A stretch of 64,000 nucleotides of DNA from Roseiarcus sp. (GTDB lineage Bacteria > Pseudomonadota > Alphaproteobacteria > Rhizobiales > Beijerinckiaceae), in contig JBKQKS010000082.1 in assembly GCA_052147395.1 (NCBI GenBank), positions 640-64,639 on the forward strand. Reading direction: 5' to 3'. The notes beneath the pieces were generated by a model that did no database searches, was not told where the DNA came from, and was given only the letters and a program-made list of their open reading frames with translations. A program made the position numbers and the translations under genes. Each line of letters starts with the position of its first letter. Positions within the stretch are counted from its first letter, which is position 1. Shown here one piece after another: positions 1 to 64,000 of the stretch.

Positions 1-442
1 CAAGGAGAGCGCGACGGTGAAGCCCGGCGACCTCGTCGTCGCCTATGATTGCGAGGGCATCACGGTCGGCTGCGCGATCTGCTACGACCTGCGCTTTCCC
101 GGCCTGTTCCAGGCGCTCGCCGACAAGGGGGCGCAGGTGATCGCGCTGCCCGCGGCGTTCACCATGCAGACCGGCAAGGACCATTGGGAGGTGCTGCTGC
201 GCGCCCGGGCGATCGAAACGCAAACCTATGTCTGCGCCAGCGCGCAGACGGGGACTTTCGCCGTCAACAACGAGACCCGCGCCACCTACGGTCATTCGCT
301 GATCGCCGACCCCTGGGGTCTCGTCGTCGCCAAGGCGTCCGACGGCGTCGGCGTAGTCTCGACGCGGCTCGACATGGCGCAGGTGAAGCGGGTGCGGCAG
401 TTGATCCCCGTCGCCGAGCACAAGCGCCCGCTCGGCGGGTGA
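1..442 (+). CDS. carbon-nitrogen hydrolase (nitrilase superfamily), C-terminal part; 5' end lies outside the window
   Basis: The frame is open to the window edge (listed ORF 17..442). It contains 'CAICYDLRFPGLF' (catalytic-Cys region) and 'YGHSLIADPWG', both typical of CN-hydrolases. Confidence 0.8.
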   Translation, partial: KESATVKPGDLVVAYDCEGITVGCAICYDLRFPGLFQALADKGAQVIALPAAFTMQTGKDHWEVLLRARAIETQTYVCASAQTGTFAVNNETRATYGHSLIADPWGLVVAKASDGVGVVSTRLDMAQVKRVRQLIPVAEHKRPLGG

Positions 443-507
443 GCGACCCCTGGATCGCCCTCGCAACGCCCCCATCGACCAGGGACCACACGGGATCGGA
501 CGCGGGT

Positions 508-759
508 TCAATTGCCGACGCCGAGGCTGTGTGCGGGCGTCGGGTGGTCGTAGCGGCCCATGTATTGGCTTCCGTAACCGTAGCCCGCGCGGGCGTCGAA
601 CAGTTCGAGTTTGTCGAGCTTCTCTTTCGAGAGGCTCGCGCCAACGGTCCTGGCGGCGATCGCCGGATTGGCCGCGAGGGCGGCGGCGACGCGCGGCCCG
701 CGGCGCTGGCGTCCGTCAAGGCGCCGATGGGCGCGCAATTCGTCCACGAAGTTCGCCAT
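508..759 (-). CDS. hypothetical small protein (about 83 aa from the internal ATG; the TTG at 774 is an alternative start)
   Basis: ORF 508..774. Third-codon-position GC is high on this strand when read by eye. I recognise no motif. Confidence 0.4.
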   Translation of the reverse strand: MANFVDELRAHRRLDGRQRRGPRVAAALAANPAIAARTVGASLSKEKLDKLELFDARAGYGYGSQYMGRYDHPTPAHSLGVGN

Positions 760-925
760 CGCCGACGAGGCCAACGCGTCGCCGGTCGCTGGCGCCCGAC
801 CTCACCCGGACACGCGGGGGCGAAACTCCTAGATCTTGGCAAAATTGTGGCGACGTTCGCCGATGGCTTCCTGTCCGCAATGATATATAGTTGGTCCTGC
901 TGACCGATATCGATCCGCGGAGCCC

Positions 926-1612
926 ATGAGTCAAATCCGACAGATTCTGATTGTCGACGACGATCAAGACCTGAGAACGGCGCTGAGCGAACAACTCTCG
1001 CTGCAGGCCGAGTTCGAAATCGCGCAGGCGTCGACGGCTACGGCGGCCATTCGAACGATCGCCGAATGCCCGCCGGACCTCGTCATCATGGATGTGGGGC
1101 TTCCAGATCTCGACGGCCGCCAAGCCGTCAGACAGTTGCGTGCGGACGGCTTCAAGCGTCCGATCATTCTGTTGACGGGGCGCGATTCGGAGGCCGACAC
1201 GGTCTTTGGGCTCGAGTCCGGCGCCAATGACTACGTCGTGAAGCCGTTTCGTTTCGCCGTGCTGCTGGCGCGGATTCGTGTGCAATTGCGACAACTCGAT
1301 GCGAGCGAGGAGGCCGAGTTCCAAATTGGGCCCTACGCGTTCCGGCCGGCCATGAAGCTGCTGGTCGATGCCAAGGGCGCCAGATTGAAGTTGACCGAAA
1401 AGGAGGCCGCCATCCTCCGCTTTCTGCATCGCGCCAATCGCGAGCCGGTGCCGCGCGAGACTCTCCTTCGCGAGGTCTGGGGCTACAACGCCAACGTCAC
1501 GACCCATACGCTGGAAACGCACATCTACAGACTGAGACAGAAGATCGAAGACAATCCGGCGGAGGCCAAATTGCTCGTGACCGACGGCGGCGGCTACCGG
1601 CTGCTGCCATGA
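926..1612 (+). CDS. OmpR-family two-component response regulator (receiver + winged-helix); no kinase gene is adjacent
   Basis: Receiver motifs 'ILIVDDD' and 'DLVIMDVGLPDLDG'. C-terminal wHTH 'VTTHTLETHIYRLRQKIE'. Confidence 0.9.
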   Translation: MSQIRQILIVDDDQDLRTALSEQLSLQAEFEIAQASTATAAIRTIAECPPDLVIMDVGLPDLDGRQAVRQLRADGFKRPIILLTGRDSEADTVFGLESGANDYVVKPFRFAVLLARIRVQLRQLDASEEAEFQIGPYAFRPAMKLLVDAKGARLKLTEKEAAILRFLHRANREPVPRETLLREVWGYNANVTTHTLETHIYRLRQKIEDNPAEAKLLVTDGGGYRLLP

Positions 1613-1635
1613 AGCGTGCTTCGGGACCTCTCTCC

Positions 1636-1660
1636 CCGCGCGCAAAAGTTTTGCGCGCGG
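1636..1660 (+). terminator. GC-rich perfect palindrome/hairpin 24 nt after the response-regulator stop (possible terminator or protein-binding site)
   Basis: CCGCGCGCAAAA-G-TTTTGCGCGCGG, 12-1-12 perfect inverted repeat. No U-tract follows on the + strand. Confidence 0.35.
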
Positions 1661-1752
1661 CTATTCGCCGCACTCGAGAGGCGCTATAATCGCCGTTGCC
1701 CTCATCGGTGTAGCCACGGCGCCGGTGAGGGACTTTCGCGGACATCACTTGA

Positions 1753-1771
1753 GAGAGGTCAATGACCTCTC
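1753..1771. promoter_or_regulatory. 9-1-9 perfect palindrome upstream of the PFOR-like gene (candidate operator)
   Basis: GAGAGGTCA-A-TGACCTCTC, about 160 nt upstream of the ATG at 1930. Confidence 0.25.
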
Positions 1772-1929
1772 GGGGCCGCGGGGATTTAAGCGGACCAACG
1801 TGACCTAGCCATTCCAGAAGAAGGCGAGGATACGCACCGGCGGAAACGACCACGCGATAGTATGGCGGCCCAAATCGCGGGCGCGCCATGAGCGTGGCGT
1901 TGCTGCGCGCAGATCCTCGGGGCATCAAG

Positions 1930-4900
1930 ATGAGCGTCAAATATCCTGGACATCCAACCGTTATTCACGGCAACGGCGCCGTCGCCGAAGTCATGGGCCA
2001 TGTGTGTGGCGGAGTGATCGGCTATCCGATTACCCCTTCAACCGAGATTTCCGAGATTTACGAGGCGTTCCGGGCCAACGGCGGCTGCAACGTCTGGGAT
2101 AAGCATCCATTCTTCTTCGAGCCCGAGGGCGAGCACTCGGCGCAGAGCGGCGCGCTGGGCGCGGCGCTGACCGGCGGCAAATACGTATCGAATGCTTCAT
2201 CCAGCCAGGGCATTCTTTATGGAATGGAGTCGCATTACGTAACTGTCGGCAAGAAAGTCGGCGGTTTTGTTTTGCATATCGCTGCGCGCGTGGTCTCCAA
2301 ACATTCGTTGAACGTGATGGCGGGCCATGACGACGTCTATGCGCTGCTGCCCTCCGGCTACACGGTCCTGTTCGGCAGCAACGCCCAGGAAGCCGCCGAC
2401 CTCGCCGCGATGTCCTACAAGCTCAGCGCGTTGTCGCTGATTCCGGTCGCCAACGCGATGGACGGCTTCGCCACCAGCCACATGATGCAGGAAGCGCGGA
2501 TGCCGGAGCCCGCGCTGTTGCGCGAGTTCCTCGGCGACCCCGCGGGGCGCATCAAATGCCCGACGGTCGCCCAGGAAATGCTGTTCGCCGCCAAAGGCCG
2601 CGTGTTCCAGCTTCGTCAGTATCTGACCCGGCGCGCGCAGGATTTCGCCGACGGCGCCGGCGCCGAACTCAGGGCTTTCCTCGACGCCAACGAAGAGGCG
2701 ATCGAGCGCGACGGCGAAGGCGCGCTGGTCGAGCGGACGCTCGAATTCGTGCCCGAGGAATTGCACGCGCAATGGCGTCGCCAGTGGCTCAACGCGTTCG
2801 AAAAAGGCACGCGCCAGCGCGTGCCGGCGCTGGTCGACGTGCACAATCCCGGCGTCACCGGAGGCGTGCAGAACCAGCCGGACTTCCAGGCCGGCACGGT
2901 CGACCATCGCACCCATTTCGTCAGCGAAGTGCCGCATCTGGCGCGCGAGGTGATGGCGGAATATTCGGCGCTGACGGGACGCGAATACCGTCCGATCATG
3001 ACTTACATGTGCGACGACGCCGAGACGGTGATGTTGGGCCTCGGCTCCGTCACCGACGACGCCCAAGCAGTCGCCGCCTATCTGCGCGGCCAGGGCAAGA
3101 AGGTTGGCGTCATCTCGGTCAAGTTGCTGCAGCCGTTCCCCGAGGGTGAGCTCGTCGCCGCGCTCGCCGGCAAGAAAGCCGTCACGGTGCTCGAGCGCTC
3201 CGACGACACCGCGCTCACCGGGCTGGTGAGCCAGGCGCTGTTCAAGGCGCGCGAGAATATCGGCGGCGCGCGCCATGCGGACATTCCCCCGCTCGCCGAC
3301 GCGCCCAAGGTGACCACGGCGATCTTCGGTCTCGGCGCGCACGATTTGCAGCCGCGCCACCTCGTCGCCGCCTTCGAGAACATGGCGACCCGCAACTCGC
3401 CGTTCGTCTATCTCGGCTCGCAGTTCTTCTCCAAGAATCCGACGCCGCACATGGCGGAACTGCAGGCGAAGTTGAAGGCGGCTTACGCCGAGACCGAGCT
3501 GATGCAGCTGGACACGGCGCCCAATCCCAACCTGCTGCCAGACGGCGGGTTCCGCATCCGCTTCCATTCGGTCGGCGGCTACGGCACGATCGCCACCGGC
3601 AAGCTGCTCACCGACATCCTCGCCGGCGTGCTCGATCTGCACTCCAAGGCCGCGCCCAAGTACGGCTCGGAAAAGAGCGGCGCGCCGACCAACTATTACA
3701 TCACGCTGAGCCCCGAGCCGGTGCTGCTCACCAACGCCGACCTCGAGGATGTCGAGATCGTTGTCTCGCCCGACCACAGAGTGTTCGCCCACAGCAATCC
3801 GCTACGCGGTCTGGTGGAAGGCGGGACATTCATCCTGCAATCGAGCCTGTCGCCGCTGGAGGTGTGGAAGGACCTGCCCCCGCAGGCGCGCAAGACCATA
3901 CGCGACAAGAAGATCACACTCTACGTGCTCGACGGTTTCGCCGTCGCCAAGCGCCATGCGCCGCGTCCCGAGCTCGAAACCCGCATGATGGGCATCGCCT
4001 TCATCGGCGCGGTGTGCGGCAACTGCACCCAGGTCACCGCCGGCGCAGCCTCCGCGGCGGTGCTGAAGAAGATTCGCTCGCAGATTTCCAAGAAATTCGG
4101 CGCCAAGGGCGGTGCGGTGGTCGAAGGCAACATGGCGGTGATCGAAGACGGGTTGGCCGCGACCCAGCGCGTCGACTACGAGGCGCCGGAATTCGCCGCC
4201 GCCGAGGCCGCCGCCTCGCAGCGGCCGAGTGGCCCCACGATCGCGCTGTCGGCGGCGTTCTGCCGAGTCAATTCGCCTGCGCCGAGCGGTTTCCTCGACG
4301 GCGATTATTTCGACGACGTCTACGCCAACGCGTTCCGTGAAGGCACGATCGCCGAGGCCCCGGTGCTGCCGGGCGTGGGCCTGTTCCTGCCGGCGGCCAG
4401 CGCCGCGCTCAAGGACAAGGGCCTGTTCCGCCTCAAAGCGCCGGAATTCGTCGCCGATCTCTGCACCGGCTGCATGGAATGCGCGATCACCTGCCCGGAC
4501 GCCGCGATCCCGAACTCCGCGCACGACATGAGCGATCTCGTCGGCACGGCGATCGGGCAGCTCGACATCGCCGAGTCGCAGCGCAAGGCGTTGCGCGCGC
4601 TGGCGCCGGACCTCGTCGCCGCCGTGCGCGAAAGCTATCGCCACGAGAAGAGCCCGGGCGCATTCCACGAGATGGTCGCCAAGGCCGGCGAAGGCCTCGA
4701 CGTCGAGAACCCGGTCGTGCGCAGCAACCTGCGCAAGCTCGCCAATGCGCTGATCACCTTCCCCGTCGCCAAGACCCGGCCGTTCTTCGACGCCGCGGAG
4801 AGCGCCAAGCCCGGCAGCGGCGGCCTGTTCTCGGCGGTCGTCGATCCCTGGAAGTGCACCGGCTGCCTCGAGTGTGTCGATGTCTGCGGTCCGCACGCGC

Positions 4901-6912
4901 TCGTCGAGCGCGAGCAGACTTCCGAGCTGTTGGAGACTCTGCAAGCGCGGTTCGAGTTCTTGAGCCGCACTTCGAACACGCCGGCGCGCTTCGTCGAAGG
5001 GGCCGTCAAGCCCGACGGCGACGTCAAGCGCCTGTTGCTGGACCGCCACAACTATTACGCCACCACCGGCGGCCACGGCGCCTGCCGCGGCTGCGGCGAG
5101 GTCACGGCGATCCGCCTGATCACCGCCACCAACCATGCGATCCACGACAAGCGGCGGCGCGACCACATCCACCAGGTCGAGGGCCTCGTTGCGGGTCTGC
5201 AGGCGAAACTGCCGTCGCTGCAGAACACCGATGAGGATCCCTATCGGCGCCAGCGCATCGCGACCACCCTCTCCACGTTGGAGACCGAGCTCTATCAGCT
5301 CGAAAGCGGGCCACGCGGCGAAGGGCCGGCGACCGCGGTCATCGCCAACGCGACCGGCTGCAGCAGCGTTTATGCCTCGACCTTCCCGTTCAATCCCTAC
5401 ACCGATCCCTGGGTCAACAGCCTGTTCCAGGACACGCCGGCGGTCGCCAAGGGCATCTTCGAGGGCTTGAGCGCCGATGCGACGACCAATGTGCGGGCGC
5501 GTCGCATCGCCAAGCTGGAGCTCGACGACGATTACGATCCGCAAGTTCACGACAAGGCGCTGCGCACGCTGAGCTGGGCGGACTTCACGCACGACGAAAT
5601 GGGGCTGCTGCCGACCGTCATCAGCATGGGCGGCGACGGGGCGACCTACGACATCGGTTTCGGCGCGCTGTCGCGCGTGCTCTCGACCTCGACGCCGATC
5701 AAGGTGGTGGTGCTCAATACCGGGGCCTATTCGAACACCGGCGGACAGGCCTCGACCGCGAGCCTGATGGGGCAGGACTCCGATCTCGCCCGCTTCGGCG
5801 CCGCGCATTCCGGCAAGACGGAGCGGCGAAAGGAGCTCGCGCTCATCGCCGCTTTCCACCCCAACGTCTACGTGGTGCAGAGCAGCGCCGCCGTGCAGGG
5901 CCATTTCCTCAAGCACGTCGTCGAGTTCCTCGAGCGCAGCGACGCGCCGGCGGTGCTCGACGTCTACACGCCCTGCCAGGGCGAACAGGGCCTCAGCGAC
6001 CCGCTTGCCAATCGCCACGGCCGCCTCGCCGTCGAAAGCCGCATGAGCCCAGTGTTCGTTTACGATCCGCGCCGCGGCGGCGATCTACATACGAGGTTCT
6101 CGCTGGAGGGCAATCCCAACATCGATCGGGACTGGGCGACGACGACGATCGAATATGTCGAGAACGGCGCCACCAAGCTGATGGACGTTCCGATGACGCC
6201 GGCCGACTTCGCGCTGACCGAAGGCCGGTTCAAGAAGCACTTCCATATGCTGCCGGCCGGCGCCGAGGGCGTCCCGATCCGGGAATACGTCGAGCTCGGC
6301 GCCGCCGAGCGGCAGGGCAAGACGCCGTTCGTGTGGTCGATCGACGATGACAAACATCTCGTCAAGATCGAAGTCTCGCCTACCGTAGTCGACCTCGTCG
6401 AGGAGCGGCGGCGCAATTGGCGCACTCTGCAATATCTCGCCGGACTCGACGTCGAGAAACTCGACTCCGAGCATCACGCCGAGGTCGACGCTTTGCGTCG
6501 GCAGTACAAGGAAGCGGTGGATGCGCGCGAATCGTCGCTCGACTCGATCGCCCGCGCGATGTCCGAACTCGCCGCGTCGACCAAGGCGCCGCCGGCGAGC
6601 GGCCTCGGGGCGGCCTTCACTCCGGCGCCCAGCACGGCGCCTGCGGCGGCCCCGGCGGCGGCGGGCGGCGCCGACGGCGCCGCTCTGACCTACGCCGAGG
6701 CCGACGTCGTCAAATGCAGCAACTGCAAGACGTGCTATCAGGAATTGCCCGAGCTGTTCGAGAAGAGCCGCGTCGTCGTCGACGGCGAGGCCAAAGAAGT
6801 CGGGCATTTGATCGCGGGGGCGCTGGCGCGCGTAAAAGTCACGCCGGAGTTGAAGGCCAAGATCGCACGTGTCGCCGCCAATTGTGACGCGGAGATCATC
6901 CATGCCAGCTGA
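1930..6912 (+). CDS. giant pyruvate/2-oxoacid:ferredoxin oxidoreductase-like protein (about 1660 aa) with a C-terminal Ala/Pro linker and a ferredoxin-like CxxCxxC domain
   Basis: N-terminus 'HGNGAVAEV...GYPITPSTEISE' (PFOR domain I). Gamma domain 'FHSVGGYGTIATGK'. Two ferredoxin motifs, 'CTGCMECAITCPDAAIP' and 'CTGCLECVDVCGPHA'. TPP domain 'GGDGATYDIGFGALSRVL...VLNTGAYSNTGGQAS'. Tail 'APSTAPAAAPAAAGG' followed by 'VKCSNCKTCYQELPELFE...ANCDAE'. I chose the start at the internal ATG 1930 (listed ORF starts at 1888) because it gives a typical PFOR N-terminus. Confidence 0.9.
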   Translation: MSVKYPGHPTVIHGNGAVAEVMGHVCGGVIGYPITPSTEISEIYEAFRANGGCNVWDKHPFFFEPEGEHSAQSGALGAALTGGKYVSNASSSQGILYGMESHYVTVGKKVGGFVLHIAARVVSKHSLNVMAGHDDVYALLPSGYTVLFGSNAQEAADLAAMSYKLSALSLIPVANAMDGFATSHMMQEARMPEPALLREFLGDPAGRIKCPTVAQEMLFAAKGRVFQLRQYLTRRAQDFADGAGAELRAFLDANEEAIERDGEGALVERTLEFVPEELHAQWRRQWLNAFEKGTRQRVPALVDVHNPGVTGGVQNQPDFQAGTVDHRTHFVSEVPHLAREVMAEYSALTGREYRPIMTYMCDDAETVMLGLGSVTDDAQAVAAYLRGQGKKVGVISVKLLQPFPEGELVAALAGKKAVTVLERSDDTALTGLVSQALFKARENIGGARHADIPPLADAPKVTTAIFGLGAHDLQPRHLVAAFENMATRNSPFVYLGSQFFSKNPTPHMAELQAKLKAAYAETELMQLDTAPNPNLLPDGGFRIRFHSVGGYGTIATGKLLTDILAGVLDLHSKAAPKYGSEKSGAPTNYYITLSPEPVLLTNADLEDVEIVVSPDHRVFAHSNPLRGLVEGGTFILQSSLSPLEVWKDLPPQARKTIRDKKITLYVLDGFAVAKRHAPRPELETRMMGIAFIGAVCGNCTQVTAGAASAAVLKKIRSQISKKFGAKGGAVVEGNMAVIEDGLAATQRVDYEAPEFAAAEAAASQRPSGPTIALSAAFCRVNSPAPSGFLDGDYFDDVYANAFREGTIAEAPVLPGVGLFLPAASAALKDKGLFRLKAPEFVADLCTGCMECAITCPDAAIPNSAHDMSDLVGTAIGQLDIAESQRKALRALAPDLVAAVRESYRHEKSPGAFHEMVAKAGEGLDVENPVVRSNLRKLANALITFPVAKTRPFFDAAESAKPGSGGLFSAVVDPWKCTGCLECVDVCGPHALVEREQTSELLETLQARFEFLSRTSNTPARFVEGAVKPDGDVKRLLLDRHNYYATTGGHGACRGCGEVTAIRLITATNHAIHDKRRRDHIHQVEGLVAGLQAKLPSLQNTDEDPYRRQRIATTLSTLETELYQLESGPRGEGPATAVIANATGCSSVYASTFPFNPYTDPWVNSLFQDTPAVAKGIFEGLSADATTNVRARRIAKLELDDDYDPQVHDKALRTLSWADFTHDEMGLLPTVISMGGDGATYDIGFGALSRVLSTSTPIKVVVLNTGAYSNTGGQASTASLMGQDSDLARFGAAHSGKTERRKELALIAAFHPNVYVVQSSAAVQGHFLKHVVEFLERSDAPAVLDVYTPCQGEQGLSDPLANRHGRLAVESRMSPVFVYDPRRGGDLHTRFSLEGNPNIDRDWATTTIEYVENGATKLMDVPMTPADFALTEGRFKKHFHMLPAGAEGVPIREYVELGAAERQGKTPFVWSIDDDKHLVKIEVSPTVVDLVEERRRNWRTLQYLAGLDVEKLDSEHHAEVDALRRQYKEAVDARESSLDSIARAMSELAASTKAPPASGLGAAFTPAPSTAPAAAPAAAGGADGAALTYAEADVVKCSNCKTCYQELPELFEKSRVVVDGEAKEVGHLIAGALARVKVTPELKAKIARVAANCDAEIIHAS

Positions 6913-9748
6913 AGCCATGACCCACGCGGCCGCCGGCCGCGACGATCTCCAGCGCTACCGGCAGGTGAGCGCGTCGCTGGAGGCGACACAGGACGAGGTC
7001 GAGCATCTCGAGCACACCGAAGCGTTCGAAGTGTTCGAGAAACAGCTCAGCCTGCTGCGCAAGCGCCTGTTGAACAGCCCGCAATCGCTCAGGCAGGTGT
7101 TCATCGACGACGGCATGCAGGCGATCATCTGGGAGTTCAAGCGCGACGAGATCAGCGCGCCGTTCGTCAAGACGCTGTGGAACCTACTGCTGCGCGACGA
7201 CGACATGAGCGCGATCCTGTTGCGCTTCGTCTGGAACGTGCCGCTGAAGTTCAAACGCAAGTTCATCGTCGCGATCGACGCGCATCTGTCGGACCGCTAC
7301 CCGATGTTCAAGGACCTGTCGAAAGGCTGGCCCGGACAGAACGGCATTCCGCCCTATGTGCGCACGCCCGAGGAGCGCGCGCGCGACTTCGGCCTCGTCA
7401 ACCAGGGCTATATCGGCTACACGAACCTCGGCTATAGCGCCCGCGAGGTCGACCTGTTCGTGTGGCTGGAGACGCTGCGCGACAAACAATGCGAGGATCG
7501 CGCCTGCGAACTCGGCGTGCTCAAGCCCGGCGCCGACAAGCTCAAGGGCGGCTGCCCGGTCAAGATCCATATCCCCGAGATGATCGCGCTGCTGGGAAAC
7601 GGCAAGTTCCACCAGGCGCTGGAGCTCATCGAATCGTGCAACCCGCTGCCGGACGTGACCGGCCGAGTCTGCCCGCAGGAGCATCAGTGCCAGGGCGTGT
7701 GCACCTGGACCGGCCGGCCGCTCGAGATCGGTCAGCTCGAATGGTTCCTGCCCGAGCGGGAAAAGATCAGCAATCCGCTGCGGGTCGCCGAACGTTGGAA
7801 GAACTACGTCAGCCCCTGGGCGAAGGCGGAAAAGCCGCCGATCGCGGTCGTCGGCTCCGGCCCCGCCGGCCTCATCAACGCCTATCTACTCGCCGCCGAG
7901 GGTTTTCCGGTCACTATCTTCGAAGCCTTCCATGAACTGGGCGGCGTGCTGCGCTACGGCATCCCGGAATTCCGGCTGCCCAACGCGCTGATCGACGACG
8001 TGGTGGCGAAGATCCGCTTGCTCGGCGGCCGTTTCGTCACCAATTTCGTGGTCGGGAAGACGGCGACTCTCGAGGACCTCAAACACGCGGGCTTCTGGAA
8101 GATCTTCGTCGGCACCGGCGCCGGCTTGCCGCGCTTCATGAACATTCCCGGCGAGCATCTGCTCGGCGTGATGTCGGCCAACGAGTTCCTGACCCGCATC
8201 AACCTCATGCAGGCGCGGCTCGAAGACTACGACACGCCGCTGCCCGAAGTGAAGGACAAGCGGGTCGTGGTGATCGGCGGCGGCAACACCGCCATGGATG
8301 CCGCGCGCACCGCCAAGCGGCTCGGCGGCATCGTCACCATCGTCTACCGCCGCACCCGCGCCGAGATGCCGGCCCGCGTCGAAGAGCTGCACCATGCGCT
8401 CGAGGAAGGAGTCGAGCTGCAGGTGCTGAGGTCGCCGAGCGAGTTCAAGAGCGATCGCTCGCCGTCGGTCTGCCACGCCGTGCTCGACGTGATGGAGCTT
8501 GGGCCGCCCGACGCCTCGCGCCGCCGCTCGCCCGTCCCCACCGGGCAGACGGAAACCGTGCCGGTCGATCTCGTCATCATGGCGCTCGGCAACGCCTCGA
8601 ATCCAATCATCAAGGATTCGGAGCCGAGCCTGCAGACGTCGAAATGGGGCACCATCAACGTCCATTCCGGTTCGCAGCAGACCTCGCTCGAGGGCGTCTA
8701 TTCCGGCGGCGACGCGACGCGCGGCGGCTCGACCGCCGTGAACGCGGCCGGCGACGGGCAAGCGGCGGCGCGCGAGATCCTGGGCTCGATCGACCTCAGT
8801 TCGGCCGAGATCGCCGACCAGGTCGAACGCGCCGGGCACTACACGGACCTCGCGGCCACGCCGCAGACGATCCGGAAGAAGATCGATCTCTCCGCGGGCA
8901 TCGTCGCATTGACTGTGAGGTCGCCGCTGATCGCCAAGGCGGCGCATGCCGGGCAGTTCGTGCGCGTGCTGCCGACGCCGAAGGGCGAGTTGATCCCGCT
9001 GACGCTGGCCGATTGGGACGCCAAGGCCGGCACTATCGACCTCGTCATCCAGGCGGTCGGCGCGAGCACCATCGGCATCAACGCCATGCAGGTCGGCGAG
9101 GCGTTGAGCGGCATCGCCGGGCCGCTCGGGCAGCCGAGCCATCTGCATCGCTACGAAGGCGATCAGACGGTGGTGTTCTGCGCCGGCGGCCTGGGCCTGC
9201 CTCCCGTCTATCCGATCGCGCGCGCTCATCTCGAGCTCGGCAATCACGTGACGCTGATCGCCGGCTTCCGCACCGCCAGCCTGCAGTTCTGGACCGGCGA
9301 AGGGGAGCGGGTCGACAAGCTGCAGAAGAAGTTCGGCGACCGCCTGCGCGTCATCTACACGAGCAACGACGGCTCGTTCGGCATCAAGGGCTTCGTCACC
9401 ACCCCGCTGGAGCAACTACTGAAAGAAAACAAGGAGGGCAAGGGTCTCAAAATCGCGGAGGTGATCGCCATCGGCCCGCCGCTGATGATGCGCGCGATCA
9501 GCGATCTCACCAAGCCCTACGGCGTGCCGACGGTCGCCAGCCTCAATTCGATCATGGTCGACGCGACGGGCATGTGCGGCGCCTGCATGGTGCCGGTGGA
9601 GATCGACGGCAAGCCGGTGCGCAAGCACGCCTGCATTGACGGCCCCGAGATCGACGCGCACATCATCGACTGGGACAAGTTCCTGCCGCGCTTCCAGCAA
9701 TTCAAGGCGCAGGAGAAGTGGACCCTCGCTCGGCACGGCTTGGCGTGA
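6902..9748 (+). CDS. fused NfnB/GltD-like (2x[4Fe-4S] + FAD/NAD(P)H) and NfnA/PyrK-like (FAD + [2Fe-2S]) oxidoreductase with an extra N-terminal domain of about 190 aa and unknown function
   Basis: GltD-like 'CPVKIHIPEMIALLGNGKFHQALELIESCNPLPDVTGRVCPQEHQCQGVC'. Rossmann motifs 'VVGSGPAGL' and 'VVIGGGNTAMDAART'. PyrK-like C-terminus 'GQFVRVLP...', 'VVFCAGGLGLPP' and 'GMCGACMVPVEIDGKPVRKHACIDGPE'. The ATG at 6902 overlaps the PFOR stop (ATGCCAGCTGA). Confidence 0.85.
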   Translation: MPAEAMTHAAAGRDDLQRYRQVSASLEATQDEVEHLEHTEAFEVFEKQLSLLRKRLLNSPQSLRQVFIDDGMQAIIWEFKRDEISAPFVKTLWNLLLRDDDMSAILLRFVWNVPLKFKRKFIVAIDAHLSDRYPMFKDLSKGWPGQNGIPPYVRTPEERARDFGLVNQGYIGYTNLGYSAREVDLFVWLETLRDKQCEDRACELGVLKPGADKLKGGCPVKIHIPEMIALLGNGKFHQALELIESCNPLPDVTGRVCPQEHQCQGVCTWTGRPLEIGQLEWFLPEREKISNPLRVAERWKNYVSPWAKAEKPPIAVVGSGPAGLINAYLLAAEGFPVTIFEAFHELGGVLRYGIPEFRLPNALIDDVVAKIRLLGGRFVTNFVVGKTATLEDLKHAGFWKIFVGTGAGLPRFMNIPGEHLLGVMSANEFLTRINLMQARLEDYDTPLPEVKDKRVVVIGGGNTAMDAARTAKRLGGIVTIVYRRTRAEMPARVEELHHALEEGVELQVLRSPSEFKSDRSPSVCHAVLDVMELGPPDASRRRSPVPTGQTETVPVDLVIMALGNASNPIIKDSEPSLQTSKWGTINVHSGSQQTSLEGVYSGGDATRGGSTAVNAAGDGQAAAREILGSIDLSSAEIADQVERAGHYTDLAATPQTIRKKIDLSAGIVALTVRSPLIAKAAHAGQFVRVLPTPKGELIPLTLADWDAKAGTIDLVIQAVGASTIGINAMQVGEALSGIAGPLGQPSHLHRYEGDQTVVFCAGGLGLPPVYPIARAHLELGNHVTLIAGFRTASLQFWTGEGERVDKLQKKFGDRLRVIYTSNDGSFGIKGFVTTPLEQLLKENKEGKGLKIAEVIAIGPPLMMRAISDLTKPYGVPTVASLNSIMVDATGMCGACMVPVEIDGKPVRKHACIDGPEIDAHIIDWDKFLPRFQQFKAQEKWTLARHGLA

Positions 9749-9827
9749 GCACGGCGCGTCGGCGGACATTCGTTGCTATGCTAACTAGCCGCGACCGCCG
9801 CGCTCGTGGGGGGCGAGCGGCGCGTAT

Positions 9828-11141
9828 TTAGACGAAGACGGGCTGCGCAACCATGCCCGCGACGCCGAAGATGCCTCGGTAGCGCTCGATTTCCTCCGGC
9901 ATGCCCAGCACTTTGTTGGGATTGTCGGAGAGCTTCACGGCGGGCCGGCCCTCGACGTCGACGACCTTGCAGACCAGCGAGATCGCCTTCAGCTGTCCGT
10001 CGACGCCCGCGGGCGCGCAGCCGGAGAAATCGTTGGTGAGGTTGGTTCCCCAACCGATGGAGAGATTGATCTGCCCGCGCAACGCGCCCACGGCCTGTTC
10101 GATCTTTTCGATATCCATGGCGTCCGAGAGCACGACGAGTTTTTCGCGCGGGTCACGGCCGCGTCTCGCCCACCACGCTATGAGCTCGCGAGCCGCATCG
10201 ACGGGGACCTTGGAATCGGGCCTGGCGCCTTTCCAGTCCGCCACCCAGTCCGGCGCGTTCTCCAGGAACGAGGTGGTGCCGAAGCAGTCGGGCAGGACGA
10301 CGAGCAGATTGCCGCCATACATGCGCGCCCAATCGCGCAACACTTCATAGGGCGAGCCCCGCAACGCGACGTCCGTCGGCGCCAGCGCGGCATAGGCCAT
10401 TGGCAATTCATGCGCATTGGTGCCAATGGCTTCCAGGCCAGTTTCCATCGCGTGCTTGACGTTGGACGTGCCGATGAAGTTTTCGCCGAGCCCCTCTTGC
10501 AGGGCCTCGACGCACCAGCGCTGCCACAAGAAGCCATGACGGCGCCGCGTGCCGAAGTCGGAGATTTTGAGCGGCCCTTGCTCGGCGAGCGCCCTGAGCC
10601 GCTCGACCTTGCTCCACAGCTTGGCCTTTGCTCGGGCATAGAGCACGTCGAGGTCGAAACGGCTCATGGAGCGCATGGCGGCGCGGGCGCGCAATTCATT
10701 GATGATGGCGAGCGCCGGGATTTCCCACATCGTCGTTTCGACCCACTCGCCTTCGAAGCGCAGCTCGTATTGGCCGTCGACCTTGGTCAGCTCGTAGGGC
10801 GGCAGGTGGAAGCCGGCGAGCCATTCCATGAAATCCGCCTGGAAAATCTGCTTCGTGCCGTAGAAAGTATTGCCCGCGAGCCAGATCAGCTCGTTCTTGG
10901 CAAAGCGCAAGGTGCGCGCATGGTCGAGCTGGTCGATCAGTTCCCGCTCCTCGACGATCTCTGCGAGCCTGACCTCGGTCGAGCGGTTGATGAGCTGGAA
11001 GGTGACCCTCCGATGTCTATGCAGCTTCCAAATCATTTGTAGCATCAATAATTTATAGAAGTCCGTGTCGAGCAGGGTCCTCAACACTGGGTCGATCCGG
11101 AACGTATGGTTGTAGACACGGGTGGCGAGATCGGGGAGCAT
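9828..11141 (-). CDS. pncB: nicotinate phosphoribosyltransferase
   Basis: N-terminus '[33 protein letters not shown]' is characteristic of PncB. Length is 437 aa. Confidence 0.9.
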
Positions 11142-11217
11142 GATTCGAGGATAAGTCTTCGCGTCCCGGCGAACAAGCGCACGTTATCCGATCCGCCGCG
11201 CTGTTCATCGACCCGAT

Positions 11218-13494
11218 TCAGTCGAGGCTGTCGCCGGCGACCAGTTCGAGGCCGTAAAGGAAAAGCCCGAGCGCGCGCGGATCGCCCAAGGGCTCGAAAT
11301 CGGCCAGACGGGTCAACCGACGAACGGTGAGCGTGAGCGTGATGAGCTCGACGTCGATTTTCGGCAGCAAGACTTCGAATTGGAAACGCTGGCCGTCGTC
11401 TATCGGGACATAACCGATGTCCTCGCCATTTACGGCGAGCGTCACGCCCTGGTCCGCGCCATCGGGCGGCGGCAAGCCGCGGACGTCGAGCCTCAAGGTC
11501 GAGGTCTGGCCCGCCCGCCCGTCGGTGCGGAAACGAATCCGGGCCGCCGTTGCGCGCGTCCACGCGCCTTCGGGCTCGAGTTTATCCCAACCGTCGACGA
11601 ACAGAGCGCCGAGTTGCTTCCCAAGCATGGCGTCGCCGATGCCGACGAGCGGCCAGTTCGTCGGATCCCTGGAAAGGATTTCGTCCAGCCCGGCCGGAAG
11701 CGCCACGAGCCATTCCATCAATCCTCGCGGCGCCGATCGGGCCGCGAACTCCGGCGATTGCACGAAAGTCCTGACGATGTTCGTCGGGCCGCCGCGAGCG
11801 AGCAGATCGACATAAGTCTCGATCTCGCCTTCGTATGGCGCGCGCCCCAGAACACAGAGATACATCAACGTCGCAAACGCGGGGGGGTCGCACAGACTGA
11901 CGATGCACAGTGCGTCGACATCCAGGCTGAAATCGAACTCGCTGAACAACGCCGGGCGGTTCGTCTCGGCCAACCGAACCATGAACGCCAGCCTCGAGAC
12001 CAGGAAGGGCCTCTTGTCGGCCGGCATGCTCGAAAGAAGGCTGGCGAGCAACTCCAGAGACTCCCTCGAGACCGATCTGCAGAATACTACGAGGGAAAGA
12101 TGAGCGGCGATCGCGTCGGCGTCGAGTTGCGCCAGCGCCTGATAGATCGGTCGATCCCGAGGCTGAAAGATGTCCGGCGCCCTGGGCGCTGCGCGATCGA
12201 AAGTGTCGAGCGTCACATCCAGCCAGGCGAAGGCATGGGGGTCGTCGCGGCGGACTGCTTTCGAATGCGCTTCCGTCGACTGCATTTCCCCGAGGAAGCG
12301 AAGGAATCGCACGGCGTAGTCGTCCGCCCGCCGCGACTGTCCGAATTCGCGCGCCGCTCGGCCGATCGACTCGCGAAGCTCCCGGTCCGCGGTGAGCAAC
12401 TCCATGGCCGCGCGCAGAGCATCGGGCGATGAAAGGTCCGCGATCTTGATTACCGCCCGCTCCGGCAGCTCGCGATAACAGCCGCTGTCGTAAACGATCA
12501 CAGGCGCGCCGCAGGCCATCTGTTCGACCAGCGAGCCCGAAGCGCTCTCCGTATTCGGATAACGCACGTTGACGAATACGTCGGCGGCGGCTTTGATCTC
12601 GAGGAGGCGCAGTTCTGTAACGTTGAAGTCGAATTTGACGATATCTTGCAGGTTATTCTGTTGTACGACTTCCAGGAGCTCGCGAATGTATTCTTCGTCG
12701 CCTGCGCCGCCGGCAATCCTGAGCGTCGCCTGGTCCTGGAGGAGGTCGGATGACAGGAACGCGTCTATGCACAGATGCAAATGTTTGGCTCGGTTGACGT
12801 GACCGATGACGGCAAATCGGACCTTGCCATCGGCCGACGGCAGCAGCGAAACCGGCGTGGGCTTTTTGTCCGATGGTAGAAACAGCTTCAGTTGCGGCGC
12901 GTCGGTCATGGCGCCAACGACGTCGCTCGCGAACTGCGAATGCACGATCACGGCCTTTGCGCGCTCGAGAAACGGCTCGACGAGCGGAAACGAGAAAGCA
13001 TGTTCGGAATCCCACGGCGCATATCTCGTGGCGCGATCCTTGAGCGTGATTCCGGATCTCGCGAGAATGTCGATGCCTTTCGGACCATAGTACTTGCAGA
13101 GAACATCCGCGTATCTGCGCGGCAATTTCAGCGACTCGAATAGCCGCCACGCGAGAAAATGCTGCATGACGATATCGTGTACGACGACGATACCGCGGGT
13201 CGTGAGCGCAATATCGTTGATTATCGCGTGATTTTCTTGATTGTTGCCGATGTTGAGCACGAGGGCGTCGTACAGCGCGAGTTCCCGCCGATCGAAATAG
13301 GGCCCCATGACGATGCGCGGGGCGTCGGTGCGATAGGTCGCGCCGTTGCGGTTGACGAACACGACGAGTTCGCAATCGTATTCCTCGGCGCGCCTATGGA
13401 GGGCGCGCACGATCGCCAGCGAATGCGCCCCGACGTCCGATCGCGGACCGAGAGGGGAAAGCCAGGCGATTCTCATGCGAGTCTTTTTCGACAT
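11218..13494 (-). CDS. glycosyltransferase (GT-B/GT4-like N-terminal half) with a long C-terminal extension containing a DUF4214-like segment
   Basis: 758 aa. GT1/GT4-type C-terminal lobe 'ESASGSLVEQMACGAPVIVYDSG'. DUF4214-like 'LMYLCVLGRAPYEGEIETYVDLLARGG...FVQSPEF'. Confidence 0.75.
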   Translation of the reverse strand: MSKKTRMRIAWLSPLGPRSDVGAHSLAIVRALHRRAEEYDCELVVFVNRNGATYRTDAPRIVMGPYFDRRELALYDALVLNIGNNQENHAIINDIALTTRGIVVVHDIVMQHFLAWRLFESLKLPRRYADVLCKYYGPKGIDILARSGITLKDRATRYAPWDSEHAFSFPLVEPFLERAKAVIVHSQFASDVVGAMTDAPQLKLFLPSDKKPTPVSLLPSADGKVRFAVIGHVNRAKHLHLCIDAFLSSDLLQDQATLRIAGGAGDEEYIRELLEVVQQNNLQDIVKFDFNVTELRLLEIKAAADVFVNVRYPNTESASGSLVEQMACGAPVIVYDSGCYRELPERAVIKIADLSSPDALRAAMELLTADRELRESIGRAAREFGQSRRADDYAVRFLRFLGEMQSTEAHSKAVRRDDPHAFAWLDVTLDTFDRAAPRAPDIFQPRDRPIYQALAQLDADAIAAHLSLVVFCRSVSRESLELLASLLSSMPADKRPFLVSRLAFMVRLAETNRPALFSEFDFSLDVDALCIVSLCDPPAFATLMYLCVLGRAPYEGEIETYVDLLARGGPTNIVRTFVQSPEFAARSAPRGLMEWLVALPAGLDEILSRDPTNWPLVGIGDAMLGKQLGALFVDGWDKLEPEGAWTRATAARIRFRTDGRAGQTSTLRLDVRGLPPPDGADQGVTLAVNGEDIGYVPIDDGQRFQFEVLLPKIDVELITLTLTVRRLTRLADFEPLGDPRALGLFLYGLELVAGDSLD

Positions 13495-13525
13495 TCGAAT
13501 GGGGGTCTCGGCGTTCGCATAGGAC

Positions 13526-14482
13526 TCAGGGTTCGACGAGATAGTTTTCTACGAAGTTCGTCGGCAGCAGCGAATTCTGAATCTGCTCATGGAAAATCGC
13601 CACTTCGCGAAGCCCATTGCGCGTGAGGCTCTGCGCCCAAGTGCGGTCCTTCAACACCGCCCGCGCCGTTTCTGCGAAGGTCGTGATATCGGACACCCAG
13701 ACGATATTGACGTCGTGGATGTAATTCGGCCGGCGCCATTGCAGGCTCACATCCGCATCGTAGCGTGAGCCAGTATGATCGAATACGACACAGGGAACTC
13801 GCATATTCATGCTGTCGACCAGCCTGCCAACCGATATGGCGTCCGGGGGCGCCCCGATGTGGACATGCGCCGCCGCATGAGATGGGTTCGCTTCTAGCCA
13901 TTCCGATTGCGCGATCGGTCGCCGCAGGGTGTTGGCGACTTCGATGACCTCGAATTCGGGCGCCGCGGCGGAGATCGCTTGCCGTATCTCTGGCCCGGCG
14001 CTCTTGGCGACGGCCGCGTCGTTGCAGATCAGGATCACTCGCCGCGCTGTGGAGAGACTTGCGGCGCGGTGCGGCGTCAATGGCGCCGGGAGCAGCGGAA
14101 TATCTCGATTGAACGCGGTCCGGAAGAAGGCCCAGGGACGCAGGTCGACGGCGCCGACACGTTCGAGGCAGGCGATGCGATCGAGTTCCCCGCCTCGCCA
14201 GGGAAGCGCGGTCATGTCAGTTGCGCTGTCCAACAGGAAGAGCGCATTGCACAACACGGGATGGCCGGCGAATTCCAGATCCAGCGAGATCGCGTCGAAA
14301 GGCGACAGATCGTCCTTCAATCTGAGGATCGTCGAGGGGGGAGGCGCGTCGTCCCGCGCATCGGCGCTGAAGAAGCCGACCGTAGACTTGGAGCGCCGAT
14401 AAGCATCTTCCAGCCCTCGAAGCGTGCACTGGTGACCACGCCGCGTCGAATCATGAAAAAAACCGATGTAGAGACTGTCCAT
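13526..14482 (-). CDS. hypothetical protein, co-oriented with the glycosyltransferase (31-nt gap)
   Basis: 318-aa ORF with non-shadow amino-acid composition. I recognise no motif. Confidence 0.5.
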   Translation of the reverse strand: MDSLYIGFFHDSTRRGHQCTLRGLEDAYRRSKSTVGFFSADARDDAPPPSTILRLKDDLSPFDAISLDLEFAGHPVLCNALFLLDSATDMTALPWRGGELDRIACLERVGAVDLRPWAFFRTAFNRDIPLLPAPLTPHRAASLSTARRVILICNDAAVAKSAGPEIRQAISAAAPEFEVIEVANTLRRPIAQSEWLEANPSHAAAHVHIGAPPDAISVGRLVDSMNMRVPCVVFDHTGSRYDADVSLQWRRPNYIHDVNIVWVSDITTFAETARAVLKDRTWAQSLTRNGLREVAIFHEQIQNSLLPTNFVENYLVEP

Positions 14483-14653
14483 GGAGCCTGTGTCGTGGCG
14501 CGGCGAAAAGCCGGAATTCGGCGCGACATTAATGACAAATCGTCTCTTTCGAAAGGGCTCGAATGAGTCCCGGCTCTTGCCGCTGACGCCGCCGAAGGCA
14601 GTCGACAGTGGCGCGTCGGGCGCCTATGAGCGTTCGTCGAGGAGGCCAAGAGC

Positions 14654-15301
14654 ATGATCATCGCCATCGATGGACCGGCCGCTTCCGGGAAAGGGACCCT
14701 CGCCCGTCGATTAGCCGAGCATTATCGGCTGCCGCACCTCGACACCGGTCTCTTGTATCGCGCGACAGCCGCGAGCCTGGTCCAGAATGGCCACAATCTC
14801 CACGATGTCGATGCGGCGGTCGCGGCGGCGCGCGGCTTGAGCCTCGTCGAGTTCGACGAGTCGGAGCTCCGCGGGCGCGAAATGGGCGAGCTCGCGTCCA
14901 TCGTCGCCGCAATGCCGGAGGTGAGAGCAAATCTGATCCGCCTGCAGAAGGAATTCGCAGGGCGCCCAGGCGGCGCGGTGCTCGACGGGCGCGACATCGG
15001 CACGATAATTTGTCCGAATGCCGATGTGAAAATTTTCGTGACCGCCAGTGCGGCCGTTCGAGCTCAACGGCGCGCCCTCGAGCTCGCCGCTCGCGGCGAA
15101 CGATTCGACTATGGCGAGATCCTGCGGGACATCGTCCGGCGCGACAAGCGCGACGCCGAGCGGGTCGACGCGCCGATGCTGGCCGCGCCGGACGCCGTGC
15201 GGCTCGACACGACGCGCCTCGGCGTCGAGGCGACGTTCGAAGCGGCCCTTGGCATCGTGGACGCGAAGCTCGAGGGCCATGTCGTCGGCGGGCTGGGATA
15301 G
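14654..15301 (+). CDS. cmk: cytidylate kinase
   Basis: '[20 protein letters not shown]...LDTGLLYRA', 215 aa. Confidence 0.95.
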
Positions 15302-15342
15302 AGCAAATTGCGTTCGGGTGGAATCGCCGTTTGTAACCGGGC

Positions 15343-15466
15343 AATTTCCCGGGCGCCCTTGTAGGCGAGGTCGCGGACCTCGCTGCCTCCGCTTCGAAGA
15401 CTCGCGCAGGATGAGGCGCTCACGCGCTTAACCGAGGTCGTCCTTCGACAAGCTCAGGATGAGGGC
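15343..15466 (+). repeat. MITE-like palindromic repeat, copy A (right end truncated)
   Basis: Aligns by eye to 20513..20633: 'atttcccgggcg..cttgta.gcgaggtcgc.gacctcgctgcctcc...accgaggtcgtccttcgacaagctcaggatgaggg'. Confidence 0.85.
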
Positions 15467-15498
15467 GGGAGACGGGGTCGAAGTCGAAGACGCGCGCT

Positions 15499-16623
15499 CT
15501 AGGAATGCGCGCGCCGCTGACGAATCATGAAGTTGTCGAACGAATATTCCGCGACCTGCCACCACAGATATTCGTCGGAGCGAAAGGCGAAGTAGGAGTC
15601 GGCGATCTTCTTGAAGCGTTGATTCTCGGCGCTGAGCTGGGCATAGAGATCGGTCGCCGACTTGTAGCACGCTTCCATTGCGTCCTGCGGGAACAGCCTC
15701 AGCTCGGCGCCGCCGAGCGCGAGACGCTTGAGGGCGGCGGGATTTCCCGCGTCGTATTTCTGCAGAACCGATCGGTCTGCGATGGCTGCCGCCGCGCGCA
15801 CGGCGCTCTGGTAGGATTTGGGCAGCGCGTCGAATTTGTCCCGGGATACGATGAGGTGCAGCTGCATGCCCCCTTTCCACCAGCCTGGGTAGTAGTAATA
15901 GGGCGCAAATTTCGAAATCGGCGGCTTGCCGGGATCCTTGCTGTCGCCGAACTTTTCGTCATCGTAGGGTCCAACCCATTCGAAGGCGTCGAGCGCGCCG
16001 CTTTGCAGTGAGCTCAGGATCGCGTCCTTCGCCAGCATGACCGGCTCGGCGCCGAGCGTCTGCAGCACTTTGCCGGCAAATCCGCCGATCCGCACCTTGA
16101 GCCCGGCGAAATCCTGCGGGCCGTGAATCTCCTTGCGAAACCAGCCCGCCATCTGCCCGCCAGTGTTGCCAGCCGCGAGCGCGAACGCCTTTCGTTCCGC
16201 GAGGAATTCGTCGATGAGCTCGCCGCCGCCGCCCTCGGCGAGCCAGGCCGAGTGCTGGCGGGCGTTCATGCCGAAAGGCGCCGACGAAGCGAAAATGTAG
16301 CTCGGGTCCTTGTTCCAATGATAGGACAGCGCGGTATGCGCGATCTCGGCGCGGCCATCGCCGATGGCGTCCAGCGCATCGAGCGCCGACGCGATTTCCC
16401 CCGCGGGCGCGACACGGACCTTGAACCGGCCGTCGGTGAGATCCAAAAGCGCTTTGGCGAAGGTTTCCGCTCCGCCATAGATCAAATCGAGCGTCGGCAC
16501 GAAGCTCGACGTGAGGCGCCATTCGACTTCTGGCGCACCCTGCGCGATCGCCGGCGCAGCGATCGTCACCCCGGCGGCGGCGAGCCCCAACGCTTGCAGG
16601 AAATCTCGGCGTCCCGCAGCCAT
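15499..16623 (-). CDS. TRAP-transporter solute-binding protein (DctP family) with Tat signal; no DctQ/DctM genes are adjacent
   Basis: 'MAAGRRDFLQALGLAAAG' twin-arginine signal. DctP-like body. 374 aa. Confidence 0.8.
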   Translation of the reverse strand: MAAGRRDFLQALGLAAAGVTIAAPAIAQGAPEVEWRLTSSFVPTLDLIYGGAETFAKALLDLTDGRFKVRVAPAGEIASALDALDAIGDGRAEIAHTALSYHWNKDPSYIFASSAPFGMNARQHSAWLAEGGGGELIDEFLAERKAFALAAGNTGGQMAGWFRKEIHGPQDFAGLKVRIGGFAGKVLQTLGAEPVMLAKDAILSSLQSGALDAFEWVGPYDDEKFGDSKDPGKPPISKFAPYYYYPGWWKGGMQLHLIVSRDKFDALPKSYQSAVRAAAAIADRSVLQKYDAGNPAALKRLALGGAELRLFPQDAMEACYKSATDLYAQLSAENQRFKKIADSYFAFRSDEYLWWQVAEYSFDNFMIRQRRAHS

Positions 16624-16834
16624 GGCCTACCGCTCCTCGTCCCTTCGACGCCGCACAGAGAAAATCCGTTCCTCGGCGCGTCCCGGGGGACGCCGACCGG
16701 CCCTATAGCACAACCCCTCATCGGGCGCCTCGGATTTGAGCGATATCGATCTCCTGCGTGCGATTCGGCGGGCGGCGCCGTATACCCGTGCCCGAGCGGC
16801 GGGAGTCCGCGTTTGTCGAAGGGGGAGGTGGAAC

Positions 16835-17716
16835 TTGAGCCAAGTCGCTTTCGTGGGCCTCGGAGTCATGGGGTATCCGATGGCGGGGCGCCTCGGCAAA
16901 CGGGGCGGACATTCGGTCACGGTCTACAACCGGACCGCGGAGCGGGCGCGGGCCTGGGTCGGCGAACACGGCGGACTGCGCGCGCCGACGCCGCGCGAGG
17001 CGTCGGTGGGTTGCGATTTCGTATTCGCCTGCGTCGGCAATGACGAAGACTTGCGCTCGGTCACGCTGGGGCCCGACGGCGCCTTCGCCGGCATGAGGCC
17101 CGGGGCGATCTTCGTCGATCACACGACCGCTTCGGCCAATGTCGCGCGAGAGCTCCACGCCGAAGCGATGAAGCAAGGTCTGCAGTTCGTCGATGCGCCG
17201 GTCTCCGGCGGTCAGGCGGGGGCGCAGAACGGCGCGCTCACCGTCATGTGCGGCGGCGACGAGGCCGCTTACGCCAGCGTCGAACCGATCGTCGCCGCTT
17301 ACGCCAAGTCGTGCCGGCTCATGGGCGGGCCGGGCTCGGGGCAGCTAGCCAAGATGGTCAACCAGATCTGCATCGCCGGGCTGGTCCAGGGCCTCGCCGA
17401 AGGCCTCCATTTCGCCGAGAAGGCGGGCCTCGACCGCCAGCTCGTCATCGACGTCATCTCGAAGGGCGCCGCGCAGTCCTGGCAGATGGACAATCGCCAC
17501 CAGACGATGATCGCCGGCGAATTCGATTTCGGCTTCGCGGTCGACTGGATGCGCAAGGACCTCGGCATCTGTTTCGACGAAGCGCGGCGCAATGGCGCGA
17601 CGCTTCCCGTCGCCGCCCTGGTCGATCAGTTCTACGCCGACATCCAGTCGATGGGCGGCGGGCGCTGGGATACGTCGAGCCTCATCGCGCGTCTGGGAAG
17701 GACGCCGGCGCGCTGA
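16835..17716 (+). CDS. NAD(P)-dependent 3-hydroxyisobutyrate/6-phosphogluconate-dehydrogenase-family oxidoreductase
   Basis: 'VAFVGLGVMGYPMAGRL' Rossmann motif. The in-frame TTG at 16835 is preceded by GGGGGAGG (listed ORF starts at 16736). Confidence 0.85.
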   Translation: MSQVAFVGLGVMGYPMAGRLGKRGGHSVTVYNRTAERARAWVGEHGGLRAPTPREASVGCDFVFACVGNDEDLRSVTLGPDGAFAGMRPGAIFVDHTTASANVARELHAEAMKQGLQFVDAPVSGGQAGAQNGALTVMCGGDEAAYASVEPIVAAYAKSCRLMGGPGSGQLAKMVNQICIAGLVQGLAEGLHFAEKAGLDRQLVIDVISKGAAQSWQMDNRHQTMIAGEFDFGFAVDWMRKDLGICFDEARRNGATLPVAALVDQFYADIQSMGGGRWDTSSLIARLGRTPAR

Positions 17717-17719
17717 GCC

Positions 17720-18621
17720 TCACGCCTCGACGAATTCGTCGCGCTGAATGCCCTGGGCGTACAGCAGGGCCGTGAGGTCGGCGTGATCGATGCGGGCGGC
17801 GGCCGTTGCGGCGACCTTGGGCTTGGCGCGATACGCGACGCCGAGCCCGGCTTCCCCGAGCATGGCCAGATCGTTGGCGCCGTCGCCGACCGCCAGGGTC
17901 TCCTGCCTTGTGAGCTGGAGCCGCTCCCGGAGGTCGCGCAACGCTTCGAATTTGGCGCGCGCGCCGAGGACGGGCTCGACGATCTCGCCTTGCAGCCGGT
18001 TGCCTTCGATGACGAGCTCATTCGAATGATGCTCGTTGGCGCCGATCCGCCGCGCGACTGCGCTGGTGAAAGGCCTGAAGCCGCCGGACACGATCGCCAC
18101 GTAGCCGCCGCGAGCCCGAATCGTGGCCGCCAACGTCCTGGCGCCCGGGTTGAGCGTGATGCGTTCGGCGAGGACTTCGTCGATCGCCGACACCGGCAGC
18201 CCGGCCAGCAGTCTCACGCGCTCGCGCAAAGCCGATTCGAAGGGAATATCTCCGCGCATCGCGCGATCGGTGATTTCGGCGACACGCTCGCCGATGCCCA
18301 TGGCGGCGGCCAATTCGTCGACGCATTCCTGGCCGATCAAGGTCGAATCCATGTCCGCCACCAACAGCCTTTCCCCCGCGACGCCAAAGGCTGCACGAAC
18401 GCGTCCGCCTCGGCCTCGTGGGCCGCCAGCTCGATTCGCGAGCGGGCGCCCTCGATGCCCTCGTCGGTCGTGAACGCGAGGTCCGCCGCGACGCCGCGGT
18501 CCAGCCAGCGCCGCGAGAGCAAACCCGGCAGGGCTTGCGCAGCGCGCGCGAGCAGCGCATCGCTCAGATTCGCCCGCTCGGGCGCGACGACGAGCGTGGC
18601 GACGTAATCGGACGAGGACAT
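17720..18621 (-). pseudogene. serB: phosphoserine phosphatase SerB interrupted by a -1 nt frameshift (or sequencing error) in a G5 run
   Basis: HAD half 'LLVADMDSTLIGQECVDELA' lies in the frame of ORF 17720..18364. The SerB-type N-terminal domain 'MSSSDYVATLVVAP...FVQPLASRGK' lies in the frame of ORF 18337..19191. The frames switch at CCCCC 18373..18377. The locus is 902 nt, which is not a multiple of 3. Confidence 0.8.
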
Positions 18622-18651
18622 GCGGACTTCCGAGGCTCGGGGACGTTTCGA

Positions 18652-19566
18652 TTGACTTTGCGCGCGCTCCTCATTGCAGGGCCGACGGCGAGCGGCAAGT
18701 CCGCGGTCGCGCTGAAGCTCGCGGCCCGGTTCGGCGCCGAGATCGTCAACGCCGATTCGATGCAGGTCTATCGTGATCTGAGCGTGCTCACGGCGCGTCC
18801 GGAGCCCGCCGAGACGCGGCTCGCGCCACACCGGCTGTTTGGCGAAATCGACGGCGCCGTCAACTTCTCGGTCGGCCGCTGGCTCGAAGCCGCGAGCGCG
18901 ATTCTCGCGGCGTCCGGCGGGCCCTTGATCTTCGTCGGCGGAACGGGGCTCTATTTCCGGGCGCTGACCGAGGGCCTTTCCGATATTCCGCGCGTACCCG
19001 AAAATGTGCGCGAGGACATCCGCGCGAGCGCCGCCGAGGCGTCGACGCCGGCGCTGCATGCGCGGCTCGCCACTGCCGATCCCGAAACCGCGGCCCGGCT
19101 GAGGGCCAGCGACCGGCAGCGAATCTTGCGGGCGCTGGAAGTCGTGGCGGCGACCGGACGGCCGCTGGTCGAGCTGCAAGGCGCCCGGCAACCGCCGCCG
19201 TTGAAGGGCGGCAAGTGGCGCGGCTTGTTTCTCGCGCCGGATCGAGGGGGGCTTTACGAACGCATCGCGACGCGGTTCGGCGAGATGCTGGAGCGCGGCG
19301 CGCTCGAAGAAGTCGCGGCGCTGACCGCGCGACGGCTGGACGCCGCCTTACCGGTGATGCGAGCGCACGGCGTTCCCCATTTGCAGGCTCACCTGGAGGG
19401 GCGGCTTTCGCTCGACGAGGCGAGGGAACGCTCGGTCGGCGACACGCGCCGATATGCCAAGCGCCAGTTCACCTGGGCGCGCCATCAGATGCCCGATTTC
19501 GTATGGGTCGAGCCGACGCAGGCGGAGTTCCGCGGAGCGGAAGCCTTGGCCGGGAAATCGGACTGA
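18652..19566 (+). CDS. miaA: tRNA dimethylallyltransferase
   Basis: 'LLIAGPTASGKSAVALKLA..FGAEIVNADSMQVYRDLSVLTARP'. Divergent from serB. The TTG start is uncertain (18652 or 18658). Confidence 0.9.
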   Translation: MTLRALLIAGPTASGKSAVALKLAARFGAEIVNADSMQVYRDLSVLTARPEPAETRLAPHRLFGEIDGAVNFSVGRWLEAASAILAASGGPLIFVGGTGLYFRALTEGLSDIPRVPENVREDIRASAAEASTPALHARLATADPETAARLRASDRQRILRALEVVAATGRPLVELQGARQPPPLKGGKWRGLFLAPDRGGLYERIATRFGEMLERGALEEVAALTARRLDAALPVMRAHGVPHLQAHLEGRLSLDEARERSVGDTRRYAKRQFTWARHQMPDFVWVEPTQAEFRGAEALAGKSD

Positions 19567-19590
19567 TCGGCGCCGCCCCGGCCTGCTGCC

Positions 19591-20058
19591 TTACACGAAG
19601 CCGGAATCGCTCGACGGCGACAGGCCCTGGATGGAGATCAGGCTGATCATGCGCTTCTGCTTGGCGAGCACGCCATAGACGAATTCGCGGGTCGTGTCGG
19701 AGCCGACGTTCGGAACGTTCTGGACATCCTCGGCGGCGACGCTGAGAATTTCCGACACGCCCTCGACCAGCAGCCCGATGTTCTGGTTGCCGATCTCGGC
19801 GACGAGAATGGCGTGGCGCGAGCTCGGCTGCGTCGGCGCGAAGCCCAGCCGAGCCGCGAAATCGATGATCGGCAGCACGACGCCGCGCAGATCGATCATC
19901 CCCACGACGTAACTCGGCGCATAGGCGATCGGCGTCGCCGGCGTCCACACCCGGATCTCGCGCACCGACATGACATCGATGCCGAACTCCTGCCCGCTGA
20001 CCCGGAACGTGATCATCTCGTTGACTTTGCCACGGTTCTTGTCTTCGGTCGGATACAT
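19591..20058 (-). CDS. cheW: chemotaxis coupling protein CheW (stand-alone)
   Basis: 'ITFRVSGQEFGIDVMSVREI...VVGMIDLRGVVLPIIDF'. 155 aa from the internal ATG at 20058. Confidence 0.85.
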   Translation of the reverse strand: MYPTEDKNRGKVNEMITFRVSGQEFGIDVMSVREIRVWTPATPIAYAPSYVVGMIDLRGVVLPIIDFAARLGFAPTQPSSRHAILVAEIGNQNIGLLVEGVSEILSVAAEDVQNVPNVGSDTTREFVYGVLAKQKRMISLISIQGLSPSSDSGFV

Positions 20059-20507
20059 TTCGCGCCCCTTTGGGACCAGCTCGCGGCGAGGCCGCCCAAG
20101 TTGAAATTCGTAGCCACCCCTGCAGCCGCCTCGCCACGATCGCGGCCCCTTGGGCCGATATCCGGCTCTCGGCGCGAGGGGCGCGAGGCCCATCGTGGGT
20201 TCGAACCGGAACGCGCCGCAGACGGCTAACGGGCGCCGCTCCACGAATCGAGGGAGGGGAGAAGATGCCGGATGCGGCCGGCGCGACCTCGCGGCGTCAT
20301 GCCTCGGCGGAGCGAAAACGGTGGAATCCGCCGGAGGGTCGCGCCCGACGTTGGCCCCCAACGGGTTAATTCGCGCCTAACATATCGGGCTTGCGCCAAT
20401 GACTTTCCCGCCACGGCGACGGACCCCTTCGCGGACTTGCCCAGGGCGCCGCTCGTATCCGACGCCGACGAGCCGCGCCGCCGACTCCGCTAATGCCGGG
20501 GCAACCG

Positions 20508-20670
20508 GCGCCATTTCCCGGGCGGCCTTGTACGCGAGGTCGCTGACCTCGCTGCCTCCACTTGGAAGATTCTTGCAGAATGAGGCGCTTACGCGCCGAC
20601 CGAGGTCGTCCTTCGACAAGCTCAGGATGAGGGCCCTCGGCTACAGAATGGCGCCGCCCGGGAATCTGCC
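20508..20670 (+). repeat. MITE-like palindromic repeat, copy B (both termini present)
   Basis: Imperfect terminal inverted repeats: 'ggcgccatttcccgggcggccttgtacgcgagg' versus the reverse complement of 'ccctcggctacagaatggcgccgcccgggaatctgcc'. Confidence 0.85.
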
Positions 20671-20895
20671 CCCGTCAGCTGCCGGGGCGCCGGTTCGGCT
20701 TAATGGACCCTTAAAGGTTGGCGGATCAAGAAGGGGCGGCAACAGCTGTGCGCGTCAGCTGCGCAGAGGCATGACGCTCGCTGTTGGAAGGCTGATTGAA
20801 GCCCTCGTTCATCCAAAACACGAAAACGCGTCCCGGTTCGGGGGAAGGCGCGCCTCGACTCGTCGTTTCGGCGGGCGCCAGGGGCAATTGGGGTC

Positions 20896-23800
20896 GTGAT
20901 GGGATTGAAGCCTAACGTCCGGATTGAGGCGAGCGCCGGCGCCGGCCTGCGCGAGGTCGTACCCCGCTCGATCCGTTCGACGTTGATTGTCGCGCTCGCC
21001 TATTTCATAACCGCGCGCCTCGGCCTCGCCTTCGCGACGGCCCCCGGCGTGGCGACCGTCATCTGGCCCCCGTCCGGCATCGCCTTGGCGGCGGTGATCC
21101 TTTCGGGCCCCAATGGCGGGCTCGGCGTTCTCCTCGGCTCCTTCGTCGCCAACGCCAGCCTGGCGCTGACCAACGGGAAATCTGCAACCCCCTTCGACCT
21201 CATCGCCTTTCCGCTCATCGCGGCGTGCGGCGCGACTGTTCAAGCGCTGATCGCCAAGGGGCTACTGCGGCGTAACCTCGGCTATCCCTACAGCCCAGTC
21301 AGCGCGGCCTCGGTCGGCAAGCTGTTCCTGTTCGGCGGAGTGCTCGGCGCCGCCCCGAACGCCGCGGTCTCGAACCTCGCCCTGACGCTGGCCGGGCGCG
21401 AAAGCGGGCCCGAGGCCCTGCTGAGCTGGCTCACCTGGTGGGCGGGCGACGCGATCGGCGTCTTTCTCGTGGCGCCGACGATCCTGAGCTTCGTCTTGGC
21501 CCCGCGCGGCGAGCGGCTGCGCCGGTGCGCGCCGACGGCGTTGACGATGATCGCCGCGCTCGTCGCTACCGCGGCTGCCTTCGTCGCCGAGGCGCGGGCG
21601 ACGCGCGCGGCGCTTTCCGCTCGGCTCGAAATGGACGTACGCGAGTTCGCCAGCCGCGTCGAATCGACGCTGCAACTCGGCGCCAACGCGGTGCGCGGAC
21701 TTTCCGGGGTGTTCGAGACGGTCAAGGACCGCGATCTCGCCGACTTCCGCGACGTCGCGAGCCGGATGGCGGAATTCCGACTCGGCATCCAGGCGCTCGA
21801 ATGGATTCCGCGCGTGCCGGCCGAGACGCTGACGGCCGCGGAGGACCGGCTGTCGGCCCAATGGGGCCGCAACGTCTTCCTGTTCCAGCGCGACGGCGAC
21901 GCGCGAGTCCCGGTCACGGCCCGCGCGGAATACTTTCCCGTCGCCTTTGTCTACCCGCTCAAGGGCAACGAAGGCGCGCTCGGCTACGACCTCGGCTCGA
22001 ACGCGGAGCGGAGCAAGACCCTGCGCGTGTCGATGACGACCGGAAGCATGGTCGCAACCGCCGGCGTGAAGCTGGTGCAGAACGGTAAGATGGGCATGCT
22101 GCTTTTCGTGCCCGTGGTCCACGCGACCGCGCAGGAGGCGCAGGCGTCGCTGAAGGGCTTCGCTCTCGGCGTGTTCTCGATTCCCGACCTACTCGACGTC
22201 GCGCTCGCCAACAACGATCTCTCTGGCCTCGCCTACCGGCTGGTCGACGAGACCGAGACCGGCGCGCCGGTGACGTTGGCCCACGGCGCGGCCGCCGAGG
22301 GCGCCGCGCCATTCGGAGCGGACGACGACCTGACTCGCTCGGCGCGCATCGAATTCGCCGGCCGGACCTGGACGTTGCAGATTTCGCCGACTGAGGAATA
22401 CCTGACCGGCCGCACCGACAACGTCGCCTACGGGATTCTCGCCGGCGGCCTCATCTTCACCGCGATCGCCAGCGCCTTCGCCCTCGTGGTCACCGACAGG
22501 CAGCGCGCCCTCGTCGCGGCGCGCGAAAAGGAGCTCGAGGACCAGAAGTTCGCCCTCGACCAGCACGCCATCGTCAGCATCGCCGACGCCGACGGCGTGA
22601 TCCTCTACGCCAACGACAAGTTCAGCGAGATTTCCGGCCATCCACGCGACCGGCTGATCGGCGCCAAGCACAGCATCGTCAGCTCGGGTCTGCAAAACGC
22701 CGCGTTCTATCGCGGCATGTGGAACACGATCCACAGCGGCGAGGTCTGGCACGGCGAATTGTGCAATCGCGACGCGTCGGGCGGCCATTACTGGCTTGCT
22801 TCGACCATCGTTCCCCTTCGCGACCACGCTGGCGCCGTCTACCGCTACATCGCCATCTGCACCGACATCACCGAACGTCGCCGCGTACAGGACGCGCTGC
22901 GCGAGAGCGAGGAACGCGTACGCTTCGCTCTGACCGCGGCCAGCGCGGGCGCCTGGGAATGGGACCTGGCGACGAACGCCAGTGTGTGGTCCGAAGAGCT
23001 GTGGAAGCTCTATGGCCTCGAGCCGCACAGCTGCACGCCTTCCTACGACGCCTGGATACAGACGATCCACCCCGACGACCGACTTGCGGCGGAAGGCGCG
23101 ATCGCTCGAGCGACCACCGTCGGCCGCGAACTCGCGGTAGAGTGGCGGGTGCGCGAGTCCGGCGGCGCAACGCGCTGGCTACTGGCGCGCGGCGGCCCTG
23201 TCTATCACCCCGATCAGCCTAGGCCACGCTACGTCGGCGTCGTGTTCGACATTACCGAACGCAAGAAATCAGAGGAGAGGATCAGTTATCTCGCTCACCA
23301 CGACATTCTGACGGGCCTCCCCAATCGGCTGGCTTTCGGCGATAGTCTGTCCGCCGCGATCGCTCGAGCCGATGAGACACGGACCGCGGTCGCGGTGTTT
23401 TGCCTGGACCTCGATCGCTTCAAGGAAATAAATGACGTCTTTGGCCACGCGACTGGCGACGAACTCCTGCGCCAAGTTTCGAACAGGTTCCTGGCGGCGG
23501 GGCAGGGCGCCGAGATCGCTCGGGTTGGCGGCGACGAGTTCACGGTGTTCGTCAGCGGAAATCCCGAGTCTGCGCATGCCTCGGAAGTCGCCGAGCGGCT
23601 GCTCGGCGCGGTTGCGACGCCTTTCAACATCGACGGCCGGCAGGTTCGGGTCGGACTGAGCGTCGGCGTGGCGCTTTATCCCGACCATGGCGACAAGGAG
23701 ACGGTGCTCGCCAGCGCGGATGCGGCGCTCTACCGCGCCAAAGCCGAAGGCGCCGGAAAGGCGTGCTTCTTCGATTCCACTCTGGACAATCGCCTGCGTG

Positions 23801-24582
23801 AGCGTCACGCCCTTTTGCAGGACCTCGAGAATGCCGTCGAGCGCAAAGAACTCTTGCTGCATTACCAGCCGCAGGCGCGCGCAGACGGCGGGATTTTCGG
23901 CTTTGAGGCGCTCATACGGTGGCGGCATCCACGCCGTGGTTTCTTGCCGCCAAACACGTTCATTCCTATCGCCGAACAAAGCGGGCTGATTGCGGAAATC
24001 GGCGAATGGGTTCTGCGCGAGGCTTGTCGGGAAGCGGCGGCCTGGCCGCGGCCGTTGAACATCGCGGTCAATCTCTCGCCGGCGCAGTTCCTCAAGGACG
24101 GACTGCCGGCGACCGTTCACGCCGTTCTCATCGAAACGGGCCTGCCCGGACATCGCCTCGAACTCGAAATCACGGAAGGCGTTCTGGTCAACGACTTCTC
24201 GAGAGTTTCGGCGATTTTACGTCAGCTGAAATGCCTGGGTGTGAGAGTGGCGATGGACGATTTCGGCACCGGCTACTCGTCGCTGTCCTATGTCCAGTCG
24301 TTCCCGTTCGACAAGATCAAGATCGACCGCTCGTTCGTCTCGAGCGTACACAACAATTCCAGTTCTCAAACAATCGTCCGTGCGATCATCGGTCTCGGAC
24401 GCGGCTTGCGGGTGCCGCTGATTGCCGAGGGTGTCGAAACCGAGGAACAGCTGGAGTTTCTGCGATCCGAGGGCTGCGACGAAGCGCAGGGTTATCTAAT
24501 CGGAAGGCCGCGCCCCATCGATGATTATGCGGCTGTCGTCGGGCGGAAGCCATGGACGCTCCTCAGTCAGGCGTCAGCGTAA
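20896..24582 (+). CDS. membrane sensor MASE1-CHASE-PAS-PAS-GGDEF-EAL (c-di-GMP turnover)
   Basis: MASE1-like N-terminus 'ALAYFITARLGLAFA..VIWPPSGIALAAV'. CHASE-like 'YFPVAFVYPLKGNEGALGYDLGS'. 'RVGGDEFTV' (GGDEF). 'FEALIRW', 'DDFGTGYSSL' and 'KIDRSFV' (EAL). Confidence 0.9.
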   Translation: MMGLKPNVRIEASAGAGLREVVPRSIRSTLIVALAYFITARLGLAFATAPGVATVIWPPSGIALAAVILSGPNGGLGVLLGSFVANASLALTNGKSATPFDLIAFPLIAACGATVQALIAKGLLRRNLGYPYSPVSAASVGKLFLFGGVLGAAPNAAVSNLALTLAGRESGPEALLSWLTWWAGDAIGVFLVAPTILSFVLAPRGERLRRCAPTALTMIAALVATAAAFVAEARATRAALSARLEMDVREFASRVESTLQLGANAVRGLSGVFETVKDRDLADFRDVASRMAEFRLGIQALEWIPRVPAETLTAAEDRLSAQWGRNVFLFQRDGDARVPVTARAEYFPVAFVYPLKGNEGALGYDLGSNAERSKTLRVSMTTGSMVATAGVKLVQNGKMGMLLFVPVVHATAQEAQASLKGFALGVFSIPDLLDVALANNDLSGLAYRLVDETETGAPVTLAHGAAAEGAAPFGADDDLTRSARIEFAGRTWTLQISPTEEYLTGRTDNVAYGILAGGLIFTAIASAFALVVTDRQRALVAAREKELEDQKFALDQHAIVSIADADGVILYANDKFSEISGHPRDRLIGAKHSIVSSGLQNAAFYRGMWNTIHSGEVWHGELCNRDASGGHYWLASTIVPLRDHAGAVYRYIAICTDITERRRVQDALRESEERVRFALTAASAGAWEWDLATNASVWSEELWKLYGLEPHSCTPSYDAWIQTIHPDDRLAAEGAIARATTVGRELAVEWRVRESGGATRWLLARGGPVYHPDQPRPRYVGVVFDITERKKSEERISYLAHHDILTGLPNRLAFGDSLSAAIARADETRTAVAVFCLDLDRFKEINDVFGHATGDELLRQVSNRFLAAGQGAEIARVGGDEFTVFVSGNPESAHASEVAERLLGAVATPFNIDGRQVRVGLSVGVALYPDHGDKETVLASADAALYRAKAEGAGKACFFDSTLDNRLRERHALLQDLENAVERKELLLHYQPQARADGGIFGFEALIRWRHPRRGFLPPNTFIPIAEQSGLIAEIGEWVLREACREAAAWPRPLNIAVNLSPAQFLKDGLPATVHAVLIETGLPGHRLELEITEGVLVNDFSRVSAILRQLKCLGVRVAMDDFGTGYSSLSYVQSFPFDKIKIDRSFVSSVHNNSSSQTIVRAIIGLGRGLRVPLIAEGVETEEQLEFLRSEGCDEAQGYLIGRPRPIDDYAAVVGRKPWTLLSQASA

Positions 24583-25130
24583 CCCAAAACGGGAAAAGTC
24601 GCTTGCCGACTTGGGACATCGAACCCAATTGTCGATCACGTTGCATAGTAACCTGCGGCGGCCCCTCGGCGGATGGGCGGGGTTTCGACGATTGGCGACC
24701 TCGGATCGGCGGCTGCGACAATTCGAACACGGGAAGGGGCCTCGTCGCTCGGTTTTCAGCGCAACTCGCCTCGATCTCGTTGCCGGCGTCGACATACGCG
24801 CCTCGAGCGACATCCGGAATCGCCCCCGCTCTTCGCACGGAAGGCATGAGCCATTCGCATGGCTTGCTGAAAGTTTGTTCGTTTTGGCGAGCATTTGTTC
24901 GCCGATTCGTTCGTTTTTTTCGCTTTCGCAGGAGTCTGCGAACTATTTGGCGCGGTTGCCGCATTGCCGCCATGCCTGCGACACAAGCGTTGCTGCGCTG
25001 CAACATTGACTTTTTCGACGCAATAATCCATATACAGCTCGTCTAGGAAAGGGAACGTCCAATCATCACCGCGTCCTCGCCGCCCCTGGAGGGTAGCTCA
25101 AAGCGAAGACGCCGAGGTATGGAGACAAAC

Positions 25131-25286
25131 ATGGACCTCTCATTCATTGTGCGCTTCTTCCGCGCCCGTCATGTCTACTGGAATGTGGTCCGCGAGCTGT
25201 CGGAATATTCCGATCGCGAACTGCACGACATCGGCATCGACCGCGCCGACATTCCGCGCATCGCACTGGAGGCCTCGCGCGGCTGA
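25131..25286 (+). CDS. DUF1127 small protein (51 aa), below the ORF-track cutoff
   Basis: My own translation: 'MDLSFIVRFFRARHVYWNVVRELSEYSDRELHDIGIDRADIPRIALEASRG'. RBS GGAGA lies 5 nt upstream. It contains the DUF1127 signature 'L..LSDREL.DIGI.R.DI'. Confidence 0.75.
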   Translation: MDLSFIVRFFRARHVYWNVVRELSEYSDRELHDIGIDRADIPRIALEASRG

Positions 25287-25466
25287 GCTCTGCGCCGAAC
25301 GCAATCCTCTCGCATAGCCGCGCCGGACGCTCGAGAGCCCCGGCGCCAGTCGAAGCGGCGCCAAAGCCGCAGCCCTCTTACAAAACCGTCGGCAGCGTGT
25401 TCCTGTGTCCTCCGCGAAAGAGGCGCACGAGCCGGTGCGCGGCTGGCCTGAAGAAAGGAGAGAGTC

Positions 25467-25625
25467 ATGAGACTCGCTTTCCTCGAGCGCTTGTTCCGGG
25501 AGCGCAAAATCTATGTTCGCGTGTTGAACGAGCTCTCGTCGGGCGCCGACCGCGAGCTGAGCGAGCTCGGCTTCGCGCGCGTGGACATTCCCTGCATCGC
25601 GCCGCAGTCGGCGCGGGAGGCCTGA
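25467..25625 (+). CDS. DUF1127 small protein (52 aa), second tandem copy
   Basis: My own translation: 'MRLAFLERLFRERKIYVRVLNELSSGADRELSELGFARVDIPCIAPQSAREA'. RBS AAGGAGAGAG lies upstream. Confidence 0.7.
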   Translation: MRLAFLERLFRERKIYVRVLNELSSGADRELSELGFARVDIPCIAPQSAREA

Positions 25626-25641
25626 TCGCACGCATAAATTC

Positions 25642-28056
25642 TCACGAGCGCATCGCGGCGCCGGCGGGATCGTAGGCCGGCGCCTTCAGCCGGACGGCCG
25701 GGCGTCGTTCGCCGATGATCTCGACCTCGAAGCCGTCTGCGTGCTGGGCGTGGGCCTTCTCGATGTAGCCCATTGCCAACGACTTATCCGTGCAATGGCC
25801 GTAGCCGCCCGATGTCACCCAGCCGATCACTTTGTTGTCGCGCCAGATCGGCTCGTCGCCGATCGCGTCGGCGTCGTCGGCGTCGACCGCGAACGTGCAC
25901 AGCCTGAGCCTGCCGCCGCTCGCCTTCTCTTGCGCCGCCGCGGCGCGGCCGACGAAGTCGTTCTTGTCGAGGGCGACGAAGCGCCCGAGACCGGCTTCGT
26001 AAGGTCCGTAGATCGGCCGATATTCGCGGAACCAGGTGCCAAAGCTCTTCTCGAGCCTGAGCGACAGCAGCGCGCGCAGCCCGAACTCCTTCAGGCCCAA
26101 CGGTTCGCCGGCCTCGATGAGCAGCGTGTGAAGGCTGCGAAGATATTCGGGCCGGACCCAGATTTCGTAGCCGAGCTCGCCGGTGAAGCTGACGCGGCCG
26201 ACCAGCGCCGGAATCATGCCGATGTCCATCCTGCGGAATGACAGGAACGGCAAGGCGGCGTTGGCAACATCGTCGCCAACCAGCTTTTGCAGCAGTTCTC
26301 GCGCGCGCGGGCCGGCGATGGAAAGGCCGGGATAGTCCATCGACGCGCCGCGGCAGACGACGCCGTCCTTCGGCAGATGGCGCTCGAACCACCTGAGATA
26401 ATAGCCCTCGGCGGCGAGCGAGCAGACGAGCAGGAACTTGTCCTCGGCGTAGCGGCCGAGGGTGAAATCGCCGATCAGCCGGCCGCCCTCGTCGAGCATC
26501 GGCGACAGCGCGAGTTTGCCGACCGGCGGGATGCGCCCGGCCATTACATGGTTCAAGAACTCGGCGGCGCGCGCGCCCTCCACCGTGATCTTGCCGTAGT
26601 TGGAAATCTCGGTCATGCCCAGGTTTTCGCGCACCGCGCGGCATTCCGCGCCGATGGGATCGTGAGCGTTGGAGCGGCGGAAAGTGACGTTCTCGACGGC
26701 CGGCGTTCCCTGCGGCGCGAACCACAGCGGCTGTTCGAGCCCGCAGGATTCGCCCATCACCGCATTCGCCGCCACCATGCGCTCGTAGAGCGCCGACGTG
26801 CGCAGCGGCCGCGCGGCGGGAAGCTCCTCGTTGGGAAAGCGGATGCGGAAGCGGCGCGAGTAGTTCTCGCGCACCTTGGCGTTGGTGTAGGCAAGCGTCG
26901 CCCAGTCGCCGAATCGCGCGACATCCATACCCCAGATGTCGTGGCCGGGATCGCCGTGGATCATCCAGTTGGCGAGCGCGAGGCCGACGCCGCCGCCCTG
27001 GCTGAAGCCGGCCATCACGCCGCAGGCGACCCAGAAATTCTTCAGGCCTTTGACCGGTCCGATCACCGGGTTGCCGTCGGGCGCGAAGGTGAACGGACCG
27101 TTGACGACCTTGCGGATGCCGGCGTTGGCGAGATCGGGGAAGTGCTGGAACGCTGTCTCCAGGCTCGGCGCGACGCGGTCGAGATCGTTGGGCAGCAGGC
27201 TCTGCGAAAAATCCCAGGGCGTCTCGCGCTCGCTCCACGGCTGGCACGCCTGCTCGTAGGCGCCAATCAGCATGCCGCCGCCTTCCTGGCGCATGTAAAT
27301 TCCGGCCTCGAAGTCGATCACGTGGAACTTGTCGGCATGAGGGTCGATGACGCTCGGGATGTCCTCTGTGATGAGATAATGGTGCTCCATCGCCAATATC
27401 GGCAGCTCGAGCCCGACCATGCGCCCGACCTCGCGCGCCCAAAGGCCGCCGGCGTTGACGACATGCTCGGCGTGGATGGCGCCTTTTTCGGTGATCACGT
27501 CCCACTCGCCTTCGGGAGTGGCCTCGAGGTCGACGACGCGGTTGAAGCGCACGATCTCGGCGCCGGCCATCGAGGCGCACTTGGCGTAAGCCTGCGTGAC
27601 GCCCCAGGGGTCGAGATGGCCTTCGACCGGATCGAACATCGCGCCGACGAAATGCCGCTTGTCGATGAACGGATACATCCTCGCCGCCTCGTCGACCGAG
27701 AGGATTTCCAGGTTCATGCCGAGGTAGCGGCCCCTCGCGCGCGCCATCTTCAACCAGTCGAGACGCTCTTTCGTGCCGGCGAGGTTGAGGCCGCCGGTCA
27801 TGTGCATGCCGGTCGAGACGCCCGAGATCGCCTCGATCTCCTTGTAGAGGTTGATCGTATATTGCTGCAGCTTGGCGACGTTGGGGTCGCCGTTGAGCGT
27901 GTGCATGCCGCCCGCCGCGTGCCAGGTCGAGCCGGAGGTGAGCTCCGAGCGCTCGATGAGCACGATGTCCTTCCATCCGCCTTTGGTGAGGTGATAGGCC
28001 ACGCTGGCGCCGACGACGCCGCCGCCGATGACGACGACCTGTGCATGAGATTTCAT
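25642..28056 (-). CDS. dimethylglycine/sarcosine-dehydrogenase-like flavoprotein (DAO FAD domain + GcvT folate-binding domain)
   Basis: 'VVVIGGGVVGASVAYHL' FAD motif at the N-terminus. C-terminal aminomethyltransferase-like part 'FTGELGYEIW'. 804 aa from the internal ATG at 28056 of the composite 1347-aa ORF. Confidence 0.85.
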   Translation of the reverse strand: MKSHAQVVVIGGGVVGASVAYHLTKGGWKDIVLIERSELTSGSTWHAAGGMHTLNGDPNVAKLQQYTINLYKEIEAISGVSTGMHMTGGLNLAGTKERLDWLKMARARGRYLGMNLEILSVDEAARMYPFIDKRHFVGAMFDPVEGHLDPWGVTQAYAKCASMAGAEIVRFNRVVDLEATPEGEWDVITEKGAIHAEHVVNAGGLWAREVGRMVGLELPILAMEHHYLITEDIPSVIDPHADKFHVIDFEAGIYMRQEGGGMLIGAYEQACQPWSERETPWDFSQSLLPNDLDRVAPSLETAFQHFPDLANAGIRKVVNGPFTFAPDGNPVIGPVKGLKNFWVACGVMAGFSQGGGVGLALANWMIHGDPGHDIWGMDVARFGDWATLAYTNAKVRENYSRRFRIRFPNEELPAARPLRTSALYERMVAANAVMGESCGLEQPLWFAPQGTPAVENVTFRRSNAHDPIGAECRAVRENLGMTEISNYGKITVEGARAAEFLNHVMAGRIPPVGKLALSPMLDEGGRLIGDFTLGRYAEDKFLLVCSLAAEGYYLRWFERHLPKDGVVCRGASMDYPGLSIAGPRARELLQKLVGDDVANAALPFLSFRRMDIGMIPALVGRVSFTGELGYEIWVRPEYLRSLHTLLIEAGEPLGLKEFGLRALLSLRLEKSFGTWFREYRPIYGPYEAGLGRFVALDKNDFVGRAAAAQEKASGGRLRLCTFAVDADDADAIGDEPIWRDNKVIGWVTSGGYGHCTDKSLAMGYIEKAHAQHADGFEVEIIGERRPAVRLKAPAYDPAGAAMRS

Positions 28057-29231
28057 CGAGACGTCCTCCCGGCGAGGGGTATTGATGCGGGAACGAGAAT
28101 GAGGACGGCGCCGAGCGCGCCGACGAGAAGGGCGGCGAGCGCGAGGAACGCGGTCGACAGCGAATACGCATCGGCGATGAAGCCGGTCGCCAGCGGCGCC
28201 GGGGCGCGTGCGAACAGGCCGAAGAACGCGACCGCCGAGATAGACGCCGCGCTCGGGATGCCCGGCCGCGTGCCGGCCAGCGCGAAACCGCAGGGCACGA
28301 TGGAAGCCGTGCCGAAGCCGACGATCGCGAACCCGGCGATGCTGGCGGTGAAGCCGAACGGCGCGGCGACGATGACGAAGCCCATGGCGGCGACGCTGAG
28401 CGAGATCGCAATGAGCGCGCGGTCGTCGAACCGCGCGCGCAGAACGTCGGCTTTGAGCCGTACAGCCGCCTGACAGGCGGCGAAGAAGGCGCCGCCGAGC
28501 CCGGCGAGGGGCGCGAGATTCGCCGCCTCCTGGCGCAGCAGCGGCGCCGACCACGTGAGCGCGGCAGTCTCGCAGGCGATGCTGACGCCGACGATGAGGC
28601 CGATCACGACGAGCGAGCGCGAAACCACTCTGGCGCCGAACTCGACCTGGCCCGGCGACCGCTCGCGCCCGTCGAACGAGACCGACGCGAGGGCAATCGC
28701 AGCGGCGACGAAAACGCCGGCTTCCAGCAGGGCCGCGAGCCAGGGCTCGGACCCGGTGACGATCGCGCTGCCGAGGATGGCGCCGAGCGCCGCGCCGGCG
28801 GAGCAGACGCCATGCAGCCGCGCCATGATCGGCCGGCGCAACTGGCGCTCGAGCGCGGTCGCTTCGGCGTTCATGCCGGCGTCGATGAGGCCGGCGAACA
28901 CGCCATAGACGATGAGGCCGCCGATCAGCGCCGGGGCGTCGAAAGCGGTGAGCAGGCGCGCGAGCGGGGGCGCCGCGAGCAGCAGGGCGGCGATCACCAG
29001 CCGCCTCAGGCCCAGCCGACGCGCGAGCGTCGCAGCCGCCGACATGCCGAGGAGATAGGCGAGAGTGAGCGCCGTGAGCGTCACGCCGTACAACGCCGCG
29101 CCGACGTGGGCGCGATCGATCAGCGCCCCCGATGCGCCGGCCCACAACCCCAGGCCGACGCCGAAGGCCCCGAAGGTGATCGCAATCGTGCGATGGGGCG
29201 TGAGCCAGGGCATAATAACGGCGCTGCCCAT
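28053..29231 (-). CDS. MFS-type transporter
   Basis: 392 aa, roughly 12 hydrophobic segments. Its stop overlaps the DMGDH-like start (ATGA). Confidence 0.75.
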   Translation of the reverse strand: MGSAVIMPWLTPHRTIAITFGAFGVGLGLWAGASGALIDRAHVGAALYGVTLTALTLAYLLGMSAAATLARRLGLRRLVIAALLLAAPPLARLLTAFDAPALIGGLIVYGVFAGLIDAGMNAEATALERQLRRPIMARLHGVCSAGAALGAILGSAIVTGSEPWLAALLEAGVFVAAAIALASVSFDGRERSPGQVEFGARVVSRSLVVIGLIVGVSIACETAALTWSAPLLRQEAANLAPLAGLGGAFFAACQAAVRLKADVLRARFDDRALIAISLSVAAMGFVIVAAPFGFTASIAGFAIVGFGTASIVPCGFALAGTRPGIPSAASISAVAFFGLFARAPAPLATGFIADAYSLSTAFLALAALLVGALGAVLILVPASIPLAGRTSR

Positions 29232-29237
29232 GGGGGA

Positions 29238-30785
29238 TCAAAAATCCGTCGGCGCGCCGCCTTCGGCCTTGCGCCGCGCGACGAACGCCTCCAGCGCCTC
29301 GAGCCGCTCCGGCTCGATCGGCGGCGCCTGATAGGCCCCGAGGCGTTGCTGGTAGAGCTTCTCCGCCGCGTCGTAGGCCGTCGGCGCGCCGGCCTCGCGC
29401 CAGGTCTCGTAATTGCGCCAATCCGAGATCATGGGCGCGAAGAACGCCGTGCGATAGCGGCTCTGCGTGTGCTCGGCGCCGAAGAAATGTCCGCCGGGAC
29501 CGACCTCGGCGATGGCGTCGAGAGCGAGCTCCTCGACATCGACCTTCACGGGCCTCAGGAAATCGGCGACCATCGCCAAGAGATCGGCGTCGAGCGCCAT
29601 TTTCTCGAACGACGCCTGCAGGCCGCCTTCCATCCAACCGGCGCCGTGCATCATCAGATTGACGCCGCCCATGATCGCGCCCCACAGCGAGAACACGCTC
29701 TCGTAGGCCGCCTGGGCGTCGAGCGAATTGGCGGCGTTGGTGTTGGAGGAGCGGTAGGGGAGCCGCAAGCGGCGCGCGAGCTGGCCGCCGACGATCGCGG
29801 TCTTCATGTATTCCGGCGTGCCGAACGCCGGGGCGCCCGACTTCATGTCGACATTGGAGGTGAACCCGCCATAGACGAACGGCGAGCCGGGGCGAGCCGT
29901 TTCAGCCACCACGAGCCCGGCCAGCGCCTCGGCGTGCTGCTCGGCGAGCGCGCCGGCGAGTGTCACCGGCGCCATCGCGCCCGCGAGCGTGAACGGCGTC
30001 AGCACCACGACCTGATTGCGCCGCGCCATCTGCAACACGCCTTCCAGCATCGGCGTGTCGAGCCGGAGCGGCGAAGAAGAGTTGATGACGGTGAACAGCG
30101 ACGGCTCGCGTTCGAAGGTCTCGTCGTCGACGCCGCGCGCGAGGCGGGCCATCTCCATGCCATCGCGGATGCGCTCGCGTCCCAAGCTGTAGGCGTGGAT
30201 CGGCTTATCCGAGAGGGTGAGCATGTCGTAGAGCGCATCGAGGTGGCGCACCGAGGCGTGAATGTCGACGGGTTCGACGGGATAGCCGCCCCAGACATGG
30301 ATCGAGTCGAAGCTCTGTCCGAGGCGGAGGAAATTCTGATAGTCGCGGCGGTTGCCCGGACGGCGTCCGCCTGCGCGGTCGAACGCGTTCGGCGCGCTGG
30401 CGACGGAGCAGAATGCGACGTTGCGCCCGCCGATCTCGACGTTGCGCTCGGGGTTGCGCGCGTGCAGCGTGAACTCTCTCGGCGCGAGGCCGATCTTCGA
30501 TTCGACGAGTGCGGCGTCGAAGCGCACGCGGTCGGACGCAGGGTCGACATCGGCGCCGGCGTCCTTCAACAGCGCCTTGGCCTCGGCGTGCAGGATGTCG
30601 ATGCCGATCTCCTTCAGGACCTTCAGCGCCGCCAGATGGATCGATTCCAGTTCGTCGGCGGAAACGAGCTCGACGGGCGGGAAGGGCGCACGAGGCTGCG
30701 GCGCTTTCGGGCGCGGCTCGGCGCCGCGCTCGGCGGTCCGGCGGCGGCGGCGGGGCGTCGTTTCGTTCGGGGCCTCGCTGGACAT
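29238..30785 (-). CDS. MttB-superfamily (trimethylamine-methyltransferase family) protein, non-pyrrolysine type
   Basis: 'ESIHLAALKVLKEIGI', 'INSSSPLRLD', 'LTPFTLAGAMAPVTLAGAL' and 'GGHFFGAEHT' match my memory of MttB/MtgB-family blocks. There is no in-frame TAG. 515 aa from the ATG at 30785. Confidence 0.8.
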   Translation of the reverse strand: MSSEAPNETTPRRRRRTAERGAEPRPKAPQPRAPFPPVELVSADELESIHLAALKVLKEIGIDILHAEAKALLKDAGADVDPASDRVRFDAALVESKIGLAPREFTLHARNPERNVEIGGRNVAFCSVASAPNAFDRAGGRRPGNRRDYQNFLRLGQSFDSIHVWGGYPVEPVDIHASVRHLDALYDMLTLSDKPIHAYSLGRERIRDGMEMARLARGVDDETFEREPSLFTVINSSSPLRLDTPMLEGVLQMARRNQVVVLTPFTLAGAMAPVTLAGALAEQHAEALAGLVVAETARPGSPFVYGGFTSNVDMKSGAPAFGTPEYMKTAIVGGQLARRLRLPYRSSNTNAANSLDAQAAYESVFSLWGAIMGGVNLMMHGAGWMEGGLQASFEKMALDADLLAMVADFLRPVKVDVEELALDAIAEVGPGGHFFGAEHTQSRYRTAFFAPMISDWRNYETWREAGAPTAYDAAEKLYQQRLGAYQAPPIEPERLEALEAFVARRKAEGGAPTDF

Positions 30786-30890
30786 GCGCTTCCTCTCGTT
30801 CGGCCAACGCGAGTCTATGCGGGCCCGCGCACGCACGCCACAGGCCAAAATGGCATTGCGCCATGCCAAATTGCTCGAGCGCCGTGGACC

Positions 30891-31862
30891 TTATTTTGCC
30901 GCGCGCAGCCGGGACGTCTCGACGGGTTCCGCGGCCTCGAACCTGTTCCTGCTGAAGCGGGCGATGAGCCACGAACGGAACAGCGCCACCGCCTCGTTGC
31001 TGAGGTCTTCGGGGTGCGTCGTCAAATAATAGCCGTAGCCTTCGTCGAGCCAGAGGTCGTACGGCGCCACGAGCCTTCCCGCCTTGATCTCATCGGCGAA
31101 CAGCAGCGGATCGGTGAGCACGAGACCGTCGCCGAGCATCGCGTATTGGACAGCGAGCTGCGCGGTGTCGAACACCAGGCCGCGATCGACGGGGAGATCC
31201 GGCCGGCCGATCGAGCGCGCCAGCATTTCCCAGAAGAAGTGCCGCGGCCGGTCTTCGAGTTTTATGTGCAGGAGGTCGCAGGAAGCGATGAATTTCGCCG
31301 GCTCCGAACGATCGATCGCCGTCAGCAGACTCGGGCTGCACAGGATCGTCGAACGCACCATCCATAAGAGATCGTGGATCGCATCGGTTACGCGCGGCTC
31401 GGAGTAGACGATCGCGATGTCGATGTCGCCGTCGGTCTCCGGACCTGCGGTCGGACGGGACACGATCTCCAGTGTGATGCCCGGATTCTCGGCGCGGAAG
31501 TCGCGTAAGATGGGGACCGCCAGCCGATGGGCGAACGAGGTCGGCAGCGCGACCTTGAGCACGCGCTTGGGTCGCCCCTTCTCTTTGATCACTTCGCCCA
31601 GCGCCTGATCGATGCGATCGAAGGATTTGGTGACGACGGGCAGAATGTGCCGTCCCGCTTCGGTCAACACCAGTTGCTGCGGCCGGCGTTCGAACAGCGC
31701 GACGCCGAGAAAATTCTCCAGCACGATGACGTGCCGGCTCACCGCGCTCTGGGCGACGGTCAGGCTGTTGGCCGCCGCCGTGAAGCTCAAATGCTGACCC
31801 GCCGCCTCGAAGGCGCGCAGCGCGTTGAGCGGCAACCATTTGCGGTCCATCGTCTCTCCCAC
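30891..31862 (-). CDS. LysR-family transcriptional regulator (GcvA-like)
   Basis: 'LNALRAFEAAGQHLSFTAAANSLTVAQSAVSRHVIVLE' HTH. Confidence 0.9.
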   Translation of the reverse strand: MGETMDRKWLPLNALRAFEAAGQHLSFTAAANSLTVAQSAVSRHVIVLENFLGVALFERRPQQLVLTEAGRHILPVVTKSFDRIDQALGEVIKEKGRPKRVLKVALPTSFAHRLAVPILRDFRAENPGITLEIVSRPTAGPETDGDIDIAIVYSEPRVTDAIHDLLWMVRSTILCSPSLLTAIDRSEPAKFIASCDLLHIKLEDRPRHFFWEMLARSIGRPDLPVDRGLVFDTAQLAVQYAMLGDGLVLTDPLLFADEIKAGRLVAPYDLWLDEGYGYYLTTHPEDLSNEAVALFRSWLIARFSRNRFEAAEPVETSRLRAAK

Positions 31863-31881
31863 CGGGACGGCGCGCTCGCGA

Positions 31882-33054
31882 TCAGGCTATGCGCGTCCGG
31901 GCGAGCCGCTCCCTCGCGAGCTCGTATCCCATGCCGGGCGTGTCGGAGAGCACGATATGGCCTGTATCATCAACGCGCAAGGACTCGACCATCATGTAGT
32001 CGCGGCGATCGGCGTCCCACTCCGGCGGGTCGTAAGGGAATTCCATGAAGGGCGCATCGCAGAGGCCCGCGGTCAGATGCGCATTGGCGACGACGCCCAT
32101 GCCGTTCGTCCAGGTGTGCGGGGTGAAGATCAGATTGTGTTCCTGCGCCATCAGCGCGACGCGCCTGAGGCCGGTGATGCCGCCGACCAGCGCGGCGTCG
32201 GGCTGCAGCACGTCCAAACAACCGTCGCGAATCAGATCGCGGAACTCGTAGAGCTCGCGGGTCATCTCGCCGCCCGCGATTCTCACATCCGTCATGTCGC
32301 GCAGCCGGCGCATGCCCTCTCGGTCGCCGCGATGCAGCGGTTCCTCCATCCAATAGACGTTCAGCCGCTCCAGTTCGCGCGCGACCTGCAGGGCGTCCTT
32401 CAGCGTCCACGGCGCATAGGCGTCCCACGACATGCGCCAGCCCTGATTGCAATCGACCATCAGCTCGAGACGATCGCCGACGCGGGCGCGCACGGTCGAA
32501 AGAGCCTCGATGTCCTTGCGCCAGTCGCCGCGATGGAAGCGGATTTTCAGCGCTGCGAAGCCCTGCCCGATATAACGCTCGGCGGCGTCGGCGAGCTCGG
32601 CTGGCCCGCGCAGCGTCCCTGACGAAGCGTAAGCGCGCACGCGATCGGAGAGGCCGCCGATCAACTTCCAGCACGGCTGACGGGTGAGCTTACCGGCGAG
32701 GTCCCACAGCGCCAGGTCGAGCGGCCAGCAGCGGCCCCAGTGAAAGCTGATGTTGTCGAGGACCCGGCGATGGCGTTCGAGGGCGAGCGGATCCTGACCG
32801 ACGAACAGATGCTCGTGGCCCTCGAAGCCGAGCATCATGTCGCCCGAGCCGACGCCGGTGACGCCGAGATCGGTATGGACCTGCACGACGCCGGCGTCGA
32901 AGAAGGTGCGCGGCCGGGTGTCCCAGCTCGCATGGAACGGCGGATCGAACTCGAGCCGATGACGCGTGATCTCGATCCCGGTGATCGTCGCCTTGGGCGC
33001 CTTGGCGGGCGGGACGAAGGGGGCGGGCAAAATTTGGCTCCTATCGGGATGCAA
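31882..33054 (-). CDS. enolase-superfamily enzyme (mandelate racemase/muconate-lactonizing family)
   Basis: Metal-ligand blocks 'LMVDCNQGW', 'WMEEPL' and 'IAGGEM', plus 'LDVLQPD' and 'FTPHTW'. 390 aa. Confidence 0.8.
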   Translation of the reverse strand: MHPDRSQILPAPFVPPAKAPKATITGIEITRHRLEFDPPFHASWDTRPRTFFDAGVVQVHTDLGVTGVGSGDMMLGFEGHEHLFVGQDPLALERHRRVLDNISFHWGRCWPLDLALWDLAGKLTRQPCWKLIGGLSDRVRAYASSGTLRGPAELADAAERYIGQGFAALKIRFHRGDWRKDIEALSTVRARVGDRLELMVDCNQGWRMSWDAYAPWTLKDALQVARELERLNVYWMEEPLHRGDREGMRRLRDMTDVRIAGGEMTRELYEFRDLIRDGCLDVLQPDAALVGGITGLRRVALMAQEHNLIFTPHTWTNGMGVVANAHLTAGLCDAPFMEFPYDPPEWDADRRDYMMVESLRVDDTGHIVLSDTPGMGYELARERLARTRIA

Positions 33055-33207
33055 GATATGTTAAGGATGTGATAACCTGGAGCAATTCAGTTTCGGAATC
33101 TGCATGAAAGCTCGCCCAGCAAACCTGAGAAGTGGACCGAAGCGAGCGAAACTAATTGGCTGAGCTATCATACCAGAGATGTTTGCGGGCGCGAGACGGG
33201 GGTAGTC

Positions 33208-33468
33208 ATGGAAGATGTCCTCATCAGGATCGGAGCTGCGCTGTCGCTTCTAATCCTTGTCGGCCTGCCGATATACCGTTTGGCGAATCCCGCCAGCATT
33301 GATCAAGAATCTCGCTTTGCTGCGGGGTTCCTCGGGGTGTTTCACGCTTTGTTGTACATCGGATTGATGTGGGCTCTTGGAGCGGCTTTTGTAAAGGCTA
33401 TCGAATTTTTTTGGACAGTGTGCCGGGGACGAACAAAAGTGGGCCGCCTCACGGCTATGCTCCGCTGA
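33208..33468 (+). CDS. small two-TM membrane protein (hypothetical), low-GC codon usage
   Basis: 86 aa with two hydrophobic stretches. It sits in an AT-richer stretch and overlaps the vapC 3' end by 14 nt in convergent orientation. Confidence 0.35.
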   Translation: MEDVLIRIGAALSLLILVGLPIYRLANPASIDQESRFAAGFLGVFHALLYIGLMWALGAAFVKAIEFFWTVCRGRTKVGRLTAMLR

Positions 33469-33847
33469 CATCGGTCTTGGCGAAGTCGCCGCCCTTGAAC
33501 AGAAGCGGAGCCCCGAGGGTCCTGGCGAGCGCGTAGGCCGCGCAATCCGACAGATTCAGTCGCGCTCGAGGATCAATGCCTTTGCCGTAACGGTCGAATG
33601 CGTCGGCGACCGCGTGTACCTGGACTTCATCGAAGGGAACTATTTCGACCATGTTATCGGCCAGCTATCGCCAAAACTCGCGCACGGCGCCTGAGCCAAA
33701 CTTGCCCCGCAAAATACACGCCGTTTCATGGGCGTTGACTACGGATATGAGGCAGCGTTCGTCTCCGTCGATCTTGTCTTGGAATGTTTGTCGTTCCGGT
33801 TCGCCGAAAAGTATGGCCAGAATCGCTGAACTATCTACAACAATCAT
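33455..33847 (-). pseudogene. vapC: PIN-domain toxin VapC interrupted by an in-frame TAG
   Basis: ORFs 33665..33847 ('MIVVDSSAILAILFGEPE...') and 33455..33652 ('...LNLSDCAAYALARTLGAPLLFKGGDFAKTD') are in the same frame. They are separated only by TAG (33665..33667) plus four sense codons. Together they form one canonical PIN domain. Confidence 0.8.
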
Positions 33848-34116
33848 AGCGCATTCAGATCGTCGATGATCTCATTGACGGGACGACTGTCGAGGATCGG
33901 CATCGCGGCAAGCTCCGCCACGAATCGGTTGGTCCGCTCCCGACGCGCGGCCACCGCCGCTGGAGACGTGTCACGTGGCGGCCTAGCCTTCGTTGCCAAG
34001 TCGGCCGCGCGGATTTTTTCCTCGAGCGCAGACCTTATGGCTTCCTCGACAGAAACGCCACGGGCGACGGCGAGCCATTGAGCGAGAGCTTCGGTTTCAC
34101 GAGTGAGGTTGATCAT
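33844..34116 (-). CDS. vapB: VapB/FitA-like antitoxin
   Basis: 90 aa. It sits immediately upstream of vapC with an ATGA overlap. The N-terminal region resembles a DNA-binding domain. Confidence 0.7.
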   Translation of the reverse strand: MINLTRETEALAQWLAVARGVSVEEAIRSALEEKIRAADLATKARPPRDTSPAAVAARRERTNRFVAELAAMPILDSRPVNEIIDDLNAL

Positions 34117-34250
34117 TGGGGCAAGCTAACGACGTTTGTCTCGAAAATCCAGACGAACCTTGCGTCGCCGACGAAAACGCGCCCCACCACTTCGGCAAAG
34201 TACCGTCGAAAGACGCGGAAGAGGACATTCGAAGGTTCGAGGGTTTAGGG

Positions 34251-34547
34251 TCACAAGCCGAAGGGCTGCGCGTATTCGTCGAGATCGGCGTTGGCGGCGG
34301 CGGCCGTCGCTCGGGCCCAAGCGTAGGCGCGAACCAAAGTCTCGTCGTCGACGCCGAGCTCCGACGCCAGCCGCAGCAGCGTGTGCAGATCCACGTCGCT
34401 GAACAGCGCGCGCAAGTGCGAACCCTCGCCCTCGCCGGTCGCCAACAAACGACCGAGGTCCTCGCGCCGGACGGGAACGCGGCTCGCGTTCTCGATCGCG
34501 GAGATTGCGGTCGAGGCGGGGTCGAAGCGGCGCCCGGTAACGCTCAA
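34251..34547 (-). CDS. hypothetical 98-aa protein translationally coupled (TTGA overlap) to the AbiEii-like gene
   Basis: High GC3 when read by eye. TTG start overlaps the upstream stop. I recognise no motif. Confidence 0.45.
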   Translation of the reverse strand: MSVTGRRFDPASTAISAIENASRVPVRREDLGRLLATGEGEGSHLRALFSDVDLHTLLRLASELGVDDETLVRAYAWARATAAAANADLDEYAQPFGL

Positions 34548-35191
34548 GTCATCGTCTCCAGCAAAGCGGTCGCTGTCGAGATCAGCGAGTGAAGCAAGGC
34601 GTCAAATTCGCCGAGGCACAGAATGTCTTTGCCGAGTTCGTCAGCCGGGACGCGTTCGAGCGATCCGAGACGCCGCAGTTGTTGCACGCGCCGCGGCGAC
34701 GAAGCCTTGATCGCACGCTCGGCGGCCGCCGGGTCGACCTGATGGGTCGCGACGAGGTCGAAGACGTCGCGCGGTTTCAACAACGCGGCGCGAAAATAGA
34801 GCTTCTTGGCGAGGATTTCCTCGCTGCTCTCGAGCGCGATCCGGCGCCCGTCGAAATCCAGCGTTGCGCTGGGCCGCACGCCGGTCACATCGCCGGCGAC
34901 GATGAAGTCGACATCGCCGTCGGCGAACGCGAGTTTCAGGGAATTGGCCTGTTCGGAATAGTCTCGCGCCAAAGCCGCGGCGCGATCGTTGAGTCGCGGC
35001 GTCAGCAACCCGAGCCATTGCGCGTCGTGCATGAAGAGGTCGATGTCCTTCGACAGTCGATGCCGATAGCGCATCATCAGCACGGTCCCGCCGCCGAGCG
35101 TGAGGTCGGGGGCGCCGAAACCGCGCTCGGCGAGATCGTCGAGAAGGACGAGGGCTGACGTCAGCAGGCCCTTCCAGCTGTTCTCGTCCAT
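34544..35191 (-). CDS. nucleotidyltransferase of the AbiEii/AbiGii (DUF1814) toxin family
   Basis: 'GGGTVLMMRYRHRLSKDIDLF' (GG..L....R.S.DID motif), 'DVDFIV', and 'ILAKKLYFRAALLKPRDVFDL'. Confidence 0.7.
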   Translation of the reverse strand: MDENSWKGLLTSALVLLDDLAERGFGAPDLTLGGGTVLMMRYRHRLSKDIDLFMHDAQWLGLLTPRLNDRAAALARDYSEQANSLKLAFADGDVDFIVAGDVTGVRPSATLDFDGRRIALESSEEILAKKLYFRAALLKPRDVFDLVATHQVDPAAAERAIKASSPRRVQQLRRLGSLERVPADELGKDILCLGEFDALLHSLISTATALLETMT

Positions 35192-35257
35192 GGCTCACCG
35201 CCTCCCGCCGGCGCTCAGCGATAATCGCTCGGGATTGCCTCACCGAGCTTCGATTCG

Positions 35258-35677
35258 TCAACCGAGAATGGCTTTGTTTGCATCGAAAAGCCCGAGCTGG
35301 CCCCTCGCAGGAACGAATGCGCACGGCTCGGGATCGCGTAGCGCCAGCCCCATCCCCCCTCGGGCGAACCAAGGCGACCGGCTCTTGTTCACGATGTCCA
35401 CTACCTGGACGCTGCCAATGAAGCCCCCCAACTCCAACTCCTCCTTAGGAGGGCAGGACACGCCCAGCTTTGCCATGAACTCCGCCGCCCATTCATAGTC
35501 CACGCGTGTCATCGACTTTCCTGCGTGGATATAAATCCTGTGGCCGAGCGCGCGCCCTTTCATAGTGGCGGCGGCTTGTTCTGACCGGTTTTCGACATCT
35601 TTTCCGCCGTGGATGATCGCCCACGCCCAAGGCTGGCGCACCGAAATCGCATATTCGATTTCCGAGGTCCCGCGCAT
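35258..35677 (-). CDS. ASCH-domain protein
   Basis: 'ISVRQPWAWAIIHGGKDVENR' is a typical ASCH N-terminal block. 139 aa from the internal ATG at 35677 of listed ORF 35258..36406. Confidence 0.7.
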   Translation of the reverse strand: MRGTSEIEYAISVRQPWAWAIIHGGKDVENRSEQAAATMKGRALGHRIYIHAGKSMTRVDYEWAAEFMAKLGVSCPPKEELELGGFIGSVQVVDIVNKSRSPWFARGGMGLALRDPEPCAFVPARGQLGLFDANKAILG

Positions 35678-35709
35678 CGCGCGTCCGCTCCGGTTGGCGT
35701 CGTTCGGAC

Positions 35710-37215
35710 CTAGCGATAGTCGATCCAGATCGTCTTCAAGTCCATGTATTTGTCGATCGCATGGGGCGAGCGGTCGCGGCCGAAGCCGGATTGCTTGAAG
35801 CCGCCGAACGGCGTGGACAGCGACGAGCGGTCGAAGGTGTTGACCCACACGGTTCCGGCGCGGATCGCGCGGCTGAGACGATGCGCGGCGCGCATGTCTC
35901 TGGTCCATACCGCTGCGGCGAGACCGTAGATCGTGTCGTTGGCGAGTCTTATCGCCTCGGCCTCGGTCTCGAACGGAACGACGACGACGACGGGGCCGAA
36001 AATCTCTTCCTGGGCGACGCGCATGTCGTTGCTGACGTCGTCGAGGATCGTCGGCTCGACGTAATAGCCGCCGGTCTCTTCCATCGCGCGCTTGCCGCCG
36101 AGGGCGACGCGCGCGCCCTCCTTTACGCCGAGCTCGATGAACCCAAGCACGCGCTCCATCTGCCGCTGGTCGATCATGGCGCCGAGCTGCGCGTTGGGAT
36201 CGAAGGGATGGCCGAGCGGGATCTCGGCGCGCTGAACCTCGGCGATCTTGGCGACCAGCGCGGCGCGGATGGAAGCGTGCGCGAGCACGCGGGAGCCGGC
36301 GTGGCAGGTCTCGCCCTGATTGTAGTAGATGCCCCAGGCGATCCCCTCCGCCGCGGCCTCGAGGTCGGCGTCGGGCATCACCACATGCGGGCTTTTTCCT
36401 CCGCATTCCAGCGCGACGCGCTTCATGTTGCTGCTGCCCGCGTAAGTCATCATCAGCTTGCCGACTTCGGTTGAGCCGGTGAAGGCGATCATATCGACGT
36501 CCATGTGCTCGGCGAGCGGCTTGCCGGTTTTTTCGCCGAAGCCGGGCACGACATTGAACACGCCGTCGGGAATGCCGGCCGCTTTCGCGAGCTTGCCGAG
36601 ATAGAGCGAGCCCAGCGGCGATTGTTCGGCGGGCTTGAGGATCACCGAATTGCCGGCGACCAGCGCCGGGCCGATCTTCCAGGCGGCGATGATGAGCGGA
36701 TAGTTCCAGGGCACGACGGCGCCGATGACGCCGAGCGGCTCCTTCCTCACCAACGCGAGCTCGTTCGGCCCGGGGGTCGGCGCGATCTCGTCGTAGAGCT
36801 TGTCGGCGAGCTCGGCGTAGTACTGGATGCAGTTGGCCGAGAGCGGAACGTCGACCGCGATCGAGTTCGCGATCGGCTTACCGACGTCGAGCGTCTCGAG
36901 CAGCGCGATGTCGTCATTGTGCTCTCGGATCAGCTCGGCAAAGCGCAGCAGAACCTTTTTCTTGGTCTGCGGATCGGCGTCGCGCCAGACGCCCGATTCG
37001 AAGCTCCGCCGCGCCGCGGCGACCGCGCGGTCGATGTCGGCGGCGGCGCAATCGGCGACTTCCGCTATCGCCAGCCCGTCGATCGGCGAGATCTTGGAAA
37101 ACGTCTTGCCCGAGAGGGCGGGAACATAGGCGCCGTCGATGAACGCGCGTCCCTCCGGTTTCAAGTCGGCGGCGCGGGCGAGCCAGGCGGCGCGGGAATT
37201 GGGGCGGTCGAGCAT
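35710..37215 (-). CDS. NAD(P)+-dependent aldehyde dehydrogenase (PuuC/AldH-like)
   Basis: 'VVPWNYPL', 'FTGSTEVGK', 'LECGGKSP' (catalytic Cys) and 'EEIFGPV'. 501 aa from the ATG at 37215 (listed ORF extends to 37869). Confidence 0.9.
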   Translation of the reverse strand: MLDRPNSRAAWLARAADLKPEGRAFIDGAYVPALSGKTFSKISPIDGLAIAEVADCAAADIDRAVAAARRSFESGVWRDADPQTKKKVLLRFAELIREHNDDIALLETLDVGKPIANSIAVDVPLSANCIQYYAELADKLYDEIAPTPGPNELALVRKEPLGVIGAVVPWNYPLIIAAWKIGPALVAGNSVILKPAEQSPLGSLYLGKLAKAAGIPDGVFNVVPGFGEKTGKPLAEHMDVDMIAFTGSTEVGKLMMTYAGSSNMKRVALECGGKSPHVVMPDADLEAAAEGIAWGIYYNQGETCHAGSRVLAHASIRAALVAKIAEVQRAEIPLGHPFDPNAQLGAMIDQRQMERVLGFIELGVKEGARVALGGKRAMEETGGYYVEPTILDDVSNDMRVAQEEIFGPVVVVVPFETEAEAIRLANDTIYGLAAAVWTRDMRAAHRLSRAIRAGTVWVNTFDRSSLSTPFGGFKQSGFGRDRSPHAIDKYMDLKTIWIDYR

Positions 37216-37437
37216 GAACAACCTCTCGAGGAGACCGAGATCCCGCTTGGGGCGTCCAGGGCCGAACGCGCGGGGATTCGCCGGGCAGTGTCGACGACCG
37301 GGGCTTTCGGGGAAACGCAATTTTGGAGATATGCCAATGCCTTCCGGGCATGGGCGGCGTCCCTTGCGGTCGCCCGAAGCCGGCGTTAACATCCGCGCGC
37401 GCGACTTTCCCCCGAAAGCCACGGTTCGAAGGCGCTG

Positions 37438-38100
37438 ATGCTGATCGTTCACCACCTCGACAATTCGCGGTCGCAGCGTGTGCTGTGGCTGCTGGAAGAG
37501 CTCGCGCTGCCCTATGAGCTCGAGTTTTACCGGCGCGATCCTAAAACGATGCTCGCCCCGCCCGAGCTCAAGCGGGTGCATCCGCTCGGCAAGTCGCCCG
37601 TCGTCACCGACGGCGATGCGACCCTCGCGGAGACTGGCGCGATCGTGGAATATCTCGTCGACAAGGCCGGCGGCCGGCTGCGGCCGCCCGAGGGGTCGCC
37701 CGAGCGGCTGCGTTGGACCTATTGGCTGCATTACGCCGAGGGTTCGGCGATGCCGCCCTTGTTGCTGCAACTGGTGTTTTCTATGCTCCCGTCGCGTTCG
37801 CCCGCGCTGGTGCGACCGATCGTGAGCGCCATCGCGGCGCGGACAATCGGCAGCTTCGTCGCCCCGCAACTCGCGACTCAGTTCGATTTCCTCGAGAGCG
37901 AACTGACGAAATCCAAATGGTTCGCCGGCGAAGAGTTCTCAGCCGCCGACGTGATGATGAGCTTTCCGCTCGAGGCTGGAGGCGCCCGCGCCAACGCCTA
38001 TCGAGGCCGTCCGCGGTTGAAGGCGTTCGTGGAAGGGTGCCATGCGCGCCCCGCCTACCAGCGGGCGCTGGAAAAGGGCGGGCCCTACGCTTACGCTTGA
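37438..38100 (+). CDS. glutathione S-transferase
   Basis: 'SRSQRVLWLLEELALPYE...HPLGKSPVV'. 220 aa. Confidence 0.85.
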   Translation: MLIVHHLDNSRSQRVLWLLEELALPYELEFYRRDPKTMLAPPELKRVHPLGKSPVVTDGDATLAETGAIVEYLVDKAGGRLRPPEGSPERLRWTYWLHYAEGSAMPPLLLQLVFSMLPSRSPALVRPIVSAIAARTIGSFVAPQLATQFDFLESELTKSKWFAGEEFSAADVMMSFPLEAGGARANAYRGRPRLKAFVEGCHARPAYQRALEKGGPYAYA

Positions 38101-38483
38101 AGTGAGGCCGGGCCGCCTTTCCCTCGCGCCGCGTCCGGGATAAGGGAGGGCCGACTTTCCACGCCCAGACCGGATTTTCCAAATGGCCGGATGCGTTACG
38201 GGCATGTACAGGCCGGGCGATCGGGCGCGGCGGCGCGGCTTGGAGGAGGAGGCGGGGCGAAAACGCGGGGTCGCGGTCTCGATCGACAGGTTGGGACGGG
38301 AAGCGGCCGTGTCGCATGTGCGCGGGATCGGAAAGCGGGATTTTCTGCTATCGGAAATGCATGGTACTCTAGTTTGCGGACGCGACTTGGTGCTGCTTGC
38401 CACTGCCTTTGAGTGAACGGAGCTTGCGATCCAGCGGTTGGCGCAACAAGATAACGGCTCCGTGGCGGTTAGAAAGTCAATGA

Positions 38484-39614
38484 ATGGCAATGCACACGAA
38501 CGAACAAAAGCCCGTCGATTCCGTCGAGGAGCCCGAGGGTGCTGGAGATGCTGGCGGCGACGGTTGGGGGGACTACCCGCTCGACGCAGTATTCGTGCGC
38601 ACCGAGCAACGCACGGTTGGCGAGGTTGTGAACCGTATTGCAAAGGGTCGGTACATCCTGGACCCCGATTTCCAACGTGACTTTGTTTGGGAAACCGAGA
38701 AGCAATCCAAGCTCATCGAGAGCTGCGTTATGCGTATCCCGCTTCCGGTCTTCTACGTGGCCGAGGCGCCTGACGGACGTATCATCGTCGTCGATGGCTT
38801 GCAGCGCCTAACGACATTCGCCCGTTTCCTCGGCGGCCAACTAAAGCTGACCGGGTTGGTCAGCGAGGGAAACACCAAATCGCATGAATTGCAGGGTAAG
38901 ACCTACGAGCAACTGCCGATAAATCTGCAGGAGCGGGTGGCCGATACGCAGCTCACCATGTATATCCTCGACGCGAAGGCACCCGAGCGCGCGCGGCTCG
39001 ATATTTTCGAGCGCGTGAACAGCGGGGCGCGCCTGACGCGCCAGCAGATGCGGAACGCACTCTATAACGGGCCTGCGACTCAATGGCTCAAATCGGCGGC
39101 AGAGGGATCGGCATTCCGGACGGCCACCGCAGGATCGCTAGACAGCAAGAGCATGCGAGACCGGGAAGCCATCAATCGATTTGCTGCCTTCTCGTTAATC
39201 GGATGGCGCGACTATACAACAGGCGACATGGACGAGTTCTTAGCCAAGGGACTTAAGATCCTAGCGCGGTGCGCCGAGTCCGAGCGGCTCGATCTTCGGC
39301 GCAAGTTCGATGCCGCCATGATGCTTAATCACCGAATGTTCCAGCAACACGCTTTTCGCAAATCATTGGCGTCTGACTACTCCGGGGTTGCCCGCAGCGT
39401 GATTAACATCTCGCTTTTCGAGGTGAGTGCAGCTGTGTTCGCGCGATTCGCCGAAAAGTTCGATCCTGCAGGCGACGCCGCTCTTCATAAGATTATGGTT
39501 GATCTCGTGAGGGACGATGCGTTCGCTAAGTCTATTACTTACTCTACCAATAGTACCCAGGCCGTACGTCATCGGTTCGGAAGGCTAGAGGCAGCGCTGG
39601 AGGAACTCGTTTGA
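38484..39614 (+). CDS. DUF262 (ParB/Srx-fold, GmrSD-N-terminal-like) protein; no DUF1524/HNH nuclease tail recognised
   Basis: 'LDPDFQRDFVWE' and 'VVDGLQRLTTFARFL' are the two hallmark DUF262 blocks. 376 aa. Codon usage has lower GC. Confidence 0.8.
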   Translation: MAMHTNEQKPVDSVEEPEGAGDAGGDGWGDYPLDAVFVRTEQRTVGEVVNRIAKGRYILDPDFQRDFVWETEKQSKLIESCVMRIPLPVFYVAEAPDGRIIVVDGLQRLTTFARFLGGQLKLTGLVSEGNTKSHELQGKTYEQLPINLQERVADTQLTMYILDAKAPERARLDIFERVNSGARLTRQQMRNALYNGPATQWLKSAAEGSAFRTATAGSLDSKSMRDREAINRFAAFSLIGWRDYTTGDMDEFLAKGLKILARCAESERLDLRRKFDAAMMLNHRMFQQHAFRKSLASDYSGVARSVINISLFEVSAAVFARFAEKFDPAGDAALHKIMVDLVRDDAFAKSITYSTNSTQAVRHRFGRLEAALEELV

Positions 39615-40726
39615 GCGACTCGATCCTGAAGGCACTCCAGATTGAGGATTTCAAGTGCTTCGAATTGTTGCGTGTTCCGTTTGCGTTGTTAACGGTGTTG
39701 AGCGGCTATAACGGCGCGGGCAAATCGACCGCCCTTCAGCCGTTACTTCTGCTAGCGCAGGCTGCGCGACGACGGACCTGGACCTACGATACGCCGACGG
39801 GCGATTTGCCATTGAACGGCGAGATCGTTCGCCTTGGTTCGGCAGGTGATGTCATTCGCGCGCAGTCGGCAACCGCTACCGCGCGTTTCGAGATTTTCGG
39901 TCATGAAAGGTCGCTCAGGTTGAGCGCAACCGCCAAAACCGGGGCCCGAAGTCTGAGCGCGACAAAGCACGAGGGTAATAGCAACTGGCCCGAACTCTTC
40001 AAGAGCTTTGCTCGCCTTGTCTATTTGAGCGCCGTGCGTGGCGGCCCGGCCGAGGCCTTTCCGACACCCGACCGGGTCAGCGATCAGGTGCCCGATGTGG
40101 GGGCCGAGGGACAATTCGCTAGCTATTGGTATCATGAACGCGCGGACACGGAGATCGATGTTGGACGCCGGTTCCCTGAGGTACCAGGTACTACTTTTCG
40201 CAAGCAAGTAGACGCTTGGCTCAGTCAACTCGCGCCCGGCGCGAGTGCTAATGTGCAGGCACTACCGGTCGCGTCGATGCTGGCGCTACAGTTCCGGCTA
40301 TCGGAGACCGGTGAATGGCGGCGCCCGGCGAATGTCGGTTACGGTTTGACCTATTCATTTCCGATCCTGGTGGCACTGCTGTCCGCGGAGCCCGGCGACA
40401 TAGTCGTAATTGACAGCCCAGAGGCACATCTCCATCCCCAAGCGCAATCGCGCATGGGACGGATGCTCGCCGCTTTTGCTGCGGCGGGCATACAGCTCGT
40501 CATCGAAACGCACAGCGACCATGTTCTCAATGGGATAAGGCTAGCTGTCCGCGACAAGGTGTTGGGCGAGGCGGAACTCAGTTTGTTGTTTTTCGCTGGT
40601 AGCTCGCTGGCGGGGCACGGCGTCACGAGTCCGCGAATAGACGGCGAGGGCCGCATCAACGAATGGCCCGATGGCTTCTTCGATCAGGGGGATAAAGACG
40701 TCGCGCAGCTCGCGGGATGGAACTGA
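39611..40726 (+). CDS. ABC/OLD-type AAA ATPase (AAA_15/21-like) with DUF3696-like C-terminus
   Basis: Walker A 'GYNGAGKST'. Walker B 'IVVIDSPEAHLHP'. H-loop 'ETHSDH'. C-terminal 'INEWPDGFFDQ'. TTG start overlaps the upstream stop (TTGA). Confidence 0.8.
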   Translation: MSDSILKALQIEDFKCFELLRVPFALLTVLSGYNGAGKSTALQPLLLLAQAARRRTWTYDTPTGDLPLNGEIVRLGSAGDVIRAQSATATARFEIFGHERSLRLSATAKTGARSLSATKHEGNSNWPELFKSFARLVYLSAVRGGPAEAFPTPDRVSDQVPDVGAEGQFASYWYHERADTEIDVGRRFPEVPGTTFRKQVDAWLSQLAPGASANVQALPVASMLALQFRLSETGEWRRPANVGYGLTYSFPILVALLSAEPGDIVVIDSPEAHLHPQAQSRMGRMLAAFAAAGIQLVIETHSDHVLNGIRLAVRDKVLGEAELSLLFFAGSSLAGHGVTSPRIDGEGRINEWPDGFFDQGDKDVAQLAGWN

Positions 40727-40727
40727 A

Positions 40728-41690
40728 GTGCGCTGGTATTTAAACGACGCTTCTCTCCAAGGCCAATTTTCCGACCGCACCGAATTCCAAAGTGTGCTCC
40801 GCGGCCTGATTGCCGCACGAGTTCGGATTCCGGCAATTCGTCAGAATTTGCGATCGACGCGTTCGCTGCAGGAATCGATGGTGGCCCCGAGGACAAATGT
40901 GCGAGAAGCCCTATTCGAGATCCGCGACAGGGACTTAAAAGCAGCGACTCTGTCTTGGCTAGATAAGACCGGCCCGTTCGTTGACGATGATCGGCTGGAT
41001 GAGGCGGACGACTATTTCGAATATCGGGACATTGAAATCACCTCGACGGGACTGGGCGAGGCCGCACGCCGGGTGAAGGCCGGAACCGAATGCGCGACCT
41101 TTAGCTTTGTCGGAGGGGCGATAGACTATGCGATCGATCCGCTCGCAGTTGATCATGGACTGCGCGAAGAGCGCTATGGTCGGTACTTAGTGCCCAACCT
41201 TTGGGAGACCGACGCGCTCGTCAGCCATGGGCTAGCAGCAGGGGAGCCGATCCGATCGTGGGCTGCTTTGGTTGAGGGCGCGCGGCACCGCTTTCCCTAC
41301 CTCGAGATCGGTTTGCTTGACTCGCGCCCAGTGCTCGCCCGCGAACCGTTCGAAGCTTCGGTACGGGATCGCGCTCTAGAACTTTTGAAGGTGCTCAATG
41401 ACTACGTAGCGGGTCGAACTGAAGACGGAGCAGAAGGGCCGGCTGCGCAAGCAATTATACAAAGCTATTTCGCTGGTGACAGGGCACTTTTTACCGGAGA
41501 GTCTTCAACGAATCAGAAATACTTCGCTAAGGACATGACGTTTCAGCGGGTATCTGGCGGCAACTATTTCGCGCACTGGCATGGAAAGATCAGTCATCGA
41601 TTCTTTCGGTTACACTTCGAATGGCCTCTGGAAAGGGACCGGAAGAAATTGGAAATTTTCTATCTTGGACCGAAGATCACAAAGAGCTAA
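40728..41690 (+). CDS. hypothetical 320-aa protein, third gene of the DUF262/ATPase operon; no recognisable domain
   Basis: GTG lies 1 nt after the ATPase stop (TGAaGTG). The ATG at 40671 is the alternative and would overlap the upstream gene by 56 nt. Amino-acid composition is normal rather than shadow-like. Confidence 0.65.
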   Translation: MRWYLNDASLQGQFSDRTEFQSVLRGLIAARVRIPAIRQNLRSTRSLQESMVAPRTNVREALFEIRDRDLKAATLSWLDKTGPFVDDDRLDEADDYFEYRDIEITSTGLGEAARRVKAGTECATFSFVGGAIDYAIDPLAVDHGLREERYGRYLVPNLWETDALVSHGLAAGEPIRSWAALVEGARHRFPYLEIGLLDSRPVLAREPFEASVRDRALELLKVLNDYVAGRTEDGAEGPAAQAIIQSYFAGDRALFTGESSTNQKYFAKDMTFQRVSGGNYFAHWHGKISHRFFRLHFEWPLERDRKKLEIFYLGPKITKS

Positions 41691-41871
41691 TCCCCGCGCC
41701 ATGTCCGCTCCGCCTCGCCCCTCCTCCGCTCGCCGCGCAGCCGCAAAGCCTGGCGTCTCGGCCATCGGTCTCCCTCTTCTATGCCGGCGCGAGCAACGTC
41801 GCCCCGCCACCCTTCCCCTGAGCCCCGGTTAGCGCTAAGGGAGCGCGCCTCCCGAAAGCCCGCACGAGACC

Positions 41872-43449
41872 ATGTCCCAAGAAAACCCTGTCGCGCGCCG
41901 GCGCACGTTCGCGATCATCTCGCACCCGGACGCCGGCAAGACCACGCTCACCGAAAAGATCCTGCTGTTCGGCGGCGCGATCCAGCTCGCCGGCGAAGTG
42001 CGCGCCAAGGCGAACCGCCGGCAGACGCGCTCCGACTGGATGGGCATCGAGCGCGAGCGCGGCATCTCGGTCGTCACCTCGGTGATGACCTTCGAATACG
42101 GCGACTGCGTCTTCAACCTGCTCGACACCCCGGGCCACGAGGACTTTTCGGAGGACACCTACCGCACGCTCACCGCCGTCGACTCCGCCGTCATGGTGAT
42201 CGACGCCGCCAAAGGCATCGAGTCGCGCACCCGCAAATTGTTCGAGGTCTGCCGTCTGCGCGACATCCCGATCGTCACCTTCATCAACAAGATGGACCGC
42301 GAGACGCGCGACCCGTTCGATCTCATCGACGAGATCGAGAAGACGCTGGCGCTCGACGCGACGCCGCTCACCTGGGCGATCGGCCGCGCCCGCTCGCTCG
42401 CCGGCGCCTACGACATCCGCCGCAAGACGTTTCGCACCCTCGGCAAGGAGGCCGAGGATACGCCGGCGAGCGGCCCGGACGACCCGGCGATTGCGGAGCT
42501 GTTGCCCGAGTACGAGCGGGCCGGCTACATCGACGAGATGACGCTCGCCGTGGAAGGCAGCAAGCCGTTCGACAAACAGGCGTTCCTCGAAGGCCACATG
42601 ACGCCGGTGTTGTTCGGCTCGGCCTTGAAGGAATTCGGCGTGCGCGACCTCATCGACGCGATGGCCGAGCTGGCGCCGCCGCCGCGCGCGCAAGAGGCGT
42701 CGAGCCGCACGGTGAAGGCGGACGAGCCCAAGATGACCGGCTTCGTGTTCAAGATCCAGGCCAACATGGACCCCAACCACCGCGACCGCATCGCCTTCAT
42801 GCGGGTGTGCTCCGGTATGCTGCGCCGCGGCATGCGGGCGAAGCTGGTGCGCACCGGCAAGTCGGTGACGCTGTCGGCGCCGCAGTTCTTTTTCGCCCAG
42901 GACCGTTCGCTCGCGGAACAGGCCTATGCCGGCGACGTCGTCGGCATCCCCAACCACGGCCTGCTGCGCATCGGCGATACGATGACCGAGGGCGAGGACA
43001 TCGTGTTCCGCGGCGTGCCGAGCTTCGCCCCGGAAATTCTGCGTCGCGTGAAGCTCGCCGATGCGATGAAGGCCAAGAAGCTGCGCGAGGCGTTGCAGCA
43101 GATGGCGGAAGAGGGCGTCGTGCAGGTGTTCGTGCCGCACGACGGCGCCAGCGCGATCGTCGGCGTGGTCGGCGCGCTGCAGCTCGACGTGCTCGCCGAG
43201 CGGCTGGAGTCCGAATACGGCCTTCCCGTTTCGTTCGAGCCGAGCCGCTTCGAGGTCTGCCGCTGGGTGACGTCGAGCGAGAAGACGGAACTGGAGAAAT
43301 TCGTCGCCGCTTATCCCTCGTCGATCGCCGCCGACCTCGACGGCGCGCCGGTGTTCATGGCGACCTCGGCCTTCAACCTGCGTTACGAACAGGAGCGCTG
43401 GCCGAAGGTCGTCTTCGCCGACGTCAAGGACTATCAGAAGGCGGCGTGA
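41872..43449 (+). CDS. prfC: peptide chain release factor 3
   Basis: 'RRTFAIISHPDAGKTTLTEKILLFGGAIQLAG' and 'DTPGHEDF'. 525 aa. Confidence 0.95.
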   Translation: MSQENPVARRRTFAIISHPDAGKTTLTEKILLFGGAIQLAGEVRAKANRRQTRSDWMGIERERGISVVTSVMTFEYGDCVFNLLDTPGHEDFSEDTYRTLTAVDSAVMVIDAAKGIESRTRKLFEVCRLRDIPIVTFINKMDRETRDPFDLIDEIEKTLALDATPLTWAIGRARSLAGAYDIRRKTFRTLGKEAEDTPASGPDDPAIAELLPEYERAGYIDEMTLAVEGSKPFDKQAFLEGHMTPVLFGSALKEFGVRDLIDAMAELAPPPRAQEASSRTVKADEPKMTGFVFKIQANMDPNHRDRIAFMRVCSGMLRRGMRAKLVRTGKSVTLSAPQFFFAQDRSLAEQAYAGDVVGIPNHGLLRIGDTMTEGEDIVFRGVPSFAPEILRRVKLADAMKAKKLREALQQMAEEGVVQVFVPHDGASAIVGVVGALQLDVLAERLESEYGLPVSFEPSRFEVCRWVTSSEKTELEKFVAAYPSSIAADLDGAPVFMATSAFNLRYEQERWPKVVFADVKDYQKAA

Positions 43450-43459
43450 GCCGCCATCC

Positions 43460-44182
43460 TCATCGTGCGCCCGCTCTCGCGCCGAACGTCGCCAGAAGCC
43501 CGGGCAAACTCGAAATATCCTCGACGACATGATCGGCGTGCGGCTCGAGAGTCGCGCGGTCGACCGGGCCGGAGAGCACTGCGATCGCCACGGCCCCCGC
43601 CGCCCGCGCGGCGTCGAGATCGTGCAGGGTGTCGCCCACCATGACGATTTCCTCGGGCGCGCAGTGGATGCTGGCGGCAAAAGCCTGGACCATGCCGGGC
43701 GCCGGTTTCGAGCCGTGGCCGCTGTCGTAGCCGGCGACGAACTCGACCGCGTCGGCGAGACCGAGCGCGCCAATTTGCCGGCGCGCGCTCGCTTCGGAAT
43801 CGTTGGTTGCGACCCCGATCCTGAGACCGAGCGCGCGCAATTCGGCGATCACTTGCGCCGGCGCGCCGATCGGCGTCAGCGAGCGCAGCGACTCGACAGC
43901 GGTCAGCGCGTCGATTTCCGCCTTCAACACTGCGTAATCGGTGCGCTGCAAGGCTTCAGCCCACAGCCGTCCGTAATGGCCGGTCGAGCCGGCGATGATC
44001 GGCGAAGTGGGAAGGAAGCTCTGGGTCTCCACCGAGAATTGCAGCACGGCGGCCTGCGCGGCGAGCTTCCCGCTGTCGCCGGCGGCCAGCGCGGCGATGA
44101 CCGCGCCGACCGCAGGCCCCCAGGTCTTCTCGAACGAGACGAGGGTCCCATCCTTGTCGAACAGCACGCCCTTCAGAGTCAT
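43460..44182 (-). CDS. HAD-superfamily hydrolase (phosphoglycolate-phosphatase-like)
   Basis: 'VLFDKDGTLV' motif I and 'VGDTLHDLDAA' motif IV. 240 aa. Confidence 0.85.
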   Translation of the reverse strand: MTLKGVLFDKDGTLVSFEKTWGPAVGAVIAALAAGDSGKLAAQAAVLQFSVETQSFLPTSPIIAGSTGHYGRLWAEALQRTDYAVLKAEIDALTAVESLRSLTPIGAPAQVIAELRALGLRIGVATNDSEASARRQIGALGLADAVEFVAGYDSGHGSKPAPGMVQAFAASIHCAPEEIVMVGDTLHDLDAARAAGAVAIAVLSGPVDRATLEPHADHVVEDISSLPGLLATFGARAGAR

Positions 44183-44320
44183 CGCCGAGGCCTCTCGCGG
44201 GGCGAACCGGCTGCCGCCGCGGGGCGCCGTTAGGTCGTCTTTAACTCAATTCCCTCAACTTGTAGCGACCGGAATTCTCCGGAGCCTGGTCTTACATCTC
44301 TGCACGAGAGAATCCGCGTC

Positions 44321-44530
44321 ATGCGTAACGAAACGGTCGCGAACGTTCCCACCCTCGAGGTCTCCGCCGGCCATAGCCGCCTGCTGTCGCGCATCTATCG
44401 CGACATCGGCCTCGCCGCCGTCGCCATCGAGCTCGATCTGCTCGAAGACGATCTGGGCGAGGAGATGGAGGACGCGATCGAGCGCGGCGCCCGCTCCATG
44501 GCCCCGCGGCAGTTGCCTTTGGCCTCCTGA
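44321..44530 (+). CDS. hypothetical acidic 69-aa protein
   Basis: Very high GC3 when read by eye. A strong hairpin terminator follows. Confidence 0.45.
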   Translation: MRNETVANVPTLEVSAGHSRLLSRIYRDIGLAAVAIELDLLEDDLGEEMEDAIERGARSMAPRQLPLAS

Positions 44531-44563
44531 GGCACGCCGCCGACGCGCACGGCGCAAACAAAA

Positions 44564-44598
44564 GAACCTCGGCGCTGTGAGGCGCCGAGGTTTTTGTC
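44564..44598. terminator. bidirectional rho-independent terminator between convergent genes
   Basis: 'aaaagAACCTCGGCGCtgtgaGGCGCCGAGGTTtttgt': an 11-bp GC-rich stem with A/T tracts on both sides. Confidence 0.75.
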
Positions 44599-44618
44599 GT
44601 TGCGGATCGCGGCGCTGT

Positions 44619-45239
44619 TCAGCGCACCACGACCGGCGTGCCGACGTGAACCCGCGAATAGAGATCGATCACGTCGAGATCACGCATGCGGATGCAGCCC
44701 GACGAAACCGCCTGGCCAATCTCCTCCGGCTCGTTGGTGCCGTGGATGCGGAAAAGCGTATCGTGGCCACCCTGATAGAGGTAGAGCGCGCGCGCGCCGA
44801 GCGGGTTGTCATAGGCCCCGGCGAGCGGACCATGCCGCAGATAGACTTTGAATTCCGGCCAGCGCGACATGATCGAGTAAGTCGGCATCCACTGCGGCCA
44901 TTCCGCCATGGCGCCGACATAGGCGCGGCCGGTCCAGCCATAGGCTTCGGCGCCGGTCGCCACCGGATACTGGATCGCCTGCTTGCCCGGCAGCACGTAA
45001 TAGAGCTTATGCGGGCCGGTATCGACGACGATGGTCCCCGGGTTCTCGCCGGTCGGGTCGGCCACACGTTGGCGTTGCAGCGGGATCGACCATTCCTCGG
45101 GCGGCGCCAGCGCCAGCATCGTCTTGTCGCGCGCGGTCAGCTTCGTGTCCGGCGCCATCTGCCGCGCCGTGTCGACCGGCGAGCAGGCGCCCAAACCGAG
45201 AGCCCCCACCAACGCCAAGCTCACGAGAGATTGCTTCAT
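44619..45239 (-). CDS. L,D-transpeptidase (YkuD domain) lipoprotein
   Basis: 'HGTNEPEEIGQAVSSGCIRM' catalytic block. Lipobox 'LGLGAC' follows the ATG at 45239. Confidence 0.85.
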   Translation of the reverse strand: MKQSLVSLALVGALGLGACSPVDTARQMAPDTKLTARDKTMLALAPPEEWSIPLQRQRVADPTGENPGTIVVDTGPHKLYYVLPGKQAIQYPVATGAEAYGWTGRAYVGAMAEWPQWMPTYSIMSRWPEFKVYLRHGPLAGAYDNPLGARALYLYQGGHDTLFRIHGTNEPEEIGQAVSSGCIRMRDLDVIDLYSRVHVGTPVVVR

Positions 45240-45461
45240 TATAATCCGTCCGCCCTTTTGCCGGAAATTTGCCGCCCGCATACCATATGACGCCGCAAGT
45301 TAACCGCTGGTTTGCCGCGTTGGCAAATTTATCTGCAAGTGTGGCGCCGCTGCGACGCCGCGTCGCCTCTTCCGCAACGGAACCGTAACCACCGCCATTG
45401 CCACGCCGTTCTGCCGCCGCTAGACCGGCGAGAACGCAACGATGGTCGAGGCGGCGCTTCC

Positions 45462-47675
45462 GTGGTGGATCCCGAACTCCTGGTCGACGAGGCTCTCGCC
45501 GTCACGCACGGATTGAAACCGGAGGAATATCAGCGATTCCGGGCGCTGATCGGGCGCACGCCGACCTTCACCGAGCTCGGCATCGTGTCGGCGATGTGGA
45601 ACGAGCACTGCTCGTACAAATCCTCGCGCCTCCATCTCAGGCGGCTGCCGACGCGGGCGCCGTGGGTGATCCAGGGGCCGGGCGAAAATGCCGGCGTGAT
45701 CGCCATCGGCGACGGCGAAGCCTGTGTTTTCAAGATGGAAAGCCACAACCACCCATCGTTCATCGAGCCCTATCAGGGCGCGGCGACGGGCGTCGGCGGA
45801 ATCTTGCGCGATGTGTTCACCATGGGGGCCAGGCCCGTCGCCTGCCTCAATCTGCTGCGATTCGGCTCGCCCGAACATCCCAAGACCCGGCGGCTCGTCG
45901 CCGGCGTGGTGGCCGGAATCGGGCATTACGGCAACGCCTTCGGCGTCCCGACCGTCGGCGGCTCGGTCGGTTTCCACCGGCGTTACGACGGCAACATCCT
46001 CGTCAACGCCATGGCGGTCGGCGTCGCGCGGGCGGACGCGATCTTCTACGCCAAGGCGACGGGCGTCGGGAATCCGATCGTCTATCTCGGCTCCAAGACC
46101 GGGCGCGACGGCATCCATGGCGCGACCATGGCCTCGGCCGCGTTCGAAGCCGACGCCGAGGAGAAGCGGCCGACGGTGCAGGTCGGCGACCCGTTCGCCG
46201 AGAAGCTGCTGCTCGAGGCCTGTCTCGAGCTCATGGCCTCGGGCGCCGTGGTCGCGATCCAGGACATGGGCGCGGCGGGCCTCACCTCTTCGGCGGTCGA
46301 GATGGGCGCCAAGGGCGATCTCGGCGTGGAACTCGACCTCGATCTCGTGCCTTGCCGCGAGCGCGGCATGACGGCCTACGAGATGATGCTGTCGGAGAGC
46401 CAGGAGCGCATGCTGATGGTGCTCCACCCGGAGAAGGCGGACGAAGCGCGGGCGATATTTCGCAAATGGGGGCTCGATTTCGCCGTCATCGGCCGCACGA
46501 CGGACAGCAAGCGCTTCGTCATCAAACATCGGGGCGTCGTCGAGGCCGACCTGCCGATCAAGGAGCTCGGGGACGAGGCGCCGCTCTACGACCGCCCCTG
46601 GATCGCGACGCCGCAGCGGGCGCCGCTCGAAGCGGCCTCCGTGACGCCGTCGCTCTCGATCCGCGACGCGCTCCTCGCGCTCCTCGGCTCGCCGGACCTC
46701 TGTTGTAAACGCTGGGTCTACGAGCAGTACGACTCGCTCATCCTCGGCAACACCGTCGTCGGTCCGGGCGGCGACGCGGCGCTGGTGAGACTCGGCGAAG
46801 GGCCGAAAGGCCTCGCCTTCACGACCGACGTCACCGAACGCTACTGCGAGGCCGACCCGGTCGAGGGCGGCAAGCAGGCGGTCGCCGAAGCCTGGCGCAA
46901 TCTCGTTTGCGTCGGCGCGAGGCCGCTCGCGCTCACCGACAATCTCAATTTCGGCAACCCGGAGAAGGCGGCGGCGATGGGGCAGTTCGTCGGCTGCCTG
47001 CAGGGCATCGGCGACGCGGCGGGGGCGCTCGACTTCCCGATCGTTTCGGGCAACGTGTCGCTCTATAATGAAACGATGGGCGTCGGCATCCTGCCGACCC
47101 CCGCCATCGGCGGCGTCGGCCTCAACCCCGACGTAAAGCGTACGGCGCGCGCGGCGTTCCGGCGCGAAGGTGACGTGGTGCTGCTGATCGGAGGCGCGCC
47201 GGGCTGGATCGGCTGCAGCGCCTGGCTCGCGACTTGCGAGGACCGCGACGAGGGCGCCCCGCCACCGGTCGACCTCGCCGCCGAGCGGCGCCACGGCGAG
47301 TTCGTGCTCGGGCTCATCCAGTCCGGCGCACTCGACAGCGTTCACGACGTCTCCGACGGCGGGCTCGCGGTCGCGCTCGCGGAAATGGCGATCAACGGCG
47401 GCATCGGCGCCCGAATCGCGGCGGACGCGGTTCACGGCCAGCCGCACGCCTTCTTCTTCGGCGAGGATCAGGCGCGATACGTCGCCGCCGCCCCGCGCGA
47501 GACGGCCGAGCGCATCGTCGCCGAGGCGGCGAACGCCGGCGTGCCGGCGCTGGAGCTGGGCGAAACGGGCGGCGCGAGCCTGGACTTGCCGGGCGAAGCG
47601 CCGTTGGCCATCGCCGAGTTGCGAGCCGTGTTCGAATCCTGGTTCCCGGCCTACATGGAGGGATCGAAGCCTTGA
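45462..47675 (+). CDS. purL: phosphoribosylformylglycinamidine synthase subunit PurL
   Basis: '[40 protein letters not shown]'. GTG start at 45462 or 45465, chosen by comparison with typical PurL N-termini. Confidence 0.9.
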
Positions 47676-47902
47676 AGCTCAAACTCATTGCGCTCAAAGC
47701 GCTGGCCGGCTTCAATTACGTGCGGCTCGATAACGTCATCGCGATCGGCGCCACCGAGCAGGGCAAGTGCAACGTATTCCTCACCGGCGGCGTAACGATT
47801 CCCTGCTCTGAGCCCGCCAAAGACGTGATAGCCAAATTCGAAGCCGCTCTCGAAGCGGAAACCAACGAGAAGCGAGACTCCCATGGCCATGGCGAAACAT
47901 GA
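47672..47902 (+). CDS. hypothetical 76-aa protein between purL and bolA
   Basis: TTG overlaps the purL stop. GC3 is moderately high. The 3' end overlaps the bolA start by 20 nt. Confidence 0.35.
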
Positions 47903-48113
47903 AATCGAGGCGATGATCCGCGAGGCGCTGCCGGACGCGACCGTCGAGGTCGACGATCTCGCCGGCGACGGCGAACACTATTCGGCCCGCGTCGTCAGCG
48001 CCGCCTTCGCGGGCAAGAGCCTCGTGCAGCAGCACCAGATCGTCTATGCGGCGCTGAAGGGCCGCATGGGCGGCGTTTTGCACGCGTTGGCGTTGCGCAC
48101 CTCGGCGCCCTAG
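47883..48113 (+). CDS. bolA: BolA-family protein
   Basis: 'HYSARVVSAAFAGKSLVQQHQIVYAAL...GVLHALAL'. 76 aa. Confidence 0.85.
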   Translation: MAMAKHEIEAMIREALPDATVEVDDLAGDGEHYSARVVSAAFAGKSLVQQHQIVYAALKGRMGGVLHALALRTSAP

Positions 48114-48120
48114 CGCCCGT

Positions 48121-48273
48121 CCGGGGGCGCCATTGTGTAGCCGAGGTCCGTCATCCTGAGCTTGTCGAAGGACGACCTCGGTCGGCGCGTAAGCGCCTAA
48201 TTTTGCACGACTCTTCCGAGTGGAAGAAGCGAGGTCAGCGACCTCGCCTACAAGAGCGCCCGGGAATTCGGCC
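48121..48273 (-). repeat. MITE-like palindromic repeat, copy C (inverted relative to copy B)
   Basis: Near-identical by eye to the reverse complement of 20508..20670: 'gccattgtgtagccgaggtccgtcatcctgagcttgtcgaaggacgacctcggtcggcgcgtaagcgcc...'. Confidence 0.85.
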
Positions 48274-48320
48274 CGGTTAGCTGCATACGCCGACACCCAT
48301 TCTGACGACGGGAGGAACCC

Positions 48321-49577
48321 ATGGACTTCGCCTATTCCGCCAAGACCGAGGAATTTCGCGCCCGCGTGCGCGATTTCATGGATCGCTACGTCATCCCCAA
48401 CAACACCCGCTATCGCCGCGAGATCGCGACCGGCGAGCTGCACCCGCTGGTCGTCGACGAGCTAAAGGCGATCGCCAAGTCCGAAGGCCTGTGGAACCTG
48501 TTCCTGCCCGGCCTGAAGCCGGACGAGCCCGGCACGAGGCTCACCAACCTCGAATATGCGCCGCTCGCCGAGATCATGGGCCGGCTCACCTGGGCTTCCG
48601 AAGTGTTCAACTGCGCCGCGCCCGACACCGGCAACATGGAGCTGTTGCACCAGTTCGCCACGCCCGAACAGTACGAACGCTGGCTGAAGCCGCTGCTGGA
48701 GGGCGAGCTCCGTTCCTGCTTCGCGATGAGCGAGCCCGATGTCGCCTCCTCCGACGCCACCAACATCTCCACCCGCATCGAAGCCGACGGCGACGATTAT
48801 GTGATCAATGGCCGCAAGTGGTTCATCACCGGCGCGATGCGGCCGCGCTGCAAAATCGCGATCGTGATGGGGCTCACCAACCCGACCGCCGCGCCGCACC
48901 AGCGCCAGAGCATGGTGCTCGTGCCGATGGATACGCCCGGCGTCAAAGTCGTGCGCAACATCTCGGTCATGAACCATCACTCGATCGAGACGCATTGCGA
49001 AGTGCTGTTGCGCAACGTGCGCGTGCCCAACAGCAATCTGCTCGGCTACGAAGGCAGCGGCTTCGCGCTCGCCCAGGCCCGCCTCGGCCCCGGCCGCATT
49101 CATCACTGCATGCGCATCATCGGCCAGTGCGAGGTCGCGCTCGATCTGATGGTGATGCGCTCCAAGGAGCGCAAGACGTTCGGCAAATATCTGCACGAGC
49201 ACGGCGTCGTCGCCGAGTGGATCGCGATGTCGCGCATCGAGATCGAGCAGGCGAGGCTCTTGGTGCTGAAGGCGGCGTGGATGATCGACAATCTCGGCGC
49301 CAAGGCGGCGGCCGGCGAGATCGCGATGATCAAGGTCGTCGCGCCGCGCATGCAGACGACGATCGTCGATCGCGCCATGCAGACGTTCGGCGCCGCCGGC
49401 CTGTCGCCCGACACGCCGCTCGCCGATCTGTGGACGCACGGCCGCACGCTGCGCTTCGCTGACGGTCCGGACGAAGTGCATCTGCGTTCGCTCGCCAAGC
49501 GCGAGTTGAAGCGCGACCGTTCCAACATCGGCGCGGCCGCCGCCTTCCTCACGCCGCCGCTCGACGTCGATGTCTGA
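48321..49577 (+). CDS. acyl-CoA dehydrogenase family protein
   Basis: 'CFAMSEPDVASSDATNI', 'INGRKWFITGA' and 'QTFGAAG'. 418 aa. Confidence 0.9.
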   Translation: MDFAYSAKTEEFRARVRDFMDRYVIPNNTRYRREIATGELHPLVVDELKAIAKSEGLWNLFLPGLKPDEPGTRLTNLEYAPLAEIMGRLTWASEVFNCAAPDTGNMELLHQFATPEQYERWLKPLLEGELRSCFAMSEPDVASSDATNISTRIEADGDDYVINGRKWFITGAMRPRCKIAIVMGLTNPTAAPHQRQSMVLVPMDTPGVKVVRNISVMNHHSIETHCEVLLRNVRVPNSNLLGYEGSGFALAQARLGPGRIHHCMRIIGQCEVALDLMVMRSKERKTFGKYLHEHGVVAEWIAMSRIEIEQARLLVLKAAWMIDNLGAKAAAGEIAMIKVVAPRMQTTIVDRAMQTFGAAGLSPDTPLADLWTHGRTLRFADGPDEVHLRSLAKRELKRDRSNIGAAAAFLTPPLDVDV

Positions 49578-49805
49578 GTCGAGGCGAGGCAGGCGTGTCT
49601 TCCCCGGGAGCCTGATCCGGCATGGGCAAGCCCAGACGGGGCTCGTCGCCCAATCCCTTCTCCAATTCATCAGGCTCGCTCGAGGCGACTGTGACCTTTT
49701 TCGACTGCGAACGAGGGGGTGGACGGCATGGCTCTGGACGACGGGCGACATACGCGATCCGACACCGTCATCAGTTTACGGAAGCGCCGGCCGAAGGGGC
49801 GACGC

Positions 49806-50375
49806 ATGCCGGAAGGCGTCACTATTCGTGCAAGGGCGCCGCGCGATTGCGATGAACTTTACCAGTTGTTCAACGAGCCCAGTTTTCTCGCAAACGCCCT
49901 GATGCGTGATCCTTTTCGAAGTCCTGCGGAGGTAAACGCTTGGCTGGATGGGTTTATAGCGTCGAAGCGATACGAAGCGGTCGCCGTATCGCAGGGGCGT
50001 TGTATCGGATACGGCGCGCTCTATGTACAGGTCGAACATTTCGACCATTGCGGTATTTTGATGCTCGGGTTTCGGGAGGCCTTTCGCGGAAAGAGGATCG
50101 GCGACACGGTGCTCAGCATGTTGATTGACACCGCACGGCGTGTTTTCGGCTTGAGCAAACTCCAGCTCACGGTTACGACCGACAACGTGGCGGCCATCAA
50201 CCTTTACAAAAAGCATGGCTTCGAAATCGAAGGCCTATACCGGCGCTTCGCTCGCCGGGGCGAGATATTTTGTGACGCCTACGCAATGGCGCTTTTGTTT
50301 AACCCCGAACACTCCGCCGCCTGCGGACCTAGCGCTCCCGCGATCTACGCCGGTCTCGGTCGGCGCGGCGGGTAA
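49806..50375 (+). CDS. GNAT-family N-acetyltransferase
   Basis: 'FRGKRIGDTVL' (acetyl-CoA motif A) and 'NVAAINLYKKHGFEIEG'. Internal ATG at 49806. Confidence 0.8.
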   Translation: MPEGVTIRARAPRDCDELYQLFNEPSFLANALMRDPFRSPAEVNAWLDGFIASKRYEAVAVSQGRCIGYGALYVQVEHFDHCGILMLGFREAFRGKRIGDTVLSMLIDTARRVFGLSKLQLTVTTDNVAAINLYKKHGFEIEGLYRRFARRGEIFCDAYAMALLFNPEHSAACGPSAPAIYAGLGRRGG

Positions 50376-50670
50376 ATCAGCAACGCACGCGCGCCGCCGT
50401 GAACGTGACGCTTTGTTCGCAAATTTTCGATATCATTGATTTGATTTATCTTTGGTGTGCGACAATCGCGCATGAAAGGTTCTCGTCTGCGTCTTCTCCG
50501 GCGCGCCGAGTTCCATCGCGCAGCCTCGGCTGACCCGGGCCATCGGCAGGCATCGATGTTTTCGTCGGTGCGATGGCGGGCTCGCAGTAGGTCGCGTAAC
50601 CCCAGAGATACAAATTTCGGCGTTGATCTCCGGAATCGGGCGCGCAATCGAAGGGGGAGAACGAGCGGGC

Positions 50671-51021
50671 ATGGAGAGGCTGATCAACGCGACGAAATGC
50701 TCCTGGCGAGGGCTGTTGGCCGCGTTGCGATCGGAAGCGGCGTTCCGGCAGGAAAGCGTCGCCTTGCTGTTGGCGATTCCGGCCGCCCTCTTCCTCTCGT
50801 CGGATCCTTGGCGGCGCGTGACGCTCGTCGGCGCCGTGCTATTCGTCATGATCGTGGAACTGCTCAACACGGCCGTCGAGAAGCTGTGCAACCGCGTGAC
50901 AACCGACGAAGATGGCCAGATTGCAACGGTCAAAGACTTGGGCTCCGCCGCAGTAGGTCTTTCCATCCTGCTCGCCCTCGGGCTGTGGCTGGTCGCGGTC
51001 GGCGACAAGCTCGCGCGCTGA
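50671..51021 (+). CDS. dgkA: diacylglycerol kinase
   Basis: 'LINATKCSWRGLLAALRSEAAFRQE' and 'ELLNTAVE'. 116 aa from the ATG at 50671. Confidence 0.85.
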   Translation: MERLINATKCSWRGLLAALRSEAAFRQESVALLLAIPAALFLSSDPWRRVTLVGAVLFVMIVELLNTAVEKLCNRVTTDEDGQIATVKDLGSAAVGLSILLALGLWLVAVGDKLAR

Positions 51022-51171
51022 GCCCGGCGGCCTCGATCCGGAATGCGAGATCGAGCGAGAAGGAGAACCTCCCCCGAAAGGCGCCGTGCCGTAATCGGGG
51101 TCGGCGAATGGAAGCCCGTTTGCAACGACGCGGACGCCGATCGTGCAAGTCAGCGTCAACTGGCCTCGTCG

Positions 51172-53004
51172 CTACGCCAGCGCTTCGAGTTCGGCGATCA
51201 TGCGCTCGATCAGCGACAAGCCGATGCTCCAGAAGCCGGGATCGCGGGCGTCGAGGCCGAACGGCTTCAGCAGCTCGTCGTAGGGCTTCGAGCCTCCGGC
51301 GGAGAGCAGCGCGAAATAGCGCTCGACGAAGCCTTCGTGGGCGTTCTCGTAGACGCCATAGAGCGAGTTCACCAGACAATCGCCGAACGCATAGGCGTAA
51401 ACGTAGAACGGCGAATGGATGAAATGGCCGATATAGGCCCAGTAGGTCTCATAGCCCTCGCCGAGCCGGATCGCCGGTCCGAGGCTCTCCGACTGCACCG
51501 CCATCCAGTGCGCGTCGATCGCCTCCGTGGTCAGCTCACCCTGCTTGCGCGCCTCGTGGATGCGGCGTTCGAACTTGTAGAACGCGATCTGGCGCACCAC
51601 GGTGTTGAGCATGTCCTCGACCTTGGAGGCGAGCATCGACTTCAGCGCCGCTTTGTCCGACGTCTCCGCCAGCAGGGCGCGGAAGGTGAGCATTTCGCCG
51701 AACACCGAGGCGGTCTCGGCGAGCGTCAGCGGCGTCGGCGCCATCAGCGCGCCGTTCGGCGCGGCGAGCACCTGATGCACGCCGTGGCCCAGCTCGTGGG
51801 CCAGCGTCATCACGTCGCGCGGCTTGCCGAGATAGTTGACGAGCACATAAGGATGCGCCGAGGGCGTCGTCGGATGGGCGAAGGCGCCCGGGGCCTTGCC
51901 CGGCCTCACCGGCGCGTCGATCCAGCCCTCGTCGAAGAAGCGGCGCGCGATGTCGGCCATGCGCGGCGAGAAGCCGCGATAGGCGCCGAGCACCGTATCG
52001 CGCGCCTGGTCCCAAGAGAACACGCGCGTCGCGGCGTTCGGCAGCGGCGCATTGCGGTCCCAGTGCTCGAGCCGTTCCTTGCCGAACCAGCGGGCTTTCA
52101 AAGCATAATAGCGGTGCGAAATGCGCGGATAGGCTTCGCTGACGGCGGCCACCAGCGCCTCGACCGTCTCGCGTTCGACCCGGTTGGCGAGATGGCGCGA
52201 GTCGGCGATGTCGTCGAACTTGCGCCAGCGGTCGGAGATCTCCTTATCCTTGGCCAGAGTGTTCATGATCAGCGTGAAAACGCGTAAGTTGGCGCCGAGC
52301 GTCCGGCTCAGCGCATGGGCCGCGGCCTCACGCCGGCTTGCGCTGGGGTCTTGCAATTTGGCGAGCAGCGGCTCGAGCGTCAGCTCCTGCCCCTCGAAGG
52401 GGAAGCGCAGGCTCGCGACCGTTTCGTCGAACAGGCGGTTCCAGGCCGCGACGCCGGTCACCGACTTTTCCAGGAACAGCTGCTCGATGGTTTCGTCGAG
52501 CTGGTGAGGGCGCTCTTTGCGGATGTCCTCGATCCAGGGGCGATAATGCTCGAGCGGCGAACCCTTCATGGCCGCTTCGAGCTCGGCGTCGTCGAGGCGG
52601 TTGAGCTCGAGCTCGAAAAACAGCAGCACGCCGGCGATGTCGGTCACTTTCTCCTGGGCGTCGCCATAGAACTTGGCGCGCGCAGCGTCGCTGGTGTCGC
52701 CGGCGTAGACTAGCGAGGCGTAGGACATCAGCCGCCCCATCAGGTCCTGCAGCGATTCGTAGCCGGCGACGGCCTGCGCGAGCCCGGCGCCAGCCCCATC
52801 GCCGTCGATGAGCAAGGCGAGCTTGCCCTGCCATCGCGCCGCGAAGGCCCTCGCCTCGTCGGCGGCGCGCTGCATGTCGGCGGCGAATTCCGGCGCCTGC
52901 ATGCCGGCGTAGAGGTCCTCGAGCCGCCATTGCGGCAAAGGCCCGAGATCAGCCGGCGCGATGGCGGCGTCGGGCGCGGCGAGGACCTGACGAATCGTAT
53001 TCAT
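51172..53004 (-). CDS. pepF: M3-family oligoendopeptidase F
   Basis: 'LAHELGHGVH' zinc motif. 610 aa. Confidence 0.9.
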   Translation of the reverse strand: MNTIRQVLAAPDAAIAPADLGPLPQWRLEDLYAGMQAPEFAADMQRAADEARAFAARWQGKLALLIDGDGAGAGLAQAVAGYESLQDLMGRLMSYASLVYAGDTSDAARAKFYGDAQEKVTDIAGVLLFFELELNRLDDAELEAAMKGSPLEHYRPWIEDIRKERPHQLDETIEQLFLEKSVTGVAAWNRLFDETVASLRFPFEGQELTLEPLLAKLQDPSASRREAAAHALSRTLGANLRVFTLIMNTLAKDKEISDRWRKFDDIADSRHLANRVERETVEALVAAVSEAYPRISHRYYALKARWFGKERLEHWDRNAPLPNAATRVFSWDQARDTVLGAYRGFSPRMADIARRFFDEGWIDAPVRPGKAPGAFAHPTTPSAHPYVLVNYLGKPRDVMTLAHELGHGVHQVLAAPNGALMAPTPLTLAETASVFGEMLTFRALLAETSDKAALKSMLASKVEDMLNTVVRQIAFYKFERRIHEARKQGELTTEAIDAHWMAVQSESLGPAIRLGEGYETYWAYIGHFIHSPFYVYAYAFGDCLVNSLYGVYENAHEGFVERYFALLSAGGSKPYDELLKPFGLDARDPGFWSIGLSLIERMIAELEALA

Positions 53005-53178
53005 GCGGCGCTGTCTCCGTTTCGAGAGGCTATCTAACGCTCTACGCCCCCAGGTTCAATTCGGCCGGCGCCAAACCGGGAATGCGTTAAGCCAACATTT
53101 ACTCTGTTCGCCCAGTGTATTGGCAAAACAACAAGGCCTCGCAGGCGCACGCCTCGACGGCGGATTCGCGGAAGATTC

Positions 53179-54666
<1,488 letters not shown>

Positions 54667-54767
54667 CGGACGCCCGGGAAAGGCTCGGCGTTCCCTCGGG
54701 GGCGCTGGACAAGGCGCGACGTCGCGGCGCACATTCGCGGACGTCGCCGAGTGCAGGGGTGCGTGCG

Positions 54768-56435
54768 ATGGGGCGTTCGGCGCCGACGAGGCGAATTGGG
54801 GTTGCGATTTTCGCGGTTCTGATGACCGTCGCAGGCGCGCGGGCCGAAGATGCGGATCTGTTCTCGGCGGCTGCGGCCGGCGCGGTGCTCGAGGTTCCCG
54901 CCGCCGCGCCGAACATCGACCCTGCCCCGATCGGCACGGTGAAATCGGACCCGAACGCGCCGCCGGAGCCGCAATTGCCCCCGGAGGCGCCGGCCGCGAC
55001 CTCCGGTGACGCCGAGCCGCCGCCGCCGTCGACTGCGGACCGCCTGCCGTTCGCGATCGACGCTCTGATGGCGCGGCCCGGCGGCCTCATCGCGCTCGGG
55101 GCCGGCAATTGGCGCGCGGCGCGCGAAGCCGTGCAGGAATTCTACGTCTCCCGCCATTTCGTCCCCGCCTGGACCGACGCCGGCGGGCTCACGAGCGCCG
55201 GGCGCTCGGCGCTCGAGCGCATTTCCCGTGCGGCCGACGACGGTCTCGACCTCGCCGGCCTTGCGCTCCCTCCGCCCGATTTCGTCTCCATCGACGCCGA
55301 CGCGCTCGCCAAGGCGGAAGTCGATATCGCGGACGCGGTTGTCGTCTATGCGCTCGAGGCGAGCGGCGCGCGCATCCGGCCGTCGTCGATATCCCCGCTC
55401 GTCGCCGACGGCGCCGAAGTCGCCAATCCCCTAGCGGCGCTCGCGGCCGTCGCCGCGGCCCCCGATCCCGACGCCGCTCTGCAGGCGTTCAACCCGCCGC
55501 AGGAAGCCTACCGCCGCCTGCGCGACAAATTGTCGCAACTGCCGGCCCCCAAGGCCATGACTCGCGCCGCCGAGCGCGCGAGCCTCGAACCGGAATCCGC
55601 GCGGTTGATCCGCTCGCGTCTCGGGGAAGCCGAATATGTCGGGGCGCATGGCCGACGCTTCGCCGCGGCCGGCGTTTCGGACGCGGTAAACGTCGCCCTC
55701 GCCGGCGGCGACGAACCGCGCCGCCTCGCGATCCTCGCCAACATGGAGATGTGGCGCTGGGAGCCGCGCGACATGGGGGCGAGCCGCGTCGAAATCAACG
55801 TTCCCGATTATTCGCTCAGTCTGTTCGAGAACGGCGCCGAGAGCGCCCGCGCCCGCGTCATCGTCGGCAAGCCGGACACGCCGACGCCGATCTTTTCCGG
55901 CGCCATCAAATATCTGGTCGTCAACCCGATCTGGCGCGTGCCGGAATCGATCGTGAAAAAGGAGATGCTGCCGCATTTGGCGGCCGATCCCGACTATCTC
56001 GCCCGCCACGGCTACACGGTCAAATATGTCGGCAACCAGATGTTCGTCGAGCAGCCGCCGGGCCAAGACAACGCGCTGGGACGGATCCTGTTCATGTTCC
56101 CGAACTCGTTTTCGGTCTATCTCCACGACACGCCGGCGCGCGGATTGTTCGCCGCTCAGAGGCGGGCCTTCAGCCATGGCTGCATTCGCGTCGAGGAACC
56201 GATGAAGCTGGCCGTTGCGGTGATGGGCGGCGCCGCGAATGGTTGGTCGACGAAGAAGGTCGAAGGCCTGATCGGTCCCAACGAGCGCGCCGTCTTCGTT
56301 CCGGCGCCGCTGCCGATCCACATCGAGTACTTCACCGAATTCGTCGACAGCGGGGGCGCGTTGCGCGAGCGTGACGACATTTACGGCTTGACGGCGCGCG
56401 TGGCTGCGACACTTTCCCGCTTGGGTCAAGATTGA
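54768..56435 (+). CDS. YcbB/LdtD-like L,D-transpeptidase with peptidoglycan-binding domain
   Basis: Signal peptide 'IFAVLMTVAGARA'. 'VYLHDTPARGLFAAQRRAFSHGCIRV' YkuD catalytic block. ATG at 54768 within the listed ORF. Confidence 0.85.
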   Translation: MGRSAPTRRIGVAIFAVLMTVAGARAEDADLFSAAAAGAVLEVPAAAPNIDPAPIGTVKSDPNAPPEPQLPPEAPAATSGDAEPPPPSTADRLPFAIDALMARPGGLIALGAGNWRAAREAVQEFYVSRHFVPAWTDAGGLTSAGRSALERISRAADDGLDLAGLALPPPDFVSIDADALAKAEVDIADAVVVYALEASGARIRPSSISPLVADGAEVANPLAALAAVAAAPDPDAALQAFNPPQEAYRRLRDKLSQLPAPKAMTRAAERASLEPESARLIRSRLGEAEYVGAHGRRFAAAGVSDAVNVALAGGDEPRRLAILANMEMWRWEPRDMGASRVEINVPDYSLSLFENGAESARARVIVGKPDTPTPIFSGAIKYLVVNPIWRVPESIVKKEMLPHLAADPDYLARHGYTVKYVGNQMFVEQPPGQDNALGRILFMFPNSFSVYLHDTPARGLFAAQRRAFSHGCIRVEEPMKLAVAVMGGAANGWSTKKVEGLIGPNERAVFVPAPLPIHIEYFTEFVDSGGALRERDDIYGLTARVAATLSRLGQD

Positions 56436-56594
56436 ACTGGCAGAAAAGTCCGTCTATAGGGCTCGCTAGTGTTCTTTTCCCGGGGGCGTGACGCCCGGGG
56501 CACATAATCAACAAATCCGCGTCGCGTTTGTCGGCGCCGACATTCGAAGGGCTAGACTTCGACGTTCGGCGCACAGGGGTAGAAAGGAAGGGGT

Positions 56595-58268
56595 TTGGAT
56601 ACAGAATCACACCCTCGTCAGGGGCATCCCTCGACGCGCGCGCTAGGCGGCATCGTGGGGACGCTGGTCCTGATGGCGCTGTTCGCGCCGACCTCCACGG
56701 AATCGGCAATCGCCAATGGGGATACGCGAACGCTGTATCTGACCAATTCCAATACCAAGGAAACGGGCGAGTTCACCTACATGGCGTACGGAACGTACGA
56801 CAAAGCGGCCTTGGAAAAGCTCAACTGGTTCCTGCGTGATTGGCGGCTCAACGAAGAGACGCAGATGGATCCCAAATTGTTCGACATAATTTGGGAGGTC
56901 TATCGTGAATCCGGGTCCAAACAACCACTCGACGTGCTTTCCGGCTATCGTTCGCCGCAGACCAACGCGATGCTGCGCCGGCGCTCGCGCCAGGTCGCCG
57001 AGCATTCGCAACACATGCTGGGCAAGGCGATCGATGCGCATTTCGTCGACGTGACGACCGCGACGATCCGCGATATCGCGATGCGCATGCAGGCGGGCGG
57101 CGTCGGCTTCTATCCGAGCGGCATGACGCCGTGGGTGCATATCGACAGCGGCCCGGTGCGATATTGGCCGCGCATGAGCCGCGATGCGCTGGCGCGGCTG
57201 TTTCCCGACGGCAAAACGGTGTTTATTCCCGCCGACGGCCACCCCATGCCAGGCTACGAGGTCGCGAAAGCCGAGATCGAGTCGCGCGGCGGCGACGTCG
57301 TTGCGCAGACCCAGACTTCGATCTTCGGCGGCGCCTTGGCCTGGTTGTTCGGCGGACCGCACGGAGGCGGCGCCGACGACGCGGAGGAGAGCAGCGATGC
57401 GCAGGTCGTCGTCTCCAGCGCCGCGGGTCGTGGGCGCGCCGGTTCGCCGGCTGTCGTCGTCGCGGCGAACTTCGAGGCGCCGAGCGGCGAAACCGTCGTC
57501 AGCGCGACAGGCCGCGGGCGCGCCGCTTCGCCGGCTGTTATCGTCGAGGCGCCGAGCGGCGGAACCGTCGCCAGCGCGGCAGGCCGCGGGCGCGCCGGTT
57601 TGCCGGCTGCCGTCGTCGAGGCGAAGCTCGAGGCGCCGAGCGGCGAAATCGTCGCCGACGCCGCGCCGGCGCGCGATCGCGCGTCGGTCGATCCCGGATC
57701 GCCCGTCACTTTGCGCGGTCCGATCGCGGCGCGTTTCATCGCGCCGTTGCCGCCTCGCAAGCCGCTGGAAATGTTCGCGCTCGCCGACGCGCCGCTGCCG
57801 CCGCCCCGCCCAGCCGAATTCGCCGTTGCCGCCGCAGCCTCTCCGAGTGCGCAGCGGGAAACGACGTTCGCCGTAGGTTCGGCCTCGTCGCGACGGGTCG
57901 CGGCGCCCGCGCCGAATCGCGACTTGATCCGCGCGCTGCTGCAGCGCGGCCGTTTTCCGGGCGTGATCACGCATGGGCTCAGCGAGCCGCCACATGAGGC
58001 GTTGGCGTTGACCGAGGCGGTCGAATCCACGGAGAGCGCGGACGATCTGGCGCGGGCCGCTAAACTCGAGGCGCCGCCGCCGCGACCGCCCGAGCTGCGA
58101 TTCTCGTTGGACGCCGCGACGGATACGACGATCCGGGCGCGATCCCGGTCGGTGAAGCCGCGCCACGGCTTCAGCCCCTACGGCGAACTGACGATCGACG
58201 CATTCCGTTCGCCGCCCGCCGCCGCCGATACGGCGCAGAAGCTGCGCGCGCTCGCATCCGCGGACTGA
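56595..58268 (+). CDS. DUF882 / peptidase M15A (YcbK/MepK-like) protein with a long low-complexity repetitive C-terminal tail
   Basis: 'VLSGYRSPQTNAMLRRRSRQVAEHSQHMLGKAIDA' and 'GGVGFYPSGMTPWVHIDSG'. TTG start preceded by GAAAGGAAGGGG. Confidence 0.85.
   Translation: MDTESHPRQGHPSTRALGGIVGTLVLMALFAPTSTESAIANGDTRTLYLTNSNTKETGEFTYMAYGTYDKAALEKLNWFLRDWRLNEETQMDPKLFDIIWEVYRESGSKQPLDVLSGYRSPQTNAMLRRRSRQVAEHSQHMLGKAIDAHFVDVTTATIRDIAMRMQAGGVGFYPSGMTPWVHIDSGPVRYWPRMSRDALARLFPDGKTVFIPADGHPMPGYEVAKAEIESRGGDVVAQTQTSIFGGALAWLFGGPHGGGADDAEESSDAQVVVSSAAGRGRAGSPAVVVAANFEAPSGETVVSATGRGRAASPAVIVEAPSGGTVASAAGRGRAGLPAAVVEAKLEAPSGEIVADAAPARDRASVDPGSPVTLRGPIAARFIAPLPPRKPLEMFALADAPLPPPRPAEFAVAAAASPSAQRETTFAVGSASSRRVAAPAPNRDLIRALLQRGRFPGVITHGLSEPPHEALALTEAVESTESADDLARAAKLEAPPPRPPELRFSLDAATDTTIRARSRSVKPRHGFSPYGELTIDAFRSPPAAADTAQKLRALASAD
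57420..57659 (+). repeat. in-frame tandem repeat (three units of 84/72/84 nt) inside the DUF882 gene
   Basis: Protein units are 'AAGRGRAGSPAVVVAANFEAPSGETVVS', 'ATGRGRAASPAVIVEAPSGGTVAS' and 'AAGRGRAGLPAAVVEAKLEAPSGEIVAD'. Confidence 0.85.
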
Positions 58269-58286
58269 CGCTCTCTGCCCGAGCGA

Positions 58287-58474
58287 CCAATTTCCTGCCC
58301 GCCATTGTAGGCGAGGGCCATCATCCCGAGCTTGTCGAGGGACGACCTCGCTGCTTCCGCTTGCAAGAGTCGTGTGAGAACGAGGCGCTCGACAAGCCGA
58401 CCGAGGTCGTCCTTCGACAAGCTCGGGATGAGGGCCCTCGGCCACAGAGTCACACCGCCCTGGAATTTGCCCCG
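58287..58474 (+). repeat. MITE-like palindromic repeat, copy D (fully palindromic version)
   Basis: Arms of about 40 bp: 'ggcgagggccatcatcccgagcttgtcgagggacgacctcg' and 'cgaggtcgtccttcgacaagctcgggatgagggccctcggcc', with about 48 nt between them. Confidence 0.85.
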
Positions 58475-58494
58475 GTCACCGCAGAACTACCCTC

Positions 58495-58887
58495 TCAACC
58501 GCGATCGACCGACAACGGGCCGGGGCCGGCGGCGGCGAGATACAGGAAAGCAAATGAGTAGAGCAGCGCCGCCTCGCCGTGGTTCAGCAAGGGATAGAAG
58601 CCCATCGGCGCGTGAACCATGAAGTAGGCGACCGCCATGAAGCCGGAGAGAACGAACGCCACGATGCGGCTGAACAGGCCGAGCACGATCAGCAGGCCGC
58701 CGATGAGCTCGATGAGACCGGTGAAAGTCGTCATCCCCGAGCCCATCATCTTGGTCATTGCCTCGGCGATCGGCGGGAAATTAAGCAATTTGCCGGTCCC
58801 GTGCTCGAGGAATGCGAGGCCGACCGCGACGCGCATCAGCGATAGCAGATAGGGCGCGAACGGCCCCGGAATGATCGAGAACTTCAT
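58495..58887 (-). CDS. DoxX-family membrane protein
   Basis: 'LSLMRVAVGLAFLEHGTGKL'. Four hydrophobic segments. 130 aa. Confidence 0.8.
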   Translation of the reverse strand: MKFSIIPGPFAPYLLSLMRVAVGLAFLEHGTGKLLNFPPIAEAMTKMMGSGMTTFTGLIELIGGLLIVLGLFSRIVAFVLSGFMAVAYFMVHAPMGFYPLLNHGEAALLYSFAFLYLAAAGPGPLSVDRG

Positions 58888-58960
58888 GCTGTGTTGTCTC
58901 CCGAGCGGCCAAACGACATCGGCGCGCCGGGCCCGCCGCCCTCGCCCGGCGCGCCGATTC

Positions 58961-59569
58961 TCAGAGGAATTTCGCGATCTGATCGAACTCGAAACGCGGA
59001 CTGCGCGGGTGCAGCTGGCGCGCGTCGCCGAAGCCGATGTTGATGAGCACGTTCGATTTCACCGTGCCCTCGGGGAAAAACTCGGCATCGACCTTGGCGC
59101 GGTCGAATCCAGTCATCGGGCCGGCGTCGAGGCCGACGGCGCGTAGCGCCAGGATCAGATAGGCGACCTGAAGCGTGCCATTCTGGAACGCGCTGTGCTC
59201 AGCGACCTCTTCGCTGTGGGCGAACCACGGTCGCGCATCGATGTGCGGGTATAGGAACGGCAGGTGGTCGTAGAAGCGCTCGTCGTGGGCGGTGATCGCG
59301 ACCACCGGCGCCTTCATGGTCTTCTCGACGTTGCCCGGGGACAGCGCCGGCCGCAGGCGCTCCTTGGATTCGGGCGTGCGCAGGAACAGGATGCGCAGCG
59401 GCGACTGGTTGGCGCTCGTCGGCCCCATCTTGGCGAGGTCGACGGCCTGCTTCAGCCGCGCCTCGGGCACGGGAAGGTCGAGAAAGGCGTTGTAGGTGCG
59501 CGCTTCGGTGAAGAGCTGGGCGAGCGCCGCCGGGTCGAGCGGCTGACGCGCCGGAACGTGTACGGTCAT
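58961..59569 (-). CDS. nitroreductase-family protein (RutE / malonic semialdehyde reductase-like)
   Basis: 'TYNAFLDLPV...GPTSANQSPLRILF...GPMTGFD'. 202 aa. Confidence 0.8.
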   Translation of the reverse strand: MTVHVPARQPLDPAALAQLFTEARTYNAFLDLPVPEARLKQAVDLAKMGPTSANQSPLRILFLRTPESKERLRPALSPGNVEKTMKAPVVAITAHDERFYDHLPFLYPHIDARPWFAHSEEVAEHSAFQNGTLQVAYLILALRAVGLDAGPMTGFDRAKVDAEFFPEGTVKSNVLINIGFGDARQLHPRSPRFEFDQIAKFL

Positions 59570-59654
59570 GAGTGGATCCTCGCGGGCATTTGATGCTTCG
59601 CCACAGTTGGCGGTTGACCGTTATCAATTCAACTGGTAAAATTATGATAGTTTC

Positions 59655-59671
59655 TATCAGTTTAACTGATA
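59655..59671. promoter_or_regulatory. LysR-type ATC-N9-GAT palindrome in the divergent promoter region
   Basis: TATCAG-TTTAA-CTGATA, a perfect 6-5-6 palindrome. It lies 23 nt upstream of the LysR start and within the 124-nt divergent intergenic region. Confidence 0.5.
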
Positions 59672-59693
59672 GCGTGTCTTCGGAGGGGCGACC

Positions 59694-60611
59694 GTGATCG
59701 ACTCGCTGACCCTGGACCACATGCGCGCGCTCGTCGCGGTCGCCGAAACCGGCAGCTTTTCCGCGGCCGGCAAACGGCTCGACCGGGTGCAGTCCGCGGT
59801 TTCGCAATCGATCCAGGCCATGGAATCGACGCTCGGCGTCACGTTATTCGACCGCTCGTCGAAAACGCCGACCCTCACCGAGGCGGGACGCGCCGTCCTC
59901 TGCGACGCCCGCGCGATCCTGGCGCAGACGCGCGCGTTGCGGGCGAGGGCGGAGAGCATCGTCGAAGGCCTCGAGGCCGAGCTCACGCTCGCTGTCGACG
60001 CGCTGTTCCCGATGCCAACGCTGATCGAGAGCCTCGCGGCGCTCCGCCTCGCCTTTCCCGCGCTTCCCGCGACCGTGTTCACCGAAGAGCTCGGCGGAGC
60101 GGTGAGATCCGTCCGCTCCGGGACCGCGCGCATCGCGATCCAGCCGATGCTCGGCGGCGAAGCGGACGACCTTTCGGTCGAGTACCTCACGTCGATCGCG
60201 TTGACGCCGGTCGTCTCCGTCGAGCATCCGCTCGCCCACGCGCCGCAACCGGTCCCGCTCGAGGCGCTGGAGCCGCACGTGCAACTCGTCTTGACGGGGC
60301 GCACCGACTTCGCGCGCAGCCTCAGCGGCGGCCTGATCAGCCGCCAGCTCTGGCGGTTCGCCGATTTGCACACGCGGCTCGAGTTCCTGCTCGCCGGGTT
60401 TGGCTGGTGCCGGATGCCGGCGCAGCTGGTCGACCCGTACATTGCCGCGGGACGTCTCGTGCGGCTCGCGATCGCGGACGAGGGGGTCGCCGAAATGCGC
60501 GTGTTCGTCGCCCGCGAGCGCGGACGTTCGCTCGGCAGGGCCGGCCGCTGGCTCATCGACGATCTGCGGCGACGGCTGAACGAGGCGCCGGAGATCGTGA
60601 GCGCGGCCTGA
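59694..60611 (+). CDS. LysR-family transcriptional regulator
   Basis: '[38 protein letters not shown]' HTH. 305 aa. Confidence 0.9.
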
Positions 60612-60764
60612 TCGCGGTCGCGAAGCAACGGCCGCGCCGGCGCGTAAAGTAGGCGCCTACGAAGGACTTCAACGGAATCCCCAACAGCCTTTGCGTTCTT
60701 GTTGCAGCGCGACAAAAGGCGCGAACCTAGACGAAAGTCTCGTTCGAGAACAAAGAGCCCTCTC

Positions 60765-61563
60765 ATGCCGTCAGCGCTCGACGCCCGCATGGGCGAAGTC
60801 ACCGAACGCATCGCGAAACGCAGTCGCGACTCCCGCCGCTGCTATCTCGACCGTGTCGACGCCGCCGCCAGCGCCACGCCGACCCGCAGGAAGCTCGGCT
60901 GCGCCAATTTCGCCCATGGCTTCGCCGCCTGCTCCGCCGCCGACAAATCGGCCTTGCGCGACGGCGACGGCCCGAATCTGGCGATCGTCACCGCCTACAA
61001 CGACATGCTGTCGGCCCATCAGCCGTTCGCGCGTTTTCCCGACCTCGGCGGTGGCGCCCGAATGCCACGTGATCGAGGCGCCGGCGAGGGTGTTCGATAG
61101 CCAGGAGGAGCTGCAGGCCGCATTCCGCGCCGGCGAACTGTTCCGCGATTTCATCGCCGTGGTGCGCTTCCAGGGGCCGCGCGCCAACGGCATGCCCGAG
61201 TTGCTCGAGCTGATGCCGCCGCTCGGCGTGATCCAGGATCGCGGCTACAAGGTCGCGCTGGTCACGGACGGGCGCCTATCGGGCGCCTCGGGCAAGGTCC
61301 CGGCGGCGATCCACGTCACGCCGGAAGCCGCGAACGGCGGCGCCATCGCCAAGATCCGCGATGGCGATGTCTTGCGCCTCGACGCGCCGCGTGGACGTCT
61401 CGAGGTCCTCGTCGAGGCCGCCGAGTTTGGCGCCCGGGCGCCGGCTGCGGCCGACCTTTCGGCCGGTCATTTCGGCGTCGGCCGCGAGCTGTTCGCTGCG
61501 TTGCGCAGTCAGGTCGGGCGCGCCGACCGCGGGGCGTCGATCTTCACGGCGCCGGCGAACTGA
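60765..61563 (+). pseudogene. edd: phosphogluconate dehydratase (Edd) remnant with a large out-of-frame internal deletion
   Basis: N-terminus '[18 protein letters not shown]...[11 protein letters not shown]...[19 protein letters not shown]' is in frame 60699. C-terminus '[18 protein letters not shown]...[15 protein letters not shown]...[24 protein letters not shown]' is in frame 60691. The junction is near 61041..61045. The locus is about 800 nt, versus about 1.8 kb expected. Confidence 0.8.
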
Positions 61564-61723
61564 GGCCGGAGCGCGGGCTCGCCACAAAACGTTGCGTCAT
61601 CGGCGCGGCGTTGACCGTTCGTTCACCAATTTCTGGCCTAACTCGGGGCCGGAATCCCGAACCTGTTTCGGGACCGTCGCCGCGCGGGTGAGCGGCGACG
61701 GACAGCTCGATAGGGCTTGAGCG

Positions 61724-62212
61724 ATGTTGCGTCCTGTTCTCTTCCGCGTTCTCCTGCCCGCGGCTCTCGCCGTCGGGTTCGCTTTCAGCGCCGTAGCCGC
61801 CGAGTCCGACATCGGCGACAGCAACGAGGTGATCAGGGTCACCATCGATCAGGCGAAAGTCGCCAAAGTCCCTGGCGGCACTTCGACGCTCGTCATCGGC
61901 AATCCGATGATTGCCGATGTCACGATGCTGAGGGGCACGGCGGGAATGGTCATCACCGGCAAGGGATACGGCCAGACCAACTTGATTGCGCTCGACGCCA
62001 AAGGAAATATACTGGACGAGAAGCAATTGCGCGTCGAGCCCGGCAATACGGTGCTGGTGGTGCAGCGCGGCGATGCGAGGGCGTCCTATTCCTGCAATCC
62101 CGAGTGCATGCCGACGGTCCAGCTCGGCGACGATCCGAAGGTGTTCGGCGAGACCGGCGGCCAGATCGAGCAGCGCAACGGTTATGCGAAAGCCGTGGAC
62201 GCGCCGAAGTAA
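61724..62212 (+). CDS. secreted protein with pilus-formation N-terminal domain (CpaC-N/T2SS-T3SS_pil_N-like)
   Basis: Signal peptide 'AFSAVAA'. 'LVIGNPMIADVTML..GMVITGKGYGQTNLIALD'. Confidence 0.65.
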   Translation: MLRPVLFRVLLPAALAVGFAFSAVAAESDIGDSNEVIRVTIDQAKVAKVPGGTSTLVIGNPMIADVTMLRGTAGMVITGKGYGQTNLIALDAKGNILDEKQLRVEPGNTVLVVQRGDARASYSCNPECMPTVQLGDDPKVFGETGGQIEQRNGYAKAVDAPK

Positions 62213-62236
62213 GGCGCTGGACGCCGTTCTCTGCGC

Positions 62237-63019
62237 ATGCGCCGGCTGATCGTACAACAGCCGGTCTCGCAGGCGGCGGTCTGGAGTCTGAGGCTTTCGG
62301 TGTTCGCCCTCACCGCGGCCGGCGTCGCGGTGGGGCTTTCGCGCTTGGCGGGCCTCGCCCCCTCGGCCGCTCTCACCGTGTTCGGCGCCGCGCTCGCGCT
62401 GGCCTGTTTGGCCGCGCTGCTCGCAGCTGCGGCCGCGGTGGTGATCTGGAGGACCGGACGGCTCGGCGCCGGCAAGGCGGCGCTCGGTTTCGCGCTGGCG
62501 CTGGCGCTGATCGCCTACCCCGCCTATCTCGGTTATCTCGCGGTGACGCTGCCGCCACTTTCCGACGTCAGCACCGATTTCGCGGAACCGCCCTCGTTCA
62601 TGATCTCGACCAAAGCGCGCGCGGCGCGCGGCGGCCGCATGCCGCCGCCGTTCGACCGCGCCGGGGAGCCGGCGCAACGCGACGCCTATCCCAAGGTCGC
62701 GCCGGTGTTCGTCGATCTCGAAGCCATGCAGGCCTACCAGATGGCGTTGCGGCTGGTGAAGGACGCAGGCTGGAAGGTCGTCGATTCGACCGAGCCGAAC
62801 CTGCGCGGCGACGGCGTGGCGCACATCGACGCCATCGACCGCTCGCTGTTCTTCGGCTTCGCGAGCGACATCACCATTCGCGTGACTCCGCTCGACAACG
62901 AGACGCGCATCGACCTGCGTTCGGTCAACCGCGTCGGCAAGCACGATTTCGGCGCCAACGCCCGCCGTATCCGCAAATTCATCGAACTGGCGCAGGAGTT
63001 TCAGCAGCAGGAGCGCTGA
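62237..63019 (+). CDS. DUF1499-domain membrane protein
   Basis: N-terminal TM segments. C-terminal 'FGFASDITIRV.....TRIDLRSVNRVGKHDFGANARRIRKF'. Confidence 0.7.
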   Translation: MRRLIVQQPVSQAAVWSLRLSVFALTAAGVAVGLSRLAGLAPSAALTVFGAALALACLAALLAAAAAVVIWRTGRLGAGKAALGFALALALIAYPAYLGYLAVTLPPLSDVSTDFAEPPSFMISTKARAARGGRMPPPFDRAGEPAQRDAYPKVAPVFVDLEAMQAYQMALRLVKDAGWKVVDSTEPNLRGDGVAHIDAIDRSLFFGFASDITIRVTPLDNETRIDLRSVNRVGKHDFGANARRIRKFIELAQEFQQQER

Positions 63020-63608
63020 CGGTCAAACCCCAACGCTCGGCGCCCGTCCGGGAAGGTCACAAAAGGGCGGGGAGCGGACTTCGAAATTGCTGATTTGACG
63101 GGCGTGTCACCCTAAAGCCTTCGCCCGCTCGCCGCGAGCGACATTGCCGCACTTCAACATTTCGTGATCATGTCGAACGCCAGCGCAAAGGCGCTCAATT
63201 TCGCAACTGACATTTGCGCCTGATTTTTGCTCCGCCCGGAGTCGGCGGCAAATGCGCATATGCGGGGACTTGCTTGGGCTATACGACCTTCGCGCTGAAG
63301 CCAGCTGTTCCCAGCTTTTGCGAGCTTCGCGTTCGAAAAGGCTGTTTTCGATTCGAGACTGAATTACGCTTCGTGCAAGCTATTGATTTTGTTGATGCCA
63401 GCGCGATGTGCATAATTCGAGACATTTGGAATGGCATTTTTCGCCCGAAAATCGGGGCTGTTGAGAGACTGAGACCGGCGTGACGCGCGCGCGAACGGGG
63501 CTTGCGCCGTGAGAGTTGAGGGTTGGCGCTCAGCCGGGAATGTGCAGATCGCGTAATCTCGGATCTGGCGGAGCCGCAACCCGCGCGGCTCGCACCCACT
63601 CCGGGGGT

Positions 63609-63749
63609 TCACAGAAGTCCCATCCACTTGCTCGCAAAGAGCAGAACCGCGACAGCCAAGAACGCAAGTATGCCTTCGATGCCTTCCGCTTCGGCCCTGA
63701 GACCGAAAAGGGAAACCGAAATACGATCTTTGGAAGTTTTCTGCGCCAT
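63609..63749 (-). CDS. candidate 46-aa membrane peptide (below the ORF-track cutoff)
   Basis: My own translation: 'MAQKTSKDRISVSLFGLRAEAEGIEGILAFLAVAVLLFASKWMGLL'. GAGAGG lies 8 nt upstream. No homology is known to me. Confidence 0.25.
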   Translation of the reverse strand: MAQKTSKDRISVSLFGLRAEAEGIEGILAFLAVAVLLFASKWMGLL

Positions 63750-64000
63750 AGACACACCTCTCCCGCTCGTTGGTGCGGTTTCCAAGGCGTGTCGAAAAAA
63801 TTAGCGCATAGACGCTCTAAAGCGCCCCAATCTCGGCGAAAGTGTGGCGGAGGACGACGGAGTCGCACCGCTCGTCTCTCTTAAAAGTCCCCGACCTTCT
63901 CGCGATGGTAGCTTCGTCCAACTGCCCTTCGCTCGAACTTCGGCCACTTATGAGAGTTCGCGAACGTACGACACGAACGCGAAAAACGCGAGCTTATTGC

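What the first reader, a model, noticed from the sequence alone, without database searches (positions are those of the whole stretch)
38484..41690. Three-gene DUF262 / ABC-type ATPase (DUF3696-like) / orphan-protein operon in a low-GC islet: candidate anti-phage defence system
Seen in sequence:
- Three co-oriented genes are packed with coupling junctions: TTGA overlap at 39611-39614 and TGAaGTG at 40724-40730.
- Gene 1 carries both DUF262/ParB-fold hallmarks ('DPDFQRDFVW', 'DGLQRLTTF'). I recognise no DUF1524/HNH tail, so it is not a classical GmrSD.
- Gene 2 has Walker A 'GYNGAGKST', Walker B 'VVIDSPEAHLHP', H-loop 'ETHSDH' and a 'WPDGFFDQ' tail of DUF3696 type.
- Gene 3 (320 aa) has no motif I can name.
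- The islet is visibly less GC-rich than its flanks. Hand count of single lines: 39361-39420 has 32/60 GC, 42001-42060 has 45/60 GC.
- It sits between two housekeeping genes (GST and prfC) and has no integrase or transposase.

Established knowledge: DUF262 domains occur in GmrSD, BrxU, SspE and DndB/DptG-type defence proteins. OLD/ABC-type ATPases with DUF3696 tails recur in defence islands.

Inference: this is an NTP-driven sensor/effector defence module. The nearest architecture I can recall is the Menshen-type class (DUF262 + AAA/DUF3696 ATPase + a third gene). I cannot verify membership, and gene 3 may be unrelated to any described third component.
Basis: partly seen in the sequence, partly recalled or inferred. 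Interest (0 to 1): 0.85.

Follow-up and report, generated by a model that had tools for sequence, protein, structure and literature searches.

The report
Menshen anti-phage defence gene cassette
The three genes are an intact copy of Menshen, an already described three-protein bacterial anti-phage defence system, picked up by horizontal transfer between two housekeeping genes; it is a routine find and not a new kind of system.

Summary
The islet 38101-41821 has the lowest GC in the window (0.587 vs 0.658±0.020, z = -3.5).

All three proteins match the PADLOC Menshen models end to end: NsnA 1e-112, NsnB 1e-96, NsnC 6e-105. Gene 3 is therefore not an orphan; it is the NsnC effector. NsnA has no extra N-terminal domain, which makes this Type I Menshen.

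The trio keeps the same order in 24 of 30 related genome loci. None of those shares these flanks. It also occurs on conjugative plasmids. Relatives with 90-91% identical prfC lack it, and one is collinear across an empty site. The cassette is under purifying selection.

Mechanism is inferred from the literature: NsnA senses phage DNA, the NsnB ABC ATPase transduces, and NsnC acts as a nuclease, probably an RNase. The fold of the NsnC C-terminal domain could not be assigned: no Pfam, PDB or viral-structure match.

Interest is low.

The parts
38101..41821 (+). Horizontally acquired islet holding only the Menshen cassette plus short non-coding ends
   Evidence: Homology to relative L037/L038 ends at the GST stop (38100). 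Homology to relative L036 resumes at 41822. GC is 0.587, z = -3.5 against the rest of the window.
38101..38483 (.). Non-coding leader upstream of nsnA; presumed promoter region
   Evidence: It has no counterpart in the relatives or in the nearest trio-bearing loci, whose DNA homology starts at 38482. No sigma-70 consensus site was found here, so the promoter is not located.
38484..39614 (+). nsnA: ParB-fold DUF262 NTPase plus C-terminal DNA-binding (ParBDB-type) region; proposed sensor. Motif I QRDFVW at 38673-38690, motif II DGLQR at 38793-38807, motif III FERVN at 39006-39020
   Evidence: PADLOC NsnA 1.1e-112, covering model positions 38-382 of 385. Pfam PF03235 1.8e-24 and no DUF1524. All three motifs are invariant in 25 sequences.
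39611..40726 (+). nsnB: OLD/ABC-type ATPase with DUF3696 tail; proposed transducer. Walker A GYNGAGKST at 39704-39730, Walker B region IVVIDSPEAHLHP at 40400-40438, DUF3696 at 40616-40711
   Evidence: PADLOC NsnB 1.4e-96, covering model positions 2-344 of 345. Pfam AAA_21, AAA_15 and DUF3696. In Walker B, D-S-P is invariant across the clade, so Ser replaces the usual catalytic Glu. GYG stands in the position of the signature motif.
40728..41690 (+). nsnC: two-domain effector. N-terminal alpha/beta domain (residues 1-~205, 40728-41342) and C-terminal alpha+beta module (residues ~206-320, 41343-41687) with invariant W284-H285-G286-K287, R294, H296, G314-P315-K316, T318
   Evidence: PADLOC NsnC PDLC03896 5.6e-105, covering model positions 2-318 of 319. 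The two halves match different sets of NsnC sub-models. AF2 models have pLDDT 93.6 and 92.1. Invariant residues come from a 58-sequence alignment.
41691..41821 (.). Non-coding tail between the nsnC stop and the point where homology to relatives resumes upstream of prfC
   Evidence: No terminator-like site was found. An independent Logan contig (L001) spans nsnA(3' end)-nsnB-nsnC-prfC(start) at 100% identity.

Best explanation
This is an intact Type I Menshen (NsnA-NsnB-NsnC) anti-phage defence cassette. It was acquired horizontally and sits between a GST gene and prfC in an uncultured alphaproteobacterium. The nearest named prfC relatives are Roseiarcus sp. MAGs.

Likely mechanism, inferred from published analyses of the family and not tested here:
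1. NsnA, a ParB-fold DUF262 NTPase with a C-terminal DNA-binding region, recognises incoming phage DNA.
2. DNA-bound NsnA switches the nucleotide state of the NsnB ABC ATPase. NsnB is predicted in the literature to form a tetramer.
3. The DUF3696 tails of NsnB hold NsnC by its N-terminal PIN-like domain.
4. The ATP-dependent change releases or activates the C-terminal nuclease module of NsnC. That module most probably cuts RNA through a His/Arg/His(Lys) site. The cut RNA may be phage RNA, or host RNA in an abortive-infection mode.

Shown here: gene identities, full-length family membership, operon coupling, motif conservation, modularity of NsnC, mobility and purifying selection.

Inferred: the sensor, transducer and effector roles, the RNase activity, and any phage protection in this host.
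For: Family membership: PADLOC gives NsnA 1.1e-112, NsnB 1.4e-96 and NsnC 5.6e-105, all over nearly the full model length. The next-best models are far weaker: PD-T4-2_A 2e-28, HEC-03B 1e-27, AriA 1e-21. Pfam finds DUF262, AAA_21/AAA_15 and DUF3696.

Operon: genes 1 and 2 overlap by 4 bp and genes 2 and 3 are separated by 1 bp.

Co-occurrence: the trio is in the same order and tightly spaced in 24 of 30 genome loci found through NsnC, across many genera.

Motifs: NsnA motifs I-III and NsnB Walker A are conserved.

Modularity: the N and C halves of NsnC match partly different NsnC sub-models.

Mobility:
- None of the 24 loci shares the GST, prfC, ALDH or HAD flanks.
- Homologues lie on conjugative plasmids, once bracketed by two recombinase genes.
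- L036 is collinear at about 86% nt with an empty site. L035, L037 and L038 also lack the trio.
- The trio is GC-poor here (z = -3.5) and in 20 of 23 other hosts.

Selection: pN/pS is 0.16-0.33.

Literature: the S. silvestris Menshen protects against T2, T4, T6 and Fado, and the sensor/transducer/effector model is set out in PMC12065111. Loss of the DUF262 gene abolishes protection (PMC10952713).
Against: - No experiment exists for this locus or its clade. This clade shares only HMM-level similarity with the tested S. silvestris system.
- The nuclease fold of the NsnC C-terminal domain could not be confirmed. Foldseek against PDB and BFVD, hmmsearch against PDB, and Pfam at E<=10 all gave nothing significant.
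- The PIN-like nature of the N-terminal domain was not confirmed either.
- NsnB lacks the canonical catalytic Glu after Walker B (D-S-P), so it may bind ATP and hydrolyse it poorly.
- No promoter or terminator consensus was found around the cassette.
- The locus is not inside a large defence island. Its immediate flanks are housekeeping genes, and the other GC dips of the window hold ordinary genes.
Confidence: 0.9

Rival explanations
1. Same Menshen cassette, but the effector acts on DNA in a restriction-like way and not on RNA. NsnA would recognise modified or foreign DNA as GmrSD, BrxU and SspE do, and NsnC would nick or cleave that DNA.
For: DUF262 proteins characterised so far drive DNA cleavage or nicking (PMC10952713; PMC12065111). 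The NsnC C-terminal fold is unassigned here, so a DNase is not excluded. Some NsnC variants in the literature carry Toprim or PLD-type nuclease domains.
Against: No Toprim, PLD, HNH or PD-(D/E)xK family was detected in NsnC. The invariant residues are His, Lys, Arg and His on consecutive beta-strands of a small alpha+beta module, with no acidic metal-binding cluster in that module. That pattern fits metal-independent RNases of the RelE/YafQ type and the 'H-R-H' site reported for the commonest Menshen effector. The only suggestive structural hit was a YoeB/ParE toxin, and it was not significant.
Confidence: 0.15
2. It is not an immune system in this host. It would be a selfish addiction or stabilisation module, or a ParB-ATPase DNA-handling module, that persists because losing it is toxic.
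For: The cassette travels on plasmids and next to recombinases and transposases. It carries a likely toxin domain. It sits 2.4 kb from another window-specific block with toxin-antitoxin-type genes (VapB, split VapC, AbiEii). There is no phenotype for this clade.
Against: The family's founding member gives phage protection that depends on the DUF262 gene. No antitoxin-like small gene accompanies the trio. It shows the strict three-gene conservation and effector polymorphism typical of defence systems (PMC12065111). No centromere-like repeats were found around it.
Confidence: 0.05
3. It is a decaying, non-functional remnant of a Menshen cassette.
For: NsnB lacks the canonical Walker B Glu. No promoter consensus lies upstream. 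Degraded copies exist elsewhere: L030 is a 95-aa fragment directly after a 1001-aa ORF that looks like a Tn3-family transposase by eye, and L025/L026 are frameshifted solitary NsnC copies.
Against: All three ORFs are uninterrupted and cover their models end to end. The D-S-P Walker B variant is invariant across the whole clade, so it is a family trait and not a lesion. Deviant Walker B and signature motifs are also reported for the functional S. silvestris NsnB. pN/pS is 0.16-0.33.
Confidence: 0.05

Closest known systems
Menshen (NsnA-NsnB-NsnC), Type I, as defined by Millman et al. 2022 and surveyed by Li et al. 2025 (PMC12065111)
   Same: It has the same three proteins in the same order. NsnA carries DUF262 motifs QRxxxW, DGxQR and FxxxN plus a C-terminal region, with no extra N-terminal domain. 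NsnB is an ABC ATPase with a DUF3696 tail, a GxG motif in place of the SGG signature and a non-canonical Walker B. NsnC has two domains that recombine independently. The cassette shows a mobile, patchy distribution.
   Different: It is only distantly related in sequence to the experimentally tested Solibacillus silvestris system. Walker B reads D-S here, against E-N reported there. I could not read off which of the published inPIN and effector sub-families this NsnC belongs to. Its H285/R294/H296 pattern resembles the 'H-R-H' PB-BECR1 site, but that is a motif analogy only. Unlike about 28% of published loci, it is not next to R-M, BREX or methylase genes.
GmrSD / BrxU / SspE (DUF262-DUF1524 type IV restriction-like enzymes)
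   Same: They share an N-terminal ParB-fold DUF262 NTPase with the same three motifs, which acts as the nucleic-acid sensor. Weak PADLOC hits to SspE and to HEC-05/06 cover only the first ~50-80 residues of the domain.
   Different: This protein has no DUF1524/HNH nuclease tail. The nuclease is a separate protein, coupled through an ABC ATPase.
Gabija (GajA), PARIS (AriA/AriB), Septu (PtuA/PtuB), OLD: ABC-ATPase-controlled nuclease defence systems
   Same: NsnB is the same kind of OLD/ABC ATPase (AAA_15/AAA_21). It gives partial PADLOC hits to AriA (1e-21), GajA (4e-15), PtuA (3e-13) and Old (3e-15). The literature predicts the same logic, an ATPase oligomer holding and gating a toxic nuclease.
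   Different: NsnB has no Toprim domain, and there is no GajB, AriB or PtuB partner. It has a DUF3696 tail and an additional DUF262 sensor protein. The hits are 70-80 orders of magnitude weaker than the NsnB hit.
PD-T4-2 and Dazbog (other DUF262 systems without DUF1524)
   Same: They have a DUF262 protein without an HNH tail. PD-T4-2_A is the second-best PADLOC hit for gene 1 (2.3e-28).
   Different: The score is much weaker than for NsnA (1e-112). The partner genes differ, and there is no DUF3696 ATPase plus NsnC pair.

Membership tests
Menshen | NsnA: ParB-fold DUF262 domain with motifs QRxxxW, DGxQR, FxxxN | tested here: met
   PF03235 1.8e-24. QRDFVW, DGLQR and FERVN are present and invariant in 25 sequences.
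Menshen | NsnA: C-terminal ParBDB-type region following DUF262, with no DUF1524 nuclease | tested here: met
   The PADLOC NsnA model aligns over positions 38-382 of 385, which includes the C-terminal half. No DUF1524/HNH family in Pfam. The fold of this region was not modelled separately.
Menshen | NsnB: OLD/ABC-type ATPase followed by a DUF3696 helix | tested here: met
   PADLOC NsnB 1.4e-96, covering 2-344 of 345. AAA_21 1.8e-22, AAA_15 3.4e-19, DUF3696 4.6e-10. Walker A, H-loop and GxG are conserved.
Menshen | NsnC: third gene immediately downstream that belongs to the NsnC family | tested here: met
   PADLOC NsnC PDLC03896 5.6e-105, covering 2-318 of 319, plus weaker hits to eight other NsnC sub-models. 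The gap after nsnB is 1 bp.
Menshen | NsnC N-terminal domain has a PIN-like (Rossmann-like) fold | tested here: inconclusive
Menshen | NsnC C-terminal domain is a nuclease/toxin module (BECR, Toprim, PLD or other) | tested here: inconclusive
   It is a confident alpha+beta model with invariant H285, K287, R294, H296 and K316. It behaves as a portable module: 439 clusters, also found at the end of unrelated 600-660 aa proteins. No significant match in PDB, BFVD or Pfam.
Menshen | Conserved three-gene operon across unrelated genomes | tested here: met
   24 of 30 loci carry NsnA-NsnB-NsnC in the same order with short gaps. Plasmid copies are annotated DUF262 / DUF3696 / hypothetical.
Menshen | Protects against phage infection | not testable with these tools
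   This is known only for the S. silvestris system (PMC12065111; PMC10952713).
GmrSD / BrxU / SspE | DUF262 fused to a DUF1524 (HNH-type) nuclease in one polypeptide | tested here: not met
   Gene 1 has only PF03235, and no DUF1524 at E<=0.1. The SspE hit covers only residues 40-81.
Gabija / PARIS / Septu / OLD | ABC ATPase fused to, or partnered with, a Toprim or HNH nuclease (GajA-Toprim+GajB, AriA+AriB, PtuA+PtuB) | tested here: not met
   The ATPase hits are only partial (1e-21 to 1e-13, against 1e-96 for NsnB). No Toprim domain or partner gene is present.

The most novel reading that the evidence does not exclude
The NsnC of this clade may carry an effector module that is not one of the catalogued Menshen effector families. 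Its signature is F.G..A.F.GES..N...WHGK....R.H.EWP...Y.GPK.TK. It has no Pfam model and no detectable neighbour in PDB or BFVD. It occurs in 439 protein clusters and also caps unrelated 600-660 aa coiled-coil proteins.

In addition, the N-terminal PIN-like domain keeps near-invariant acidic residues (D7, D87, E92, D95, E98, E111). NsnC could therefore be a dual nuclease, which would go against the published 'inactive PIN' view.
Probability: 0.15. Interest if true: 0.4.

Novelty: new member of a known kind. Interest (0 to 1): 0.2.

Why it matters
This adds one more intact Type I Menshen cassette, in an uncultured soil-type alphaproteobacterium. It comes with a clean empty-site comparison showing that the three genes move as a bare 3.2-kb unit, without their own integrase.

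Menshen's mechanism is still untested biochemically, so any intact, compact example is a possible study object. The alphaproteobacterial clade documented here has strongly conserved candidate catalytic residues (NsnC H285, K287, R294, H296, K316; NsnB D268-S269) that give ready-made mutants.

It does not change what is known about bacterial immunity.

Tried and rejected
1. Fold assignment of NsnC. I tried Foldseek of the full model against PDB, of the C-terminal model against PDB and against BFVD, a profile hmmsearch against PDB sequences with the full protein and with the C-domain, and Pfam at E<=10 on 26 C-domain sequences. Nothing was significant. The best hint was a YoeB/ParE toxin at rank 5 (E 2.6, TM 0.46 on the target), which I do not count as evidence.

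2. Mapping onto the published inPIN and effector nomenclature. The paper's supplementary tables are not held, so the sub-family remains unassigned.

3. Looking up the exact source contig through the 270-aa NCBI form of NsnC gave no record.

4. Insertion mechanism. The islet has no tRNA, no flanking direct or inverted repeats beyond chance-size matches, no integrase or transposase and no Rfam family anywhere in the window.

5. Phage carriage. There is no NsnC homologue in 50,697 phage records.

6. I first read the partial NsnC matches (L025, L026, L029-L031) as evidence of domain shuffling. L030 proved to be a fragment cut off directly after a 1001-aa ORF that I identified as a Tn3-family transposase by eye only, and L025/L026 are frameshifted solitary copies. 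I therefore rest the modularity claim on the split PADLOC scan and on the long proteins that carry the same module.

7. I checked whether the window is a larger defence island. The other GC dips hold a glycosyltransferase, cytidylate kinase, a GGDEF-EAL protein, a sarcosine-oxidase-like protein and a GNAT, so it is not.
Full report
OBSERVATION

The region holds three + strand ORFs: 38484-39614 (376 aa), 39611-40726 (371 aa, TTG start) and 40728-41690 (320 aa from GTG; an upstream in-frame ATG at 40671 would give 339 aa). The junctions are exactly as described, a TTGA overlap at 39611-39614 and TGA-a-GTG at 40724-40730. Every quoted peptide motif is in the translations. The GTG start of gene 3 is supported in two ways. 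Most of its 411 homologues are 320 aa, and the family model aligns from residue 21 of the longer form.

The GC dip is real. The two hand-counted lines are exact, 32/60 and 45/60. The 3721-bp stretch 38101-41821 has GC 0.587, against 0.658 +/- 0.020 for 1057 same-size windows elsewhere in the 64 kb. That is below their minimum of 0.610, z = -3.5. Third-position GC is 0.59-0.67 for the trio, against 0.80 for GST and 0.92 for prfC. The flanks are a GST (Pfam GST_N/GST_C) and release factor 3. The islet holds no integrase, transposase, tRNA or meaningful flanking repeat.

WHAT IT IS

Pfam gives gene 1 the GmrSD_N/DUF262 domain (1.8e-24) and nothing else. Gene 2 gets AAA_21 (1.8e-22), AAA_15 (3.4e-19) and DUF3696 (4.6e-10). 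Gene 3 gets nothing.

Against PADLOC's defence-protein models, all three are end-to-end matches to the Menshen components:
- NsnA 1.1e-112, model positions 38-382 of 385
- NsnB 1.4e-96, positions 2-344 of 345
- NsnC sub-model PDLC03896 5.6e-105, positions 2-318 of 319

The runner-up models are 70-85 orders of magnitude weaker: PD-T4-2_A 2e-28, HEC-03B 1e-27, AriA 1e-21, GajA 4e-15 and PtuA 3e-13. Gene 3 is therefore not an orphan. NCBIfam has no specific model for any of the three. That is why plasmid copies are annotated only as 'DUF262 domain-containing', 'DUF3696 domain-containing' and 'hypothetical'.

Menshen was defined by Millman et al. in 2022. A copy from Solibacillus silvestris protects against T2, T4, T6 and Fado (PMC12065111), and protection needs the DUF262 gene (PMC10952713). 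A 2025 survey of 1997 loci describes the components as follows:
- NsnA is ParB-DUF262 plus a DNA-binding 'ParBDB' domain and acts as the sensor.
- NsnB is an ABC ATPase plus DUF3696 and acts as the transducer. It is predicted to form a tetramer whose tails clamp NsnC.
- NsnC is an N-terminal PIN-like domain plus one of about 15 interchangeable C-terminal effector domains, mostly RNases.
- Systems whose NsnA lacks an extra N-terminal domain are Type I.

Here the NsnA model match begins at residue 32, after an acidic, Gly-rich loop. That leaves no room for an extra domain, so this is Type I.

DETAILS OF THE THREE PROTEINS

I aligned the window with 23-25 related loci.
- NsnA motifs QRDFVW, DGLQR and FERVN are invariant.
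- NsnB keeps Walker A (GxNxxGKS), the H-loop His and a GYG in the place of the ABC signature. The paper reports GxG for SGG in NsnB.
- The NsnB Walker B reads IVVID-S-PE, with D-S-P invariant in the clade. The canonical catalytic Glu is therefore a Ser throughout. This is a family trait and not a lesion. The S. silvestris protein also deviates, with E-N.

NsnC folds confidently, with pLDDT 93.6 and pTM 0.82, into two parts. The first is an alternating beta/alpha N-terminal domain of about residues 1-205. The second is a C-terminal part with two helices followed by a small antiparallel sheet. Modelled alone, the C-terminal part has pLDDT 92.1.

Invariant residues in the C-terminal part are W284, H285, G286, K287, R294, H296, W299, P300, Y312, G314, P315, K316 and T318. 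They lie on consecutive strands. This pattern is typical of metal-independent RelE/YafQ-type RNases, and it recalls the 'H-R-H' site reported for the commonest Menshen effector, PB-BECR1. That is an analogy and not a test.

No tool here could assign the fold. Foldseek against PDB, with the full model and with the isolated domain, found nothing significant, and nor did Foldseek against BFVD. A profile search against PDB sequences and Pfam at E<=10 also found nothing. I could not consult the paper's supplementary classification.

The N-terminal domain keeps conserved acidic residues: D7 just after strand 1, then D87, E92, D95, E98 and E111. Whether PIN-like domains in NsnC are inactive (PMC12065111) or active (bioRxiv 2026.08.28.747851) is disputed in the literature. 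It is not resolved here.

MODULARITY

Scanned separately, the N half of NsnC hits sub-models PDLC03896, 03889, 03891, 03912, 03883 and 03879. The C half hits 03896, 03879, 03887 and 03914. The two halves therefore have partly independent relatives.

An exhaustive profile search with the C-terminal 93 residues against 1.84 billion representative proteins found 439 clusters at E<=1e-3, of which 346 are at E<=1e-10. Nearly all carry the match at the C-terminus of 310-330 aa proteins. A few are unrelated 430-660 aa proteins with coiled-coil-like middles. The domain behaves as a portable effector module.

A genome-collection scan through NsnC returned 30 loci from many genera, including Sandaracinobacteroides, Novosphingobium, Aureimonas, Rhodopila, Cupriavidus, Massilia, Qipengyuania, a Gaiellales MAG and a Longimicrobiaceae MAG. 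Twenty-four of them have NsnA-NsnB-NsnC in the same order with short gaps. None has GST, prfC, the aldehyde dehydrogenase or the HAD hydrolase within 10 kb.

NsnA homologues occur on 44 plasmid records. On a conjugative Gluconobacter plasmid the trio is bracketed by two recombinase genes. On a Cupriavidus taiwanensis megaplasmid it lies near a Tn3 transposase. No phage record carries NsnC.

The closest prfC relatives are 90-91% identical at the protein level, and the nearest named ones are Roseiarcus sp. MAGs at 84-87%. Four of their contigs were fetched, and none has the trio upstream of prfC. L036 is collinear with the window at about 86% nucleotide identity, as follows:
- window 30954-33029 matches L036 5220-7306
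- window 35717-37216 matches L036 7326-8828
- window 41822-43454 matches L036 8953-10582

This leaves two window-specific blocks, 33030-35716 and 37217-41821.

L037 and L038 keep the GST (78% nt to 37426-38100) next to the racemase gene but have no trio. The GST is therefore resident, and the acquired segment is 38101-41821.

DNA similarity to the nearest trio-bearing loci (L005 and L027, about 76%) spans only 38482-41688, so the mobile unit is essentially the three ORFs. In 20 of 23 other hosts the trio is also GC-poorer than its flanks, by 0.06 on average.

The genes are under purifying selection, with pN/pS 0.16-0.33, and NsnC evolves fastest. An independent short-read assembly contig (L001) spans the 3' end of nsnA through nsnB and nsnC to the start of prfC at 100% identity, so that junction is not an assembly artefact of one record.

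MECHANISM

Shown here: the identity of the parts, their coupling, conserved catalytic-type residues, modular effector, mobility and selection.

Inferred from the literature, and marked as such:
1. NsnA binds incoming phage DNA through DUF262 and ParBDB.
2. This changes the ATP state of the NsnB oligomer.
3. The DUF3696 tails of NsnB hold the N-terminal domain of NsnC.
4. The C-terminal nuclease of NsnC is then released or activated and cleaves RNA, of phage or host.

No published biochemistry exists for any Menshen. A 2025 preprint reports only that a Menshen forms higher-order complexes of unresolved stoichiometry.

The main mechanistic rival is a DNA-targeting effector. I rate this at 0.15, because no DNase-type family or acidic metal site is seen in the effector module.

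Non-defence (addiction) and relic readings are unlikely, at 0.05 each. The ORFs are intact with full model coverage, the unusual Walker B is clade-wide, and selection is purifying.

COMPARISON AND NOVELTY

The locus meets every sequence-level defining feature of Menshen that I could test. The two fold-level features of NsnC were inconclusive, and the phenotype is untestable here.

It is not a GmrSD/BrxU/SspE enzyme, because it has no DUF1524. It is not Gabija, PARIS or Septu, because it has no Toprim domain or partner genes and only partial ATPase similarity.

It is a new member of a known kind. A specialist running PADLOC or DefenseFinder would get 'Menshen' at once, so interest is low (0.2).

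The residual novelty is that this clade's effector module has no Pfam, PDB or BFVD neighbour. It may or may not be one of the already named PB-BECR families.

Noticed in passing
window 33030-35716: This is a second window-specific block, absent from the collinear relative L036, and it is GC-poor at 33000-34250 (0.54-0.59). It carries toxin-antitoxin-type genes on the minus strand. They are a VapB/Rv0623-like antitoxin (33844-34116), a PIN/VapC toxin split into two ORFs that match the two halves of the PIN model (33665-33847 and 33455-33652, probably a pseudogene), an AbiEii-type nucleotidyltransferase (34544-35191, PF08843 3e-14) followed by a 98-aa ORF, and a weak ASCH-like ORF (35258-35680).
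   Followed up: partly
window 40400-40438 (NsnB residues 264-276): The Walker B of NsnB reads IVVID-S-PE. Ser replaces the usual catalytic Glu, and D-S-P is invariant in all 26 clade members. This suggests an ATP-binding switch with slow or assisted hydrolysis. The S. silvestris protein is reported to deviate differently (E-N).
   Followed up: partly
proteins P0258 (621 aa) and P0340 (661 aa), C-terminal ~90 residues: The NsnC C-terminal module (WHGK...R.H.EWP...GPK.TK) also ends long proteins with unrelated N-terminal regions and coiled-coil-like middles that have no Pfam domains. These could be effectors of other, undescribed conflict systems.
   Followed up: partly
L030 7025-10393 (Agrobacterium cavarae NZ_SISF01000020.1): Only a 95-aa C-terminal fragment of NsnC remains (10106-10393). 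It lies directly after a 1001-aa ORF that I identified as a Tn3-family transposase by reading its sequence; I did not scan it against Pfam. This looks like a Menshen cassette destroyed by transposition. L025 and L026 hold frameshifted solitary NsnC copies without NsnA or NsnB.
   Followed up: partly
L034 2351-7387 (Gluconobacter thailandicus plasmid NZ_CP043045.1): The Menshen trio is bracketed by two 'recombinase family protein' genes, next to a VapC toxin gene and the plasmid repC. This may be a recombinase-borne mobile cassette form of the system.
   Followed up: no
window 38101-38483 and 41691-41821: The non-coding ends of the islet match neither the relatives nor other Menshen loci. They show no sigma-70 consensus promoter or intrinsic terminator. 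The upstream piece has a strong G-over-C skew (0.16-0.17). How the cassette is transcribed, and how it was inserted, is unexplained.
   Followed up: partly
L036 1835-4812: The relative with the empty site carries two tandem IS66-family transposase genes about 2.4 kb beyond the racemase gene (about 4 kb upstream of prfC). Its racemase and aldehyde dehydrogenase genes are called in fragments. This region upstream of prfC therefore appears to be a hotspot of rearrangement in this lineage. L035, L037 and L038 each have yet another gene set there.
   Followed up: no
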